Under the pieces are notes generated by a model that saw only the letters and a list, made by a program, of their open reading frames with translations, ran no database searches and was not told the DNA's origin. A DNA stretch of 64,000 nt from Candidatus Omnitrophota bacterium (GTDB lineage: Bacteria > Omnitrophota > Gorgyraeia > Ghiorseimicrobiales > Ghiorseimicrobiaceae), in the NCBI GenBank assembly GCA_030681595.1, contig JAUXSB010000061.1:69392-133391 (forward strand), given 5' to 3'. Positions 1 through 64,000 of the stretch are shown here, one piece after another. How positions within the stretch are numbered: the first letter of the stretch is position 1; every line of letters begins with the position of its first letter. The position numbers and the translations under genes were made by a program.

Positions 1-1698
1 ATCTTTTTTATCGCCGTCCTTGCTTAAACTGGCCGCGTAAGAACAAACGCAAGCCATAACGAATAAATCTGTCCCGATATCTACGAAGCGGCCTAACAAG
101 TTTTGTTTAGGCTCTAACTTCTGTTGATAAATGCCCATATTAAAAAATAAATCGCGGGCCAGCTTTTTAGAAGCAGACTTCACAAATTTTATCTGCGGCC
201 TAAGCGGCTTAGGAAGATGAGCAATATTTTTTATTCCGAACGAAGGAAGCCATAATGACGGATACCACACAAAATAATGCAATCCGGCAGAAAATAAAGT
301 TTTTATCTTGATTAAAATCGGGCTCTTCGGGCTCAAAAGCGCCTGCATCCTTTTAAGGTGCTGGTCTAAGGCCTCGCGCGCGATAAAGAGGCGCATAATC
401 TGGCTGGTCCCTTCAATGATCAGGTTTACGCGGCTATCACGAAACATCCGCTCAACGGCAAAACCCTCCTCACCCCTTCCCTTAAGAGACGGGCCTGTCT
501 CAAACCCTCTTCCGCCGCGAATCTGGAATGTATCATCTATCACCTTCCAGCTTGTTTCGGTGCAGAAAAGCTTTGCCATTGCCGCTTCAAGGCGGATATC
601 CAATTTTTTGCTGTCCGCCATATGCGATGTCCACCATGTCACCGCGTCCATCGCTAAAGTATTGGCGGCAATCGCGCTCAACTTTGTGGCCACTGCCTGA
701 TGTTCACCGACAGGAGAGCCCCATTGTTTTCTCTTATTAGCCCACTTACGCGCTACGTTAAGGCACCACTTACTTATCCCTGTTACTGCCGCGGGCACGG
801 TAAGCCTTCCGGTATTTAAAGTAACAAACGCGAGTTTCAAGCCTTGACCTTGGCCCAAGAGAATATTTTCTTTAGGCACTTTTACGTTATTAAATTTTAA
901 AAGCCCCAGTTTTACCCCGTGTAAGCCCATAAAATCACAGCGGTAGGTAACTTCGAAGCCGGGCGTATTTGCCTCAACGATAAAAGCCGTAATCTGCTTT
1001 CTTTCTTTGCCTCTTTCTATTTTTGGCGGAGTTAGGCACATCACTACCAAGATATCGGCGATATTGCCGTTAGTGCACCAAAGTTTTTCGCCGTTAATCA
1101 GATAGTGATTCCCGTCTTCGGTGGGTATGGCGGTAGTTTTCATTGTGCGCGGGTCTGAGCCGGCATCAGGCTCGGTAAGAGCAAAACCGGAAATAGCACC
1201 CCTTCTAAAACGCGGCAGGTATTTTTTCTTCTGTTCCTCCGTGCCAAAAAGAACCAAGGGGTACGGCACGCCGATACTCTGATGCGCTGAAAGTAAAACC
1301 GCGGTTGAGCCGCAGTAGCTTGCCACCATATGTATTACGCGGTTATAATTAACTTGGCTTAACCCCAATCCTTCGTACGCGCTGGGGATTTTCATTGAGA
1401 ACGCGCCCAAATCCGCTAAGCCTTTAAGGACCTCTTGGGGGATTTCGCCGGTTTTATCCACTTCGTCCGGATTAAGGTGCGTTTTTAAAAAATCCTCTAT
1501 TTTTTTTGAAAATTCTGTGCCGATCTTTTTATCGGCTTCGGATTGCTCGGGGAAAGGAAAGGCCAAATCCCAATGCAGCTTGCCGTTAAAAATCTCGCGC
1601 ACAAAACTAGGGTAATCCCATTCATTCTGGCGCGAACTTTCCGCCAACTCCAGAGATTCCTTCTTCTCCTGAGATATGCCTTTCTGATACATTTCCAT
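1..1698 (-). CDS. long-chain acyl-CoA dehydrogenase (partial, C-terminus runs off the window)
   Basis: Minus-strand ORF that starts ATGGAAATG at 1698 with a GGGGGAG ribosome-binding site upstream. Its translation has ACAD hallmarks (FGTEEQKKKYLP, GSDP, LINGEKLWCTNG). At more than 565 aa it is a long ACAD/FadE type. The annotated plus-strand ORFs 308-740 are antisense artefacts. Confidence 0.8.
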   Translation of the reverse strand, partial: MEMYQKGISQEKKESLELAESSRQNEWDYPSFVREIFNGKLHWDLAFPFPEQSEADKKIGTEFSKKIEDFLKTHLNPDEVDKTGEIPQEVLKGLADLGAFSMKIPSAYEGLGLSQVNYNRVIHMVASYCGSTAVLLSAHQSIGVPYPLVLFGTEEQKKKYLPRFRRGAISGFALTEPDAGSDPRTMKTTAIPTEDGNHYLINGEKLWCTNGNIADILVVMCLTPPKIERGKERKQITAFIVEANTPGFEVTYRCDFMGLHGVKLGLLKFNNVKVPKENILLGQGQGLKLAFVTLNTGRLTVPAAVTGISKWCLNVARKWANKRKQWGSPVGEHQAVATKLSAIAANTLAMDAVTWWTSHMADSKKLDIRLEAAMAKLFCTETSWKVIDDTFQIRGGRGFETGPSLKGRGEEGFAVERMFRDSRVNLIIEGTSQIMRLFIAREALDQHLKRMQALLSPKSPILIKIKTLFSAGLHYFVWYPSLWLPSFGIKNIAHLPKPLRPQIKFVKSASKKLARDLFFNMGIYQQKLEPKQNLLGRFVDIGTDLFVMACVCSYAASLSKDGDKKD

Positions 1699-1730
1699 AA
1701 AGCTCCCCCTTTTTTTTAACCGCTTTAGGC

Positions 1731-2108
1731 CTAAGTTTTTGGCGGCGCGGCCTTATTAAGAACTTCATTGACGGCCTCGTTAAGCGCCTTAACAGTTACA
1801 GGCTTAGTCAAAAATTTATCCGCGCCTAAACTCAATGCTTCTTGCCTTACGTTGTCTTCCATACCGGTAAGCATAATCACTGCCGCAGAAGGAATTTTCT
1901 CTTTTATATATTTTAAAATTCCTATGCCGTTGAGCTTGCCTTTTAAATGCATATCCAGTAATACTAAATCCGGCTTCTCTGCGTAAATTACGGGAAGCGC
2001 CTCTTCGCCGCTGACCGCTGTAAGCACCTTATGCCCTTTTATTTCAAGGAATGGCTTTACCACATCCTGAAACGTCGTTTCATCATCCACAATAAAAATT
2101 TTAGCCAT
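1731..2108 (-). CDS. single-domain response regulator (REC only)
   Basis: 125 aa with a CheY-like receiver signature: IVDDE, the phosphoacceptor Asp in LVLLDMHL, and a conserved Lys in FLTKP. Confidence 0.85.
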   Translation of the reverse strand: MAKIFIVDDETTFQDVVKPFLEIKGHKVLTAVSGEEALPVIYAEKPDLVLLDMHLKGKLNGIGILKYIKEKIPSAAVIMLTGMEDNVRQEALSLGADKFLTKPVTVKALNEAVNEVLNKAAPPKT

Positions 2109-2176
2109 AAATCCCCCTTGGTCAATATTAAATACTAAATATTAAAAATAAAAAATGCAAACTAAAAATATAAAAA

Positions 2177-2554
2177 TCATTTTTGCTTCTTCATCGTTAA
2201 AATACTTGAGGCAAAGATATTTGCTAGCTCGCCAGTTTCTTGCATAAACCAGCGGCATTCGGAAGATAAATTAACCGGCACAAGCCCGCTATCAGATAGA
2301 ACGTTCAACCAAAACTTAGATTCATTAGCTGATTTCAACGAATAGCTAAAGTAATTCTGGTAATCTTTCTTAGAACTTGCTCCTTGGGCTTCAAAATAAT
2401 TAGCTCCAATACTCGTTCCACTACGGACAAGCTGTCCAGTTATCTCGCGCGTAACTACATCTTTAGGTAAAACAACCAGAAACTTTATTAAGCGAATTAT
2501 ATACCCGTAAATCCGTTTCTGAAATTCTTTCCTTGTCTCATCTTTGTTAAACAT
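2177..2554 (-). CDS. four-helix-bundle protein (23S rRNA intervening-sequence protein family)
   Basis: 125 aa. The motifs SIGANYFEAQG and KDYQNYFSYSLKSANESKFWL are typical of the TIGR02436/PF05635 four-helix-bundle family. Confidence 0.7.
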   Translation of the reverse strand: MFNKDETRKEFQKRIYGYIIRLIKFLVVLPKDVVTREITGQLVRSGTSIGANYFEAQGASSKKDYQNYFSYSLKSANESKFWLNVLSDSGLVPVNLSSECRWFMQETGELANIFASSILTMKKQK

Positions 2555-2561
2555 TTTACGT

Positions 2562-2610
2562 TTAGTTTTTTTATTTTTACCTTTTAATATTTAATTTTTG
2601 GTTTTTTTAC
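2562..2610. repeat. direct repeat copy 1 (about 49 bp, AT-rich)
   Basis: tttagttttttt atttttac cttttaatattt aatttttggtttttttac; about 47 of 50 positions identical to the copy at 2707-2755. Confidence 0.7.
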
Positions 2611-2706
2611 ATTTTGTCAATACAATTATCAATATGTAAAATAATTAACTACGCGATTATCGCTTCCTCGATTTAGCTATACTTTTTCTTTTATTTTTCA
2701 ATTATC

Positions 2707-2755
2707 TTAGTTTTTATTTTTACTTTTTAATATTTCATTTTTGGTTTTTTTCTAC
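2707..2755. repeat. direct repeat copy 2 (about 49 bp, AT-rich)
   Basis: Near-identical copy of the 2562-2610 repeat. It overlaps the stop codon and the last codons of the upstream histidine kinase. Confidence 0.7.
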
Positions 2756-4942
2756 CGCCACCGGCAGCTCCATCCTAAAACTTGTCCCTTCACCGTATTG
2801 GGAATGAATGGATATTTTACCCTTATGGAATTCAATGATGCGTTTGATCACGTGTAAGCCTAAACCTGTGCCTTTGCCGCTTGATGCCTTGGTGGTAAAA
2901 AAAGGCACAAAGAGCTTGGTAAGGTTTTCTTCTCGGACGCCCATGCCGTTGTCTGAGACTTCAAAGATTAAATGCTTTGCGTCCGGTTTAAGATGAGCGG
3001 CAATAGTTATGCGCGGTTTATATCCGGCGCCGTTTAAATCCATACGCTCCATTAAGGCGTCATAGCCGTTATCAATAAGGTTTAGGCAGACCTCACCTAA
3101 CTGCGCTACATCCCCCCAGATTTTAGGCAGAGTATCGGGGATATCCATCTTTAACTCAAACTCGTCAAACTTCAGCTTATATTGCAGGACTCCGAGAGCG
3201 ACATCCAAGGGCTCTCTTATGCTGATAGGTTTAAACTCTTCTGCAGAGAAACGGCTTAGCCTTCTTATTGAGGCAACGGTTTGTCCGCCGCGGGTTGCTT
3301 CTTCGGAGATCTTGCGCAGAGCGGCGATAGACTGAGTAAGCAGGTTTTTTAATTCATCTGCCGATGAATTCTCTTTTGCCTCCAACATCGCCTCGATAAG
3401 GTCTGCGGTTCCGGCTAAGTTATTTACCGCTTGAAATCTATTGTTTATCTGATGCCCCATCATTGAGGCCATAGTGCCTAGAGAGGCAAGATTTACCGAA
3501 TGAAACATTATCGCCTGACGCTCTTTTTCGCTTTCGCTAAATATCGCGTTCTCAATGGCGAGGGTTGCGTGATTGGAAAGAACAGTCAATACCTCGATAT
3601 CTTCCTGCGTATATCCCCGTTCAGAACGTTTTTCGCCCAAGACAAGAAAACCGATCAACTTATCCGCGCGGATTGCCGGAATAATCAACTGCGCCTTTAG
3701 CGATTCAAATGTTTTTTTAAGCTCAAATACTTCTAATAAATCATTGCGCTGGGAATGGAATTTCAGCTCGTCAAGATTTAAGGCAATGCCAGCCTGTTGG
3801 CTAAGCCTTTTAATCAGGGCAGAGTCAGAAGGGAATTCTTTTGTTAAATCCGGGTTTTTAAACGGCGGCTGCCAGAATGATTTTAAGATAAATGCTTTTT
3901 TTTCTTCGTCAAGAAGGTAAATCGCGGCTAATTTTATCTGCATGATGCGGATTAGGTTGTGGGTAATGGCACGCAAAAGCGCATACAGACGGTTAAAGCG
4001 CAGGATAGTCTGGGAGACACGGCGTAATGCTTCATGACGGGCGCGTTCTTCTCTTAAAAGTGCCGCCTCAGCGCGGCTCTTTAAGCCCATAAAGATAAAT
4101 GGGCCAATCCCGGAAAGAAGCATCCCGATAACTAAGATAACCAACCACCATCTCTCACCGAGCCCACCTACCAGATAAGACTTGGCTAGCTTTACAATCA
4201 AAAAAGGAATCCCTAAGACAAAAGCATAGACAAAGGTGAAGATGGCGGTGCGGGCCGCGGCAATTTTTATATCCATAAGGCGATGGCGAACAATAAGATA
4301 GGCAGTGATAAGACTAAAGAGAGAAACAAGAAGATTGTCTATCGGAGGAGATGCTACGCTAAGAACTAACGATAAATACATGCTCGCCGCTACAAATATT
4401 ACCAGCAAGGATATCATCATGTATTTCAATCGTTCTCTTTGATATGGAGATTTTTCTGTTATAAATGTTTTGGTTAAAATATAGAATGGATAAAGGCCAC
4501 AAAATGCAAAATACGATAGGTAGGGATACCAGAGAGGGCCCGGCACAGCAATATAGCGAAAAGGAAATTTATGTTGTACATCTAAAATAAAAAAATTTCG
4601 TAAACTTGGAAGGAGATTTAAAATTAAAAATATAATTGATAAAGCATAAAGCGTTGTAAGTATTTTTTTTCGTTTTTGTTCGGCGACGAGTAAGCTGACA
4701 TGTAAAAAAAGCGTCGGCGCAAATGCGGCACCAGTATAAAGAAACCTATCCCAAAACAAAGCAGACTCTCTGGTTGCAACCGAACTTTCTCTAAAGCAAC
4801 CAAATACCCAAAGGAATATACTAATGCTTAATAAACAAAAGACTCTATTTAAGGTTCTTTGCCTGTTTTGAAAATATACAAATATCCCTAATAATAAAGT
4901 TGAGGTAGAACCAAATAAAGATGTAACTGCGTATATGTTCAT
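2735..4942 (-). CDS. sensor histidine kinase: N-terminal 7TM membrane domain, GAF domain, HisKA, HATPase_c
   Basis: 735 aa. About 290 aa of multi-span hydrophobic N-terminus, then a GAF-like region, an H-box (MMGHQINNRF) and an ATPase domain with G-boxes (DNGMGV, GTGLGL). Confidence 0.85.
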   Translation of the reverse strand: MNIYAVTSLFGSTSTLLLGIFVYFQNRQRTLNRVFCLLSISIFLWVFGCFRESSVATRESALFWDRFLYTGAAFAPTLFLHVSLLVAEQKRKKILTTLYALSIIFLILNLLPSLRNFFILDVQHKFPFRYIAVPGPLWYPYLSYFAFCGLYPFYILTKTFITEKSPYQRERLKYMMISLLVIFVAASMYLSLVLSVASPPIDNLLVSLFSLITAYLIVRHRLMDIKIAAARTAIFTFVYAFVLGIPFLIVKLAKSYLVGGLGERWWLVILVIGMLLSGIGPFIFMGLKSRAEAALLREERARHEALRRVSQTILRFNRLYALLRAITHNLIRIMQIKLAAIYLLDEEKKAFILKSFWQPPFKNPDLTKEFPSDSALIKRLSQQAGIALNLDELKFHSQRNDLLEVFELKKTFESLKAQLIIPAIRADKLIGFLVLGEKRSERGYTQEDIEVLTVLSNHATLAIENAIFSESEKERQAIMFHSVNLASLGTMASMMGHQINNRFQAVNNLAGTADLIEAMLEAKENSSADELKNLLTQSIAALRKISEEATRGGQTVASIRRLSRFSAEEFKPISIREPLDVALGVLQYKLKFDEFELKMDIPDTLPKIWGDVAQLGEVCLNLIDNGYDALMERMDLNGAGYKPRITIAAHLKPDAKHLIFEVSDNGMGVREENLTKLFVPFFTTKASSGKGTGLGLHVIKRIIEFHKGKISIHSQYGEGTSFRMELPVAVEKNQK

Positions 4943-4946
4943 TTAA

Positions 4947-6035
4947 CTATAGCCCATTGGTTAAATAATTTTTTGCCTCATCAACTAATTCGTTTATCAG
5001 CTCTTTTACCGAAACTATTTTTTTGATCCGATACGCGTTTGCCCCGCACATCGCATAACCTTCCTCAAGGTTACCGCGGTAGGCATTTACCAAAGCCTTA
5101 GCAATACAGTAATTTACTATCAAAGGGTTACAAGACTTTAAACACCTATAGGGACAGGTAAACTTCATTTTCTCGCCTGCCTCTATCCTTTCCACAAATT
5201 TATTCCTGATTACCCTCGCCGGCATGCCAACCGGGCTCATAATTACAGCGATATCGTCTTGGGTACATTTTAAGTAAGCGTCTTTATACGCTTGCGAAAC
5301 GCTGCATTCATGGGTACATACAAACCTTGTCGCCATCTGGACCCCGCTTGCTCCAAGTTTTAAAATTCTGGCTATATCTTTTCCCGAGAATATTCCGCCG
5401 CCTGCTATTATAGGAATTTTCTTATTCGCGCTTGATTCGAATTCTTTAACAGCTAAAACTACATCAACCAATAAATTATCTATGGATGGAAATTCGGAAC
5501 TTAAAATCTCTCCAAACTTAAAACCGATATGCCCGCCTGCAAGAGGGCCCTCTAAAACTAAGGCATCGGGCAGGCGGTTGTATCTTCGCAGCCAAGTTTT
5601 ACAAATTAGCTCTGCCGCCCTGCCGGAAGAGACGATAGGAATAAGTTTTGTTTTAGGGCTACCGCTTAAGGACGGCAAATGTAACGGCAAGCCTGCGCCG
5701 GAAATTATTGCCGCTACCTCTTCCTCAGCGCAAGTCTTGGCTAATTCGTCATAATTACTCAAAACGCACATTATATTTACGCCAAAAGGCCTGCTTGTAA
5801 GCTGCTTGGTTTCTCGAATCATGTCCTTTAAAGCCAAACGCGACCTTTCCTCGTATTTTAAATCCTGCCACCCTTCTTCGCCTAAGCCGACACTAGCAAT
5901 AACACCAAAAGCCCCTTCGTTAGATACTGCGGCGGCAAGCGTTGCCGTCGAAACCCTGACTCCCATCCCGCCCTGAATTATAGGGGGATTTATGACGAGG
6001 TCTCCGATAATTAAATCCGGTAATTTTTTATCCAT
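4947..6035 (-). CDS. NMO/FabK-like FMN-dependent oxidoreductase (nitronate monooxygenase / enoyl-ACP reductase II family)
   Basis: IIQGGMGVRVSTATLAAAVSNEGAFGVIA is typical of the 2-nitropropane dioxygenase/FabK TIM-barrel family. The start is placed at MDKK (6035), which abuts the ALDH stop; the ORF could extend to 6089. Confidence 0.7.
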   Translation of the reverse strand: MDKKLPDLIIGDLVINPPIIQGGMGVRVSTATLAAAVSNEGAFGVIASVGLGEEGWQDLKYEERSRLALKDMIRETKQLTSRPFGVNIMCVLSNYDELAKTCAEEEVAAIISGAGLPLHLPSLSGSPKTKLIPIVSSGRAAELICKTWLRRYNRLPDALVLEGPLAGGHIGFKFGEILSSEFPSIDNLLVDVVLAVKEFESSANKKIPIIAGGGIFSGKDIARILKLGASGVQMATRFVCTHECSVSQAYKDAYLKCTQDDIAVIMSPVGMPARVIRNKFVERIEAGEKMKFTCPYRCLKSCNPLIVNYCIAKALVNAYRGNLEEGYAMCGANAYRIKKIVSVKELINELVDEAKNYLTNGL

Positions 6036-6037
6036 CT

Positions 6038-7627
6038 CTATCCTTGTAATGCTCTGCTTATGCCCTGTAAATGAGAAGTCTTTTGCCAAAAATAATTCAT
6101 TTCACCATACGGCCCACCGCTTCTTCTTGTGCCGCCATGCGTTGAAATATAATAGGAGAAACCGGCATGCCTTAAATTAATCCTTAATATGCCGCAATTG
6201 TCTAATTCTTTAGCAAATTTACGCATAAACTTTCCTGATTTAATCCATAGAGAAGTTCTTAGGCCGTAATTATGCACATTCACCGCTTCTACCATTTTGT
6301 CAAAAATTTCTTCATCACTGCCGGTAACCTGCACCAGAGGAAGCAGAGGGAAAAAAATTTCTTCATTTATGCAGAGCATCGATTTTGCTTTGTCAATATC
6401 GTCTATTTCTATCAATGTCGGTTCTATATATGAACCTTTTTCATCGGGCTTGCCGGAATAATCTATTCTTTTTCCCCCGCAAATTAAATTAGCTCCTTTA
6501 GATAAAGCATCTTTCAAAAACATAAAAAACTCTTCAATTTTTGAAACCGGGCTTAATAACGTATCAACATCGGAAGGCAAGCCCACTTTCAGGTTTTTTA
6601 CCTTTTTGGTAAATTTATTTTTAAACTCATCAAATACATCTTTATGAATTAAGGCGATCTTAGGCATCATACAGACTTGTGTCGAGCCTAAAAAACCATC
6701 AATTAATGATTCCGCTGCTTTTTCTAAATCGGCGTCTTTCCAGACTAATTGAAAATCGTTGCCAGAAAGTTCCAATATCGGTTTTTTATTTGCGATATAT
6801 ATACGAGCGCCCTCTTCTATCCCTTTTTTACTGTCTCCAAACAATATAATGTCATTGATATAACGGCTATCTAACCATTCGTCCATTAATCGTTTTGAGT
6901 TCCCGATGACGATATTTAATAAACCCGGGGGTGTTTGATATTTTTCCAAGACTTTATTTATTACTTCCTTCCAGAGAAAAATAGTCGAAATTGGTGTTTT
7001 TAACGGCGGCTTTACAATTAAAGCATTGCCTGTCAGGTAAACCAAAATTGCGTTAAACGAATTGCTTGCCGCAGCACTCCGCGGAGGGCTGATGCAAACA
7101 ACGCCGTCAGGCCTCCTTGCGTTATACAAAATTTCATTGGAATACTTGCCAATCTCCTTTTGCACCATCGAATAGTAATAATTTGTTGTTTCGGGGCTAG
7201 AGCCAACACGCATCCCTTCGAATTCCCATTCGCCGAGCTTTTTAGGATGCCCCTCTATCATTAAAAGCTTTAAAAACTCTTCTTTATACCCAAGAAGAGA
7301 TTTATGAATATCGAGCAAAATATTTTTACGAACGGAGAGCGGAAATTTACGGAATTCTTTAAAAGCGCGATAAGCAGACTCCATTGCTTTTAAATTTGTA
7401 TCATCTTTACCTATACAATATTTAGCATATATATACTCATCGGCTTCTTTTGCCTCTTCCGGAATTCTGCCCGTTTTAATCCCTGTTAAGATCCTGAATG
7501 TTGTTTTAAAATCGGTTATTTGTTTGTCGATATACGGAAAATATTCGTATATTTTCGTATCGAAATCTTCGCCGTTAATCAAAAGAGTAAACTTTTTCAT
7601 CGTCTTTATCCCGATTAAACTATCCAA
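6038..7627 (-). CDS. aldehyde dehydrogenase family protein
   Basis: 529 aa with the ALDH catalytic region (ELSGNDFQLV, GSTQVCMMPK with the catalytic Cys). Confidence 0.8.
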   Translation of the reverse strand: MDSLIGIKTMKKFTLLINGEDFDTKIYEYFPYIDKQITDFKTTFRILTGIKTGRIPEEAKEADEYIYAKYCIGKDDTNLKAMESAYRAFKEFRKFPLSVRKNILLDIHKSLLGYKEEFLKLLMIEGHPKKLGEWEFEGMRVGSSPETTNYYYSMVQKEIGKYSNEILYNARRPDGVVCISPPRSAAASNSFNAILVYLTGNALIVKPPLKTPISTIFLWKEVINKVLEKYQTPPGLLNIVIGNSKRLMDEWLDSRYINDIILFGDSKKGIEEGARIYIANKKPILELSGNDFQLVWKDADLEKAAESLIDGFLGSTQVCMMPKIALIHKDVFDEFKNKFTKKVKNLKVGLPSDVDTLLSPVSKIEEFFMFLKDALSKGANLICGGKRIDYSGKPDEKGSYIEPTLIEIDDIDKAKSMLCINEEIFFPLLPLVQVTGSDEEIFDKMVEAVNVHNYGLRTSLWIKSGKFMRKFAKELDNCGILRINLRHAGFSYYISTHGGTRRSGGPYGEMNYFWQKTSHLQGISRALQG

Positions 7628-7994
7628 TCACTTTCTTAATAACTTGCAGAAATTCTACATTGTCAAAAGGCTTAGATAAATAATCCGCCACTTCTAATTC
7701 CATCCCTTTTTCGTATTTATCTGTGTCGGCATATCCGGTAATTAACACTTCGGGAATACTTTTTTTATTCATCTTTTCAAGGCATGCGCGGATTTCTTTT
7801 ATAGTCTCGATACCGTCTAACTCCGGCATTCGAACATCCGAAATAATTAAATCAAAATCGAAATCTTTAATTTTCCCTATGGCTTCCTTGCCGCTGCGAG
7901 CCACCACCACATTATATCCTTCTTTGCTTAATAATTTTAGCAGGCTTTTGGTAACCAATTCTTCGTCATCAATTACTAAAATATTTTTTGCCAT
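7620..7994 (-). CDS. single-domain response regulator (REC only)
   Basis: 124 aa. ILVIDDE, DLIISDVRMPELDG and YLSKPF are receiver-domain motifs. Confidence 0.85.
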   Translation of the reverse strand: MAKNILVIDDEELVTKSLLKLLSKEGYNVVVARSGKEAIGKIKDFDFDLIISDVRMPELDGIETIKEIRACLEKMNKKSIPEVLITGYADTDKYEKGMELEVADYLSKPFDNVEFLQVIKKVIG

Positions 7995-8009
7995 CGCTTA
8001 AATCCTTTT

Positions 8010-8606
8010 TTATAGTGAGTTATTTATTGCTTTTTTAACTGCTTGCAGCAGCGCTTTTATATCAAACGGTTTTTCTAGATATTCGACAGCGTTTAATTTC
8101 AGCGCCTCTTGGTATATATCTTCATTGACATAGGCGGAAATAAAAATTTCAGGAATTGCCTTTTTATTATTTTTCGCCAAATATTCCCGGATTGCCGCGA
8201 CGGTCTCTACGCCGTTCATGCCCGGCATCTTAAGGTCGGAAATAATCAAATCGTAATTATTATCGCAAATTAAATTAAGCGCAGCCTGCCCGCCAAGTGC
8301 TATAGAAATTTTGTATCCTTCCTTACTAAGCAGCCGTTTTAAAGTCATTAATACCAGCTTGTCATCATCGACTATCAAGATGCGCCGTGTAACTATATTC
8401 GGTTCTTGTCCCTGGTTTTTTGACTGCTCCGGATATCGTTCATTTCTTAAATTGGGGCGTTCTCCATTGCTTGAATCCATGCGGCCAAAACTTTCCTCAT
8501 CGCCTGCCTCAGAGAAAAATGCGCTCGTCGATACCCAAAAAGAAAATGCCTCATTAAATATTTTTAGAGGGTCCATCTTGTGATATATAGTTGCGCTGTT
8601 TCCCAT
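8010..8606 (-). CDS. response regulator with a roughly 70-aa low-complexity N-terminal extension plus REC domain
   Basis: 198 aa. The C-terminal 125 aa form a receiver domain (ILIVDDD, DLIISDLKMPGMNG, YLEKPF). The N-terminus is acidic and low in complexity. Confidence 0.8.
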   Translation of the reverse strand: MGNSATIYHKMDPLKIFNEAFSFWVSTSAFFSEAGDEESFGRMDSSNGERPNLRNERYPEQSKNQGQEPNIVTRRILIVDDDKLVLMTLKRLLSKEGYKISIALGGQAALNLICDNNYDLIISDLKMPGMNGVETVAAIREYLAKNNKKAIPEIFISAYVNEDIYQEALKLNAVEYLEKPFDIKALLQAVKKAINNSL

Positions 8607-8615
8607 GCTAATTCC

Positions 8616-9038
8616 TTAAATGGCAAATTTAATAATATCCCCGACAAACTCACTAGCGAATTTAACCGAATCCTTTGCTTCGTATTCAGTTATATTCCTT
8701 AAGATTCCATATACTGCCTTATGGCGCTTTGAACGCATCTGGTTGAACCTATTAAGGCCGTCTGCGTACTCCTTGCCTAAGAATTTTCTTAGAAATAAAA
8801 TCACCGAAACATGTTTTGCTTCGCCTATTGGCCGAAACCCTTTTGCATGCATAAGCGCGATACCTGCCTGCAATATAGCATTATAGGCAATATTAAATGC
8901 CCAACAGACATCACTATTCAAAAGCGACTGCGCGGTTTTAATATCCGATTTAGCCGCCTCTATGGTAACCTTAATTTCTTCCGGCGTTGCTTTATATTCA
9001 TCTATCAGTTTTTGTCTTTTTAGTTCGTCAAATTTCAT
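8616..9038 (-). CDS. HEPN domain protein (toxin of a HEPN/MNT type-VII-like toxin-antitoxin pair)
   Basis: 140 aa, all-alpha, with an Rx4-6H-like motif (RSKRHKAVY). It overlaps the upstream nucleotidyltransferase gene by 11 nt, the typical HepT/MntA arrangement. Confidence 0.75.
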   Translation of the reverse strand: MKFDELKRQKLIDEYKATPEEIKVTIEAAKSDIKTAQSLLNSDVCWAFNIAYNAILQAGIALMHAKGFRPIGEAKHVSVILFLRKFLGKEYADGLNRFNQMRSKRHKAVYGILRNITEYEAKDSVKFASEFVGDIIKFAI

Positions 9039-9597
9039 CTAAGTTTCCTATCAGGGCTATTTTTTTATTTTTTAGGATATCCATCGCGAAGCCCTTTTTC
9101 CCTTGGACTGCCCGCTTCCATTCTTCAGGACTAAAAGTAACCGTGGATATCTCCCTCTTAAATTTTTGTTCCAAATGAGCGGCTACCCTGCTTAAATCAC
9201 CCAAGTCCACTTTACCGATAACACATATATCAATATCAGAACTGCTTTTTTCCGCATCTTTTGCCACTGAGCCGTAAATAAAGGCGCATTGTATGTTTTG
9301 TAGATTTTTAAAACCTTTGCTTAAGGCCTGGCCTATTGCTTCAGTCTTTAGGATTATGCTTTTTATCTCGCTATAAATCGGGCTTTGCTCATTTAAAGAA
9401 TAGAATTTTATATTTGCCTCTTTTTGAGAAACGAGTATGCCGGCCTTCTCTAATTTCCTAAGGGCGAGTTGAACTGGCCGAAGGGAACTTCCGGTAAGAG
9501 AACAGAGCTGACGCAGGTAAAATCTTCTCTTGGCGTTGGTAACAAATACCGAAAGGATATTCCTTATAGTTTTTGAAAAAAGTATGGATTCTCTCAT
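9028..9597 (-). CDS. minimal nucleotidyltransferase (MNT) with N-terminal winged-HTH (antitoxin partner of the HEPN protein)
   Basis: 189 aa. GSVAKDAEKSSSDIDICVIG is the GS-x9-DxD nucleotidyltransferase signature. The N-terminus looks like an ArsR/winged-helix DNA-binding domain. Confidence 0.8.
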   Translation of the reverse strand: MRESILFSKTIRNILSVFVTNAKRRFYLRQLCSLTGSSLRPVQLALRKLEKAGILVSQKEANIKFYSLNEQSPIYSEIKSIILKTEAIGQALSKGFKNLQNIQCAFIYGSVAKDAEKSSSDIDICVIGKVDLGDLSRVAAHLEQKFKREISTVTFSPEEWKRAVQGKKGFAMDILKNKKIALIGNLDEI

Positions 9598-9664
9598 CTT
9601 CGTATTATATTATGATACAAATGTATCACATAATAATACAACTGTCAATTAAATTTGCTCTTTT

Positions 9665-10048
9665 TTATCCCGCTGCCTTCTCATTCAAATTTCTCCTCAC
9701 CACTTCCATAAAATTATGCACGTCGAAAGGCTTATAGATATAGTCGGCTACTTTTAAATTCTGCGCTTCCTTAAAATTTTCTTCGCTGGCATATCCGGTG
9801 ATGAGGATTTCCGGAACCGGAGTTTTTACGATTTCTCTGATCCTCTTTATTGTTTCTATACCGTCCATTTCAGGCATTCTGATATCGGCAATAATAAGGT
9901 CAAAACCAGACTCTTTAATTTTGGCTATTTCTATGGCATCTTTGCCGCTATTGGCAATAGTTACATTGTAGCCATGTTTTTTTAATAAACGTTTTATGCT
10001 GTCGGTAACCAGGTTCTCATCGTCAATTACCAGAATATGCTTATGCAT
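9665..10048 (-). CDS. single-domain response regulator (REC only)
   Basis: 127 aa. ILVIDDE, DLIIADIRMPEMDG and YIYKPF. Confidence 0.85.
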   Translation of the reverse strand: MHKHILVIDDENLVTDSIKRLLKKHGYNVTIANSGKDAIEIAKIKESGFDLIIADIRMPEMDGIETIKRIREIVKTPVPEILITGYASEENFKEAQNLKVADYIYKPFDVHNFMEVVRRNLNEKAAG

Positions 10049-10054
10049 ATAAAA

Positions 10055-12229
10055 TTATACCTTACTTTCGGTTTTTGTTTCTGTTTTTGCCATGGGAAGC
10101 TTTATAGTAAACTTTGAACCTTTGTCTAATTCGGATTCGACGCTGATTGAACCGTTATGTTTTTCGACAATTGCATGCGATATGGAAAGGCCAAGGCCTA
10201 ACCCCTGGCCGACATCCTTTGTGGTAAAGAAAGGGTCGAATATTTTTGTGATTATTTCTTTTGGGATTCCCGCGCCGCCGTCTTTAACTTCAAGAATTAT
10301 TGAGCTGCCGGTTTTAGAAAGCAAGATATCGATATTGCCGCTTTTTTTTGTTTTCCTGATCGCGTCCTTGGCGTTTAAAATAATGTTTGTCAGGACTTGT
10401 TCTAATTCGCCGCGGTTTCCGTTTATCATGAAACTTCCGTCTTTTTTAGCGCTAAACAGTATTTTAACATTTTCCTGCTCTAATTGGTAGGCTAAAAAGG
10501 CGATAACGTTTTCAGCCGCCCTTAACACATCGATACTTGAGACATCGCTTGACTCCAGAGGCTTTCTGGCATAGACCATTAATTTCTGGACGATTGAACG
10601 GCATCTCTTGGTTGCCTCCTCAATTAACTCCAAAACCTCGCGGTCAATTTTAGCTTCAGGCTCATCCATCAGCATCATCTGGACGTTGGTAAGTATGGCG
10701 GTCAGCGGGTTATTTATCTCATGGGCTACGCCTCCGGCAAGCGTACCCACGGTAGCTAATTTCTCCGCCTGCACCAATTGTTTCTGCACCGCCACTAATT
10801 CTTCGGTCCTCTGCCTGACCTGTTCTTCAATATTTTCATAAACAAGGGAGTTGGATATAGCAATCGCGGATTGGTTTTTTAGTGTGGCCAGAAAGTGCAG
10901 GTCTGCCGCTGTGTAGCGCTTAAGGTTGGCTTTTTTGTCTAAATTTATAATCCCTAAAAGCTTTTCATTCAAAACCAAAGGGATAACAAGTGTAGCGGCT
11001 GTGCCCCTAAAATATTCTTCCGCCTCTGCCCGCACTGAACTATATTCCGGGTCTATAGGGACAAAATCGCGGTAGGCTATCTTATTATGCTCCGATAGCC
11101 AGCTTAAGAATTTGTTTCCTTCTAATTCTATGGAATTCTTCCAGTTGGCTAAGAGGTATCTTTTTTTAGCCTCGTTATAGATAAAAATATCGGTGCGCTT
11201 AGGATATAAGGTATCTTTGATGACGTCGTCTATGCGCGCTATCAGCTGGTTAAGCCCTTTTAAATGCACTAAGTCTTCGCTGAATTTACTGGAAATATCT
11301 TCTAAGTTGTATTTTCTCCTCTGGAAAAAGTGGTCTATTTTCGGCTGGGTATAGCGGATATAAACCGTCAAGAGATAAAAAATCCCGCCGCAGAGAAGCG
11401 CTACTTCTGATGCCGGAGCCTTACGGTACCAAGGTTTAAGCCAATAGGCAAAAATGATTATCGGAATAAAAGCACTAGATGATGCCAAAAACCATCCGGC
11501 GGTTTTATGAATTACCGTCTCAATATCAAATGCCTTATGCCGGATAACCGAATATGCCAACATACAGGTAAAAACAAATATGGGTATAAAGCCGAAAGGA
11601 TACAAACGGATCGGCCAAATCTTTGCCACAAAATCAAAAGAAGCGGCAAACCCGACAAGAAAACCGATAAATATTATTAAAACTTGCGTCTTTTTTATGG
11701 GGATCTCTTCGCTCTTATAGGTAAACCAGAGGTTAATCTGGATTGCGATATAAGTTATAGAATAGCATAGGAGAAATAAGAAATTTAAGGGTTTATAGAC
11801 AGGATAGTATCCCCAGAAATATAAACGGGGAGTGCCTATTGATTTATCCGTGGCGATAGCAAGAAAATAAAAAAGATATGCCAAGAAAAACGAAAGAGCC
11901 ACGAAGCCGCGCTGTTTACGCAGAGAGCCGCTTGAGGCTGCAGAAAATAAATAAGCGCTGGGCATAATGTTTATTACGCCGAGAAAGGTGAAATATTTAT
12001 ACCAAAACAGGGCGGTATCCGGATTTGCCGAAAGGTAAACTATACCTGTCCCTAACAGCCACAAACTTAAGCTTGTGCAGAGGAAGAAAAATGCAGCGTT
12101 TTTAATTAATTTTTTTGCCTGAAAAAATATGAAAATGCCGATAGAAAAAATAAGCAGGCTTACCCCTATTACCGGCACAGCGTGAGGGTTAAAATGATAA
12201 CTGGAGAAAGATAATAATTCTTTAAGCAC
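10055..12229 (-). CDS. sensor histidine kinase (paralog of 2735-4942): 7TM N-terminus, GAF, HisKA, HATPase_c
   Basis: 724 aa. H-box AHEINNPLTAI and ATPase G-boxes (DGGAGIP, GQGLGLGL). Its hydrophobic N-terminus shares an architecture with the other histidine kinase. Confidence 0.85.
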   Translation of the reverse strand: MLKELLSFSSYHFNPHAVPVIGVSLLIFSIGIFIFFQAKKLIKNAAFFFLCTSLSLWLLGTGIVYLSANPDTALFWYKYFTFLGVINIMPSAYLFSAASSGSLRKQRGFVALSFFLAYLFYFLAIATDKSIGTPRLYFWGYYPVYKPLNFLFLLCYSITYIAIQINLWFTYKSEEIPIKKTQVLIIFIGFLVGFAASFDFVAKIWPIRLYPFGFIPIFVFTCMLAYSVIRHKAFDIETVIHKTAGWFLASSSAFIPIIIFAYWLKPWYRKAPASEVALLCGGIFYLLTVYIRYTQPKIDHFFQRRKYNLEDISSKFSEDLVHLKGLNQLIARIDDVIKDTLYPKRTDIFIYNEAKKRYLLANWKNSIELEGNKFLSWLSEHNKIAYRDFVPIDPEYSSVRAEAEEYFRGTAATLVIPLVLNEKLLGIINLDKKANLKRYTAADLHFLATLKNQSAIAISNSLVYENIEEQVRQRTEELVAVQKQLVQAEKLATVGTLAGGVAHEINNPLTAILTNVQMMLMDEPEAKIDREVLELIEEATKRCRSIVQKLMVYARKPLESSDVSSIDVLRAAENVIAFLAYQLEQENVKILFSAKKDGSFMINGNRGELEQVLTNIILNAKDAIRKTKKSGNIDILLSKTGSSIILEVKDGGAGIPKEIITKIFDPFFTTKDVGQGLGLGLSISHAIVEKHNGSISVESELDKGSKFTIKLPMAKTETKTESKV

Positions 12230-13793
12230 TAGCCGCAGCTTTTTTTACCCCTTCGAAATCTTCCTGGGTGATTAAACGGTTAGCCCAATAAAAAGGCGCG
12301 AGTGTAAACCCGTGTTTTGCGCCTAACTTCCTGATTTCATCTATTTTTTCCGGCATAATATTACCCCGGCCGTAACTGTAATTCTCAAAACGCCTCTCAA
12401 GCGAAAGAACAATCGCCTCAGCGAAACACCCATAGGAAACATCCGGCGAAGGAAGCCCCATATCCACTCCAGTGTGTATCGGCGTAGGCAGGCGCGCCAG
12501 CCCTCCGGAAAAAACGATAATATCTTTCCTGTTTATAGGCGAATAAGAAATGTTTTTGGGATAGCCTAAATCGCAGATAACCGCCCCCGGCTTAAACCAG
12601 GCTGTATCCAGTATTGCCGCGGCCACACTGGCTGAGGCAATAACTATGTCTGCGTCTCTGACGGCTCTTTTGTTATCCGTCGTAGCCTCAATCCGGGCAT
12701 TGCGTTTTTTTCTTAATTCATCCCGCAGGCGCCGCAAGTGAGACTTAGTCCTTCCGGTTATAATTATTTCTTTTACTCTATCCGTCAATACACGGCTGCA
12801 GGCGCTTCCGATATCACCGGTACCGCCGATTACGGCTACTTTTAAATCTTTTATATCTTTACCTAAAAGCTCTACCGCCTTTTCAATGCCGTCTATTGCC
12901 AAAGCCGCCGTATAGGTATTGCCGGTGGTAATGGGTATATCCACATCTTCGCTTATCTGATGGCCGAGCCTTTCTCCGACTATAGAGGTAAACCCGCCTA
13001 AACTTACGACGCCGACACCGTGCCTCTGGGCAACTCTACAGGCGCGCACAACTTTGGAGTAAACCGCGTGGATGTCCTCATCCAGCATCTCGGGAATAAA
13101 TGTGCATAAGATAAAACATCCGCGGGTAGCTTCGCCTGTTTTAGACTTAAATTCCTGCATCTCGTGCATCGCAAAAGAAGGCGTCATTGTGAACAACTTA
13201 CTCAAAAACTCTCTCGACGGCACCCTAAAGTCCGGCCTGACCATCTTTAAACACTTAACCAGATGGTTATAATTATAAAAATGCCCCAGCACGCCAAAGC
13301 CCGCCAATTTAGCGACTTCTCCCTTGCGAAACTGTGAATATTTTAGAGATATAAGCCTGCTCTCTACGGCAGAAAGTATCGCCTCAAAATTCTTTGTCAG
13401 CAGCTTCTCTATATAGGGCTCGGCGAATTCCCGTATTGCCGGAATACCTACCCTTAGGTAAACATCCACAACCACTTCCGTACCGCTGTGGTTATTATTA
13501 AATTTCCAGTCTCCGTAAAATTCATCCAAATCCCCTTCTATAGCCTTAAAATGAATAGAGCCATCCCTTAAAGTAAGAGTATCTTCTTCTGTCCAGCTTA
13601 TCGGCATGCCATCCACTTGCACCAGCCATTTAGTTTTCATTGTATTATGCTTTCTCTCGATAACTTTGGCCTCTTTTACGGTGGGTATGTAAGCGGGAAA
13701 TTCTTCGACTTGGGTAATGAAACGTATTACATTATCTTTCGGCGCGGGGATAACCCTTGCAAGCCTTATATGCACTAAATCATTTTCCGGCAT
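12222..13793 (-). CDS. SRPBCC (START/polyketide-cyclase-like) domain fused to a long-chain acyl-[ACP] reductase (AAR)-like domain
   Basis: The C-terminal roughly 340 aa align motif-by-motif with cyanobacterial acyl-ACP reductase (LGGFTSI, TTGNTYTA, VIGGTGDIGSACSR, DLGYPKN, CFAEA, YSYGRGNI..EKIDEI, KHGF). The N-terminal roughly 170 aa form an SRPBCC ligand-binding fold. Confidence 0.75.
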   Translation of the reverse strand: MPENDLVHIRLARVIPAPKDNVIRFITQVEEFPAYIPTVKEAKVIERKHNTMKTKWLVQVDGMPISWTEEDTLTLRDGSIHFKAIEGDLDEFYGDWKFNNNHSGTEVVVDVYLRVGIPAIREFAEPYIEKLLTKNFEAILSAVESRLISLKYSQFRKGEVAKLAGFGVLGHFYNYNHLVKCLKMVRPDFRVPSREFLSKLFTMTPSFAMHEMQEFKSKTGEATRGCFILCTFIPEMLDEDIHAVYSKVVRACRVAQRHGVGVVSLGGFTSIVGERLGHQISEDVDIPITTGNTYTAALAIDGIEKAVELLGKDIKDLKVAVIGGTGDIGSACSRVLTDRVKEIIITGRTKSHLRRLRDELRKKRNARIEATTDNKRAVRDADIVIASASVAAAILDTAWFKPGAVICDLGYPKNISYSPINRKDIIVFSGGLARLPTPIHTGVDMGLPSPDVSYGCFAEAIVLSLERRFENYSYGRGNIMPEKIDEIRKLGAKHGFTLAPFYWANRLITQEDFEGVKKAAASA

Positions 13794-14376
13794 TCAACAT
13801 CTCCTTGATCGCGTTCCTGGCCCTAAAAATGCCATCCTGCAAATATATATCGTCAACGATATCCGTAAATTCTTTTAACAAATATATGGGCTTGCCTATC
13901 TTTATAGTTATAGCTCTGAATCTCGGGAATATTACCCCTTTAGGCAGCGCGGCATATGTACCGAAAATCGCGCAAGGCACAATCGGCCTGCCTGTCCTAA
14001 GCGCAAACAAAGCCGCCCCCCTCCTGAATTCGCGAAGGACGCCGTCGTGGCTGCGCGTGCCTTCGGGAAATAAGCCGATATTACGGTTCTCCATAAGCAG
14101 ATTAACCGCCTTTTGGGAAGAATTACCCGTCGGTAGAGTCCCCCCAAAAGCCATAAACCACGAGAGCCACGGCATGTGGTATATATTCCGTAAAGCGATC
14201 CAGTAAATTCTTTTGGGAACAGCCGCGCATACAACCAACGCATCCAGAAAACTGGCATGATTAGCTGCCACAATAAAATTAGTTTTCTCAGGCAGGCTGG
14301 CTAACCCTTCCACTTTAAGCCTAAAAAACAGCCTGAATATAATATTGAGTGTGCCCCGAAAAAGCCAATACCACAT
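13780..14376 (-). CDS. 1-acyl-sn-glycerol-3-phosphate acyltransferase (PlsC/LPLAT family)
   Basis: 198 aa with the HxxxxD motif (NHASFLD) and the FPEGTRS motif. It overlaps the AAR-like gene by 14 nt. Confidence 0.8.
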   Translation of the reverse strand: MWYWLFRGTLNIIFRLFFRLKVEGLASLPEKTNFIVAANHASFLDALVVCAAVPKRIYWIALRNIYHMPWLSWFMAFGGTLPTGNSSQKAVNLLMENRNIGLFPEGTRSHDGVLREFRRGAALFALRTGRPIVPCAIFGTYAALPKGVIFPRFRAITIKIGKPIYLLKEFTDIVDDIYLQDGIFRARNAIKEMLNAGK

Positions 14377-14380
14377 CTGC

Positions 14381-14620
14381 CTAAATCTTTCCTGACTTAT
14401 CTTTGCTGAATTTCCAACTATTTTTCTGATGGTTATGGTTTTCTTTTTTCTCTATCCAGGCGTCAATCGACGATTTTCTAAAGCGCCAGTGTTTGCCGAC
14501 TTTAATTGCCGGAATTTCTCCTGCGCGCGCCCAGACATAAAGCGTCTGCTTAGGTATCTTTAAATAATCGCCTACTTCTTCAATTGTAAGTATTTTTTCT
14601 TCATTCATAGATAACACCAA
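14381..14620 (-). CDS. excisionase-family (HTH_17/MerR-like) DNA-binding protein
   Basis: 79 aa. YLKIPKQTLYVWARAGEIPAIKVGKHWRFRKSSIDAWI is the helix-turn-helix_17 signature. It is a close paralog of the N-terminus of the 25162-25785 protein. Confidence 0.7.
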   Translation of the reverse strand: MVLSMNEEKILTIEEVGDYLKIPKQTLYVWARAGEIPAIKVGKHWRFRKSSIDAWIEKKENHNHQKNSWKFSKDKSGKI

Positions 14621-14711
14621 ACATTAACAACTAACAACTACTAATATTAACCCGCTACAACCATAAAGTCAATACCTTTTCGTAATGGCTTTGACCACGA
14701 GGATAGGGTGT

Positions 14712-16196
14712 TTAACTTCTCCTATCAATTGCTTCTATAAGCTTTCGAAAAATGAAACGATGAAAAGGCAAACAAACATACCAATAGCCTTTACCAGCTA
14801 CGCTTTTCGTATCATAGTAGGCAACTACTGACAGCTTTCTTTTATCTAACGTATCATCAATTTTAAATTCAAGCCAAGCCTTACCCGGAAGTTTCATCTC
14901 TGCGCGCAATAAAAGCCGCCTATCCTCTTTTATATCTTCAATCCGCCAGAAATCTATCACGTCATTAATCTTTAGGTGGGAATAGCTCTTTCTTCCGCGC
15001 ACTGTGCCCACGCCTAATAAAATCCTGTCTAACATGCCTCTTGACTTCCACATCCAGTTATTATAAAACCAGCCCTCCCTGCCGCCGACACGGCAGATTG
15101 ATTTAAACAAAGAGGCGGCGGTTTTTTCTGTAACGATGGAATATTCTTTGACAAAAGCCGTTTTGTTTCCAAGTTCGCTGAGCTTTATGGCTAAGCTATG
15201 CGCCGGGGGATAAGCATCGGACCAACGGGTATGCACCCTATCCTGCTCTTCCCTGGACATTGCCCGGACTATTGCCTCTTTGTATGAAATAGGCTCAAAG
15301 GGTATTAATTTTTTTATAGAGTCGTCTTGGCAGACGACCTCATTTTTTAAACCTTCCATCAGGCATTGAGTAATGGTATGGGGAACGGGTGTCACAAGGC
15401 TGGCAAAATACGCGTAGAAAGAAATATAGGAAAAAGGCGACGCTATAAAAATTGTCTTTTTATTAAGCAAGCCGACTAAAACCTTAAGCATCTCTTCATA
15501 AGTCAGGATATCCTTGCCTCCGATATCAAAAGACCTGCCTAATGTATCCGGCGTTTCTAAAACACCGACGAGATATTTGATTACATCACGGATGGCGATA
15601 GGCTGGCATTTATTTTTCGCCCAGTGAGGAATGAATAAAACCGGCAGTTCTTTTACCAAATGCTGGATAATTTCATAGGAAGCGCTTCCTGAGCCGATAA
15701 TTACCGCCGCCCGAAGGATAGTAACGCCAAGCCTTGCCCTCTTTAATTCTTCCGCTACCTCTATCCGGCTGCGCAAATGCGATGAAAGAGGGTTCCTGAC
15801 ATCGCCAAGCCCGCCCAAATAGATTATTCGCTTCACTTGTTTTTCTTCAGCAGCCTCTCTGACATTTTTTGCCGCTTTTATATCCGCCGCCTCAAATTCT
15901 TTAGGGCCAAGGGATAAAAAATGGATTAAATAATAAATTACCTCTACCCCTTCAAACGCGCGCCTTAAATCTTCTACTTTCAAAGCATTGGCTACAACGA
16001 CCTCGGCCTGGGGCCATAAATTTTTATAAACGTCGGGTTCCCCCCTAACCATCGCCCTGACCTTATAGCCCCTTGCCAATAATTCAGGCACAAGCCTTCC
16101 GCCGATATAGCCGGATGCCCCGGTAACCAAAATTTTACCTACGCCGGAAAGGGGCTGCGATTGCAGCCCGCCAGAAAAAAAATCGCCGCTGTTCAT
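14712..16196 (-). CDS. NAD-dependent epimerase/dehydratase (atypical SDR) fused to DUF2867
   Basis: N-terminal Rossmann motif ILVTGASGYIGGRL. The C-terminal roughly 170 aa match the DUF2867 architecture commonly fused to SDR a5-type enzymes. Confidence 0.7.
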   Translation of the reverse strand: MNSGDFFSGGLQSQPLSGVGKILVTGASGYIGGRLVPELLARGYKVRAMVRGEPDVYKNLWPQAEVVVANALKVEDLRRAFEGVEVIYYLIHFLSLGPKEFEAADIKAAKNVREAAEEKQVKRIIYLGGLGDVRNPLSSHLRSRIEVAEELKRARLGVTILRAAVIIGSGSASYEIIQHLVKELPVLFIPHWAKNKCQPIAIRDVIKYLVGVLETPDTLGRSFDIGGKDILTYEEMLKVLVGLLNKKTIFIASPFSYISFYAYFASLVTPVPHTITQCLMEGLKNEVVCQDDSIKKLIPFEPISYKEAIVRAMSREEQDRVHTRWSDAYPPAHSLAIKLSELGNKTAFVKEYSIVTEKTAASLFKSICRVGGREGWFYNNWMWKSRGMLDRILLGVGTVRGRKSYSHLKINDVIDFWRIEDIKEDRRLLLRAEMKLPGKAWLEFKIDDTLDKRKLSVVAYYDTKSVAGKGYWYVCLPFHRFIFRKLIEAIDRRS

Positions 16197-16218
16197 ATTC
16201 TTATCTGTTCGGGAAAAA

Positions 16219-18336
16219 TCAGGCCTGATAAAATTTACCTTTTTTCAAGGATATTTCCGCAAGGTAACCGCACGGGTTAAAGCGCTCTTTACTTACGTTA
16301 TTTTTTAGCCTTTCTAAATCCGCAATGATTTTTTCAGCGCCTATTGTATCCGCGTAACGCAGAAGCCCGCCGCGAAACGGCGGAAACCCGGTACCCATAA
16401 TCATCCCAATATCTATATCTGAAGGTTCGGAGCAGATTTTTTCCTCTAAACACATCGCCGCTTCGTTTATCATCCGACAGAGCAGGCGTTTTACGATTTC
16501 CTCGTTAGATATCGAGGTGCCACCCTTAGATTTAAGTAAACCATAAACCCCTTTATTGGGAATTTTACCTTTCTTATTGTGCAGGTAAAAACCTTTGCCG
16601 GACTTCTTGCCGAACCATTTCTGGTTGTAAACATCTTTTAGGCTTTGGGCTACTTTCATCCGCGGCCCAAAATGCTCTTCAAGGAGCAGTGCCACCTTAT
16701 AGCCCACGTCCAAGCCAATCTCATCTATCAAAGTAAACGGACCCATAGGCATGCCAAAATTTACGCAGGCATTGTCGATGCGCTCAAAGTCAACGCCGTC
16801 TTCCAAGATAAAACCCGCCTCATCAAGATAAGGAATAAGTATCCTGTTTATCAAAAACCCGCAGGAATCTTTTACTACAATCGGGGTTTTGCCGATTCGC
16901 TTGGAAAATTCAACAAGCGTAGCAACGGCTTCTTCGCTGGTTTCGCGGGTACGGATAATTTCAATTAACGGCATCCGGTGTACCGGGTTAAAAAAGTGCA
17001 TGCCCACTAGGCGCGATTTGTTTTTTACTCCTTCTCCCATTTGCGCGATAGACAGGCATGACGTATTAGAAGCAAATATGGCGTCTGCCCTTGCGACACC
17101 GTCTACTTCACGCCAGACCTTCTTTTTTATCTCCATGTCTTCAATCACCGCCTCAACGATTAAATCGGCATCTTTAAACCCGCTGTAATCGGTCGTCGGG
17201 GAAATAAGCGCCATCGCGAAATCCGCCTGCGCCGGTTTAAGTTTTCTTTTCTTTATCGCGTAATTATAGATTTCTTTTGCCTGCCTTAAGCCGCGGCCCA
17301 GTGCCGCGTAACTTAAATCCTTCATCCTTACCGTTAAACCGTAATAACTAAACAACTGGGCAATGCCGCCGCCCATAACGCCCGCCCCTAAAACAGCGCA
17401 TTTCTTAACTTTTCCGGGAGCGGCCTCTGCCCACTTTGCCTTTTTATATTTTTCCGCCAGATAAAAAACACTGATTAAATTCTTTGAAACCGGGCCTACA
17501 ACTAATTCGCCGAAAACTTTTGCCTCACGGCTAAGCGCCGCCTTAAGTGAAGTACTGTAATTTTTACAAACTACATCCACCGCTGCCAAGGCCGCCGGAT
17601 ACTGCCCGCGCGTGGCACCTAAAACAAATTTCTTGGTTTGATTTTTTAAAACCAGTCGGCCTAAAAAGGACTTATCCAGGAAAATGTTTAACAGCCCTTT
17701 GAGTTTCGGCTGATAAATTTTACGTTTATGGCTATTTCTATTGAGGAATTCTATTGCCTCGGCGGTTAATCTCGCCTGCGGCGCTAAAAAATCTACCAAG
17801 CCGATTTTAAAGGCACCTTGCGCCAAGATGAGTTCGCCTGAAACTATCATTTCTAAGCCCTTACGTAAACCGACGAGGCGCGCAAGGCGTTTGGTTCCGC
17901 CAAAACCAGGGATAATCCCGAGTTTCACCTCGGGTAAGCCTAACCTTACTTTGTCACCAACAGAGGCAATGCGCCAGTCGCACGCCAAAGCCAATTCCAG
18001 CCCCCCGCCTACGCAGGCGCCGTTAATCAAGGCAGCCGTGGGGACACTAATATCTTCCAACAGATTTAATATTTCCTGCCCTGCCATCGCCTTGGCCTGC
18101 CCGTCTAAAGAAGAAGTCATATTCTCAATTTCTTTAATGTCTGCTCCGGCAATAAAAATATCGGGCTTGGCACTCAAGATAAAAATGCCTTTTAAATCTT
18201 TTCTCTCTTTAAGCTGTAAAAGTACCTCTTTAAACTCAAGCATTACCGCGTTCGATAAAACATTAATCTTGGAATCCGGCTGGTCAAATTCAATAAAGGC
18301 AAATTGGTTTTCTATCCTTAATTTAAGGTGCTTCAT
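16219..18336 (-). CDS. fatty-acid oxidation complex alpha subunit (enoyl-CoA hydratase/3-hydroxyacyl-CoA dehydrogenase, FadB/FadJ-like)
   Basis: 705 aa. N-terminal crotonase fold (IAGADIKE, GACVGGGLELALACD), central NAD-binding 3-hydroxyacyl-CoA dehydrogenase region (AVLGAGVMGGGIAQ) and the C-terminal domain. Confidence 0.85.
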   Translation of the reverse strand: MKHLKLRIENQFAFIEFDQPDSKINVLSNAVMLEFKEVLLQLKERKDLKGIFILSAKPDIFIAGADIKEIENMTSSLDGQAKAMAGQEILNLLEDISVPTAALINGACVGGGLELALACDWRIASVGDKVRLGLPEVKLGIIPGFGGTKRLARLVGLRKGLEMIVSGELILAQGAFKIGLVDFLAPQARLTAEAIEFLNRNSHKRKIYQPKLKGLLNIFLDKSFLGRLVLKNQTKKFVLGATRGQYPAALAAVDVVCKNYSTSLKAALSREAKVFGELVVGPVSKNLISVFYLAEKYKKAKWAEAAPGKVKKCAVLGAGVMGGGIAQLFSYYGLTVRMKDLSYAALGRGLRQAKEIYNYAIKKRKLKPAQADFAMALISPTTDYSGFKDADLIVEAVIEDMEIKKKVWREVDGVARADAIFASNTSCLSIAQMGEGVKNKSRLVGMHFFNPVHRMPLIEIIRTRETSEEAVATLVEFSKRIGKTPIVVKDSCGFLINRILIPYLDEAGFILEDGVDFERIDNACVNFGMPMGPFTLIDEIGLDVGYKVALLLEEHFGPRMKVAQSLKDVYNQKWFGKKSGKGFYLHNKKGKIPNKGVYGLLKSKGGTSISNEEIVKRLLCRMINEAAMCLEEKICSEPSDIDIGMIMGTGFPPFRGGLLRYADTIGAEKIIADLERLKNNVSKERFNPCGYLAEISLKKGKFYQA

Positions 18337-18337
18337 T

Positions 18338-19585
18338 TTACCTTTCTAAGATGATGGCGCCGCCCTGGCCGCCGCCCACGCATAAAGATGCCAAACCTAA
18401 ATGCAGGCTTCTACGCTTCATTTCTTTAAGCAAGGTTAAAATCAGGCGCGCGCCGGTTGTGCCGACGGGATGGCCAAGAGCGATTGCGCCTCCGTTGACA
18501 TTTAAAATATTCCTCTCGATTTTTCCTATGCCGCTGCGGGACATTTCCCTCTCGCAGGCAATTACCTGCGCGGCAAACGCTTCGTTAATCTCTAAAAGGC
18601 CTATATCGTTTAATTTTAAATTTGCCTTTTTTAAAACTTCAGGTATGGCAAATGCCGGGCCGATACCCATCTTACCCGGCTCAACCCCCACATAGTCATA
18701 GGCGCGGATAAAACCTAATGGCGTAAACCCCAATTCTTTTGCTTTTTCTTCCTTCATTACCAAGAGCGCGCAGGCGCCGTCGCTAACCTGGCAGGCATTT
18801 CCGACGGTGACCGTGCCGCTGTAGCGGTCAAAATACGGCCTAAGCTTGGCCAGGTCTTCCAAAGTAATGTTTTCTCTTACGCCATTGTCGCGTTCAATAA
18901 CTTTTTCGTATTTCGGAGGCACCCAGACCGGGACAATTTCTTCGCGCAGCTTTTCTTGCGCGCCCTGGACGCGCTTATGGCTTTCTAAAGCAAACTCGTC
19001 CTGTTCACGCCGGCTGATAGCGTATTCTTTTGCCAAAACCTCGGCGGTCTGGCCCATATTCAAACCGCAAACCGGATCGGTTAAGCCGAGAGCTAAGCCG
19101 ATTTCCGGCTTTAAAAAATGCCGCGGCCTGAAACTTAAAAATAAGGCCAATTTTTCTAGCATACTTTTTGCCTTGGATATTTTCAGGAAAATCTTAGCGG
19201 TATCTTTACGGTAAAGAAGCGGTATATTCGACATTGACTCGGTACCGCCGGCAATAACTATCTCGTCTATACCGGCATTTATCTTTTCGGCAGCACTGGT
19301 TACCGATTCAAACCCTGATGCGCAATTACGCGAAATCGTATAAGCGCGTTTTTCTTTTGGGATCGCGGAAAGCAGGGAAATTACCCGCGCGACATTGCTT
19401 GCCTCAGGCGGCTGCGACACCGCGCCAAAGATAACCTCGTCTATTTTATCCGGGCTAATGCCGGTACGCTCCAATAATTCCCTTACCGCGATCCTGCCTA
19501 ATTCATGCGCCGGTATAGCGTCAAAATCCGTCCATGCTTTCACAAACGGCGTTCTTATCCCGTCCACTATCGCTATCCTTGACAT
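18338..19585 (-). CDS. acetyl-CoA C-acyltransferase (thiolase)
   Basis: 415 aa. Active-site regions NCASGFESV, GNACQVSDGA and CVGGGQGGA (thiolase signature). Confidence 0.85.
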   Translation of the reverse strand: MSRIAIVDGIRTPFVKAWTDFDAIPAHELGRIAVRELLERTGISPDKIDEVIFGAVSQPPEASNVARVISLLSAIPKEKRAYTISRNCASGFESVTSAAEKINAGIDEIVIAGGTESMSNIPLLYRKDTAKIFLKISKAKSMLEKLALFLSFRPRHFLKPEIGLALGLTDPVCGLNMGQTAEVLAKEYAISRREQDEFALESHKRVQGAQEKLREEIVPVWVPPKYEKVIERDNGVRENITLEDLAKLRPYFDRYSGTVTVGNACQVSDGACALLVMKEEKAKELGFTPLGFIRAYDYVGVEPGKMGIGPAFAIPEVLKKANLKLNDIGLLEINEAFAAQVIACEREMSRSGIGKIERNILNVNGGAIALGHPVGTTGARLILTLLKEMKRRSLHLGLASLCVGGGQGGAIILER

Positions 19586-19598
19586 AATCCCTTCCTTT

Positions 19599-21083
19599 TT
19601 AATTCGTGGGCCTTTTATCCACTATCCTTTTTACCTTATGCGAAACTTCCATCTCTACTTTTTCCAGCATCTCTTTATGTGTGAGTATAATTATCTCGTT
19701 AGGGGTAACTTCCGTAGCACTTTGAATTTTATATTTGAGTTTTTCTTTTAACCCTTCGGGTTCTATGCCGCTTGCTATGCTTAAATAGATCACCAGTTCA
19801 TCAACTTCAAAAGGGTCATTGTCTTTTTTTCTTATCTCAATCTGCCATTCCTCTATAGCGCGCTCTGCCTCAAGAAGCTGGGTAAAAGTATTCAGGTTCA
19901 CCAAAGTGCCTTTTACCTTGGAAAGCTGAAGGCTCTTGATATTGTGGGCGCGGTAAATCTGGCTTGAAATACGAGGAACAGTACACTTGCAATAGGGGCA
20001 TTGCGCATAAGTAATTCCCCCTTTAACTAAATCTCCGGTGCGGTAACGCACTACCACGCTTCCCCGCGCGTCAATACTGGTATAAACCAGTTCTCCGTCT
20101 TCTCCTTCGCCTTTTACCTCTCCCGTATGCGGGTCAATCACCTCAAAGATTTCTTTATCCGGATAGGTGTGGTAGCCGCTTGAGGCATCTATTGCGGTTG
20201 GGCATTCTCCCCAAGCGCATTTTGCCTCGGTAAACCCGTAGGTTCCGATAATTGAAAGTTCCCCCGCGCCCATTCCCCTTAATAATCCTGCCAATTTTTC
20301 CTTAAAACCTAGAGGCACAGCTGAAGCGCCTAAAACTATCTTGCGGATAAAACTAAAATCTGCGGCCATATCCTTCGCCGTGCGCGTCAGATGATAAAGA
20401 TAACCCGGAACGCCGATTATTAAATTCGGCTTAACCTTTAATATTAAATCTATACTTGCCTGTGTGCTGATTGTTTTTCCGCCGCCGGTGCTTAAAACAA
20501 ATTCGTTATGCGCTAAGCCGGCAAAGACCGTCTGCCAGAAGGCAAGGTGCGGCGCGTAAGGGAAAAGATTTACCGCGCGGACATCTTCTTTAGTCCCGAA
20601 AACTTCTAATAACCTATAGCCGGAAATATAAAGGTTTTCTATATCGTAAGCGGAGTATAAAAACGAAATCGGCTGATTGGTTGTTCCGGTGGTCGCGGTA
20701 AGAAAAATCGGGCGGTATTCTTTTTCCAGGGTTTTCTTTAAGCCTTCTTTGCCTTTTATCGCCTTGATAAAAGCAAGCTTAAGCAACTTGGATTTTCCCC
20801 AATATTTTTTAATCAGGCGCTCGTCGGGCTGGAGGATAAAATCCCGGAATTTCTGAGGGCTTTCCTCGGTGGAAACAAAATCATCTTTTCTGGTAAAAGG
20901 GATTATCCTTAAATCTTCAATGGATTTTATATAGCGGGGCTTAATTTTATGTTCATCGAACAGCCTGCGGTAATAAGGGCTAAAAGGATAGAGATGGCGG
21001 GAAATAAAATTACGCAGTTTGGCGTTTTGGAGCTGTGTTAATTCTTCTCTCGAGAGATGGCTTAATTTATCCCAGCTAAGCAT
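19599..21083 (-). CDS. adenylate-forming enzyme of the PaaK / coenzyme F390 synthetase / LuxE-like family
   Basis: 494 aa. N-terminus typical of phenylacetate-CoA ligase-like proteins (YYRRLFDEHKI, IEDLRIIPFTRKDD) and an ATTGTTNQP adenylation motif. Confidence 0.7.
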   Translation of the reverse strand: MLSWDKLSHLSREELTQLQNAKLRNFISRHLYPFSPYYRRLFDEHKIKPRYIKSIEDLRIIPFTRKDDFVSTEESPQKFRDFILQPDERLIKKYWGKSKLLKLAFIKAIKGKEGLKKTLEKEYRPIFLTATTGTTNQPISFLYSAYDIENLYISGYRLLEVFGTKEDVRAVNLFPYAPHLAFWQTVFAGLAHNEFVLSTGGGKTISTQASIDLILKVKPNLIIGVPGYLYHLTRTAKDMAADFSFIRKIVLGASAVPLGFKEKLAGLLRGMGAGELSIIGTYGFTEAKCAWGECPTAIDASSGYHTYPDKEIFEVIDPHTGEVKGEGEDGELVYTSIDARGSVVVRYRTGDLVKGGITYAQCPYCKCTVPRISSQIYRAHNIKSLQLSKVKGTLVNLNTFTQLLEAERAIEEWQIEIRKKDNDPFEVDELVIYLSIASGIEPEGLKEKLKYKIQSATEVTPNEIIILTHKEMLEKVEMEVSHKVKRIVDKRPTN

Positions 21084-21133
21084 TTACTCCTGTTTTTGTG
21101 AATTGCCGCCGGATAAAGCCGGCGGGATAGATT

Positions 21134-21607
21134 TTACCGGGCAAAAGAAAAATGCGCAAGCCGCCTTTCTCTTCTTAGCTTTAGCTCTTTATTCTTTTTT
21201 ATTTCTTCTTTTGTCTTAAGAATTAAACCCGGGACTTTAGATGGCCTTCCCTTTTTATCTAAGGCGACCATGGTCAGGTACGCTGAGCCGATATCAACTA
21301 CTCTCCCCTGTTTAATTTTTTCGGCGGATATTTTAACTTCTACATCCATAGAAGTTCTTCCGACGTGGTATATCGAAGAAGAAAGCACAAGCAAATCACC
21401 GATGCCTACGGGATGCTTAAACTCCATATGATCCATTGAGGCGACAACGACATTTTTTCTGGCATGCTTTGTGGCAGCAACAAATGCCGCCTCATCCGCT
21501 AATTTTAAGATGGCCCCGCCGTGTATGCTGCCGTAATGGTTAGCATCTAACGGCATCATTACTTCGGATAAAGTAGTGGCAGATTCCGCAACCGTCTTTT
21601 TTCTCAT
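21134..21607 (-). CDS. acyl-CoA thioesterase (hotdog fold, YciA-like)
   Basis: 157 aa. DANHYGSIHGGAILKLADEAAF is the hotdog thioesterase motif. Confidence 0.75.
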   Translation of the reverse strand: MRKKTVAESATTLSEVMMPLDANHYGSIHGGAILKLADEAAFVAATKHARKNVVVASMDHMEFKHPVGIGDLLVLSSSIYHVGRTSMDVEVKISAEKIKQGRVVDIGSAYLTMVALDKKGRPSKVPGLILKTKEEIKKNKELKLRRERRLAHFSFAR

Positions 21608-21702
21608 CGGTTAAATTATATCACTTTCCTTATCTATTTGACAATAAAATATTTAAGCAGTTGGCCTTACCCCGTTGTACACCTCGGAGGTGTGCAACGC
21701 TT

Positions 21703-22323
21703 TTAGCTCCCAGCATTTTTAATACCTGCGACGTCCCAAAAGGCGCGTAAGGCTTGACCTTGATTATAACCCTTACCCCAGATAACCTTGCCGTAGGTTT
21801 TTAAAAAATGCTCGACATGGCTCTTAAAGGTAAAAGACGCGCTTGAGCGCGGGCTTTTTGAGAGCGCTTTTCCCCATAACCCTACCAGTTTTAAGCAAGA
21901 TACAGGGTTATTCTTTAGAATCTTTATTAAATCATCAACATCTGGATTTAAATACCTGGTTATTTTACCGATTGACCAGTAATCAGGCGATAATATTGAC
22001 ACATCTACGCGACCGAAGGATTTATAGGGAATAGTATGTTTTTTATAATCCAAAAATGTTATCTGCGACCAGCGGTCAATATCTTCAGAAAAATTAACCG
22101 CTATTCCGGTGATATCGGAGGCTTGTTTTATGGCATTCTCAACATCTTTAAAGCGGTTTTTACTGCAAGTGACAGCGAAATCTATATCAATGCTCGGCCT
22201 ATTGCCGCCTATTAGAATTCCCGCGGCAGCACCCGTAAGAATAATCTTCACCTTTTCTTTAGCGGGCCCTTTGACGCTCTGGCTGAGGGTATGAAAAAAA
22301 TTATCAATCTGCTTTTGATTCAT
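21703..22323 (-). CDS. nucleotidyltransferase-fold protein (AbiEii / toxin-like candidate)
   Basis: 206 aa. LTGAAAGILIGGNRPSIDIDFAV is the G[GS]-x9-13-DxD nucleotidyltransferase signature. It overlaps the upstream XRE-HTH gene by 4 nt. Confidence 0.55.
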   Translation of the reverse strand: MNQKQIDNFFHTLSQSVKGPAKEKVKIILTGAAAGILIGGNRPSIDIDFAVTCSKNRFKDVENAIKQASDITGIAVNFSEDIDRWSQITFLDYKKHTIPYKSFGRVDVSILSPDYWSIGKITRYLNPDVDDLIKILKNNPVSCLKLVGLWGKALSKSPRSSASFTFKSHVEHFLKTYGKVIWGKGYNQGQALRAFWDVAGIKNAGS

Positions 22324-22805
22324 CGGCTAATATATTTATCTAAGCGGCTTAATAGGTTGTTTAATGTTTCTCTTCCTACGGCCGACTTGAGTATCAACCA
22401 GTTAGTAATATAAGATTGCCGGTCTTTAAGAGTATTGGTATATTTTTTTTCTTCGGCATTAACCTTATTTGTAATTATTGTTGAAAGCATCGCGCTGATA
22501 CTTTTTTCTCGGGCTGTGGAAAATTTAGCGGATTTCCCCAGGCTTATTTGCGCTATATTCTCCAGAGATTTTCTTGAGAACATAGCTTTATTGAAATAGA
22601 GAGGGGCTGTGCCGTTTACAAGGCTACCCGGCGAGACGTCAAGCGCCGCAGCGAGCGAACGCAGGGTTGTTAATGTTATTTCCCTTTTCCCTCTTTCAAT
22701 AGCGCTTAAGTTAGGCCGGGGGATACCCGCCTTTTTAGCCAACTCCTCTTGGGTTAAGCCCCTAAAGGCGCGCCAGAGGTAGATATTCTCTCCAAAAGTA
22801 ATCAT
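22320..22805 (-). CDS. XRE-family HTH transcriptional regulator with a C-terminal uncharacterised domain (antitoxin-like partner)
   Basis: 161 aa. The N-terminus (LTQEELAKKAGIPRPNLSAIERGKREITLTTLRSLAAAL) is a canonical HTH_XRE. Confidence 0.7.
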   Translation of the reverse strand: MITFGENIYLWRAFRGLTQEELAKKAGIPRPNLSAIERGKREITLTTLRSLAAALDVSPGSLVNGTAPLYFNKAMFSRKSLENIAQISLGKSAKFSTAREKSISAMLSTIITNKVNAEEKKYTNTLKDRQSYITNWLILKSAVGRETLNNLLSRLDKYISR

Positions 22806-22875
22806 AAGATAAATGTAGCATATTTACTACATTATGTCAAGCAAAAAATCTGCCGGGTAGTATACTTAATTGTGT

Positions 22876-23008
22876 GCGGCTTTGGCAAATTGCGCGCCAA
22901 ACCACTGCCCTCTGGCTTGCGGCTTTGGCTATGTGGAAAGCCAAACCACTGCCCTCTGGCTTGCGGCTTTGGCTATGTGGAAAGCCAAACCACTGCCCTC
23001 TGGCTTGT
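22876..23008. repeat. tandem array (about three units of 44 bp) of a palindromic element, repeat family A
   Basis: GCGGCTTTGGCTATGTGGAAAGCCAAACCACTGCCCTCTGGCTT repeated head-to-tail; the first copy is degenerate. Core hairpin GGCTTT-N10-AAAGCC. Dispersed single copies are at 39154, 41202 and 46050. Confidence 0.85.
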
Positions 23009-23183
23009 AAATTAACTAACTCGTTTTTCCGCCGAAGGCGGATCCGCCTACGGCGGAAGACACCCCCGAGGTGGCCGGAAGGACTCCTCGGGGGTGGCCC
23101 GCCCGAACGACCACTGGTCGGGCGCGGCGAAGCTTGGTTATTCGGGAAAATCGCTGAACCGGTGTCAAAAATCGGTGACACCG

Positions 23184-23324
23184 ATTTGCTTTCCAAAAAA
23201 TACCGAGTTTTCAAAGATATCGGAAAATAGGCTTAAAGAAGTGCAAGATGAATTAAATGATCGTCCGCGTAAAACATTAGGTTTTTATACGCCTCATGAG
23301 AAATTTGCGGAACTGTTGCGTTAG
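23184..23324 (+). pseudogene. IS30-family transposase C-terminal fragment (remnant)
   Basis: FPKNTEFSKISENRLKEVQDELNDRPRKTLGFYTPHEKFAELL matches the conserved IS30 transposase C-terminus (FPKGTDLS..ELD.V.DELNNRPRKCLGFKTPAEVF). Only about 45 aa are present and no intact upstream ORF exists. Confidence 0.65.
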
Positions 23325-23610
23325 AAATTTGAATCTGCCCGACACTATTTACGCTATTGTAACAAGCGCAAGAGAAAAATCAATAATTAAGTATTGTGTC
23401 CCCTGATTTGCTGATTGTAACTCTCTATAAATCAATAAGTTAAGAATAAATATTTTTTACTAAAAGTAACTTATTTATCTACGCCTAGAATTCTCTAACG
23501 CAAAGTGACTTAAATTTTAATAATGCCTCTATTCTTCTTCAAAGTCAATTCCAAAAAATAAGGCCGGACAATTTAGTCCAGCCTTAAACCCATCTATGAA
23601 TTGAAGTTTT

Positions 23611-24303
23611 CTATACGGCTTTCTTTTTCTTAAAAAACAACCCTAACAGTCCTAATCCAAAAAGCGAAAAAGTTGCCGGTTCAGGAATAACTCCCTCTAC
23701 GCCCATAGAGAAATTTTTGGGGGCATATAACCCTCCTGGTAGCGGAGTAAAATATAAATCACCATAGCTCCACAAAGCATAATTGTTATTTACTGGCGCA
23801 CCAATTGCATTTAATCCATTCGTGCCGCTAACATAAGAATAACCGTATCCAAAACCAATAGGAGCAACAGTAAGCCAATATGTGTCTGGTTCCAAATAAA
23901 TACTTAAACCGGTAACTTCAATCGTATATTCGGGGGTCCAACTACCTACGCCTCGCCCAGTAGCTATCTGCGTTGCAGGACTAATTCCTCCCGCAATAAG
24001 CGTGCCGCCATTTCCTTCGGAGACACCACGACGGATTTCCCACATCGCCTGCTCAACTCCTGTAAAACTCATAAGGTCATTGGACCAAATTGTATTAACA
24101 AGCCATCCATCGTCATTAATAACTTGGAAATCTTCATATACATTAGATTGCGCTATTGATGTGTTAATTTCGTTTGCTAGCCCACCACCTAAATAACCCC
24201 TATAATCCCCATTATACCAAAGAACTGCAGAATAAGCGGAACCAATAAGAACAAAATTGAGTAAGAGAGAAATTAAAATCCCAAAAAGTGAATATTTTTT
24301 CAT
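23611..24303 (-). CDS. PEP-CTERM-anchored secreted protein (exosortase substrate)
   Basis: N-terminal signal peptide (MKKYSLFGILISLLLNFVLIGSAYS) and a C-terminal VIPEPATFSLFGLGLLGLFFKKKK PEP-CTERM sorting signal. The longer ORF reaching 24393 would add 30 aa before the signal peptide. Confidence 0.7.
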   Translation of the reverse strand: MKKYSLFGILISLLLNFVLIGSAYSAVLWYNGDYRGYLGGGLANEINTSIAQSNVYEDFQVINDDGWLVNTIWSNDLMSFTGVEQAMWEIRRGVSEGNGGTLIAGGISPATQIATGRGVGSWTPEYTIEVTGLSIYLEPDTYWLTVAPIGFGYGYSYVSGTNGLNAIGAPVNNNYALWSYGDLYFTPLPGGLYAPKNFSMGVEGVIPEPATFSLFGLGLLGLFFKKKKAV

Positions 24304-25161
24304 TATTTTTCCTTTCTTATAATTATTGCACATAAGCAATTTTCGTAAATAATGCAGATTCATAGTATCTTTTTCCTGCCTTCTCCCGGTCAATTTTAGT
24401 GTTTTTAAAAGTCTTGGTATTCCGGAGACAAAAAAAGTAACCCATTAATTGCGGTTATCCTTAAAGTTAGTTTATTTCGCCTGTCAGGATATTAATTCCG
24501 ATTGAGGCCATATTTAAACCCTAAACGGATATTTCTGTCAATATGACAGAACAAGACAAAGTAGGACATAGGGCGAATCCCATACCAAATGATATCAATA
24601 GCTATCTTTGACACCTGAAGATAATTGTGTTATGTTTAAATAGGTGATAAAAATGAAAACCATATCCCATATATTAGAAATAATTGAAAAGAGGGTGCGT
24701 AACCTTGCCAAAATGAAAAGCGCCTCTTGCGATATAGACCAAAGGCGCAAAAAAGCCCCTGCCGGCTGGAATAATGTAGAGGCATTACGCCGATTGCGTT
24801 CATAACGAATCTTTTTAAAAGATTATAGGCAACAACGTACGATACCCTCATATTAAAAGACTTAATCTTCGTAACATATCAAAGGTGGCTGAAAAATCTT
24901 CCCAAAAACCTCTTTCTTTAAAAACGATTACCAAAGAAATTCACCTCTTTCGCAAAGAAAAGAAGACGCAAATCAATAAAAAATAGGGCACTCAAAAACC
25001 ATAGTTTTTGACGCCCTAAATTGAATTTTCGCTGACCAACTGCGCTTTTAAATTGGGGCATAAAACTCCTTCGTGTTTCTGCCCCCGTGGCACGGCAATA
25101 ATAAGTATAGCATAAAATTCCCTTTTTCAAGGGGGGTAAAAAAATGCTAACGCGGATCCAA

Positions 25162-25785
25162 CTAATTTAAGTATGAACGAAAATTTGTTTTTCCCTTTAC
25201 CGCACTAATGAACTCGCTTACGGAAAATGGCTTATAAAGGTAATCCTCGATGCCCAACCGATTTGCCCTTTCTTCTGCCTGAGTATCCATATATCCGGTG
25301 ATAACAATCTCTTGTGGCGGGGTTTTTTGGGACTTATTATAAAACTCTCGGATTTTCTCTATGGCTTCAATGCCGTCCATCCCTGCCATCCTCACATCCG
25401 CTACAATCAGGTCAAAACTTTTGCTTTTTGCTTTTTCCAATGCCTCTTCTCCGCTTGCCGCCGAATCTACATTGTATCCGCAGGTATTGAGCAACTTAGC
25501 AATTGACCTCCGTACAAGTGTATCGTCATCAACCAGCAAAACATTATTGGTTTTCGATACGGCTTCCTTATCGGCCTGCGAAGCCAAGGGCTCATTTGGA
25601 ACAGAAACAACGGATTCAGCCTCTCCTTCGCTAATCCATTTATCCAAGCTTGATTTTCTGAAACGTAATTGTTTACCGATTTTTACCGAGGGGATTTCTT
25701 TTCGCTGAGAGAGCTTGTAAAGAGTGCTTTTGGGAATTTTTAAATACGCGGAAACTTCATTTAGAGTGAAAAACTTATCTTCCAT
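25162..25785 (-). CDS. excisionase-type HTH (HTH_17) fused to a C-terminal receiver (REC) domain
   Basis: 207 aa. N-terminus YLKIPKSTLYKLSQRKEIPSVKIGKQLRFRKSSLDKWI, paralogous to the 14381-14620 protein. C-terminal receiver motifs LLVDDD, DLIVADVRMAGMDG and YLYKPF. Confidence 0.75.
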   Translation of the reverse strand: MEDKFFTLNEVSAYLKIPKSTLYKLSQRKEIPSVKIGKQLRFRKSSLDKWISEGEAESVVSVPNEPLASQADKEAVSKTNNVLLVDDDTLVRRSIAKLLNTCGYNVDSAASGEEALEKAKSKSFDLIVADVRMAGMDGIEAIEKIREFYNKSQKTPPQEIVITGYMDTQAEERANRLGIEDYLYKPFSVSEFISAVKGKTNFRSYLN

Positions 25786-25814
25786 AATGGCTGTTTTTGT
25801 CTGTTTTTTACTGT

Positions 25815-25850
25815 TATTAATAATAACACGAATGCAAAGCTTGTCAAGTA
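25815..25850 (-). promoter_or_regulatory. candidate sigma70-type promoter for the HTH-REC gene
   Basis: On the minus strand: TTGACA, a 16-17 nt spacer, then TATTAT/ATTATT, in the 180-bp intergenic region upstream of 25785. Motif-only evidence. Confidence 0.25.
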
Positions 25851-25965
25851 AAATTTTTAGTAGCTTGCCAGAAACACAAACTTGACAAAGAACCTATAAA
25901 ATATCAAGGAATTGCGTCAAAATTCTGCCACAAATTCGGGAAAGCTTCAAAATATTTACCGCGAA

Positions 25966-26667
25966 TTAATCTTCTGCCTCTTCAACAAGCGCGAGGTCTG
26001 CGACCGGGGGTTCTCCTTTAATTATTTTGCCTGTTTTAAACCGGTATTTTAAAAATTTAATTGCGATAGGGAGGATTGAAACAAAAATGATTATAAGCGC
26101 GGCTAAAGAGAAATTATTTTTTACAAAAGGGATATTACCTAAAGAGAAACCTCCAAAGACAAAAATCGCCACCCACGCTATGCCGCCGCTAATATTATAA
26201 ACGATGAATTTAGCGTAATCCATCTTCCCTACGCCGGCTAAAAATGGGGCAAACGTACGCACAATAGGCACAAATCGCGCCAAGATAATTGTTTTAGCGC
26301 CATGTTTTTCATAAAATTTTTGCGTAAGATCCAGGTGCTCCTTTTTAAAAAAACGCGCGTTATTGCACTTAAAGATCTTATAGCCTATGATTTTACCCAT
26401 CGCGTAATTTAGGCTGTCGCCGAGTATGGCCGCTAAGCTTAAGGTAATAAATACCGCAAAAATATTCAGAGAACCGAGTGCCGAAATCGCCCCCACCATA
26501 AAAAGAAGCGAATCCCCGGGTAAAAAAGGCGTAACCACAAAGCCTGTCTCGGCAAAAATAATCAAGAAAAGAAATAGATACACCCACAAACCATAACTGT
26601 GTGTTATCGCCGTAAGGTACTGATCAAAATGCAGCAAAAAATCAAACGCGCTTTGTAAAAATTCCAT
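25966..26667 (-). CDS. DedA/SNARE-associated family membrane protein
   Basis: 233 aa. The VTPFLPGDSLLF motif and polytopic membrane profile are typical of DedA. Confidence 0.75.
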   Translation of the reverse strand: MEFLQSAFDFLLHFDQYLTAITHSYGLWVYLFLFLIIFAETGFVVTPFLPGDSLLFMVGAISALGSLNIFAVFITLSLAAILGDSLNYAMGKIIGYKIFKCNNARFFKKEHLDLTQKFYEKHGAKTIILARFVPIVRTFAPFLAGVGKMDYAKFIVYNISGGIAWVAIFVFGGFSLGNIPFVKNNFSLAALIIIFVSILPIAIKFLKYRFKTGKIIKGEPPVADLALVEEAED

Positions 26668-26668
26668 T

Positions 26669-28339
26669 TTATTTTTTCCGCGATAGCAATGCCCTTATCG
26701 CTTGGTAAATAAGAATAAAACTTAGAACCAAAAGGATTATACCACAAATTCCGGAGATTAAAGCATCGGGCGAAATTTTATTGCCTCCACCTGCGCATAC
26801 AAACCGCATAAAAGGCATGGTCAGGTTAAAGAGCGACCAGATAGTTACGCTCAACATAAACAACATCGGCAGTATGGTAAAAAACGGCCTTTTGCCACAC
26901 TTAATCAGCCAGAGAGAAAGCGCTAAAAGAATGAGGCTGGCAAGCAGTTGATTGCTGGTGCCAAAAATCGGCCAAGCAACCAAATAGGCTTTATCCTGTG
27001 TAACCGCCAGAAATATAAAAGGAATGGCAAGGCTGATTAAAGAAGCAAAAAAACCGCCTATTTTTGAGCGCCATCCGGTCAACTCCTGCAGGATATAACG
27101 CGCAAGGCGAGTGCAGACATCCAGCGTATCGTAAACAAATGTGGAAAAAGCAAGCAGGGCAAACGGAAAAGCAACACTATAGCCTATCTTAACTAGGCCC
27201 AAATACTTCGCGATACCATGGGCATAAATAAGATTTGGGTCATTTTTTAAAATCGCCGACTCTTTTGGCAGCATAATCACACAGGCTATCGCCAATATCG
27301 CCACAACCCCCTCCAAAAGCATTGACCCGTAACCTATCACTAAGCTGTCAGTTTCTCTCCTCACCTGCTTTGCGGTTGTACCGGATGAGACAATCCCATG
27401 AAAACCCGAACATGCCCCGCAGGCAATAGTGATAAACAAAATCGGAAAAATTGCTTTTTGATTTATACTGCTGCGAAAACCCTCAAGATTTAACGCCGGG
27501 TATTCTATTTTAAAGCCGCCGAATAAGGCGCCTGCCAAACCAACGCCAATTACTAAATACAAAAACCATCCTCCTAAGTACCCCCGCGGCTGAAGCAAGA
27601 GCCACAAGGGAATTAAGGAAGCGACAAAACAATAGAGCAATAAAATAATATGCCAGTCTTTAACTGAAATTCCGCCTATAGCATTAAGAATTTCATTGGG
27701 CAGATGCGGCCCAATCCAGACAATAAATAAAGTTAGCGGCAGAAATATCAAAGTGGCTAATCTTAAACTTAGCTTAAACTTATACAATAAAATACCCATA
27801 AACAGGGCTTCTATTAAATAGAAAAAGGATGACGCCGCGACCGCATTACCAAAAGAGACGCCTTCTACAACTGTCTTAAAAGTCTGCGCGGTGATATCGG
27901 TAAAGGCAATAATTACGTAAAGCAGTGTCAACCAGACAAAAATAAGGAATAGCGTTCGCGAAGGCGCCGGCATATATTCCTTGACAATCTCGCCTATTGA
28001 GCAGGCCTTATGCCGTATGGACGCAGCTAAGCTAAAAAAATCATGCGCTCCTCCGATAAAAATCGCCCCCAAAACAATCCAGAGGACAGCCGGCAGCCAT
28101 CCAAACCACAAACAAGCAAGTATCGGCCCTACTATCGGCCCGGCCGCGGCAATCGCGGAAAAATGCTGCCCCAAAAGAAGCGCAGGTCTAGCCGGAACAT
28201 AGTCTATACCGTCATTTATACTGCAGGCGGGAGTAGGACAGGTGTCGTCTAATTTTAACCTGTCGGCAAGAAACCTTCCATAAAGAAGATACGCCGATAG
28301 AAATATAACTATAACCGCGATAATTAATAGAGATAACAT
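26669..28339 (-). CDS. cstA: carbon starvation protein A (CstA family transporter)
   Basis: 556 aa polytopic membrane protein. The N-terminus (YVPARPALLLGQHFSAIAAAGPIVGPILA) is a canonical CstA motif. Confidence 0.8.
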   Translation of the reverse strand: MLSLLIIAVIVIFLSAYLLYGRFLADRLKLDDTCPTPACSINDGIDYVPARPALLLGQHFSAIAAAGPIVGPILACLWFGWLPAVLWIVLGAIFIGGAHDFFSLAASIRHKACSIGEIVKEYMPAPSRTLFLIFVWLTLLYVIIAFTDITAQTFKTVVEGVSFGNAVAASSFFYLIEALFMGILLYKFKLSLRLATLIFLPLTLFIVWIGPHLPNEILNAIGGISVKDWHIILLLYCFVASLIPLWLLLQPRGYLGGWFLYLVIGVGLAGALFGGFKIEYPALNLEGFRSSINQKAIFPILFITIACGACSGFHGIVSSGTTAKQVRRETDSLVIGYGSMLLEGVVAILAIACVIMLPKESAILKNDPNLIYAHGIAKYLGLVKIGYSVAFPFALLAFSTFVYDTLDVCTRLARYILQELTGWRSKIGGFFASLISLAIPFIFLAVTQDKAYLVAWPIFGTSNQLLASLILLALSLWLIKCGKRPFFTILPMLFMLSVTIWSLFNLTMPFMRFVCAGGGNKISPDALISGICGIILLVLSFILIYQAIRALLSRKK

Positions 28340-28383
28340 ACTATTAACCCGTCCTTAATAGATATTATAGAAAAAATAATTAC

Positions 28384-31300
28384 CTATGTATATTTTTTCT
28401 TAAACATCTTCTTTCTCAATTCCTCTACAAAGAATATCACGACCATAAATATAAATAATATCCCCCACTCCTGCCATCCGATGGCTATTGTTTGAAATAT
28501 CTTCTGGAAAAATGGCGTATATACCAATATACAAGTAAAGATAAGCTCAAAGGCAATACCCCAGAAAATAAGCTTGTTATTAAAAAATCCGATTTTAAAC
28601 ACGGAATGTTTTTCACTGCGGCAGGCAAAAATATTCGCTATTTGCATCACCACAATTCCAACAAAAACAACGGTTGTAGCTTTTAGATGCAAGGGATTTA
28701 CGAAAGTCGTATCATTAGGCTCTAATTGCACGCCCGGCCTCCAGCCGCCTCGATAAAGGACAAAATAATACGCGCTTATCACTGCTGCAGCATTTAAAAG
28801 GCCGAGTACTATATAGCCGCGCAACAAAACTATTTTATCTACCACACCTTTATTTTTCGGCCGCGGCGCAAGTTCCATAATCCCCGGCTCAGGTTTTTCT
28901 ACTCCCAAGGCAAGCGCGGGAAGAGTTTCCGTGCCCAAATCAATAGCTAGTATTTGCATAACTGTGATCGGCACAGGGATTTTAAAAAGGCAATAAAATA
29001 TATAAGGAATTGCTTCGGGGACAAGGTGCGCGAAAATATAGGTGATAAATTTCTTAATATTTTCAAATACCGCCCGGCCTTCTTCAATAGCTGAAACGAT
29101 GCTGGCAAAATTATCATCAATTAAGATCATCTCTGCCGCTTCTTTGGCCACGTCTGTGCCGCGCAGCCCCATGGCGATACCGATATCCGCCCGCTTAAGT
29201 GCCGGCGCATCATTTATCCCGTCGCCGGTTACGGCAACGATATTGCCCATTTCCTTAAAAATATTTACCACTCTTAATTTATCTTCTGGATTAACCCGGG
29301 CAAAAACAACTTCCTTTTTTAAAAGCTTATCTTTTAATTGTTCATCGCTAAAATTAGCAAAATCTAGCCCTGTAATAACTTCCGTGTCGCTAGATGTAAC
29401 AATCCCCACCTGCCTGGCAATAGATAAGGCGGTTATCTGATAGTCGCCGGTAATCATCACCACCCGGATGCCCGCCTTTTTACAAAGAGAAACCGCGTCT
29501 TTTACTTCCGGCCGCGGCGGATCATACATCGCGGTCGCGCCGATAAAAATAAGTCCATTCTCTATAGTTTTAGCGTCACAACCAGCCAAATCCTCTCTCT
29601 TTACATCGCGATAAGCAAAGCCTAACACGCGTAAGCCATCGCACGCAAAAGTATCAATCTGTGATAAGATTTGATCCTTTTTCTCAAAAGTTAAAGCAAC
29701 CACGCTTTCTCCTAAAACAATTTTACCGCAAAGCTCTAAAACCTCTTTTGGCGCGCCCTTAACAAAAGCATAAATACTATTATCCGGTATCCGGTGCAGA
29801 GAACTCATTCTTTTTCGTACTGATTCAAACGGAAAACGTTTTTGCAAGGGGCAACTTCTAAGCTCATCTTCATTGTTAAAACCTGCCTTTTGCGCTAATG
29901 TCAAAAGTGCGCCTTCCGTAGGGTCTCCGACAATACTCCAGTAATTCTTGTCCTGCGTAGGAAGAATAAGTTTAGCGGTATTACAGAGAACCGCGGCCCT
30001 CATCAAAAGATTAAGATTATCATTTTTTAATACCTCGCCTGAAAAAACCCTCCCCTCAAAACTAAATAATCCTTTCGGTTCATAACCGCTACCTGTAACT
30101 TCTATTATTTTGTCATTAATCCATATTTTCCTGACACTCATCTCATTAGTGGTAAGCGTGCCGGTTTTATCGGTGCAGATTACATTTGTACAGCCGAGCG
30201 TTTCCACCGAAGAAAGTTTCTTGATTAGGGCATGGCGCTTGACCATCCTTTGGACTGCCATAGCCAAAGCAAGCGTTAACGTCGGCATAAGCCCTTGAGG
30301 AACGTTTGCTATAATAATGCCCAAGGCAAACATTGCTGAAGCAACAAGCGTCATTTTAGTGAAAGTAAGGCCGATAAAAAAGAAAATACAGCCCATTAAA
30401 ACGGATATCAGGGCAATCATTTTACTTAAGCGATTTACCTCTTTTTGTAACGGGCTTAGTTCTTCTCTGATTGTCTGCGTTAAACGGGCAATCTTGCCGA
30501 TTTCAGTGCTCATTCCTGTGCCGATAACCACAGCTTTTCCTATACCGCTGGCAATACTTGTACCGGCAAAGATTAAGTTAGGCATCTCAAGCCATAAGAA
30601 ATCCTTGGTGTCTTTAAAACCTTCTGCCATCTTATGCGAAAGTTTAGACTCTCCGGAGAAAGCGCTGTTATTGACGCGTAATTCATTGGCCTCAACCAGC
30701 CTTGCGTCAGCAGGAGTATTGTCTCCTTCCTCAACGACAACAATATCTCCCGGCACAATATCATCGGTGGAAACCTTTGTTTCTTTTCCGTCTCTAACCA
30801 CACGCGCGTAAGAGGGAATTAATTTTTTTAGCGCGCTGATTGCTTTTTCCGCCTTAAATTCCTGCCAAAAGCTAAAGATAGCGTTAATAAAAATAACCAC
30901 GATACATGCCCACCCTGCTTCCGGCATCTTTGCCCAAAAAGAAAGCCCGCTTCCTGCCCACATAAGAATAGCCAAAAGATTGGTAAAGTGAGCTGCAAAG
31001 CGCACAATAAGCGGAGTTTTTCTTAATGCCCTCAATCTATTTGGCCCGTAATCTTTGAGGCGCCCTTGCACTTCTTTATCAGCGAGGCCGTTTTCGCTTG
31101 TATTGAGTTCTAGATAAATCGCTTCCTTGCTTAGGGCGGCAAAACCCTCTATTTCAAAATCGCCTTGTTTTAGAAGATAAAACAATTCATCGTTCGATGA
31201 AGCACTCCTGAGCTCACCGGCTACCAAAGGATCGCTAAAAAAAGCTGCTATTTTGGAAAGAAGTTTAAGGTGTATCTCGGGCTCTGAAAGCGGAGTTAAA

Positions 31301-31653
31301 AATAAAACTATAATGTATACGGGCTTCCCATCAAGCGAAGAAAAGTTAATCCCCCGTTTAGCAATGCCAACAAAAAAAACAGGTTCTTTTAAGTGTTCAA
31401 TACGGGCATGGGGAATAGCCACGCCATTGCCGATGCCGGTTGAATCCTTATTTTCCCTTTCTAAAAGGCTATTGAGAACAAAATGCTTATCTTTGATTTT
31501 TCTGTTTTTATAGAGGCAATCGACAATCTCAGAGATGGCTGTCTCTTTAGCCTGCGCCTTTAAGCTTACACTTAAAAGATTTTTATTTGTAAGTTCGGAT
31601 ATCTTCATAATAACTTTGTTCCTCTTAACAGGTAATACCAAACCATAAGTCAA
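28384..31653 (-). CDS. P-type cation-transporting ATPase with an N-terminal PTS EIIA type-2 (PtsN/EIIA-Ntr-like) domain
   Basis: 1089 aa. The N-terminal roughly 150 aa carry the EIIA-2 active-site motif GNGVAIPHARIEH. The rest is a P-type ATPase (CTDKTGTLTTNEM phosphorylation site, TGDGINDAPALKRADIGIAMG). Confidence 0.8.
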   Translation of the reverse strand: MTYGLVLPVKRNKVIMKISELTNKNLLSVSLKAQAKETAISEIVDCLYKNRKIKDKHFVLNSLLERENKDSTGIGNGVAIPHARIEHLKEPVFFVGIAKRGINFSSLDGKPVYIIVLFLTPLSEPEIHLKLLSKIAAFFSDPLVAGELRSASSNDELFYLLKQGDFEIEGFAALSKEAIYLELNTSENGLADKEVQGRLKDYGPNRLRALRKTPLIVRFAAHFTNLLAILMWAGSGLSFWAKMPEAGWACIVVIFINAIFSFWQEFKAEKAISALKKLIPSYARVVRDGKETKVSTDDIVPGDIVVVEEGDNTPADARLVEANELRVNNSAFSGESKLSHKMAEGFKDTKDFLWLEMPNLIFAGTSIASGIGKAVVIGTGMSTEIGKIARLTQTIREELSPLQKEVNRLSKMIALISVLMGCIFFFIGLTFTKMTLVASAMFALGIIIANVPQGLMPTLTLALAMAVQRMVKRHALIKKLSSVETLGCTNVICTDKTGTLTTNEMSVRKIWINDKIIEVTGSGYEPKGLFSFEGRVFSGEVLKNDNLNLLMRAAVLCNTAKLILPTQDKNYWSIVGDPTEGALLTLAQKAGFNNEDELRSCPLQKRFPFESVRKRMSSLHRIPDNSIYAFVKGAPKEVLELCGKIVLGESVVALTFEKKDQILSQIDTFACDGLRVLGFAYRDVKREDLAGCDAKTIENGLIFIGATAMYDPPRPEVKDAVSLCKKAGIRVVMITGDYQITALSIARQVGIVTSSDTEVITGLDFANFSDEQLKDKLLKKEVVFARVNPEDKLRVVNIFKEMGNIVAVTGDGINDAPALKRADIGIAMGLRGTDVAKEAAEMILIDDNFASIVSAIEEGRAVFENIKKFITYIFAHLVPEAIPYIFYCLFKIPVPITVMQILAIDLGTETLPALALGVEKPEPGIMELAPRPKNKGVVDKIVLLRGYIVLGLLNAAAVISAYYFVLYRGGWRPGVQLEPNDTTFVNPLHLKATTVVFVGIVVMQIANIFACRSEKHSVFKIGFFNNKLIFWGIAFELIFTCILVYTPFFQKIFQTIAIGWQEWGILFIFMVVIFFVEELRKKMFKKKYT

Positions 31654-31673
31654 AACACACCATAAGGCAGTTT

Positions 31674-31716
31674 TACCCCGCCTTCATTAGTTCTCTGGCG
31701 GGGTAAACTGTTTTTG
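31674..31716. terminator. candidate intrinsic terminator hairpin between hppA and the P-type ATPase gene
   Basis: 9-bp GC-rich stem TACCCCGCC...GGCGGGGTA followed by AAACTGTTTTTGG. The T-run is on the plus strand, so the orientation is ambiguous or bidirectional. Confidence 0.3.
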
Positions 31717-31737
31717 GTTAAATTAGAAATAAATTAG

Positions 31738-34005
31738 CTACGTTTTCTTCTTAAAACTTAAACTGCCATGCTTTGAATAAAGGATAGCACCGAAAATAAG
31801 CAATATTGAAACAACTATCGCTATAATTATTCCAAGGTCAGTCCGGTGGTAATGAATGATGATTGGAGCGGAAAGCAAAGAAACTAAATTGATAACTTTA
31901 ATCATCGGATTAAGCGCGGGGCCTGCCGTGTCTTTAAGCGGATCCCCCACTGTATCGCCAACAACAGAAGCTTTATGAGCCTCGGAACCCTTGCCGCCGT
32001 ATAACCCGTCTTCTATAATCTTTTTGGCATTATCCCAGGCGCCTCCGGCAGTTGCCATAAATACCGCCAAGAGCTGGCCAGAAATAATGACACCCGCCAA
32101 AAATCCACCCAAAGCCTCAACGCTTAAAACCATACCGATTAAAATCGGGCTAAGCACCGCGATAAGCGATAATCCAATAAGTTCTTTTTGCGCGGCAACC
32201 GTACATATATCAACCGCTTTTTTATAATCGGGCTTTACTTTACCCTCCATAAGCCCGGGAATACGAAACTGGCGGCGCACTTCCTCTACAATCAATGAAG
32301 CCGCGCGGACAACAGCGTTAACAATGAGCGCGGAAAATAAACATGGGACTGCCCCGCCGATAAGCATCCCGACAAAAACTATCGGCTCAGAAACCCTGAT
32401 ACCCGTGACAAGAAGCCGCAAGCTTTCAGCAATGCCCATTTGTGCCTGAACTTTTGTCACATCAGTAAGGAATGAGCCAAAAAGAGAAACTGCGGCAATA
32501 ACCGCCGAACCAATTGCCACGCCTTTGGTAATAGCTTTAGTAGTATTACCCACCGCGTCAAGATCTGCCATAATTTGACGCGCCTTAGGTTCAAGATGCG
32601 CCATCTCGCCAATGCCATTGGCATTATCAACAATAGGCCCAAAAGAATCCATGGCAACGTTATTTCCGGTTAAGGTCAACATTCCTATACCCGTCATAGC
32701 CACGCCATATAATATGTAAATAACCGACTGCCCCCAATAAATCATAATTGCCGCGAGTATTGTTACCGCGATAACAATAAACTGCCAAGCTGATGATTCA
32801 AAACCTATAGAAATACCGCGCAAAATAAGAGTAGCAGAACCTGTACGCGATGAATCCGCTATCTCTTTCACCGGCGGATGATGCGTATGGGTAAAATATT
32901 TAGTGATTTCATCTATTACTATTGCTAACGCTATACCAACGCCTACAGATAAAAATGCCCGCCACTCATGCATATAAAACATTGCCAAAAAGAAAAAAGC
33001 CACAAGAGAAATAGCCGCTGAAGCAAAAAACCCTTTATTAATACTGGCAAGGGCATCCTGTTTTTCACCTTCTTTATTGCCCCGGACAAGATAAGTCCCA
33101 ATAATAGAAGATACCACTCCTATTCCGCGCACCAATAACGGAAATATAATCCATTTTAGTTCGCCGGTTAAAGAAACTAGCGCCAAGCCAAGAATTAAAC
33201 CGGAAACAATAGTAACCTCATACGATTCAAATATATCGGCAGCCATTCCCGCGCAATCACCGACATTGTCACCGACTAAATCAGCGATAACAGCGGCATT
33301 ACGCGGATCATCTTCAGGGATATTCTTCTCAACTTTACCGACTAAATCCGCGCCCACATCAGCGGCCTTAGTGTAAATACCCCCTCCCACACGCATAAAG
33401 AGCGCAAGCAGGGTTCCGCCAAAGCCAAATCCTAGAAGTACATCGGGCGAGGCAATGCCAAAAATTATAAAAATTACCGTACCCCCCAAAAGGCCAAGGC
33501 CATCAGTGAGCATGCCGGTAATAGTCCCGGTGCGGTAGGCTATCTTTAAAGCTTCGGAAAAACTCCTGCGTGAAGCACTCGCCACGCGGACATTGCCTTC
33601 GACTGCCATACGCATACCAAATTGTCCTACGATAAGCGAAAAAAATGCGCCCATCACAAATGCCGCGGCACGCCCTAACCCCACAACAAGGCGTACTGTA
33701 TCCGGGCCTAAAGTACTAAAGCGTTTTATCGCCTCTTCGCTGGGAGGAATAGCATAGACAGAAAAAAACAATACGCCGGTTAAAACAAAAATAATCGGCA
33801 GAATACTCTTTAATTGCCGCCCTAAATACGCGTCCGCCCCTAAGCGTATCGCACCCCAAATCTCCTGCATTTGGGGCGTGCCTTTATCGTACTTCATAAT
33901 CTGCGTACGCAATAAAAAGGCATATCCAAGCCCTAGAAAAGCTATAATTAAAACTCCCCAAATAGAGATAACTTCAAATGGTGTCGCGTTCATCAAGCCT
34001 AACAT
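31738..34005 (-). CDS. hppA: membrane-bound H+/Na+-translocating pyrophosphatase
   Basis: 755 aa, 15-16 TM helices. GDNVGDCAGMAAD, DPRNAAVIADLVGDNVGD and DTVGDPLKDT are V-PPase signature motifs. Confidence 0.85.
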   Translation of the reverse strand: MLGLMNATPFEVISIWGVLIIAFLGLGYAFLLRTQIMKYDKGTPQMQEIWGAIRLGADAYLGRQLKSILPIIFVLTGVLFFSVYAIPPSEEAIKRFSTLGPDTVRLVVGLGRAAAFVMGAFFSLIVGQFGMRMAVEGNVRVASASRRSFSEALKIAYRTGTITGMLTDGLGLLGGTVIFIIFGIASPDVLLGFGFGGTLLALFMRVGGGIYTKAADVGADLVGKVEKNIPEDDPRNAAVIADLVGDNVGDCAGMAADIFESYEVTIVSGLILGLALVSLTGELKWIIFPLLVRGIGVVSSIIGTYLVRGNKEGEKQDALASINKGFFASAAISLVAFFFLAMFYMHEWRAFLSVGVGIALAIVIDEITKYFTHTHHPPVKEIADSSRTGSATLILRGISIGFESSAWQFIVIAVTILAAIMIYWGQSVIYILYGVAMTGIGMLTLTGNNVAMDSFGPIVDNANGIGEMAHLEPKARQIMADLDAVGNTTKAITKGVAIGSAVIAAVSLFGSFLTDVTKVQAQMGIAESLRLLVTGIRVSEPIVFVGMLIGGAVPCLFSALIVNAVVRAASLIVEEVRRQFRIPGLMEGKVKPDYKKAVDICTVAAQKELIGLSLIAVLSPILIGMVLSVEALGGFLAGVIISGQLLAVFMATAGGAWDNAKKIIEDGLYGGKGSEAHKASVVGDTVGDPLKDTAGPALNPMIKVINLVSLLSAPIIIHYHRTDLGIIIAIVVSILLIFGAILYSKHGSLSFKKKT

Positions 34006-34108
34006 TTTACAATCTCCTCCCTCTGTCTTAACTATTCTTTATTATTAAGGGCGTCGCAAAACTGCCGCCCTTAATTACATAGGCTGGAACGAATTTCGTG
34101 ACAGCCTT

Positions 34109-34522
34109 CTATTCTTTATTACTCGCCGCGATATTAAGTTTGGTTATGCCCAATTCAGTCAATGGGTCCAAAACACCAACGATTTCTTGAAACCTTACGA
34201 ATTTATCAGAACGCACAGTAACAGCTAAATCCGGGTTACTGTTACGCATTACCTTGATTTGCTCTTTTAACTCTTTAGACGTAACAAGCTTACCATCTAA
34301 ATAAACTACACCCTCGCGCGTTATAGTGATATCTGCCTGCGCCTTTCGGCCTTTTCCCTGGGCCCCTTGGCTTTTTGCTTGCGGCAGATCGACCTTAATG
34401 CTTGATTGAGAAATTAAAGGGGTGGTTATCATAAATATAACCAATAATACAAGGATGACATCGGTAAAAGGAGTTATATTTATATCTGCTACTAATTTTT
34501 GCTTTCTAATGTTCCTGTTCAT
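34109..34522 (-). CDS. ExbD/TolR biopolymer transport protein
   Basis: 137 aa. Single N-terminal TM (INITPFTDVILVLLVIFMITTP) plus a periplasmic domain. Confidence 0.8.
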   Translation of the reverse strand: MNRNIRKQKLVADINITPFTDVILVLLVIFMITTPLISQSSIKVDLPQAKSQGAQGKGRKAQADITITREGVVYLDGKLVTSKELKEQIKVMRNSNPDLAVTVRSDKFVRFQEIVGVLDPLTELGITKLNIAASNKE

Positions 34523-35136
34523 TTTTGTTTAACACTCAATAAATCCATTACCTCAGAAGCGCACAATTCCATATCCGTAATGAAACCGTCTACCCTTTTA
34601 ACAAAATAATTATAGGCAATAACTGCGGGTACCGCCACGCAAAGCCCTGATGCGGTACAGACCAATGCCTCGGATATTCCATCAATAACCACACTTATCC
34701 CTCCGGAGTTACTTTTTGAAATATCCTGGAAAGCCCTTATGATGCCTAAAACCGTTCCGAATAGGCCTATATAAACAGCGGTACTCCCTATAGTACCGAC
34801 TATACTTGTAAAACGCTCTAATTTAACTGTTTCCACCGTCACTTCCCTTTCCATGGTATTGGATATTACCACTTCATTATGCCCATATAAATTAAGCCCT
34901 GAACGCACCACACGGGAAAATGGCGTATTTGTATTCTCGCATATCCCCAAAGAGCTTTTTACATTTCCTTTCTTTAATTCCCTTGCTACATCGGCCATGA
35001 ACCGTTCTCTCTTTATCCTAGACCTTTTATGATAATAAAAACAACGCTCCATGATTATCGCCAGAGAAAAAACAGAAAAGCCTAAAAGAACGTACATCGT
35101 GAAACCGCCAACTTTAAATAGCTGCCATAATGCCAT
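34519..35136 (-). CDS. MotA/TolQ/ExbB proton-channel protein
   Basis: 205 aa, three TM helices, with the conserved C-terminal region typical of the ExbB/TolQ family. It overlaps the ExbD gene by 4 nt. Confidence 0.8.
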   Translation of the reverse strand: MALWQLFKVGGFTMYVLLGFSVFSLAIIMERCFYYHKRSRIKRERFMADVARELKKGNVKSSLGICENTNTPFSRVVRSGLNLYGHNEVVISNTMEREVTVETVKLERFTSIVGTIGSTAVYIGLFGTVLGIIRAFQDISKSNSGGISVVIDGISEALVCTASGLCVAVPAVIAYNYFVKRVDGFITDMELCASEVMDLLSVKQK

Positions 35137-35458
35137 CAGATTATTCTCCTATTCTTAACCGTCTTTAATCCCAAATTTCTTGGCGTGGCGTAAAAAATTT
35201 GGGTTAAAAACTCGTTTGATTCCAAGAAAATCGCCAGCCATAGGCGATTTTCAGCCCCAGCCGTTTTGCTTTGCTACGCAAAGCAGGCGGAGATTAGGAA
35301 AGTATTTTTATACTTTCCTAATGCAGTAAAAAAGACAACCAGAGAACGGCTTCTCTGGCTTCCCGATGTTACTGAACTACGGCTGAAAAACCCTGTTTGC
35401 TAGAGGCCGCGATCTTTATTACGCCTCCTTTCCAGCAACAAATAGCCAAAATATTTCT

Positions 35459-35737
35459 TTAACCAAACTTAAACAAAATCCCGAAGCCTCCGCGGGGATA
35501 AGCCCAGTTGATGTTTTTATATTCCTGGCAGATAATCCGGCAGGTGCCGCACTCAAGGCAGCCTTCATAAGCCACCCTGACAGAGCCGTCTTCTTCTTGT
35601 GTATAGACCTTTGCCGGACAGGCATAAGTACATTGTTTACCGGAACATTTGTGGCATATTTTTGGGTCGATGATTTTAAGGTGAGATTTCGTGTCTGCCC
35701 TAAAACGGTCTGCAAATAATCTATCTTCTATCCTCAT
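35459..35737 (-). CDS. fixX: ferredoxin-like protein FixX
   Basis: 92 aa. The Cys pattern CHKCSGKQCTYACP...CLECGTCRIIC is the FixX-type 4Fe-4S ferredoxin. The overlapping ORF 35419-35715 is rejected. Confidence 0.75.
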   Translation of the reverse strand: MRIEDRLFADRFRADTKSHLKIIDPKICHKCSGKQCTYACPAKVYTQEEDGSVRVAYEGCLECGTCRIICQEYKNINWAYPRGGFGILFKFG

Positions 35738-37029
35738 CCTATAGCCCTCAATAAGTTAAAACCGTCTTTAACTAAACCCCACAATGACCTTCCCTTAATA
35801 AAATTCTTAATAATTTTCCACTGCTTTGTTTTTTTCGGTACGCCATCGACTTTTATCATTTCATAAGCAGAATCCGATAACAAGCTGGGATAAGTGGTAA
35901 AAAAATGTTTATTCTTTTCCATAATAGCCGGAAAATTACGGTATTTTTTCAAATCTTTCATGACAAAACTTTGATCAAGTAATTTCTTATATAAGGATAA
36001 TGCCCGGCAAGTAAAATCATTTTTTTTCTTTGCCTCTATTACGGTTTGGGCTGCTAGGCGCCCCGAAGTAATCGCCAAATTAGAGCCCTCCCTGTGGACC
36101 GAGTTAACCAGCCCTGCCGCGTCTCCGGCTACCAAAAATCCGTCGGCGCATAAAGGCGGTATGGCGCGATAGCCGCCTTCGGGTATTAAATGCGCGGAAT
36201 ATTCTTTTGTTTGGGCACCCTCAATCAAAGGCTGTATCATCGGATGTTCTTTAAACCTATCTAATAAATCATACGGCTGCATTCCGGATTTACGCAAATC
36301 GGAAATCAGGCATCCAATACCCAAAGAAAGAGATTCCTTATTAGTATAGATAAAACCGATGCCCATCATACCGGCGCTGATATCGCCGACTAACTCGATA
36401 GCCGTGCCTTGCTCAGCCTTAAGGTTAAAGCGCGCCTCTATTACTTCGCGCGGGAGGGCTAGAATTTCCTTAACCGCTAAGGCGACGTTATGCTCTGGGA
36501 TTTCCGGATGCAGCCCTAGGTCGCGGGCGAGAATTGAATTAACTCCCTCCGCGTCAATTACTAGATCAGCATACAGTTCACCGTCGGCTCGGCCGGTGCG
36601 CACGCCTATTACCTTATCGTTCTCAACAATTAAACTTTCTACTAAGGTCTCATTGATAATTATCGCCCCCGCGCTTTCAGCCTTAGAAGCAAACCACCTG
36701 TCAAACGTAGCACGCATAATGCTATAGCTGTTATAAGGTGGTTCATCCAGCTGCTTTGACTTATAACTAAAGCTTGTTGAGGCGTCTTTTGAAACCAACA
36801 TTACCCTTTGCTCTATAATATGGCGCTCCAGAGGCGCCTCTTTCCAAAATTCAGGGATAAGTTCTTCTAACGGGCGCGTATATAAAATTCCGCCCATGAC
36901 GTTTTTTGTACCGGGGTATTCCCCCCGCTCAATTACAACCGTCTTTAGGCCTGCTCTTACCAAAGTAAGCGCAGCGCTTATCCCTGCCGGGCCCGCACCT
37001 ACTACTATACAATCAAATTTATCCTTCAT
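35734..37029 (-). CDS. fixC: electron-transfer-flavoprotein:quinone oxidoreductase FixC (FAD-dependent)
   Basis: 431 aa. N-terminal FAD motif DCIVVGAGPAGISAAL and the FixC/ETF-QO family fold. Confidence 0.8.
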   Translation of the reverse strand: MKDKFDCIVVGAGPAGISAALTLVRAGLKTVVIERGEYPGTKNVMGGILYTRPLEELIPEFWKEAPLERHIIEQRVMLVSKDASTSFSYKSKQLDEPPYNSYSIMRATFDRWFASKAESAGAIIINETLVESLIVENDKVIGVRTGRADGELYADLVIDAEGVNSILARDLGLHPEIPEHNVALAVKEILALPREVIEARFNLKAEQGTAIELVGDISAGMMGIGFIYTNKESLSLGIGCLISDLRKSGMQPYDLLDRFKEHPMIQPLIEGAQTKEYSAHLIPEGGYRAIPPLCADGFLVAGDAAGLVNSVHREGSNLAITSGRLAAQTVIEAKKKNDFTCRALSLYKKLLDQSFVMKDLKKYRNFPAIMEKNKHFFTTYPSLLSDSAYEMIKVDGVPKKTKQWKIIKNFIKGRSLWGLVKDGFNLLRAIG

Positions 37030-38321
37030 TATTTTTCAACCCCGGCAAAGACATTTTTACCCGCTAATTTTTCCCTGAAAATTTTAGTTAATACCGGAAC
37101 AAATTTTATCGCGTCAGCAACAATACCATAGGTAGCAATATCAAAAATCGGCGCGTTTTTATCGGTGTTAATAGCCACGATGCAATCAGAACACTGCATA
37201 CCCATCCTGTGCTGTATTGAACCTGAAATCCCGCAGGCGATATAAAGGCGTGGGCGCACGGTTACTCCGGTTTGCCCGATTTGGTAAGAATGATCCACCC
37301 ATCCGGCATCTACTGCCGCCCGGGACGCCCCCACCGCGCCGCACAATACAAAAGCTAATTCCCGCAATACGGAAAAGTTTTCCGCCTTACCCATGCCTCT
37401 TCCGCCGGAAACAATAACATCCGCATAATGCAGGCCCGAATCACTGCAAACGGCATCAACGATAAACTCAATAACCTTAGTATCAATTTCTGCTTCCGGC
37501 AGTTTCAAATCATCAAAAATAATTTTCCCAACTCTTGCCGCGTCCTTTTTAGGCATAGGCATAACGTGCGGCCTGACAGTCGCCATCTGCGGCCTGACAT
37601 TTTCGCAGAAAATCGTCGCCATTACATTTCCGCCGAATGTGGGACGAGTCATTTCTAAAAATAAATTTTCCGTATTTATCTCTAAACCGGTACAGTCCGC
37701 GGTTAGCCCTGCCTTTAAACGCGTAGCCACCGCACCCGCTAAATCCCTGCCTAAGGTAGTAGCCCCGATGAGCAGAATTTCAGGTTTATATTTATTTACT
37801 ATCTGGACTAAACCTTCTGCATATGGCTTGGTGCGGTATTCTAATAAACTTTCGCTACTTGCCATATAAACAGAATCCGCGCCAAATTGCATTGCCTCGC
37901 GGGCAAAAACTTCTAACTCTTCTTTTTTTCCGCCTAAGATAACTGCTGATACCGCAGCACTTAGCTTAAGCGCAAGCCTCCTTGCCTCGCCTATCAATTC
38001 CCAAGAAACAGGATGCGGGGCATTATGTTCCTGTTCAATAAAAACCCATATACCTTTATACGCGGCTATACTACTTTTCTGCGCAGAAACTAACGGTTCA
38101 ATTTGTGGTTCTTTCTTTATCGCTTTTTCAATGATAATCGCGTTTGTCGGGCAAACCTTTACGCATTTGCCGCAACCAATGCATTTTTCTATGTCTAGCT
38201 CGGCTATGCCATCTTTCATAAATAACGCATCCGGCGGGCATACCGGAATACAATTACTGCAGCCAATGCATTTGTTTTTAATAATCTCTACTATAATCTT
38301 ACCTTTTGAATTCTTAGCCAT
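37029..38321 (-). CDS. fixB: electron transfer flavoprotein alpha subunit (EtfA/FixB) with an N-terminal 2x[4Fe-4S] ferredoxin domain
   Basis: 430 aa. N-terminal CIGCSNCIPVCP...CIGCGKCVKVCP, then the ETF-alpha FAD-binding domain (PRLYIACGISGSIQHRMGM). Confidence 0.8.
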   Translation of the reverse strand: MAKNSKGKIIVEIIKNKCIGCSNCIPVCPPDALFMKDGIAELDIEKCIGCGKCVKVCPTNAIIIEKAIKKEPQIEPLVSAQKSSIAAYKGIWVFIEQEHNAPHPVSWELIGEARRLALKLSAAVSAVILGGKKEELEVFAREAMQFGADSVYMASSESLLEYRTKPYAEGLVQIVNKYKPEILLIGATTLGRDLAGAVATRLKAGLTADCTGLEINTENLFLEMTRPTFGGNVMATIFCENVRPQMATVRPHVMPMPKKDAARVGKIIFDDLKLPEAEIDTKVIEFIVDAVCSDSGLHYADVIVSGGRGMGKAENFSVLRELAFVLCGAVGASRAAVDAGWVDHSYQIGQTGVTVRPRLYIACGISGSIQHRMGMQCSDCIVAINTDKNAPIFDIATYGIVADAIKFVPVLTKIFREKLAGKNVFAGVEK

Positions 38322-39123
38322 TCTTATTTATCAGTAATTTTTCTGTTAATGCCCGGGCTGTTTCTTCGGGATTACGTTCGTTAAAGGAAACCATTTCTCC
38401 TCTTTGACGCGGGGTAGGCGCAAATACACGCTTTACCGCGGTAGGAGAACCTTTCATCCCGCATAAATTTTCGTCAATCTCAATTAATTTTTTATCCCAA
38501 GCCTTTACCTGATAACGCGCCGCGCGAAATAGCTCGGGTAAAGGGGCGTATCTTAATTCATTAATGCCGTCTAAAACCGTTATTACCGCGGGAAGCCTGC
38601 TTTTCAGATACTGTTTTCCTTTTTCCGCGTGGCGATAGACAAAAATTTCTTTTCGCTCAAAGTCTATTTTTTCAATTTTTTCTATATAGGTAAGCTGCGA
38701 GAACCCCAGCCTTACCGCAATACCGGGGCCAACCTGCGCGGTATCGCCGTCAACGGTTTGCTTGCCGCAGATAACCAAATCAACCGGATTTTCTTTATTT
38801 AACGCTTTTATCCCGCACGCCAAACAATAGCTGGTGGCTAAAGTATCTGCCCCGGCAAAGGCCCTATCGCTTAAAAGTACTGCTTCGTCAATACCTAAAG
38901 AAACAGCCTTTTTCAAAGCGTCTTTTGCCTGAGGCGGCCCCATAGAAATAGCTGTTATTTTAGCGCCGAATTTATCCTTAATCCGCAAGGCTTCCTCAAT
39001 AGCAAAGATATCGTAAGGATTAATTATGGACGGCACCCCCTGACGCATAAGGGTATTAGTTACCGGGTCAATTTTGACCTGTGTGCTATCCGGGACTTGT
39101 TTTATACAGACAACGATATGCAT
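38314..39123 (-). CDS. fixA: electron transfer flavoprotein beta subunit (EtfB/FixA)
   Basis: 269 aa. MHIVVCIKQVPD is the ETF-beta signature N-terminus. Confidence 0.85.
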   Translation of the reverse strand: MHIVVCIKQVPDSTQVKIDPVTNTLMRQGVPSIINPYDIFAIEEALRIKDKFGAKITAISMGPPQAKDALKKAVSLGIDEAVLLSDRAFAGADTLATSYCLACGIKALNKENPVDLVICGKQTVDGDTAQVGPGIAVRLGFSQLTYIEKIEKIDFERKEIFVYRHAEKGKQYLKSRLPAVITVLDGINELRYAPLPELFRAARYQVKAWDKKLIEIDENLCGMKGSPTAVKRVFAPTPRQRGEMVSFNERNPEETARALTEKLLINKNG

Positions 39124-39153
39124 TTTTTAATAGTGCTGTCCTGCTATTCTTAT

Positions 39154-39197
39154 GGCTTTGGCTAAGCGGAAAGCCAAACCACTGCCTTACCGGCTTA
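39154..39197. repeat. repeat family A, single intergenic copy
   Basis: GGCTTTGGCTAAGCGGAAAGCCAAACCACTGCCTTACCGGCTT between etfB and atpC. It matches the 44-bp unit of the 22876-23008 array. Confidence 0.8.
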
Positions 39198-39262
39198 TAC
39201 CTTTGTTATTATTTTCACACACTTTGGTAAATTTTTAGGTATATCATATTATATTATGCTTG

Positions 39263-40934
<1,672 letters not shown>

Positions 40935-41831
40935 TTAACCTTTCAAAAGTTCCGCAGCACTTGATACTTCAATTATTTCCTTGGTAATTGAAGCCTGCCG
41001 CGCCTTATTCCTTAATAATGTAAGGCTATCAATCATGGTTTCTGCGTTATCCGTAGCCGCCTTCATCGCGATCATCCTTGCTGAGTGCTCCGAAGTAAAG
41101 GCGTTTAAAAGTATCGCGCGCATTTTGGCAGAGATGTATCTTGGGATTAAGTCTTCCAAAATCCTCTCTCTTGAAGGCTCCAAGATATATTCTATCTCTT
41201 CGGCTTTGGCTATATTGAAAGCCAAACCACTGCCCCTCTGGCTTGCGGCTTTGGCGCGTTCAATATTTAAAAATTTCTCTAACGTCGGCTTATATTTTAA
41301 GGCGGAGATAAAATGCGTATAAATAATATAAACTTCATCGGCCTCTTTTGACAAAAACAGCCGTGTAAGAGTATTTGCGATTTCATCAGAAATGTTTTTA
41401 GAAAATACCCCCTGTAAACCGACATACGAATGTAAAATATGAAAATCGCGTTTCTTAAAATAACTAAAGGCTTTCTTACCGACAGTAATAAGTTTTATTT
41501 TTTCTTTTCCTTGGCCGCGGATAAATTGCTCGCAAAGACGGATAATATTATCGTTATAGGTACTAGATAGCCCGGTATCGGAGGTAATCACACAAAGCGC
41601 AGTATTGTTTTTGGGCCTTTCCTCTAAAAACGGGTGTACCGCGACATCTATCCCGCAAAGAAGGTTTTTAAACATCGCTTCTAATTTTAGAAAATATGCG
41701 TTGCCCGCGCGTAAAACCGCCTCACTTTTTTTAAGTTTGGCACCCGAGACCATCTCCATTGCCCGCGTAATCTTCTTGGTGTTTTCTACGCTTCTAATCC
41801 TTCTTTTTATAGTCCTTAGTGATTGGAGCAT
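40935..41831 (-). CDS. atpG: F1 ATP synthase gamma subunit (carries an in-frame repeat-family-A insertion)
   Basis: 298 aa. N-terminus IKRRIRSVENTKKITRAMEMVSGAKL and C-terminus ITKEIIEVSSAAELLKG are canonical gamma. Confidence 0.85.
   Translation of the reverse strand: MLQSLRTIKRRIRSVENTKKITRAMEMVSGAKLKKSEAVLRAGNAYFLKLEAMFKNLLCGIDVAVHPFLEERPKNNTALCVITSDTGLSSTYNDNIIRLCEQFIRGQGKEKIKLITVGKKAFSYFKKRDFHILHSYVGLQGVFSKNISDEIANTLTRLFLSKEADEVYIIYTHFISALKYKPTLEKFLNIERAKAASQRGSGLAFNIAKAEEIEYILEPSRERILEDLIPRYISAKMRAILLNAFTSEHSARMIAMKAATDNAETMIDSLTLLRNKARQASITKEIIEVSSAAELLKG
41202..41257. repeat. repeat family A copy inserted in-frame inside atpG
   Basis: GGCTTTGGCTATATTGAAAGCCAAACCACTGCCCCTCTGGCTTGCGGCTTTGGCGCG. 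On the atpG strand it translates to ERAKAASQRGSGLAFNIAKAEE. Confidence 0.85.
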
Positions 41832-41834
41832 ATT

Positions 41835-43343
41835 TTAAATTTGAAATGTTTTCTTAAACGCGGATAGCGCCTGATTTAGCTTTTCTTTCATCACGTCTTT
41901 TAATTCCTTATGTGTTTCTATTTCATGCTCTATGTCGGCGTAATGCTCTTCGATAAATTTATAAAATTCAGCCTCAAATTTTTTTACCACTGCTAAAGGC
42001 AAATCATCTAAGTAGCCGTTTGTACCGGCATAGATGATTATTACCTGTTTTGCTAAAGAATACGGCTCATACTGGCCCTGTTTTAAAACTTCAACCATGC
42101 GCTCTCCGCGCACAAGCTGCGCTTGAGTAGCCTTGTCTAATTCTGAACCAAACTGAGTAAAGGCGGCTAATTCGCGGTACTGGGCTAAATCAAGCCTAAG
42201 CCTGAGTGCTACCTGCTTCATGGCTTTTTCCTGAGCTTTTCCTCCGACGCGCGAAACCGATAAACCAACATTAATTGCCGGCCGTACTCCCGCGTAAAAA
42301 AGATCATTCTCAAGATAAATCTGTCCGTCAGTAATCGAGATAACGTTTGTGGGGATATAGCTAGTCATATCTCCTGCCTGCGTTTCGATAATCGGCAATG
42401 CTGTCAAAGAACCTGAGCCTAATTTATCATTTAATTTTGCCGCGCGCTCAAGTAGCCTTGAATGTAAATAAAAAATATCTCCCGGATACGCTTCTCTTCC
42501 CGGCGGCCTACGAAGCAATAGAGATAATTGCCTATAGGCCTGCGCGTGTTTGGACAAATCGTCATAGATCACCAGGGCATGTTTGCCGGAATACATAAAC
42601 TCCTCTGCCAAAGCGCACCCGGCATAGGCCGCCAAATACTGTAATGCCGCAGGCTCATCAGGGGGGGCGGCGACAACGGTAGTGTATTCCATCGCCCCGT
42701 ATTTTTCTAAAGTTTTAACCACCGCCACAATATTGGATAGTTTTTGGCCGATAGCGACATAGACGCAGTAAACATCGCTATTTTTCTGATTAATTATCGT
42801 ATCAACGACAATCGCGGTTTTTCCGGTCTGCCGGTCTCCGATAATTAGCTCGCGCTGGCCGCGGCCGATAGGAATCATGGAATCAATTGCTTTAATCCCG
42901 GTTTGCATCGGCTCTTTCACGGGTTGGCGCTCAACCACGTTGGGGGCGCGCGCCTCAAGAAACCTGAATTTTTCCGTAACTACCGGGCCCTTACCGTCAA
43001 TAGGCCTGCCTAAAGCATCCACTACCCGGCCAACAAGAGCATTTCCCACCGGAACCTGCGCGATTTTTCCTGTCCTTTTTACGATATCGCCATCTTTAAT
43101 TTCTTTGTCTGAACCAAAAATGACAATACCGACATTGTCCTCTTCCAGATTAAAAACCATGCCTAAAATATTCCCGGGAAACTCAACCAGTTCCCCTGCC
43201 ATTACGTCATCAAGCCCGTGCACGCGCGCTATGCCGTCGCCCACATAGAGGACAGTCCCTACGGATTCAACTTTTAATTTTGCCTTATAGTTTAGGAGTT
43301 CTTTTTTTATAATTGAAGCGACTTCTTCCGGCCTTATACTCAT
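41835..43343 (-). CDS. atpA: F1 ATP synthase alpha subunit
   Basis: 502 aa. Walker A GDRQTGKT. Confidence 0.9.
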
Positions 43344-43345
43344 TT

Positions 43346-43894
43346 TTACCCCACCTTAATTTTTAATAGGTTTTCCTTTAAGTCTAAAATCTTTTTTTTC
43401 ACTGACGCATCAATAACGACATTGCCGACGATCGCCTGTATTCCGCCGATTAAATCCGGAGCGATACTAGCTTCTAATTCCATTTTTTTTTGCAGCCTTT
43501 GTTCTAATTTTTCTTTTACTTGGTCTAATTTCTTTTCATCTGGAAGAAAGGCTGTCTTTAGCAACACCTTTTCAATACCTATTTCACGCTGATAAATAAC
43601 CTTAGCATAATCAGCGATTTGCGCAATCTGGTTTATGCGGCCTTTTTTTATGATAAACTCCAGAAAATTTAGGCTATTTGACGAAAAACCTTTCTTGAAA
43701 ACACGCTCAATAAAAGCTTCTTTATCGGAAAATTCAATTTCAGGATTCTTAAAGAATTCTTCTAATTCGGGGCTTTCTCCAATAATCAGTTTTAATCTTT
43801 CCAATTCCTCAAAGGCCTCTTTTGCGCCGATATTCGCGCGGCAAGAATCCAAAAACCCTTGCGCATATCTTCTGGATGCCGCCTTGTCTTTCAC
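43346..43894 (-). CDS. atpH: F1 ATP synthase delta subunit
   Basis: 182 aa, all-alpha. Position between atpF and atpA; C-terminal [19 protein letters not shown] is the delta/OSCP signature. Confidence 0.75.
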
Positions 43895-43942
43895 CCCGCT
43901 CTTCCTCCCTTAATTACCCAGCCCTTTTAGGAAGGGCGGGGT

Positions 43943-44440
43943 TCATTTTACCTCATCCAACTCATCTAAAAATTCGGAGATTAACTTTTTGTCTTTTTCG
44001 CTGGTAAGCTTTTCTTTAATAATATACTCTGTTGCGCCTATAGTCAGATCAATAACTTTATCCTTCAATACTTCTTTAGCTTTAGAAAGCTCTAGTTCAA
44101 TATTCTCTTCGGCCTTTTTCAGGATTATCCGCGAGTCAGCTGCAGCCTTTTCCCTTATCTCCTGCGCAATGTGCCGGGCCTGGCTAACCGCCTCCTGAAT
44201 TTTTACCTGCGCGAGCTCGTCTATTCTTTCTAACTTTTCATTATAATCAGACTTCAGTTTAGAAATTTCTTCTTTTGCTTCTTCAATTTTTTGAAATTCC
44301 GAAGCTATTTTTTCGCGGCGTGCGTCAAGCAATAAAAGTATCTTCTTCCAGGCAAAAGCCCTTAAGATAAAAAAGAGAATTAGGAAGCTGATAACCTGCG
44401 CTACTATTTCGTTTGTGCTTAAAAGCCTTAAAAGTTCCAT
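43943..44440 (-). CDS. atpF: Fo ATP synthase subunit b
   Basis: 165 aa. N-terminal TM helix, long charged coiled coil, and operon position. Confidence 0.75.
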   Translation of the reverse strand: MELLRLLSTNEIVAQVISFLILFFILRAFAWKKILLLLDARREKIASEFQKIEEAKEEISKLKSDYNEKLERIDELAQVKIQEAVSQARHIAQEIREKAAADSRIILKKAEENIELELSKAKEVLKDKVIDLTIGATEYIIKEKLTSEKDKKLISEFLDELDEVK

Positions 44441-44464
44441 TTTGGATTTGTCGTAAAATCTAGG

Positions 44465-44698
44465 TTATTGTATTTTTCCCATAAGCTGAAACGATACCAC
44501 CAAAGAATAAATGGTTAATGCCTCGATTAAAGCGCATCCGGCAATCATGTTTACTAATATTTTGGTTGATGCCTCAGGCTGACGGGCTGTGGCATCCATC
44601 GCCGCTGAAACCGCCTTACCTAACGCAAGGGCTGAACCCACCGCCGCAATTGCCAAACCCATAGGCACAAAAATCGATAATGCTACTCTGTAATCCAT
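44465..44698 (-). CDS. atpE: Fo ATP synthase subunit c
   Basis: 77 aa. Two TM helices around a polar loop (ARQPEAS) with the conserved carboxylate (IEAL) in helix 2. Confidence 0.85.
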   Translation of the reverse strand: MDYRVALSIFVPMGLAIAAVGSALALGKAVSAAMDATARQPEASTKILVNMIAGCALIEALTIYSLVVSFQLMGKIQ

Positions 44699-44902
44699 CT
44701 TTTTCTCCTCTCAATGACGACACAAGTTATGTCGCTTTTAGCTCCATAACTTGTATGTCGGAATTGATACCGAAAGCTGCAAGAAAAATTTGTCCCAAAT
44801 TTTTCCCCTAGAAATCGCGTTGCGATTTCAGGGACTTTAGTCCTGGAAATTCTTTAGAATTTCTCAGGGCAAGCGCTTAGCTTTCGGTACATCCACCTCA
44901 AA

Positions 44903-45694
44903 TTAACCCTTTTCCCCTTGATGCTCCTTATACGGCAACACTAGCGCGAAATATATCGTGCTTAAAAGAGCGAATACTGTTGCCTGAATAAAAGAAGATA
45001 ACACCGTCAGAAGCATGCTAAAAATAAATAACGGGACACCCGCTATGCCGAAACTGGCGGCTACCGATAATAGGGCATCCTCCGCCCAGACATTGCTCCT
45101 TAAACGTAGAGCCAAACTCAAAGGCCTGACTAATTCTGAAACCAAGTGAATCGCGAATATTAAAACCGGAATAAACACCGTAAAAGCAATTATACCCCGG
45201 GGTTTACCCATCATATGGTCAATGTATCCGCGTACGCCATTTTCTTTTATGGCTGTATACTGCACATAAATAAAAACACAGATTGCCAAAGCGACAGTAG
45301 TTGACAGGCTTGAAGTTGAAGACTTCATTAGCGGGATAAGCCCGAAAAGATTCATTGTCAGGATATATAAAAAAAGTGTCCCGATAAAAGGCGTAAATTT
45401 TCTTCCGTGATGGCCCAAAATGCCGCAGACAAAATCGTCTATTGCCGAAACCAAGATTTCAAGAAAGCCCTGCAACCTCCCCGGGACAAGGCCAGCCTTC
45501 TTCGTTGCCCGATACGCCACAAAAGATAAAAGTGCTGCGATAATTACCGAAAAAATCACATTCTCCCAGATATGCAGGTACTCAGCAAAACGGCTGCCAT
45601 GAAATTTCTCTGCCAAGATACTGATTAAATTCGGCAGCTCCGCATGCTGTTGAGTAGAATGCGAAATAACTACTGAATGCGCTTCTTGTGACAT
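44903..45694 (-). CDS. atpB: Fo ATP synthase subunit a
   Basis: 263 aa, polytopic. The conserved Arg region (LSLALRLRSNVWAEDALL) is typical of subunit a. Confidence 0.8.
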   Translation of the reverse strand: MSQEAHSVVISHSTQQHAELPNLISILAEKFHGSRFAEYLHIWENVIFSVIIAALLSFVAYRATKKAGLVPGRLQGFLEILVSAIDDFVCGILGHHGRKFTPFIGTLFLYILTMNLFGLIPLMKSSTSSLSTTVALAICVFIYVQYTAIKENGVRGYIDHMMGKPRGIIAFTVFIPVLIFAIHLVSELVRPLSLALRLRSNVWAEDALLSVAASFGIAGVPLFIFSMLLTVLSSFIQATVFALLSTIYFALVLPYKEHQGEKG

Positions 45695-45695
45695 A

Positions 45696-45941
45696 TTAAC
45701 TCTTATCTATTTTGATAGCAAGCCTAATTAGGCGGATTGTTTCTACGGCGCTTGAAACAAATCCCATTGTGATACAAATTACGGATACGGCTTGGCCTAA
45801 ATTAAATTTATTTCTTAAATACTCACCGAGAAAATTTCCTGCCAAAGGGCCGGCCACAAGGACAAAAGGCAGAAATAATAAAACCCCGGCAATCTTAGTT
45901 TGTTTATAAAATTCTTTTTTCTTATCTACTGACATACGCAT
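45696..45941 (-). CDS. small membrane protein at the head of the atp operon (AtpZ/AtpI-like)
   Basis: 81 aa, two TM helices, immediately upstream of atpB. Confidence 0.5.
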   Translation of the reverse strand: MRMSVDKKKEFYKQTKIAGVLLFLPFVLVAGPLAGNFLGEYLRNKFNLGQAVSVICITMGFVSSAVETIRLIRLAIKIDKS

Positions 45942-46049
45942 AAATAATAGAAGTTTTGGAAGCCAGTATTTTGGCCGTATGCAAGGCGTAACGACGAAGA
46001 TGTAGTCTTTTGTACTACTTCAAGGAGGAGCAACGCGGCAGACGGGCAT

Positions 46050-46091
46050 GGCTTTGGCTATATTGAAAGCCAAACCACTGCCTTCTCGCTT
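46050..46091. repeat. repeat family A, single intergenic copy
   Basis: GGCTTTGGCTATATTGAAAGCCAAACCACTGCCTTCTCGCTTG between nuoN and the atp operon. Confidence 0.8.
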
Positions 46092-46251
46092 GAAAGACGG
46101 CTTCCCCTTCGGGGCCGGATGCTTTTGGGCTGCGATTGCGTCGTTCGTCCTTGGCGTAGTGCATTGACTACGCCGGCGTCCTCACTCCTTATCTCGCTCC
46201 AAAATCCTTACGGCCAAAGCTTCCATTATTTATACGTAGGTCAGTTCTCAA

Positions 46252-47670
46252 TTAGAACTGCAATCCGTTAATCCAGTTTAAAACCGGACAAGGCCACAAC
46301 CCGATAACTAAAATGCTGACAAACGCGATAACTAAAGCGAAATTCAGCGCAAACGGCCTTGGTAGTATGGGCGTTTCTTTCGGTTCGCTTAAGTACATAA
46401 ACCGGATAATCTTTACGTAATAGTAAAGTGCTACGACGCTGTTAATTACACCGATAACCGCCAACATTATAAACCTAGCCTCGATTGCCGCGGCAAAGAC
46501 TAAAAACTTAGCCATGAACCCTCCCAAAGGAGGGATACCAGCCAAAGAAAGCAAAAAGACCGTAAAGACAAAAGCTGTGAAAGGCTGCCTTTTATAAAAA
46601 CCCGCGTAGTCTTCAATATCATGGCTTTTTATCGATTCGGAAATCAAAGCTACACAGGCAAATGCCCCCAGGTTCATGAACAGATAAGTAAAAAGATAAA
46701 ACAAGACTGCCTTTATCCCTAAAGGCGTGGCGACTACGAAACCGATTAAAATATACCCTGCCTGGGCAATGGAAGAATAACCAAGGAGGCGCTTCACATT
46801 TGTCTGGGTTATGGCAATAATATTGCCGAGAGTCATGGTAAAAATAGAAACGGCTGTCACAAAACACACCCACATATCCGTAGAAATAAATATATCGCAC
46901 AAGAAAATACGTAAAAGCACGGCAAACCCTACTGCTTTGGGGCCGACGGAAATCAAAGCGGTTACCGGCGTAGGCGCTCCCTGATAGGCATCCGGCACCC
47001 ACATATGAAACGGCACAAGCGCGCATTTAAAGCTGAGGCCGGAAAAAATAAAAAGTAACGGCACGAATACCGCGAAATTATTCTGCGCCTGGTTTAGGCT
47101 CGCTGAAATAGTCGACAAATCTAAAGTACCGAATAAGCCATAGACAAAAGAAATCCCGTAAAGCATAACCGCGCTCGTTAGACTGCCAAAAAGAAAATAT
47201 TTCAAAGCGCCCTCGCTGGAAAAAAGATCATTTTTTCGAAAGGCGGTTAAAATATAAGCTAAAAGCGACACGGCCTCGATGGCAATATAAATCATCAGCA
47301 GGTTATGCGAAGAAACTGCCAGCATCATCGCGATAGTCAAGATAAGCAAAAGAAAATAATATTCCCCCCTATCCTCTTTTAAAATCCGTTTATAGCCTAT
47401 AGAGATTAAAATTACGATTGCCGCTGTCAATAAAAAAAGATATTTAAAAAACTCGGAGAAAGAATCGCTTACCAAGATGTTAAAAAATATACTGGTCCCG
47501 GAAATATAGCTTTGTGGAAGTAAAAGGCCGGCTAAGATTAAGCCGGCTAAACTTAATACACCCAAAATGCTCTTCTTTTTAACAAACAATCCGAGAAACA
47601 AAACCGCCAACGCACAAATCAGAAGAATTATTTCTGGTAAAATAAACTTTAAATCCGCTAAAATACTCAC
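46252..47670 (-). CDS. nuoN: NADH-quinone oxidoreductase subunit N
   Basis: 472 aa polytopic antiporter-like subunit, last gene of the nuo cluster. Confidence 0.85.
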   Translation of the reverse strand: MSILADLKFILPEIILLICALAVLFLGLFVKKKSILGVLSLAGLILAGLLLPQSYISGTSIFFNILVSDSFSEFFKYLFLLTAAIVILISIGYKRILKEDRGEYYFLLLILTIAMMLAVSSHNLLMIYIAIEAVSLLAYILTAFRKNDLFSSEGALKYFLFGSLTSAVMLYGISFVYGLFGTLDLSTISASLNQAQNNFAVFVPLLFIFSGLSFKCALVPFHMWVPDAYQGAPTPVTALISVGPKAVGFAVLLRIFLCDIFISTDMWVCFVTAVSIFTMTLGNIIAITQTNVKRLLGYSSIAQAGYILIGFVVATPLGIKAVLFYLFTYLFMNLGAFACVALISESIKSHDIEDYAGFYKRQPFTAFVFTVFLLSLAGIPPLGGFMAKFLVFAAAIEARFIMLAVIGVINSVVALYYYVKIIRFMYLSEPKETPILPRPFALNFALVIAFVSILVIGLWPCPVLNWINGLQF

Positions 47671-49148
47671 TGAATAACCCCTGAAATTTTAGTGATTAAG
47701 TCAATTACTGCCGCAGACTGATACTTAAGTATGCTTAAAGGATATACCCCGATTACCACCGTAATTATCATTAAGGGAACTAAAGTAAAAATTTCTACTT
47801 TACTTATATCAGAAAGCCCGGCCCATTTTTCATTTAAACTCCCCAGCAGCATGCGCTGCAGCATATAGAGGAAATATCCGGCGGTAATCACCAGGCCCAA
47901 GGCGGAAATGATAGTCACGGTTTTAAAAGTATAATAACCGCCCAAAAGCGATAAAAACTCGCCCACAAACCCGCTTAATCCGGGAAGCCCCAAAGAAGCA
48001 AAGGTAAATAACGATAAGAAGCCCGCGTATACCGGCATTTTAACGCCTAAGCCGCCGAATTTATCCAAATCTCTTGTGTGTGCGCGGCTATAAATTACGC
48101 CTACGAGTAAAAACATCGCACCCGTAATTATGCCGTGGTTAAACATCTGCAGTATCGCTCCGTTAAAACCGGTAACCGTAAAACTTGCCATGCCCAAAAG
48201 CACAAAGCCCATATGGCTTACCGAAGAATAAGCAACCATCTTTTTAAAATCTGTCTGCGCCATCGCCACAAACGCGCCGTAAAGTATATTCACCGCGCCT
48301 AACACCGCAAGCGGAAACGCAAAATAATGCGCTGCGTCTTTTAAAAGCGGAAAACTTATCCTTAAAAAACCATAAGCGCCCATCTTAAGCAATACCCCGG
48401 CAAGAATAACGCTTATCGGGGTAGGGGCTTCTACGTGCGCGTCAGGAAGCCAGGTATGAAACGGAAAAATCGGCACCTTGACCGCGAACCCAAAATAAAA
48501 AGCGAGAAATATCAGAATCTGTAAGCCTAAGGTAAATGCCGGCGCGTATTTAGCCAGCTCCAGAATATCAAAGGTGCGCACAGGTGAATTAAAATAAAGC
48601 GCTAAAATCCCTAAAAGCATAAAAACGGAACCGGCTAAAGTATAGAGGAAGAACTTCATCGCCGCGTATTCTTTTCTTGCCCCACCCCAGATACCGATTA
48701 AGAAATACATCGGCACCAAAACCAATTCCCAAAAAACATAAAATAAAAATAAGTCCAAAGCCACAAATGTCCCCAACATTCCGGTAATCAGCATAAGATA
48801 AAGGAAAAAATATTCTTTATGCCGGATATGTATATCGCGGCATGACGAGATACAGGCCAAAAAGCTTAGTAAGCCGGTTAAAAAGATAAGCCCGATGCTT
48901 AAGCCGTCAAGGCCTAAATGATAACTCACATTTATCTGCGGTATCCAGGTAAGCCTCTCTTCAAATTGCATATTTGTGTTTGTATAATTAAATTTAATAA
49001 GCAAGAAAATTGAAATAATAAATACCGCCGCGGTAATAACGGTGGCCAACGCTTTAATCGCGCCTGTCTTCTTCTTGGGGATGAGTAGTATAACTAAACT
49101 GCCTAACAGCGGCAAAAATACAAGTAAGCTCAAAATTGGAAAGGACAT
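47667..49148 (-). CDS. nuoM: NADH-quinone oxidoreductase subunit M
   Basis: 493 aa, Mrp-antiporter-like subunit with conserved TWLPDAHVEAPTP. Confidence 0.85.
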   Translation of the reverse strand: MSFPILSLLVFLPLLGSLVILLIPKKKTGAIKALATVITAAVFIISIFLLIKFNYTNTNMQFEERLTWIPQINVSYHLGLDGLSIGLIFLTGLLSFLACISSCRDIHIRHKEYFFLYLMLITGMLGTFVALDLFLFYVFWELVLVPMYFLIGIWGGARKEYAAMKFFLYTLAGSVFMLLGILALYFNSPVRTFDILELAKYAPAFTLGLQILIFLAFYFGFAVKVPIFPFHTWLPDAHVEAPTPISVILAGVLLKMGAYGFLRISFPLLKDAAHYFAFPLAVLGAVNILYGAFVAMAQTDFKKMVAYSSVSHMGFVLLGMASFTVTGFNGAILQMFNHGIITGAMFLLVGVIYSRAHTRDLDKFGGLGVKMPVYAGFLSLFTFASLGLPGLSGFVGEFLSLLGGYYTFKTVTIISALGLVITAGYFLYMLQRMLLGSLNEKWAGLSDISKVEIFTLVPLMIITVVIGVYPLSILKYQSAAVIDLITKISGVIQ

Positions 49149-49150
49149 CT

Positions 49151-51073
49151 CTAGTTCCCTCCTATCAATTTAAAAATAATCACGAGAATTATGCCGAAAA
49201 ACGCAACAAGCAAATAATTTTGTATTAGCCCTGTTTGCATCCGGCGTAAAGCCCCCGAAGAAACCTGAAAGACTATACCGACAAGATTTACCAGGCCGTC
49301 AACTATATATCTATCAAACCACGCCTGTATCTTACTTAAAACGATGGTTTGTGAGGCGGCTAAATTTACCGCGCGGTCAACTACGCCGCTGTCAAACCCC
49401 GAAGATATACGCGCAAGGCGTAACGCCGGTTTAACAAATAAAAAATCATAAATTTCATCAAAATAATATTTGTTGGATATAAGGTTATACAGCGGCTTAA
49501 ACTTAGCCCGCACGCTTTCGGCTAAAATTTTATTATTACGGATATAAAATAAATATGATAGCGCAATACCTAAAAATGCCACAAGTATTGAAAGCCCCAT
49601 CGCCAGATAATTGACCGCTATCTCTTCTTGATGATGTAACCCAGGCATAGCGATAAAATTCTGAAAGGCGTGATGCGTAAAAGGCGAGCCTAAAAGGCCG
49701 ATGAATATGGAGAAAAACGCCAAGATGCCCAAGGGAATAGTCATCACTTTGGGCGACTCATGGGCGTGTAGTTCTGAACGCGGCCTGCCGAATAACGCCA
49801 AAAAAATCAGCCGAAACATATAAAATGAGGTCAAAAGGCTGGTTAAGAGTGCCGCAGAAAATAAAACCGGATGCCCATTATTTAGCGCCTCGGCTAAGAT
49901 TTCATCCTTTGACCAAAACCCGGAAAAGGGCGGCACTCCGGCTATGGCAAGAGCGGCGATAACAAAAGTAATGGAAGTGGCTTTCATCTTTTTAAAAAGG
50001 CCGCCCATCTTTAAAAGGTCCTGCGTCTGTACGCCGTGGATTACGGATCCTGCGCAAAGAAACAAGAGCGCTTTAAAAAAAGCGTGAGTCATCAAATGAA
50101 ATGTCCCCGCTGAATATCCACCAACACCCAAACCCAGCATCATTAAACCCAATTGGCTTATTGTCGAGTATGCCAAAACCCTCTTTATATCATTAGTTAC
50201 CGTAGCAATGGAAGCCGCCATTAAAGCAGTAATTGCACCGATTACCCCGACAACCGCCAGAGACGCCTCGTTTAACATAAACAAACTATAGGTTCTTGCG
50301 ACTAAATATACGCCGGCCGCCACCATGGTCGCGGCATGGATAAGCGCAGACACTGGAGTAGGCCCTTCCATAGCATCCGGAAGCCAGGTATGCAAAGGAA
50401 ACTGCGCAGACTTACCTATTGCGCCGCAGAAAATTAATAACGCGGCGATATAAAATAAATTATTCTGCGTATCTAACGCGCTAAGATCCTTAAAATAAAC
50501 ACTGCCGGTAATAAAATAAAGGAGCAATATCCCTATAAAAAACCCTGTATCTCCTATACGGGTGGTAATAAACGCCTTCATACCGGCGCGCGCGGCAGAC
50601 ATTTTTTCAAACCAGAAAGAAATTAATAAATATGAACAAAGCCCTACCCCCTCCCAACCCATGTAAAACATCAGCAGGTTATCCGCTATTATCAGGCTTA
50701 ACATTGAAGTCATAAAAAGCGACAAATACGCGAAGAACCGGGAAAAACGCGGGTCTTTCTCCATATAACCGATAGAATAAACCTGGATAAGCGTGCCTAC
50801 GCAAGTTACTACCAGAAGCATCATACAGGAAAGAGCGTCAACGGTTACGCCAAAATCAAGTGCTGTATTATTAAAGGAAAGGAAACGATATACGACATAA
50901 GAGCCCTCACCGTTTAAAAACCCAATAAAAGTAAAAATGGAAACCAGGAATGATACGGTAGAAAAAAGGATAGAAACTAAAGCGCTTACCTTCTTAATCT
51001 TCCTGCCAAAAAAGATATTAATCAGGAAAGCTATAAAAGGAAAAACAGGAATTAAATGCGTAAATTTTACCAT
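49151..51073 (-). CDS. nuoL: NADH-quinone oxidoreductase subunit L
   Basis: 640 aa with HTWLPDAMEGPTPVSALIHAATMV and the long C-terminal extension typical of NuoL. Confidence 0.85.
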   Translation of the reverse strand: MVKFTHLIPVFPFIAFLINIFFGRKIKKVSALVSILFSTVSFLVSIFTFIGFLNGEGSYVVYRFLSFNNTALDFGVTVDALSCMMLLVVTCVGTLIQVYSIGYMEKDPRFSRFFAYLSLFMTSMLSLIIADNLLMFYMGWEGVGLCSYLLISFWFEKMSAARAGMKAFITTRIGDTGFFIGILLLYFITGSVYFKDLSALDTQNNLFYIAALLIFCGAIGKSAQFPLHTWLPDAMEGPTPVSALIHAATMVAAGVYLVARTYSLFMLNEASLAVVGVIGAITALMAASIATVTNDIKRVLAYSTISQLGLMMLGLGVGGYSAGTFHLMTHAFFKALLFLCAGSVIHGVQTQDLLKMGGLFKKMKATSITFVIAALAIAGVPPFSGFWSKDEILAEALNNGHPVLFSAALLTSLLTSFYMFRLIFLALFGRPRSELHAHESPKVMTIPLGILAFFSIFIGLLGSPFTHHAFQNFIAMPGLHHQEEIAVNYLAMGLSILVAFLGIALSYLFYIRNNKILAESVRAKFKPLYNLISNKYYFDEIYDFLFVKPALRLARISSGFDSGVVDRAVNLAASQTIVLSKIQAWFDRYIVDGLVNLVGIVFQVSSGALRRMQTGLIQNYLLVAFFGIILVIIFKLIGGN

Positions 51074-51375
51074 TTCATTAAATTGATTTTATCAATAAAT
51101 ATGGTTTTGGCATTCCTATAAATGGAAATCACCAAGGTCAACCCTACCACGCAGGCTGCCGCGGCCAGGGCAATCTCAAATAAGGCAAAAACCTGCCCTA
51201 ATCCGTCCGGGCTGCCTAAAAATTTATTAAAGGTAACCAAATTAATATTTGCGGCATTAATCATTAATTCAATAGACATAAGAATCCCAATGGCATTCCT
51301 GCGGGTCAAAGCCCCGAATAAGCCGATACAAAAAATTATGGCGCTTAAAATTAAAAAGTGGCTCTGGGGAATCAT
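51067..51375 (-). CDS. nuoK: NADH-quinone oxidoreductase subunit K
   Basis: 102 aa, three TM helices. LSAIIFCIGLFGALTRRNAIGILMSIELMINAANINLV is the NuoK signature. Confidence 0.85.
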   Translation of the reverse strand: MIPQSHFLILSAIIFCIGLFGALTRRNAIGILMSIELMINAANINLVTFNKFLGSPDGLGQVFALFEIALAAAACVVGLTLVISIYRNAKTIFIDKINLMKW

Positions 51376-51481
51376 AGTTCGATTCGTTTCACTCCCTCAC
51401 TATGACCCTGAGCAAACAAACACATTCGACTTCGCTCAATGTTCATCATGAGTTTACTGAAAGACGAAGTGCGTCGAAGGG

Positions 51482-52027
51482 TCATTCTTTTCTTGCCTTT
51501 CCTATTGCTATTGCCCCGACCATTACTGCTAATAAAACCAAAGAAATCACTTCAAACGGAAGTACGTATTTTGAAAAAAGCGAACGACCTAATTCTTTTA
51601 AGCTTAACGGCTCTATTTCTGCGCCAGAAGAAAGCCATGGGCTTTTGATGATCAAAATATAAAAAATAGCTAAAAATATCAAGGCCAGCGTAAGCGAAAA
51701 GAGAACCTGTTGATTCACCTGCCGTATCGCCTTATCGGAGATACGAGAGGTAAGCATAATACAGAAAACAAATAAAATCATAATCGCGCCCACATAGATG
51801 ATAATCTGGACGACTGCCAAAAACTGCGCGTCCAAAAGAAGATAAATTCCGGAAACACTTAAAAGCGTAAGCGCTAAAAACACGGCGCTATGAAAAACAT
51901 TGCGCGAGGCCACCACCAAAAAAGCAAACAGGCAAGTCAATCCCGCGATGAAATAAAAACTTAGCTGAGCGAAGGAATTTAAAGGTAAACCTGAATTATT
52001 TAACTGCTGGATTAACGAATTTAACAT
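51482..52027 (-). CDS. nuoJ: NADH-quinone oxidoreductase subunit J
   Basis: 181 aa membrane subunit between nuoI and nuoK. Confidence 0.75.
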   Translation of the reverse strand: MLNSLIQQLNNSGLPLNSFAQLSFYFIAGLTCLFAFLVVASRNVFHSAVFLALTLLSVSGIYLLLDAQFLAVVQIIIYVGAIMILFVFCIMLTSRISDKAIRQVNQQVLFSLTLALIFLAIFYILIIKSPWLSSGAEIEPLSLKELGRSLFSKYVLPFEVISLVLLAVMVGAIAIGKARKE

Positions 52028-52436
52028 ATTTTTCCGGATTTAATAAATCAATATATAAATCTTGGCGATTGAAACTCGCCACTTCGTATATTTTGTTTAA
52101 ATATACTGCTGATACCGGGCAGACCTGTTCGCAAAGCCCACAAAAACAGCATAATTCCATATTGTATTTAAAAGATTCTAACGCCTTTTTCTTCTCTTCC
52201 GTTAATTTGGCTGATAAACTTAGGCATGCGGTCGGGCAAATCCTGACGCACTGGGAACAGACAATACATTTATTAACACGCAAATCCACCAAGCCCCTGA
52301 ACCTCTCTGCCATGGATTGCCTTTCACTAGGATACTGCAAGGTAATCTTAGGGCAAAAGATGTTCTTAAAAGTCACAACCAGGCCTTTAATTAAACTTAG
52401 CGCGCCGATGGCTATATTTTGAAAATATTTTTTCAT
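51996..52436 (-). CDS. nuoI: NADH-quinone oxidoreductase subunit I (2x[4Fe-4S])
   Basis: 146 aa with two CxxCxxCxxxCP motifs (CIVCSQCVRICP, CCFCGLCEQVCP). Confidence 0.85.
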   Translation of the reverse strand: MKKYFQNIAIGALSLIKGLVVTFKNIFCPKITLQYPSERQSMAERFRGLVDLRVNKCIVCSQCVRICPTACLSLSAKLTEEKKKALESFKYNMELCCFCGLCEQVCPVSAVYLNKIYEVASFNRQDLYIDLLNPEKYVKFVNPAVK

Positions 52437-52439
52437 AGT

Positions 52440-53408
52440 TTAACGTGTTTTGATTAAAAACAACCCCGCGATCAGCAGGTTTACAAAAGCAATCGGCGTC
52501 AGCACCTTCCAGGCAAACGCCATCAACTGATCAACGCGCACACGCGGAAAAGTCCACCTGACCCACATTAAAAGAAATACTATCGCGTAAGTTTTTAGCA
52601 AAAACCAAACTACCGGGGGCAAAAACGGCCCCTGCCATCCGCCTAAAAAAAGTGTGGCGGCAATCGCGGAAATAATAAAAAAATTGGTGTATTCGCCGAT
52701 AAAAAACATGGCAAATTTCATCCCGGAATATTCGGTATGAAAACCGGCAACCAGCTCTGACTCTGCCTCTGAGATATCAAAGGGCGCCCTGTTTACTTCG
52801 GCGGTAGCGGAGATAATATAAATTATAAAAGCAATTGTTAAATTGGGATAAACAATAAACCAATATTTTGACTGCGCCCTGACTATATCCTGCATAGAGA
52901 GCGAATTTGCAAACATAAGCACGGTAAGCACAGAAAGCGTAAGGGGAATTTCGTAACTGATAATCTGGGCGACGGCGCGCATGGCACTAAGTAGTGAATA
53001 TTTATTATTTGAGCCCCAGCCGGCCATAAATATCCCAAACACGCAGATTGAAGTAATGGCAATCATAAAAAGTACGCCGGTATTTAAGTCTCTGGCGATT
53101 AAATTCTTATCAAAGGGCATACAAATAAAAGCCATAACAGCCGGCACCACCGCAAAAAAAGGCGCCAGCCACCAGACTAATTTGTCAGCGCTCGCGGGTG
53201 AGATATTTTCCTTTAATAAAAGCTTTACCGCATCGGCTATAGGCTGCAGTAATCCATGCCAGCCCACACGCATCGGGCCGAACCTGTTCTGGATCCAGGC
53301 AGAGACCTTTCTCTCCCACCAGATTAAAAACATAGCCGAGGCACTAATAAAGCCAAGGAGCGCTACACCTATTCCTGTATTAAAAATAATATCTAAGAAT
53401 TTAACCAT
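52440..53408 (-). CDS. nuoH: NADH-quinone oxidoreductase subunit H
   Basis: 322 aa. WWERKVSAWIQNRFGPMRVGWHGLLQPIADAVKLL is the NuoH/ND1 signature. Confidence 0.9.
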   Translation of the reverse strand: MVKFLDIIFNTGIGVALLGFISASAMFLIWWERKVSAWIQNRFGPMRVGWHGLLQPIADAVKLLLKENISPASADKLVWWLAPFFAVVPAVMAFICMPFDKNLIARDLNTGVLFMIAITSICVFGIFMAGWGSNNKYSLLSAMRAVAQIISYEIPLTLSVLTVLMFANSLSMQDIVRAQSKYWFIVYPNLTIAFIIYIISATAEVNRAPFDISEAESELVAGFHTEYSGMKFAMFFIGEYTNFFIISAIAATLFLGGWQGPFLPPVVWFLLKTYAIVFLLMWVRWTFPRVRVDQLMAFAWKVLTPIAFVNLLIAGLFLIKTR

Positions 53409-54535
53409 CAGCGGTCAATTTCCCCCATAACAATATCTAAACTTCCTAAAATACAAACCACATCCGCGATCTTGCAACCTTTAACTAATTCCGCTATAAC
53501 CGAAAGATTAGAAAATGAAGGCGGCCTTATTTTTAAACGATACGGATTGAATGATCCATCGCCGGCAATATAAAAACCTAATTCTCCGCGCGGATTTTCG
53601 CTGCGCATATAGGCTTCGCCTACCGGCAATTTATGCTGTCGTCCGGCTTTTACTGTCGGATCCCCCTCAGGGAGAGCGCCTATCGCCTGTTCAATAATTT
53701 TTAGGCTTTCTTTTATTTCTTCTAACTTTACCTTATATCTATCCCAGGAGTCGCCGTTTATGCCTGTCGGAATATCAAACTGGAAATTTTCATAGCCTGA
53801 ATACGGCTCGTCTTTCCTTAAATCCCACTTTACCCCTGAGGCGCGTAAATTCGGCCCTGTGACGCCATAATTTATAGCTACTTCTTTAAGCAATACCCCT
53901 ACATTCTTGGTACGCGCTAAAAATATGACGTTGCCGGAAAGAAGCCACTCATAATCATTAACCTTATTCGACATATATTTTATAAATTCTTTAATCTTGA
54001 TTTCTATTTCTTTAGTAAAATCAAACTGCACGCCTCCTATACGCATGTAATTATAGGTAAGGCGATTGCCGCAAAGCTCATTAAATATATCCACGATTTT
54101 TTCCCTATCACGGAAGCAATAAAATAGCGGCGTGGCAAACGCGCCTAAATCCTGGGCAAAACATCCTATGCCTAAAAGGTGGCTGGCAATACGGTTTAAT
54201 TCGGCAATGACAACACGGATATATTTTGCCCGGGCATTAACCTCAAGGCCTAAAAGTTTTTCTGCCGCCAATACAAAGGCTAAATTATTATTCATTGACG
54301 CGATATAATCAAGGCGGTCGGTAAAAGGGATAAACTGGGTAAGGGTACGGCTTTCAGCGATTTTTTCCATGCCGCGGTGCAGATAGCCTAAATGCACAGT
54401 GCAGCCTAGAGCTACTTCGCCGTCTAATTTTAATTCCAAATATAAAACCCCGTGGGTCGAAGGATGCTGCGGCCCCATATTTATGAGGAATTCTTCAGTA
54501 GTAATGCATTTGCTTTCTTTTAATGCCGTTTCCAT
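53408..54535 (-). CDS. nuoD: NADH-quinone oxidoreductase subunit D (49 kDa)
   Basis: 375 aa. MGPQHPSTHGVL and the C-terminal region are NuoD signatures. Confidence 0.85.
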   Translation of the reverse strand: METALKESKCITTEEFLINMGPQHPSTHGVLYLELKLDGEVALGCTVHLGYLHRGMEKIAESRTLTQFIPFTDRLDYIASMNNNLAFVLAAEKLLGLEVNARAKYIRVVIAELNRIASHLLGIGCFAQDLGAFATPLFYCFRDREKIVDIFNELCGNRLTYNYMRIGGVQFDFTKEIEIKIKEFIKYMSNKVNDYEWLLSGNVIFLARTKNVGVLLKEVAINYGVTGPNLRASGVKWDLRKDEPYSGYENFQFDIPTGINGDSWDRYKVKLEEIKESLKIIEQAIGALPEGDPTVKAGRQHKLPVGEAYMRSENPRGELGFYIAGDGSFNPYRLKIRPPSFSNLSVIAELVKGCKIADVVCILGSLDIVMGEIDR

Positions 54536-54608
54536 ATTCCTTAAGACTTGTGTAGCCTGCTTATCAACCCGGCTAAATCCGAAGTACGAAATTCGAATTT
54601 CATAACTA

Positions 54609-55055
54609 TTACGGTTTTTTCACGATATTCGGATGGGTAAAATCTTTTCTTAAAGGATAGCCCTGCCAATCATCTGGGTTTAAAATCCTTTTTAAATTCG
54701 GGTGATTTAAAAAAGTTACACCGAATAAATCATATACCTCGCGCTCAAACCAGTCTGCTGCCTTCCAAATTCCGGCTAGGCTCTCAACCTTTAAATCATT
54801 AATATTCAGATAAACCTTAAGTGTTAGGCTCGCTTTAGCTTTAAGGGAGCAAAAAATATAAACTACCTCTATTCTCTCTTTACGGTCAATCGCAGTAAGG
54901 CAATGCAGGCTGTCAAACTCCGGCTCATGCGTCTTTAAAAAACGGGCAAGTGTTAAAAGCTTTTCTTTTGGAATAATTATGGCTTGGGTAGATTCTTCCT
55001 GAAGCGCCTCGGGGAACTTTGCCCTGATAACCTCAAAAAAATTAACGCTTTGCAT
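54609..55055 (-). CDS. nuoC: NADH-quinone oxidoreductase subunit C (30 kDa)
   Basis: 148 aa. ERE(V)YDLFGV(T)F motif. Confidence 0.8.
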
Positions 55056-55557
55056 CTTTTTCTTTTTTTATCTTTTCCTGCAGTTTCATTATTCCGAAAA
55101 GGAGATTTTCCGGTCGGGGTGGGCAACCCGGAATATGCACGTCTACTTTAATGCCTAAGCTTTCAGTCCCCTTTACTACCGAATAGGTATCATGGTAAAA
55201 AATTCCGCCGGAAACCGCGCAATTCCCCATGGCAATTACGTATTTTGGCTGGGGCATCTGTTCATAAAGCCGCTTAACACACTCACTCATCTTAACACAG
55301 ATAGTGCCGGCGACTATCATCACATCGCACTGCCGGGGAGAAGCACGGAATACGCCCGCGCCAAACCTATCGATATCAAAACGCGCAGCACCCGTTGCCA
55401 TCATCTCAATAGCGCAACAGGCAAGGCCAAAGGTCATCGGCCAAAGAGAAGAAGCCTTTGCCCATTTAAACACATCTTGACTTTTTGCCACTATGATATT
55501 TCCGCCGGGAAATTTCTCGATTAAACCCTGCGCGGGAATTTTTTCAATTACTGCCAT
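55042..55557 (-). CDS. nuoB: NADH-quinone oxidoreductase subunit B (20 kDa, N2 cluster)
   Basis: 171 aa. [18 protein letters not shown] and DVHIPGCPP motifs. Confidence 0.9.
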
Positions 55558-55904
55558 TCTAAAGCTCCCTTTTTCCAGGCATAAATAAGGCCAAAGATTA
55601 AAAGAAGGACAAAAACCACCATCTCAATGTAAGCAGTTACGCCTAATTCACGGAAAATAACCGCCCAGGGAGCTAAAAAAATAATTTCTACATCAAAAAT
55701 TACGAAAATAAGCGCGATAAGGTAATAGCGAACATTAAACTGAACCCGGGAGCTGCCTTTTACTACCTCGCCGCATTCATAGGTGGATTCCTTGATAGGG
55801 TTCGGTTCGCGGGGACGTAAAACCCAAGAAACAACAAAAGCGCTTGCTACAAAAGCAATGCCTAAGAATAAAAATAAAAGGATAATACCGTAATCCGGGA
55901 GCAT
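55548..55904 (-). CDS. nuoA: NADH-quinone oxidoreductase subunit A
   Basis: 118 aa, three TM helices. YECGE...[15 protein letters not shown] is the NuoA signature. Confidence 0.85.
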
Positions 55905-55973
55905 ATGTTTGAGATGCTATTACTTCTAGAATTGCAGAAAAATCAAGCCGCTTTCTACGGCTCGTTAAAAAGA

Positions 55974-56211
55974 TGGCGGGGACGACGGGATTTTTTCTCC
56001 CCTGAACCGACATTCGTCGGCTCTCCTCCGCAACCGGCCGCCCTCGCTTGAACCAGTGGCGCTCGGGTCGGCTTCAAATCCCTGAGAAAAATCTGGCGGG
56101 GACGACGGGATTTTTGCTCCCCTGAACCGACATTCGTCGGCTCTCCTCCGCAACCGGCCGCCCTCGCTTGAACCAGTGGCGCTCGGGTCGGCTTCAAATC
56201 CCTTAAAAATA
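55974..56211. repeat. two tandem units of about 119 bp, each carrying a copy of the tRNA-Asp 3' end
   Basis: Both units begin, in plus orientation, TGGCGGGGACGACGGGATTTTT, the reverse complement of the 3' roughly 21 nt of the adjacent tRNA-Asp. The remaining roughly 97 nt are about 98% identical between units and contain a CCGACGAATGTCGG hairpin. Confidence 0.8.
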
Positions 56212-56290
56212 TGGCGGGGACGACGGGATTTGAACCCGCGGTCTTCAGATCGACAATCTGACGCGTTAAACCAGACTACGCTACGTCCCC
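56212..56290 (-). tRNA. tRNA-Asp (anticodon GTC), CCA encoded
   Basis: Minus-strand sequence GGGGACGTAGCGTAGTCTGGTTTAACGCGTCAGATTGTCGATCTGAAGACCGCGGGTTCAAATCCCGTCGTCCCCGCCA folds as a cloverleaf. The anticodon stem TCAGA/TCTGA has loop TTGTCGA, giving GTC. The T-loop is TTCAAAT. Confidence 0.85.
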
Positions 56291-56348
56291 AAAATACAGA
56301 GTGTAAATTCTATCCTAAAACTAATATTTTTTCAATAACAATTCAAGT

Positions 56349-56422
56349 GGGCGATAGAGGACTTGAACCCCTGACCCTCTGCGTGTAAAGCAGATGCTCT
56401 AACCAACTGAGCTAATCGCCCA
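56349..56422 (-). tRNA. tRNA-Val (anticodon TAC)
   Basis: Minus-strand sequence GGGCGATTAGCTCAGTTGGTTAGAGCATCTGCTTTACACGCAGAGGGTCAGGGGTTCAAGTCCTCTATCGCCCA. The anticodon stem TCTGC/GCAGA has loop TTTACAC, giving TAC. CCA is not encoded. Confidence 0.85.
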
Positions 56423-56425
56423 AAA

Positions 56426-57151
56426 CTAATTTAAGCTCTTTAAAATTCTCTGAGTGGCTAAAGACGGGTCTTTTGCTTCTAATATTGGCCTACCGACGAC
56501 AATATAGTCAGAACCGGCTTTTGCTGCATCTTGAGGTGTGGCAATACGCTTTTGATCGCCTGAATCTACGCCTTTGGGCCTTATACCGGGGCTAACCACC
56601 ACTAAATCGCTGCCAAATTTTTCGCGGATAATCCCTGCCTCTTGAACTGAAGCCACTACGCCATCTAAGCCTGCTTCTCTTGCATTGCTTGTGAAAGAAA
56701 GCACAAGAGGCAATATTGTACTATTATTGATTTGGCTTGTCAAGACTGTAACTGCAATAATTAAAGGAGGTTTTATGCCTGCTTTAGATGCCTCTAAACA
56801 AGCTGCTTCCTTTGCCCTCTGCATCATTTCTATGCCGCCTTGAGCATGCACATTAAACATAAAAATTCCTAAACTTGTGGCGGAGGAAGCGGCGCCTGCC
56901 ACGGTGTTTGGGATGTCATGGAATTTCAGATCTAAAAACACCTTCGCCCCTTTTTTATGTACCATTTCTACGGCGCCTGGTCCGTAGAGGGTAAAAAGCT
57001 GTAACCCGATTTTAAAAATCTTTACTTGGGGGTAGAGTAAATCTATGAATTTTTCCGCTTTTTTAAGGCTGTCAACATCGAGGGCAACGATTAATTCGGG
57101 TTTCGCCAGCCCGATTTCAGTCTGGCGGGGATTTCGGGATTCGGGGTTCAT
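56426..57151 (-). CDS. pyrF: orotidine 5'-phosphate decarboxylase
   Basis: 241 aa with conserved motifs: LIVALD, KIGLQLF and FLDLKFHDIPNTV. Confidence 0.85.
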   Translation of the reverse strand: MNPESRNPRQTEIGLAKPELIVALDVDSLKKAEKFIDLLYPQVKIFKIGLQLFTLYGPGAVEMVHKKGAKVFLDLKFHDIPNTVAGAASSATSLGIFMFNVHAQGGIEMMQRAKEAACLEASKAGIKPPLIIAVTVLTSQINNSTILPLVLSFTSNAREAGLDGVVASVQEAGIIREKFGSDLVVVSPGIRPKGVDSGDQKRIATPQDAAKAGSDYIVVGRPILEAKDPSLATQRILKSLN

Positions 57152-58104
57152 TGAATTTCAATACTCCCAATTAAATTTTTTATATTGGATATTTTATGCT
57201 TGCGTATATACCCTTTAATACCTTCTATAATCTCGATACTTACGCGCGGATTTATAAAATTTGCTGTGCCGACCTCAACAGCAGTTGCTCCGGCAATAAT
57301 AAACTCTAAAGCGTCCTCGGCAGTCATTATCCCGCCGATACCGATCACCGGAATTTTTACCTTTTGCGCGGCTTCCCAGACCATACGCAGGGCAATCGGT
57401 TTTATCGCAGGCCCGCTTAAACCGCCGGTAATGTTGCCTAGCTTTGGCCTTCTACTATTAACATCAATACTCATTGCCAAAAATGTGTTTACTAACGATA
57501 CGCTGTCAGCCCCGGCATCTTCTGCCGCCTTAGCAATTTCAGCTATATCCGTAACATTAGGGGTGAGCTTGGCAATGATTACCCCTTTAGTCATCTTCCG
57601 CGCGGCCTTTACAACTCCATAAGTGGCTTTTTTGTCTTGAGATATTAATTGATTATTTTTCTGGTGACTGGCCTGTGCCCGCCAGGGTATGACTGGTGAC
57701 TGGTGACTTTTTAAATTCGGGCAGGACAAATTTAATTCCACAGCCAAGACACCTGCCGCATCTAATCGTTTCGCTAGCTCCGCGTATTCCGCGGCCCGCG
57801 CGCCGGCGATGCTTGCGATTACCTGCGTTTTTAATTTTCTTAAAAAGGGGAGTTTCTCGACAATAAAATGTTTCACGCCGTCATTCTCTAAACCGATAGA
57901 ATTAAGCATTCCGGACGGCGTCTCTACTACACGGGGGGGCGCATTTCCTTGACGGGGTTCTAAAGTGATAGTTTTGCTAATAACTGCGCCTATTTTATTT
58001 AAATCAACAAAGCCTTTAAACTCTTCGGTATAACCAAAAGTTCCGGAGGCAACTAAAACCGGATTTTTAAGTTTTAGCCCCCCCAAACAAACTGCTATAC
58101 TCAT
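57148..58104 (-). CDS. pyrD: dihydroorotate dehydrogenase catalytic subunit (class 1B), with an in-frame repeat-family-B insertion
   Basis: 318 aa. Conserved regions: NPVLVASGTFGY, ELNLSCPN, NITGGLSGPAIKP and GTANF. It is co-located with pyrK. Confidence 0.85.
   Translation of the reverse strand: MSIAVCLGGLKLKNPVLVASGTFGYTEEFKGFVDLNKIGAVISKTITLEPRQGNAPPRVVETPSGMLNSIGLENDGVKHFIVEKLPFLRKLKTQVIASIAGARAAEYAELAKRLDAAGVLAVELNLSCPNLKSHQSPVIPWRAQASHQKNNQLISQDKKATYGVVKAARKMTKGVIIAKLTPNVTDIAEIAKAAEDAGADSVSLVNTFLAMSIDVNSRRPKLGNITGGLSGPAIKPIALRMVWEAAQKVKIPVIGIGGIMTAEDALEFIIAGATAVEVGTANFINPRVSIEIIEGIKGYIRKHKISNIKNLIGSIEIQ
57661..57707. repeat. repeat family B copy (47 bp) inserted in-frame inside pyrD
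   Basis: CTGGTGACTGGCCTGTGCCCGCCAGGGTATGACTGGTGACTGGTGAC encodes [16 protein letters not shown] on the pyrD strand. It is 46/47 identical to 63381-63427 inside carB. Confidence 0.9.
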
Positions 58105-58374
58105 TTAACGTACAATTATCTGCAGCATTATCACCAAAGCTAAAATAACCACGATTATGCCGATCATTTTGCTTTTCCTAGCAAGCCAATCATCGCTTTG
58201 CACTTCTTTATCTAATGCCTGCTGGATCTTCTCTAGTACAAAGAATTTCTTATTTAATGCTTCGCTTAATTTCTGTAGCGCTGCCGGCTTAAAAATAAAA
58301 ATCATGCCTAATATAAACCCCATGGCCGCGGTAATAATTGATACGGGCAGAACCAACGCTTCTAAAACATCCAT
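58105..58374 (-). CDS. small two-TM membrane protein, hypothetical
   Basis: 89 aa ORF between pyrK and pyrD with two hydrophobic helices. No recognisable family. Confidence 0.4.
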   Translation of the reverse strand: MDVLEALVLPVSIITAAMGFILGMIFIFKPAALQKLSEALNKKFFVLEKIQQALDKEVQSDDWLARKSKMIGIIVVILALVIMLQIIVR

Positions 58375-58482
58375 AAATCCCTCCTTTTCTAATGACCTAT
58401 TTTGAACCTATTTTGTATAATATTATACCATACAGATTATTGAAATGCTTATAAATATCTTTAACCGGCTGCGGCTTTTTTC

Positions 58483-59364
58483 TTATGGCAATAACTCTTC
58501 CGTGTTGAATACCGGCCCTTCTTTACAGACGTATTTATAGCCGTTTTTTGTTTGAACCACACATCCAAGGCAAGCGCCAAAACCACAGGCCATATATTCT
58601 TCCAATGAAACCCACGCAGGAATATGATAACATTCCGCGAGCCTGGTGATTTCTTTTAACATCGGCTTTGGGCCGCAAGCGTAAACTACCGCCGCAGGCT
58701 GCAAGCTGCAGGCTGCAAGCTGCTTTTTATTTTTGCCTGTAGCCTGCTTGTGCCCGTAAGGGTATAGCCTGCCTGTGCCCGTAAGGGTATAGCCTGTAGC
58801 TAATATTTCTTCTAAAAGTTCAGTAATCCTTCCCTTAAAACCATGCGAGCCATCGTCTGTAGCTATTTTAACATCGCAACCGAGGTTTTTAAACTCTTTT
58901 TCGCATGAGACCTGTTCTTTTGTCCTTGCGCCGAGCAACACTGCGATCTCGAAGTTCGATATTCGAGGTTCGATGCTTCTTAGTTTCTCCGCCAGAAAAG
59001 TTAATGGAGCGACACCCATTCCCCCTGCTACTATTATCGCCCTTCGCCCTTCGCCCTTCGCCCTTCGTAAGTCAAATCCATTCCCCAGCGGGCCAATCAC
59101 ATCTAAATATTCCCCTGCTTTTTTCTTTGATAAAATCTCTGTGCCTTTACCCTTTATTTCATAAAAAATCTCTATCTCTTTGCCGATTACGCGATGGATG
59201 CTAAATGGACGCCGCAATAACGGTTCATAATCATCGCTTATTCTCGCCATTACAAACTGCCCCGGTAAAGCTTCCCCAGCAATCTTCGGCGCCTCTAACC
59301 TTATCTTAAAATACTTTTGGCCGATTTTCTTATTAGATATAATTTTAACTTTTACGCAGAACAT
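58483..59364 (-). CDS. pyrK: dihydroorotate dehydrogenase electron-transfer subunit (FAD/2Fe-2S), with in-frame repeat insertions
   Basis: 293 aa. PyrK-type N-terminus (FKIRLEAP...PGQFVMAR), RRPFSI, and the C-terminal Cys cluster ACGFGACLGCVV. Confidence 0.8.
   Translation of the reverse strand: MFCVKVKIISNKKIGQKYFKIRLEAPKIAGEALPGQFVMARISDDYEPLLRRPFSIHRVIGKEIEIFYEIKGKGTEILSKKKAGEYLDVIGPLGNGFDLRRAKGEGRRAIIVAGGMGVAPLTFLAEKLRSIEPRISNFEIAVLLGARTKEQVSCEKEFKNLGCDVKIATDDGSHGFKGRITELLEEILATGYTLTGTGRLYPYGHKQATGKNKKQLAACSLQPAAVVYACGPKPMLKEITRLAECYHIPAWVSLEEYMACGFGACLGCVVQTKNGYKYVCKEGPVFNTEELLP
58694..58800. repeat. composite repeat (family C) inserted in-frame in pyrK
   Basis: 2x GCAGGCTGCAAGCT, then a T-rich linker, then 2x AGCCTGC(C/T)TGTGCCCGTAAGGGTAT. 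It encodes ATGYTLTGTGRLYPYGHKQATGKNKKQLAACSLQPA. Its core CCTGTGCCCG..AGGGTAT is shared with family B. Confidence 0.8.
59034..59066. repeat. tandem heptanucleotide repeat (GCCCTTC x4) inside pyrK coding sequence
   Basis: CGCCCTTCGCCCTTCGCCCTTCGCCCTTCG encodes RRAKGEGRRA just before the FAD/NAD-binding AIIVAGGMG motif. Confidence 0.8.
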
Positions 59365-60034
59365 TTTCTTTCCTGCAGAATAAAATGCACAAGGTTATAA
59401 AAAATACGGCTGCCAATAAGAATTCCAGCGCTTCTTTCAAAAATTCGTTGCGCCCAAAAATCCTGATATCCTGCCAAGTTTCCAGCGCGATTATAATTAT
59501 AGACACCGCGATTAACGAAGACAGCTCTTTTTTAACCCAAGCCCACTTAAAAAACAAATAATCCCTGGGGTTTACTCTAAAGAAATTTTTATTAGGAAAA
59601 TATTTTGGCGTTTTTCTACAATAAGCCTTGTATTCTTCGCCGAAAAGCTGTAAAAGGCTATTTTCTTCTTTACGCACCTGCGGAGTATATATTACTAAAA
59701 AAATAAGTAGAAAGACTAAAAACGCCCACCACTGAAAAAGGATACTGACAGTCCCTAAACCAATCAACAAAGTCCCGAAATACATCGGGTGCCTAACTAA
59801 GCCATAAAGGCCGTCCAACATTAGGCTCCTTCCATTCCAAGATTTTTCTGACTTATACCCTCTTGCAACGACGCGAATCAAAAAACCAAATAAAAGCACA
59901 AATATTCCCAATATATCTAAAAATTCGTCTGCCGCTTCTCCCTTCCATCGTGGAAATAAAAACTTAGATAGGAACACCGCTGTCAAAACAGCCAAAAAAA
60001 TAGATATGCCTTGAGTTCTTATTCGTGGCTTCAC
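59345..60034 (-). CDS. isoprenylcysteine carboxyl methyltransferase (ICMT)/phospholipid methyltransferase family membrane protein
   Basis: 229 aa polytopic protein. LVRHPMYFGTLLIGLG is the ICMT/PEMT family motif. Confidence 0.65.
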   Translation of the reverse strand: MKPRIRTQGISIFLAVLTAVFLSKFLFPRWKGEAADEFLDILGIFVLLFGFLIRVVARGYKSEKSWNGRSLMLDGLYGLVRHPMYFGTLLIGLGTVSILFQWWAFLVFLLIFLVIYTPQVRKEENSLLQLFGEEYKAYCRKTPKYFPNKNFFRVNPRDYLFFKWAWVKKELSSLIAVSIIIIALETWQDIRIFGRNEFLKEALEFLLAAVFFITLCILFCRKENVLRKS

Positions 60035-60065
60035 ACCGTCATTCCTTTATTGTATTCACCTGCTA

Positions 60066-60866
60066 TTATTTTTGACATTTCGGACAAAAATATGTACCGC
60101 GCCCACCTAAGGCTATCCTTTTAACCAAAGCTTTGCAAACCAAACACGGTTTGCCCTCACGGCCATAAACCTTATGAAATTTTACATAGCCGCCGGGTTG
60201 TCCGGATACCTGCACATATTGATCAACCGAAGAACCTTTATGTTTTATCGCTTCTTTCAGCGTATCTTTTATTTCTTTAAAAAGCAGTGCTTTCTCTTTA
60301 TCGGATAAACTATTTGCTGCGCGTTCCGGATGAATTTTTGCCCGGAATAACGCCTCAGCCGCATAGATGTTACCGATTCCGGAAATAAATGTCTGATCCA
60401 TGATCAACGGCTTGATTTTAGTTTTTTTCGCTGAAAGCATTTCTTTAAATTGGCGCGCGGTTATATCAAACGGCTCAGGCCCAAGCCCCTGAACAAATTT
60501 TAACGCGCGCCAATCATCTATTAGCCGCAGTTCCGCAAAGAGCCGCTGGTCATTAAAATCAAGATTTTTACCGTCTGATAAATGAAAACTAACCCTTGTG
60601 GATTGTCCGCTCCCCGGATAAACTAACTGCCCGGTCATTTTTAAATGAATTGCCAATGATTTCCCGTTAGATAATTCTAGAATCAAAAGCTTTGCGCGAC
60701 GTAAGATATTTTTTATCGTTAAACCGGACAGCTCTTTTTTAAATTTATCCGGCGATGGCTCACGAATTACCTTAGGATTATGCACAGTTACACCTGTGAT
60801 TTTTTTACCTAGCGCTACCTTCTCTAGCTCGCGCTTTATTATCTCTACTTCTGGTAGTTCCGGCAA
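60066..60866 (-). CDS. mutM: formamidopyrimidine-DNA glycosylase (Fpg/MutM)
   Basis: 266 aa. N-terminal MPELPEVE (catalytic Pro2/Glu3) and a C-terminal zinc finger (CLVCKALVKRIALGGRGTYFCPKCQ). Confidence 0.9.
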   Translation of the reverse strand: MPELPEVEIIKRELEKVALGKKITGVTVHNPKVIREPSPDKFKKELSGLTIKNILRRAKLLILELSNGKSLAIHLKMTGQLVYPGSGQSTRVSFHLSDGKNLDFNDQRLFAELRLIDDWRALKFVQGLGPEPFDITARQFKEMLSAKKTKIKPLIMDQTFISGIGNIYAAEALFRAKIHPERAANSLSDKEKALLFKEIKDTLKEAIKHKGSSVDQYVQVSGQPGGYVKFHKVYGREGKPCLVCKALVKRIALGGRGTYFCPKCQK

Positions 60867-60904
60867 TTTCTTATCTCCTTTTACTATCCGCTATACGCTA
60901 AACG

Positions 60905-61300
60905 CTATCCGCTGATAATTTTCACCCAAACTTCTCTTGACCTTGGGCCGTCGCCTTCACAAAAATATATCCCCTGCCAAGCTCCTAAAGCAAGACGGCC
61001 ATCTTCAATAAAAACATTTAGCGACTGACCGAATAAAGACGACTTTATATGGGCATCCGAATTTCCTTCGCCGTGAGAATAACCCGCGTTTTCTGGAATA
61101 AGTTTATTTAAGCTATTGATAATATCCTTTTGCACTGAAGGGTCGGCATTTTCATTAATCGCGAGGCCTGCGGTCGTATGCGGGCAAAAGATAAAACAGA
61201 CACCGTCTTTAATGCTACTTTTAGAAACTGCTGCTTCTATTTTATCCGTAATATCCACCAACTCAACCCGGCTGTTTGTCTTTATTTTAATTTTTTCCAT
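60905..61300 (-). CDS. yjbQ: YjbQ/UPF0047 family protein (secondary thiamine-phosphate synthase-like)
   Basis: 131 aa. The motifs [18 protein letters not shown] and [10 protein letters not shown] are diagnostic of YjbQ. Confidence 0.8.
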
Positions 61301-64000
61301 ATTTGTTACTTTTATTTTTGCATTTCTTAGCTCTTAGCTCTTCATTCTTAGTTCTGCTTTTATGGTATTCTTGCAATGACTTAACTTCTAATTTTTCTTT
61401 TAGTAAAGTTTCAATCCCTGTAACTGATGCCTGTGCTCCCGGTATAGTGGTGATACAAGGCACCTGATGCATTATCGCGTAAGAGCGGATTTTTACCTCG
61501 TCAGCGCGAGGGATTCTACCCGAAGGTGTATTAATAATCAATTTTATCTTATTTTCTTTTAATAAATCCAAGGTGTTCGGCGAGCCTTCGCCAAGTTTTT
61601 TAATTAAGCCTACGGGGATTTTATTCTCGGATAAAAATTTATGCGTGCCGAAGCTCGCAACAATTTTAAATCCGAATCCGCGTAATTTTCTGACAACCCC
61701 GATAAGCACCTCTGTCTTATCGCTATCCTTGACACTAATAAAAACCAGCCCTTTAACGGGCAAATTCTGCCCGGCAGCCAGCTGGCTTTTTAAAAATGCC
61801 CTGCCAAAATCTTTATCAATACCCATTACCTCACCGGTAGATTTCATCTCCGGCCCCAACATAATATCCACTCCCGGAAAACGGCTAAAAGGAAATACGG
61901 ATTCTTTAACACAGGAATATTTCGGAATAATTTCTTTGGTAAATCCTAACTTTTTAAGCTTTGCCCCAGCCATTACTTTGGCAGCGAGTTTTGCCAAGGG
62001 CACGCCTATTGCCTTTGAAACAAATGGTACTGTGCGCGAGGCACGCGGGTTAACCTCCAAGATATATAATCTATCGCCTTTTACCGCGTATTGCGCGTTC
62101 ATTAAGCCGATAACATTTAACTCTCTGGCCATGGCAACACTTGCCTGCCTAATTTCATTAATCATTTTTTCTGACAAGCTGTGCGGCGGAAGCACCATTG
62201 CCGCATCTCCTGAATGTACTCCAGCCTCCTCAATATGCTCTAAGATTCCGCCTACGACAAAAGTTTGGCCGTCGGCAATCATATCCACATCCACCTCTAT
62301 GGCGTCTTCTAAAAACTTATCTATTAAAACCGGATGCTCGCCGGATACGGAAATCGCTTCCTTAATATATTTCTCCAAAATATTTTCCGCATAAACAATC
62401 TCCATTGCCCGGCCGCCTAAAACATATGATGGCCTGACTAAAACCGGATACCCTATGCGCTGTGCCACTTTTTTTGCTTCTTCCAACGTAAATGCCGTGC
62501 CGTTTTCCGGTTGCGCAAGCTTTAGCTTATTTAAAAACTGCTTAAATTTTTCCCGGTCTTCAGCGATATCTATGGATTTGGGACTAGTGCCGATAATCTT
62601 AACCCCTGCCTTTTCTAAAGCAAGTGCTAAATTTAACGGGGTCTGTCCCCCAAACTGCACAATTACCCCATCAGGTTTTTCCTTATCACAAATATTTAAA
62701 ACATCTTCCAAGGTAAGCGGCTCAAAATATAATTTATCTGAAGTATCATAATCAGTAGATACTGTTTCAGGATTAGAATTTACCATGATAGTTTCAAAAC
62801 CGTCTTCTTTTAGCGCAAAAGAAGCGTGCACACAACAATAATCAAACTCAATACCCTGCCCAATACGATTTGGCCCGCCGCCTAAGATCATTATTTTCTT
62901 CTTTGTGGATATGCGCGCCTCATCTTCTCTTTCATAAGTTGAATAAAAATAAGGCGTATAGGCCTCAAATTCCGCGGCACAAGTATCTACCAACTTATAA
63001 CTTGCCGTGATATTAAGCGTTTTCCTTAAAGTGCGGATTGCTTGTTCGTCGCTTGCCAAAAATTCCGCCAATTGCTTATCGGAAAAACCAAACTGTTTGG
63101 CTTTGAGTAACAACTCCGGCTTCAGATTACAAGCTTCAGGCTGCAGGCTTTTAACTTCTTTATTTTCAGCTTGTGGCTTGCAGCTTGCCTGCCCCGAAGA
63201 AAGCGGGGCAGCTTGCAGCTTAATTTCTTTCTCCAAATCAACAATCTCTTTTATATTCTGTAAAAACCATCTGTCTATCTTACTTAAACTGTATATTTCC
63301 TCAATTTCCATTCCTGCGCGTAAAGCATCTCCAATATAGAAAACTCTTTCCGCTGTAGGCACCCTCAATCTTTCTTTTAACTGGTGACTGGCCTGTACCC
63401 GCCAGGGTATGACTGGTGACTGGTGACTAATAGTTTCTAAACCGCTCTTTTTTATTTCCAAACCTCGTAAACCTTTTTGCAAAGCCTCTTTAAATGTGCG
63501 GCCAATGCTCATTGTCTCACCCACAGACTTCATTGAGGTACCTAATACCGGGCTTGAGCCGGGGAATTTCTCAAAGGTAAAACGCGGAATTTTAACCACG
63601 CAATAATCTATTGTTGGCTCAAAACAAGCCGGCGTCTCTTTCGTAATATCATTAGGAATTTCATCCAAAGTATAACCGACCGCAAGTTTTGCCGCGATTT
63701 TGGCAATAGGAAAACCTGTGGCTTTAGAAGCAAGGGCGGATGAGCGCGAAACACGCGGATTTAGCTCAATTACTACCATCCGTCCAGTATCCGGATGCAC
63801 CGCAAACTGGATATTGGAGCCGCCGGTTTCCACGCCGATTTCGCGCATTGCCTTAATTGAGGCATCACGCATAAGCTGATATTCACGGTCGGTTAAGGTC
63901 TGGGCCGGAGCTACTGTGATAGAATCACCGGTATGCACCCCCATAGGGTCAAAATTTTCAATAGAACAGACAATCACTACATTATCTTTTCTATCGCGCA
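61287..64000 (-). CDS. carB: carbamoyl-phosphate synthase large subunit (partial; N-terminus lies beyond the window), with two in-frame repeat insertions
   Basis: Two ATP-grasp CPSase halves, an oligomerisation linker ([17 protein letters not shown]) and a C-terminal MGS-like domain. The ORF stays open to the window edge. Confidence 0.85.
63143..63232. repeat. family-C-like palindromic repeat inserted in-frame in the carB linker region
   Basis: GCTTCAGGCTGCAGGCTT, then a T-rich linker, then CAGCTTGCCTGCCCCGAAGAAAGCGGGGCAGCTTGCAGCTT (an 8-bp-stem hairpin). It encodes [29 protein letters not shown]. Its GCAGGCTGCAAGCT-like motifs are shared with the pyrK insertion. Confidence 0.75.
63381..63427. 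repeat. repeat family B copy (47 bp) inserted in-frame inside carB
   Basis: CTGGTGACTGGCCTGTACCCGCCAGGGTATGACTGGTGACTGGTGAC encodes [16 protein letters not shown]. It is 46/47 identical to the pyrD copy. Confidence 0.9.

Follow-up and report, generated by a model that had tools for sequence, protein, structure and literature searches.

Period-7 arrays and small hairpin modules translated in frame in the pyrimidine-synthesis genes of Omnitrophota

Arrays of a 7-nt unit are found across Omnitrophota almost only in genes of pyrimidine synthesis, where they are read in frame as extra loops of conserved enzymes. We analyzed a 64,000-nt stretch of a Candidatus Omnitrophota contig (the window), which holds at least nine repeat features, eight in pyrF, pyrD, pyrK and carB (three of them in carB) and one at the yjbQ stop codon, the sole window array outside the pyr genes (Table 1). 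We lean, without great assurance, towards the view that the repeats are products of slippage and template switching together with small copy-pasted hairpin modules, and that selection retains in-frame, stop-free, hydrophilic loops. What the preliminary description took for a third repeat family breaks up into three layers. The first is formed by runs of 30-33 nt in which a 7-nt unit is repeated about 4.3 to 4.7 times, at a few fixed loops of pyrK, pyrD, pyrF and carB, and the second by GC-rich 18-21-nt hairpin cores inserted cleanly into such arrays. The third is a second array in inverted orientation, separated from the first by an A-rich spacer, so that the whole is a quasi-palindrome of about 70 nt.

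Table 1. Coordinates of pyrK and of the repeat features in the window
Feature	Position	Strand	Description
pyrK gene	58483..59364	-	293 aa; hosts three repeat-built loops
pyrK site D, composite	58691..58800	-	Just before VYACGP; two inverted heptamer arrays, spacer and two cores
pyrK site D, left array	58736-58800		GCTACAG, 4.3 units (coding strand)
pyrK site D, A-rich spacer	about 58724-58735		AAAAATAAAAA (coding strand)
pyrK site D, inverted array	58691-58723		GCAGCYT, about 4.5 units (coding strand)
pyrK hairpin core, copy 2	58747..58764	+	18 nt; coding strand TACCCTTACGGGCACAAG
pyrK hairpin core, copy 1	58772..58789	+	18 nt
pyrK site B array	59037..59067	-	TCGCCCT x 4.4, perfect (coding strand CGAAGGG; peptide RRAKGEGRRA)
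pyrK site C array	58944..58977	-	Degenerate heptamers; coding strand AGCATCG AACCTCG AATATCG AACTTCG; peptide SIEPRISNFE
pyrD module ("family B")	57661..57708	-	4.3-unit AGTCACC array with one 18-nt core at 57672-57689
carB site 1	63381..63428	-	Copy of pyrD module, core at 63392-63409; encodes 16 residues
carB linker, composite	63118..63221	-	Inverted-array architecture with 21-nt hairpin
carB linker, 21-nt hairpin	63187-63207		CCCGCTTTCTTCGGGGCAGGC
carB C-terminal tail array	61320..61355	-	TTCTTAG, 4.6 units, imperfect
pyrF N-terminus array	57095..57149	-	GAAACCC-type, interrupted by 22-nt hairpin GCCAGACTGAAATCGGGCTGGC (57105-57126)
yjbQ array	60884..60915	.	CTATACG x 4.3 across yjbQ stop codon and yjbQ-fpg spacer

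PyrK, the electron-transfer subunit of dihydroorotate dehydrogenase B (Pfam PF10418 and PF00175; PDB 5ksw_B, E=1.4e-34), is 100% identical to a Candidatus Omnitrophota protein at NCBI. Its site D is translated in frame as ...ATGYTLTGTGRLYPYGHKQATGKNKKQLAACSLQPAAVVYACGP, and the repeats lie where they had been described, far above chance and with the PyrK translation given correctly. The hairpin cores of the window, here CYTGTGCCCGNNAGGGTA, are GC-rich, 18-21 nt long and cleanly inserted in arrays, and their lengths are divisible by three. Core copy 2 of pyrK reads CTTGTGCCCGTAAGGGTA on the + strand, with stem GUGCCC/GGGUA(U) and loop GTAA; like copy 1 it is an exact 18-nt insertion, the two sharing their phase within the host unit, and removing both cores from the left array leaves a perfect 4.3-unit array, as in L085. 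Searching the window for the core CCTGTGCCCGTAAGGGTAT with up to three mismatches gave four matches (57672, 58747, 58772 and 63392; 0.01 expected), and the previously described 25-nt module consists of this 18-nt core together with a single 7-nt unit from the array around it. Likewise, GCAGGCTGCAAGCT had been regarded as a module of its own and turns out to be merely two units of a 7-nt array: exact copies start at 58694 and 58708, and near matches occur only in 58701-58714 and in carB at 63136-63188 (5 matches, 0.43 expected). Tandem Repeats Finder reported period 7/14 for 58694-58723 and period 25 (2.3 copies) for 58740-58796.

At the protein level, PyrK residues 188-225 have no counterpart in the solved structure 5ksw_B, which has 5 residues there (+33 aa), and site D adds 27 aa relative to the closest relative, L081; AlphaFold2 models residues 193-220 (pLDDT <50) as part of a loop that links helix 180-191 to strand 225-230. 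The site B array, between the GNGF and VAGGMG motifs, is matched in relatives by other units (GTATCCC x 4 in L081, CTACGAG x 4 in L083, and ATTACCG units with a 21-nt hairpin in L085), and site C arrays are present in 11 other Omnitrophota pyrK genes.

The other pyr genes of the window are built on the same plan. The pyrD module encodes 16 residues directly after the catalytic-loop motif SCPNLK, and the relative L193 has the same module at the same site. This 48-nt module is 94% identical over 53 nt to carB site 1, where the oligomerisation domain starts; no repeat is present there in L081, and L005 carries an array of another unit (AAATCCG x 4.4). The two repeat families previously called B and C indeed have one 18-nt core in common (pyrD, carB) and are therefore modular variants. 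The carB linker repeats the architecture of pyrK site D with a different, 21-nt hairpin: on the coding strand, two AAGCTGC units are followed by the hairpin, three more units, an A-rich spacer and an inverted AGCCTGC/AGCYTGN array. The encoded segment lies inside the oligomerisation domain that joins the two synthetase halves, breaks Pfam CPSase_L_D3 at profile position 55, and spans CarB residues 253-283 where E. coli CarB has 6 residues. The gain is 25 aa relative to both E. coli and L081, so of the two sizes previously given for carB, about 30 aa comes closer than the linker figure of about 16 aa. L081 has a simple GTTCCCC array in the linker, and L005 has ACAGATG. The CarB tail is 21 aa longer than that of L081, and L001, L002, L004, L083 and L085 have tail arrays as well. 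With its tail array, carB carries three segments built of repeats and not two as first reported. The interrupted pyrF array adds 8 aa relative to L081, whose GAAACCC x 4 array is uninterrupted.

Period 7 stands out both in the window (five arrays, whereas period 4 has two and periods 5, 6 and 8-12 have none) and among 69 Omnitrophota loci, with 55 period-7 arrays against 0-3 for each other period from 3 to 12; 11 non-Omnitrophota loci yielded a single period-7 array. Lengths have their mode at 30-33 nt (~4.3-4.7 units), and 61 of 67 arrays lie within long open frames. Counting arrays that score at least 14, we found 43 in 53.8 kb of pyrK, 5 in 56 kb of pyrD, 5 in 88 kb of carB, 0 in 36 kb of pyrF and 2 in the 710 kb of all other sequence, a density in pyrK about 300 times that of non-pyr DNA. 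The sites recur: pyrK arrays cluster at four positions, pyrD arrays follow SCPN[IL]K and carB arrays return to the same three places. At these shared loop positions the unit varies between species. In other genomes (L018, L005, L021) pyr genes have units in common, which speaks for copying between them. Loop lengths fall into classes that point to steps of +7 aa, for PyrK loop D 14-15 aa in 64 and 27-31 aa in 20 of 101 homologues and for PyrD 31-32, 38-40 and 44-55 aa. The 43 aa of PyrK loop D in the window correspond to 31 aa lengthened by two 6-aa cores. L007 has 1.6 units at a site with 4.6 in L050. Arrays have decayed in 40 of 72 pyrK genes. Many arrays are perfect although identity at 4-fold sites between close relatives is 0.53, near saturation, so that homogenisation would have to be ongoing.

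Comparison with L081 places the additions on top of older arrays. L081 lacks the extensions but has arrays, all plain, at the corresponding positions: at three sites of pyrK, in pyrD and pyrF, and in the linker of carB. Across 12 non-pyr genes (2,816 aa) the window and L081 differ by no internal indel; the four pyr genes differ by seven, amounting to 104 extra aa, every one in the window. The fpg, yjbQ and methyltransferase genes belong to the same cluster and were free of arrays in the cluster comparison. Assemblies made independently agree at 100% identity over 20.9 kb, and the repeats are therefore not an assembly artefact.

Translation appears to act as a filter. Since three units amount to 21 nt, or seven codons, each of the three frames of a unit is translated in turn (e.g. 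ATGYRLQATG). A stop occurs in just 5 of 55 units on the sense strand and in 23 on the antisense strand, whereas shuffling the units 1000 times gave 14 on average and never fewer than 7; the sense strand of arrays is 64% A+C against 48% in the gene background, and the encoded loops are hydrophilic, with disorder predicted. Under the explanation we favor, arrays would arise and stay homogeneous through replication slippage or out-of-register repair, inverted copies would come from strand-switching, and cores and entire array-plus-core modules would be copied between sites. Selection would discard products that are not a multiple of three, not stop-free or not compatible with a loop, which would account for growth in steps of +21 nt, for a coding strand rich in A+C and for the location of the arrays in disordered loops; the repeats would then be tolerated passengers without demonstrated function. 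Neutral slippage does not, however, predict the roughly 300-fold concentration in pyrK beside array-free cluster neighbours, which would call for a founding event long ago whose products persisted, or else for some bias. No mechanism is established for gaining three units in one step from a site of 1.x units, and single-unit steps would lead through frameshifts.

A rival reading, in line with the preliminary description, is that a transposase placed the segments in pyrK and carB as complete miniature elements, either of the REP/RAYT or of the MITE type. The near-identical modules of pyrD and carB fit this idea, as do the empty carB site 1 of L081, the strand specificity that G.T pairs give the core, a trait of REPs, the IS200/RAYT-like ORF that L043 has at 1.3 kb from pyrK, and the in-frame REP and RPE insertions known in other bacteria (PMC3733652). 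The core is also present in DNA of other organisms, including many metagenome contigs: 10 of 117 distinct metagenome matches are nested in another copy, 5 are tandem, 4 lie in heptamer arrays and 13 cap unrelated stems of 6 bp or more, and flanking stems of at least 9 bp accompany 8 of the 117 compared to 2 of 585 controls. These occurrences equally suit the copying of cores in the explanation we favor; most of the matches (85), however, have no diagnostic context and may be due to chance. We nevertheless consider transposase-driven insertion rather unlikely. The cores are exact 18-nt insertions with no target-site duplications and no GTAG or CGTC tag, the 64-kb window contains no transposase, and the supposed arms are heptamer arrays whose units differ by species and do not co-vary. 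The sites were not naive either, since arrays were already there in L081 and across the phylum before the additions, and all window copies lie within the pyr cluster.

A service to the pyrimidine genes, by programmed mutability (contingency switching of the pathway), an RNA or DNA signal (for example for cold-shock-type proteins) or loop tuning near catalytic and cofactor motifs, would speak to the density in pyrK, the enrichment in pyrD and carB and the untouched non-pyr genes of the cluster. It would also suit fixed sites that adjoin SCPN in PyrD and GNGF/AGGxG and YACGP in PyrK throughout the phylum, the many arrays that stay perfect despite saturated neutral divergence, and the reported binding of CspB to heptamer repeats (PMC4679880). 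Yet conservation between species was found in neither unit sequence nor peptide, no frameshifted or out-of-frame allele was seen among 86 loci, the arms of inverted arrays showed no co-variation, folding was not clearly better than for shuffled sequence (z from -0.2 to -1.8), the repeat segments matched no Rfam family and the decay of pyrK arrays is widespread. Neither a selected hairpin nor phase variation finds support in these results, and we regard such a role as improbable. Ordinary lineage-specific loops selected as protein, with incidental DNA repetition, would match the positions and lengths conserved in many relatives and the hydrophilic, disordered character of the loops, but are barely credible: the statistics contradict them, with perfect tandem repeats of a period senseless for codons and only period 7 enriched, peptides at the same site differ wholly between species, and unrelated proteins carry identical nucleotide modules. 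The extra residues of PyrK and CarB thus come from DNA repeats, as first proposed, whereas the suggested contrast of protein against nucleotide conservation came out reversed, position and length being conserved and neither sequence.

Heptamer repeats are known from cyanobacteria (STRR heptamers), Xanthomonas (GGGAATC) and Nostoc (GGGGAYT; PMC4692102) and as TAACTGA from Beggiatoaceae and cyanobacteria (PMC4679880), and both papers cite the survey of simple-sequence repeats by Mrazek et al. (2007). As in Omnitrophota, heptamers there are over-represented relative to other periods, short and sometimes in inverted pairs, with four units the commonest size in Xanthomonas, and polymerase slippage is the proposed cause. 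Those repeats are overwhelmingly intergenic, with one or few characteristic units per genome, whereas the Omnitrophota arrays lie in frame inside conserved enzymes, concentrated in one pathway, at codon positions fixed phylum-wide and with units that vary by site and species. The SDRs of Nostoc and Anabaena (Elhai et al., 2008, Genome Res 18:1484) are very small mobile repeated elements, reportedly of 21-27 nt. By their description they resemble the Omnitrophota modules in being hairpins of about 20 nt, nested in each other or in other repeats, in a heptamer-rich genome; they belong to another phylum, and the modules here lie inside coding sequence with lengths in multiples of three. Contingency loci of Neisseria and Haemophilus also have non-triplet tandem repeats inside an ORF, with variable copy number and out-of-frame alleles, usually in surface or modification genes. 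The Omnitrophota arrays differ in a nearly fixed copy number of about 4.5, in the lack of any out-of-frame allele among the 86 loci and in their core biosynthetic hosts. Rickettsia palindromic elements (RPEs) and the REPs found within genes are likewise small palindromic in-frame inserts of conserved genes, with G.T stem pairs and apparently translated as tolerated loops (Di Nocera et al., 2013; PMC3733652). RPEs measure 100-150 bp, and REPs are marked by GTAG or CGTC and associated with RAYT genes. Heptamer arrays underlie neither of them, and their host genes are varied, whereas the Omnitrophota arrays are concentrated in a single pathway.

The module sequences that the preliminary description had assigned to pyrK and the carB linker were found where it had placed them. 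Within the window, GCAGGCTGCAAGCT has five matches with up to two mismatches against 0.43 expected, all in pyrK (58694-58721) or carB (63136-63188), and the core, an 18-nt GC-rich hairpin module (CCTGTGCCCGTAAGGGTAT), has four matches with up to three mismatches (57672, 58747, 58772 and 63392) against 0.01 expected. Tandem Repeats Finder assigned these modules a period of 7. The coding-strand sequence of the pyrK segment is GCTACAG GCTA[TACCCTTACGGGCACAGG]CAG GCTA[TACCCTTACGGGCACAAG]CAG GCTACAG GC - AAAAATAAAAA - GCAGCTT GCAGCCT GCAGCTT GCAGCCT GC. Removal of the two bracketed 18-mers leaves, in its left part, a perfect 4.3-unit array identical to that of L085, a locus from another genome; the 25-nt module of the preliminary description thus breaks down into an 18-nt core and one heptamer of the host array. 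No target duplication accompanies the pyrK cores, which are cleanly inserted. The segment in carB is built alike, from array, A-rich spacer and inverted array, and carries a different 21-nt hairpin (CCCGCTTTCTTCGGGGCAGGC). Modules in pyrD and carB that had been set apart as family B each consist of a 4.3-unit AGTCACC array plus one core, in agreement with the proposal that they and the pyrK/carB-linker modules (family C) are modular variants, and carB carries a copy of the 48-nt pyrD module that is 94% identical. pyrK has arrays at two further sites, and others lie in the carB tail, in the spacer between yjbQ and fpg, and at the N-terminus of pyrF, where a 22-nt hairpin accompanies the array. 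The window holds at least seven different heptamer units; a simple self-match census counted five arrays of period 7 and two of period 4, while periods 5, 6 and 8-12 gave none. An assembly artefact was rejected: independent assemblies show identical arrays, whose length is far below that of reads or k-mers. We also noted hairpin cores of a second type, 21 nt long (such as CCTGTCTGCCGGCAGGCAGGG), at pyrK site B of L085 and in PyrK proteins P0008, P0026, P0028, P0042, P0061 and P0100; translated as PVCRQAG, PACRTGR or LPAGRQAG, they sit in heptamer arrays of other Omnitrophota PyrK.

The proposed extra residues in PyrK were confirmed: residues 188-225 are unmatched in Lactococcus PyrK, which has five residues there, and an AlphaFold2 model places the insert in a low-confidence loop (residues 193-220). 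For CarB, an insertion is present, with residues 253-283 facing six residues of E. coli CarB; its size, earlier given as about 16 aa over the E. coli linker, is +25 aa. In PyrD, a 16-residue insert directly follows SCPNLK, within the active-site loop. Across the proteins compared, loop length changes in steps of ~7 aa, corresponding to three units or 21 nt, with modes of 14-15 and 27-31 aa for PyrK loop D, just before VYACGP (43 aa in the window), and classes of 31-32, 38-40 and 44-55 aa for the PyrD loop.

Features of the window discussed here, by position
Feature	Position	Strand
44-46-nt repeat family	22877-23010	
44-46-nt repeat family	39154-39199	
298-aa ORF	40935-41831	
44-46-nt repeat family	41202-41247	
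44-46-nt repeat family	46050-46095	
120-nt tandem repeat	55967-56231	
tRNA gene	56215-56290	minus
tRNA gene	56348-56421	minus
pyrF	56426-57151	minus
pyrD	57148-58104	minus
89-aa membrane protein	58105-58374	minus
pyrK	58483-59364	minus
PEMT/ICMT-like methyltransferase	59345-60034	minus
fpg	60066-60866	minus
yjbQ (UPF0047)	60905-61300	minus
carB	61287 to window end	minus

The window belongs to a Candidatus Omnitrophota MAG; an NCBI protein encoded on a 133.7-kb contig matches its PyrK at 100% identity. Gene order from carB through yjbQ, fpg and the PEMT-like methyltransferase to pyrK is kept in the window and in L081, L083, L085, L207, L208, L210 and L211, with two unannotated ORFs taking the position of the methyltransferase gene in L208. 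All eight have an Fpg of exactly 266 aa, which sets it sharply apart from the neighbouring pyr genes, whose lengths vary. Upstream of carA, L085 and L086 (1-2223) encode an MJ0043_C-domain protein with a weak Intein_splicing match; at 825 aa, cut by the locus end, it is twice the length of its 412-aa counterparts in L081 and L083.

An alignment of PyrK orthologues, a check that the preliminary description had proposed, revealed inserts at one common place in many of them, because the loop before YACGP is encoded by heptamer arrays. In most Omnitrophota this loop corresponds to ~4.5 heptamer copies, and the heptamer varies by species (CTATCGA, CTACGAA, GAAACCC, CTTACAA, GTCAACT, GCCATTA and others). 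Using DNA of 80 GTDB species loci and a threshold of at least 14 self-matching positions, we counted 55 period-7 arrays in 945 kb of Omnitrophota DNA, whereas each of the remaining periods between 3 and 12 gave 0-3; other phyla, with 168 kb, gave one period-7 array at the same threshold. The Omnitrophota arrays are concentrated in pyrK (43 in 53.8 kb), followed by pyrD (5 in 56 kb) and carB (5 in 88 kb), with none in pyrF (36 kb) and two in everything else (710 kb). At least one array was present in 32 of 72 Omnitrophota pyrK genes compared with 0 of 11 from other phyla. Arrays are most often 30-33 nt long, and long open frames contain 61 of the 67. The positions are recurrent: pyrK arrays cluster at four alignment positions, pyrD arrays come directly after SCPN[IL]K, and carB arrays of relatives occupy the three places that hold arrays in the window. 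The units themselves carry almost no vertical signal, their distances hardly varying with PyrK identity. Several MAGs labelled as Clostridia (L066 and L071, in which the extended PyrD loop is present) or Planctomycetales (L006, L014, L018 and others) have Omnitrophota-type PyrK or PyrD; these labels probably are binning or naming artefacts.

The closest relative, L081, is fully syntenic with the window (PyrK 74% and CarB 90% identical). Between the two, 12 non-pyr genes (2,816 aa) have no internal indels, while the four pyr genes have seven, amounting to 104 extra residues, all in the window. Plain arrays are nevertheless found in L081, where they occupy pyrK sites B, C and D as well as pyrD, the carB linker and the N-terminus of pyrF, so the arrays predate the split of both lineages. 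No repeat was found at carB site 1 of L081, and the same module as in the window pyrD occurs at the same site in pyrD of a relative (L193). The lineage of the window thus appears to have added cores, hairpins and an inverted arm, and it copied the 48-nt pyrD module into carB. The composite at pyrK site D is absent from the nearest relatives, L081 and P0004. Replacement of units at a faster than neutral rate was rejected, since four-fold site identity between window and L081 is only 0.53; with 53% of such sites identical, complete unit turnover needs no special process. In pyrD (L081 11169-12092), four-fold site identity is 0.73 versus 0.38-0.53 in adjacent genes, which hints at recent pyrD exchange between lineages or at unusual codon constraint.

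Non-triplet microsatellites in essential coding sequence are expected to be purged. Among 86 loci, all consensus assemblies, we found no frameshifted pyrK, pyrD, carB or pyrF; as none of these consensus alleles is off-frame by non-triplet steps, a phase-variable contingency locus was rejected. Pairs of contigs with identical PyrK were identical or differed by one substitution, with no indel, and are uninformative on population polymorphism. A stop in any cyclic frame is present in 5 of 55 pyrK array units in the sense direction, versus 23 antisense and a mean of 14 in composition-matched shuffles. The sense strand of the arrays is A+C-rich (64% versus 48% for the gene background), and the encoded peptides therefore are rich in Thr, Pro, Lys, Arg and Ser.

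A hairpin kept by selection, with compensatory changes in its arms, was rejected. Inspected by eye, the core is able to pair into a 6-bp stem, two of the pairs being G.T, capped by a GNNA loop, and the arms of inverted arrays are 68-78% complementary. DNA folds of four modules on both strands gave z of -0.2 to -1.8 relative to shuffles, which is not significant. Co-variation of the arms was apparent in the protein alignment and was gone with DNA from eight species, where own-arm complementarity was 0.73 versus 0.66 ± 0.11 across species and an arm's own partner was rarely the best. Rfam matched only tRNAs in the window and 18 core-bearing loci.

The core was also sought in metagenomes, where at least 120 contigs matched, roughly the same order as expected by chance for a pattern of this size. 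Among the matches listed, 117 are distinct, and 32 of these have diagnostic context: 10 are nested in another copy, 5 are tandem, 4 lie inside heptamer arrays and 13 cap unrelated stems of 6 bp or more. Of the 117 listed matches, 8 have flanking stems of 9 bp or longer, versus 2 of 585 controls. In L162, a composite like that of the window is found at the C-terminus of a TsaD-like protein, and the modules thus are not strictly limited to pyr genes. In-frame composite or core modules (…AASHKPQASRQKIKNKKPTACGLQPAA…, …YPGGHRRVIPWRAQAG…) were seen in non-pyr genes of other organisms: that TsaD-like gene of L162, L160 (a membrane protein, Lnt-like by eye) and L204 (a 1158-aa membrane protein). A concatenated composite-peptide query for host genes gave no matches at E ≤ 10. 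In L102, L109, L111, L157, L181, L189 and L202, the core lies in one conserved context, gccttggtcccccacNNN-CORE-ggggcggaggggc, located downstream of a tRNA gene in L202. This context has no Rfam match; it may represent a structured element or a terminator not described before.

The window has two further repeats. Between nuoA and pyrF, the 120-nt tandem repeat has 2.2 copies, 95% identical, each opening with a 29-nt stretch (TTAAAAAGATGGCGGGGACGACGGGATTT) whose third copy (56203-56231) overlaps the low-coordinate end of the first tRNA gene tabulated. These stretches look like duplicated tRNA-end fragments, as left by integrating elements. A separate 44-46-nt family (GGCTTTGGCTATGTGGAAAGCCAAACCACTGCCCTCTGGCTTG...), with three tandem and three dispersed copies, has a hairpin of its own (GGCTTTGGC...GCCAAA), and one copy lies within the 298-aa ORF.

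The arrays are best read as the outcome of a repeat process at the DNA level whose products are filtered by translation. Heptamer arrays would be generated and homogenised by slippage or out-of-register repair, inverted arms would arise by strand-switching, and small hairpin modules as well as whole array-plus-core modules would be copied from one site to another. Survival would be limited to products that are in frame, free of stops and hydrophilic and that lie in tolerant loops. Such a process does not account for the extreme concentration in pyrK, pyrD and carB, with the genes between them in the cluster untouched. Instead of historical accident plus tolerance, a targeted process or function might keep self-renewing arrays specifically in pyr genes, in pyrK far more than in pyrD and carB, and at the pyrF start, which we consider unlikely; it could be a gene-directed repeat-generating mechanism, or pathway control at the level of nucleic acid or mutability. 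This phylum-wide set of in-frame 7-nt arrays, which affects core enzymes and includes an array in the PyrD catalytic loop, is a clean natural system for studying how DNA-repeat dynamics directly create new protein loops, how arrays can remain homogeneous while the reading frame is preserved, and why one pathway's genes are hit ~300-fold more than their neighbours. The array positions are fixed, their sequences change freely and small hairpin modules accumulate in them. The arrays are also a caution for annotating Omnitrophota proteins and for phylogenies built from their alignments.

Bacterial heptanucleotide repeats (PMC4692102, PMC4679880) and in-frame REP and RPE insertions (PMC3733652) are among the nearest known kinds. 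Like heptanucleotide simple-sequence repeats (LSSR/STRR-like), the arrays are head-to-tail 7-nt units in excess of other periods and chance; STRR, GGGAATC and TAACTGA repeats, however, have one or a few characteristic units per genome and are mainly intergenic, unlike the many units and ORF-internal positions seen here. REP sequences are imperfect palindromes of 20-40 nt, one end of which bears a conserved tag, GTAG or CGTC; the core CYTGTGCCCGNNAGGGTA(T) has no such tag. Beside the possible 6-bp stem of the core, folding of the modules gave z of -0.2 to -0.9, no better than shuffles. REP systems also have a cognate RAYT gene, an IS200-like Y1 transposase, with repeats flanking it. A tblastn search with the RAYT-like ORF of L043 found no RAYT-like homologue or transposase in the 64-kb window. 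That ORF (L043 1335-2018; …YPHHIVQRGNNRQ…), identified by eye from motifs as an IS200/RAYT-like Y1 transposase 1.3 kb from pyrK of another Omnitrophota genome, is a possible candidate for an enzyme mobilising the hairpin modules. A MITE, with terminal inverted repeats and target-site duplication, does not fit, as the arms are partly complementary heptamer arrays and no target-site duplication flanks composites or cores. Rickettsia palindromic elements form a defined consensus family of 100-150 bp; the modules here are 18-110 nt, heptamer-built and hosted by Omnitrophota. The SDR mini-elements of cyanobacteria, reportedly described by Elhai et al. in 2008, are among the nearest kinds as well; they share with the present modules dispersed copies of ~20 nt that are nested in each other and in other repeats.
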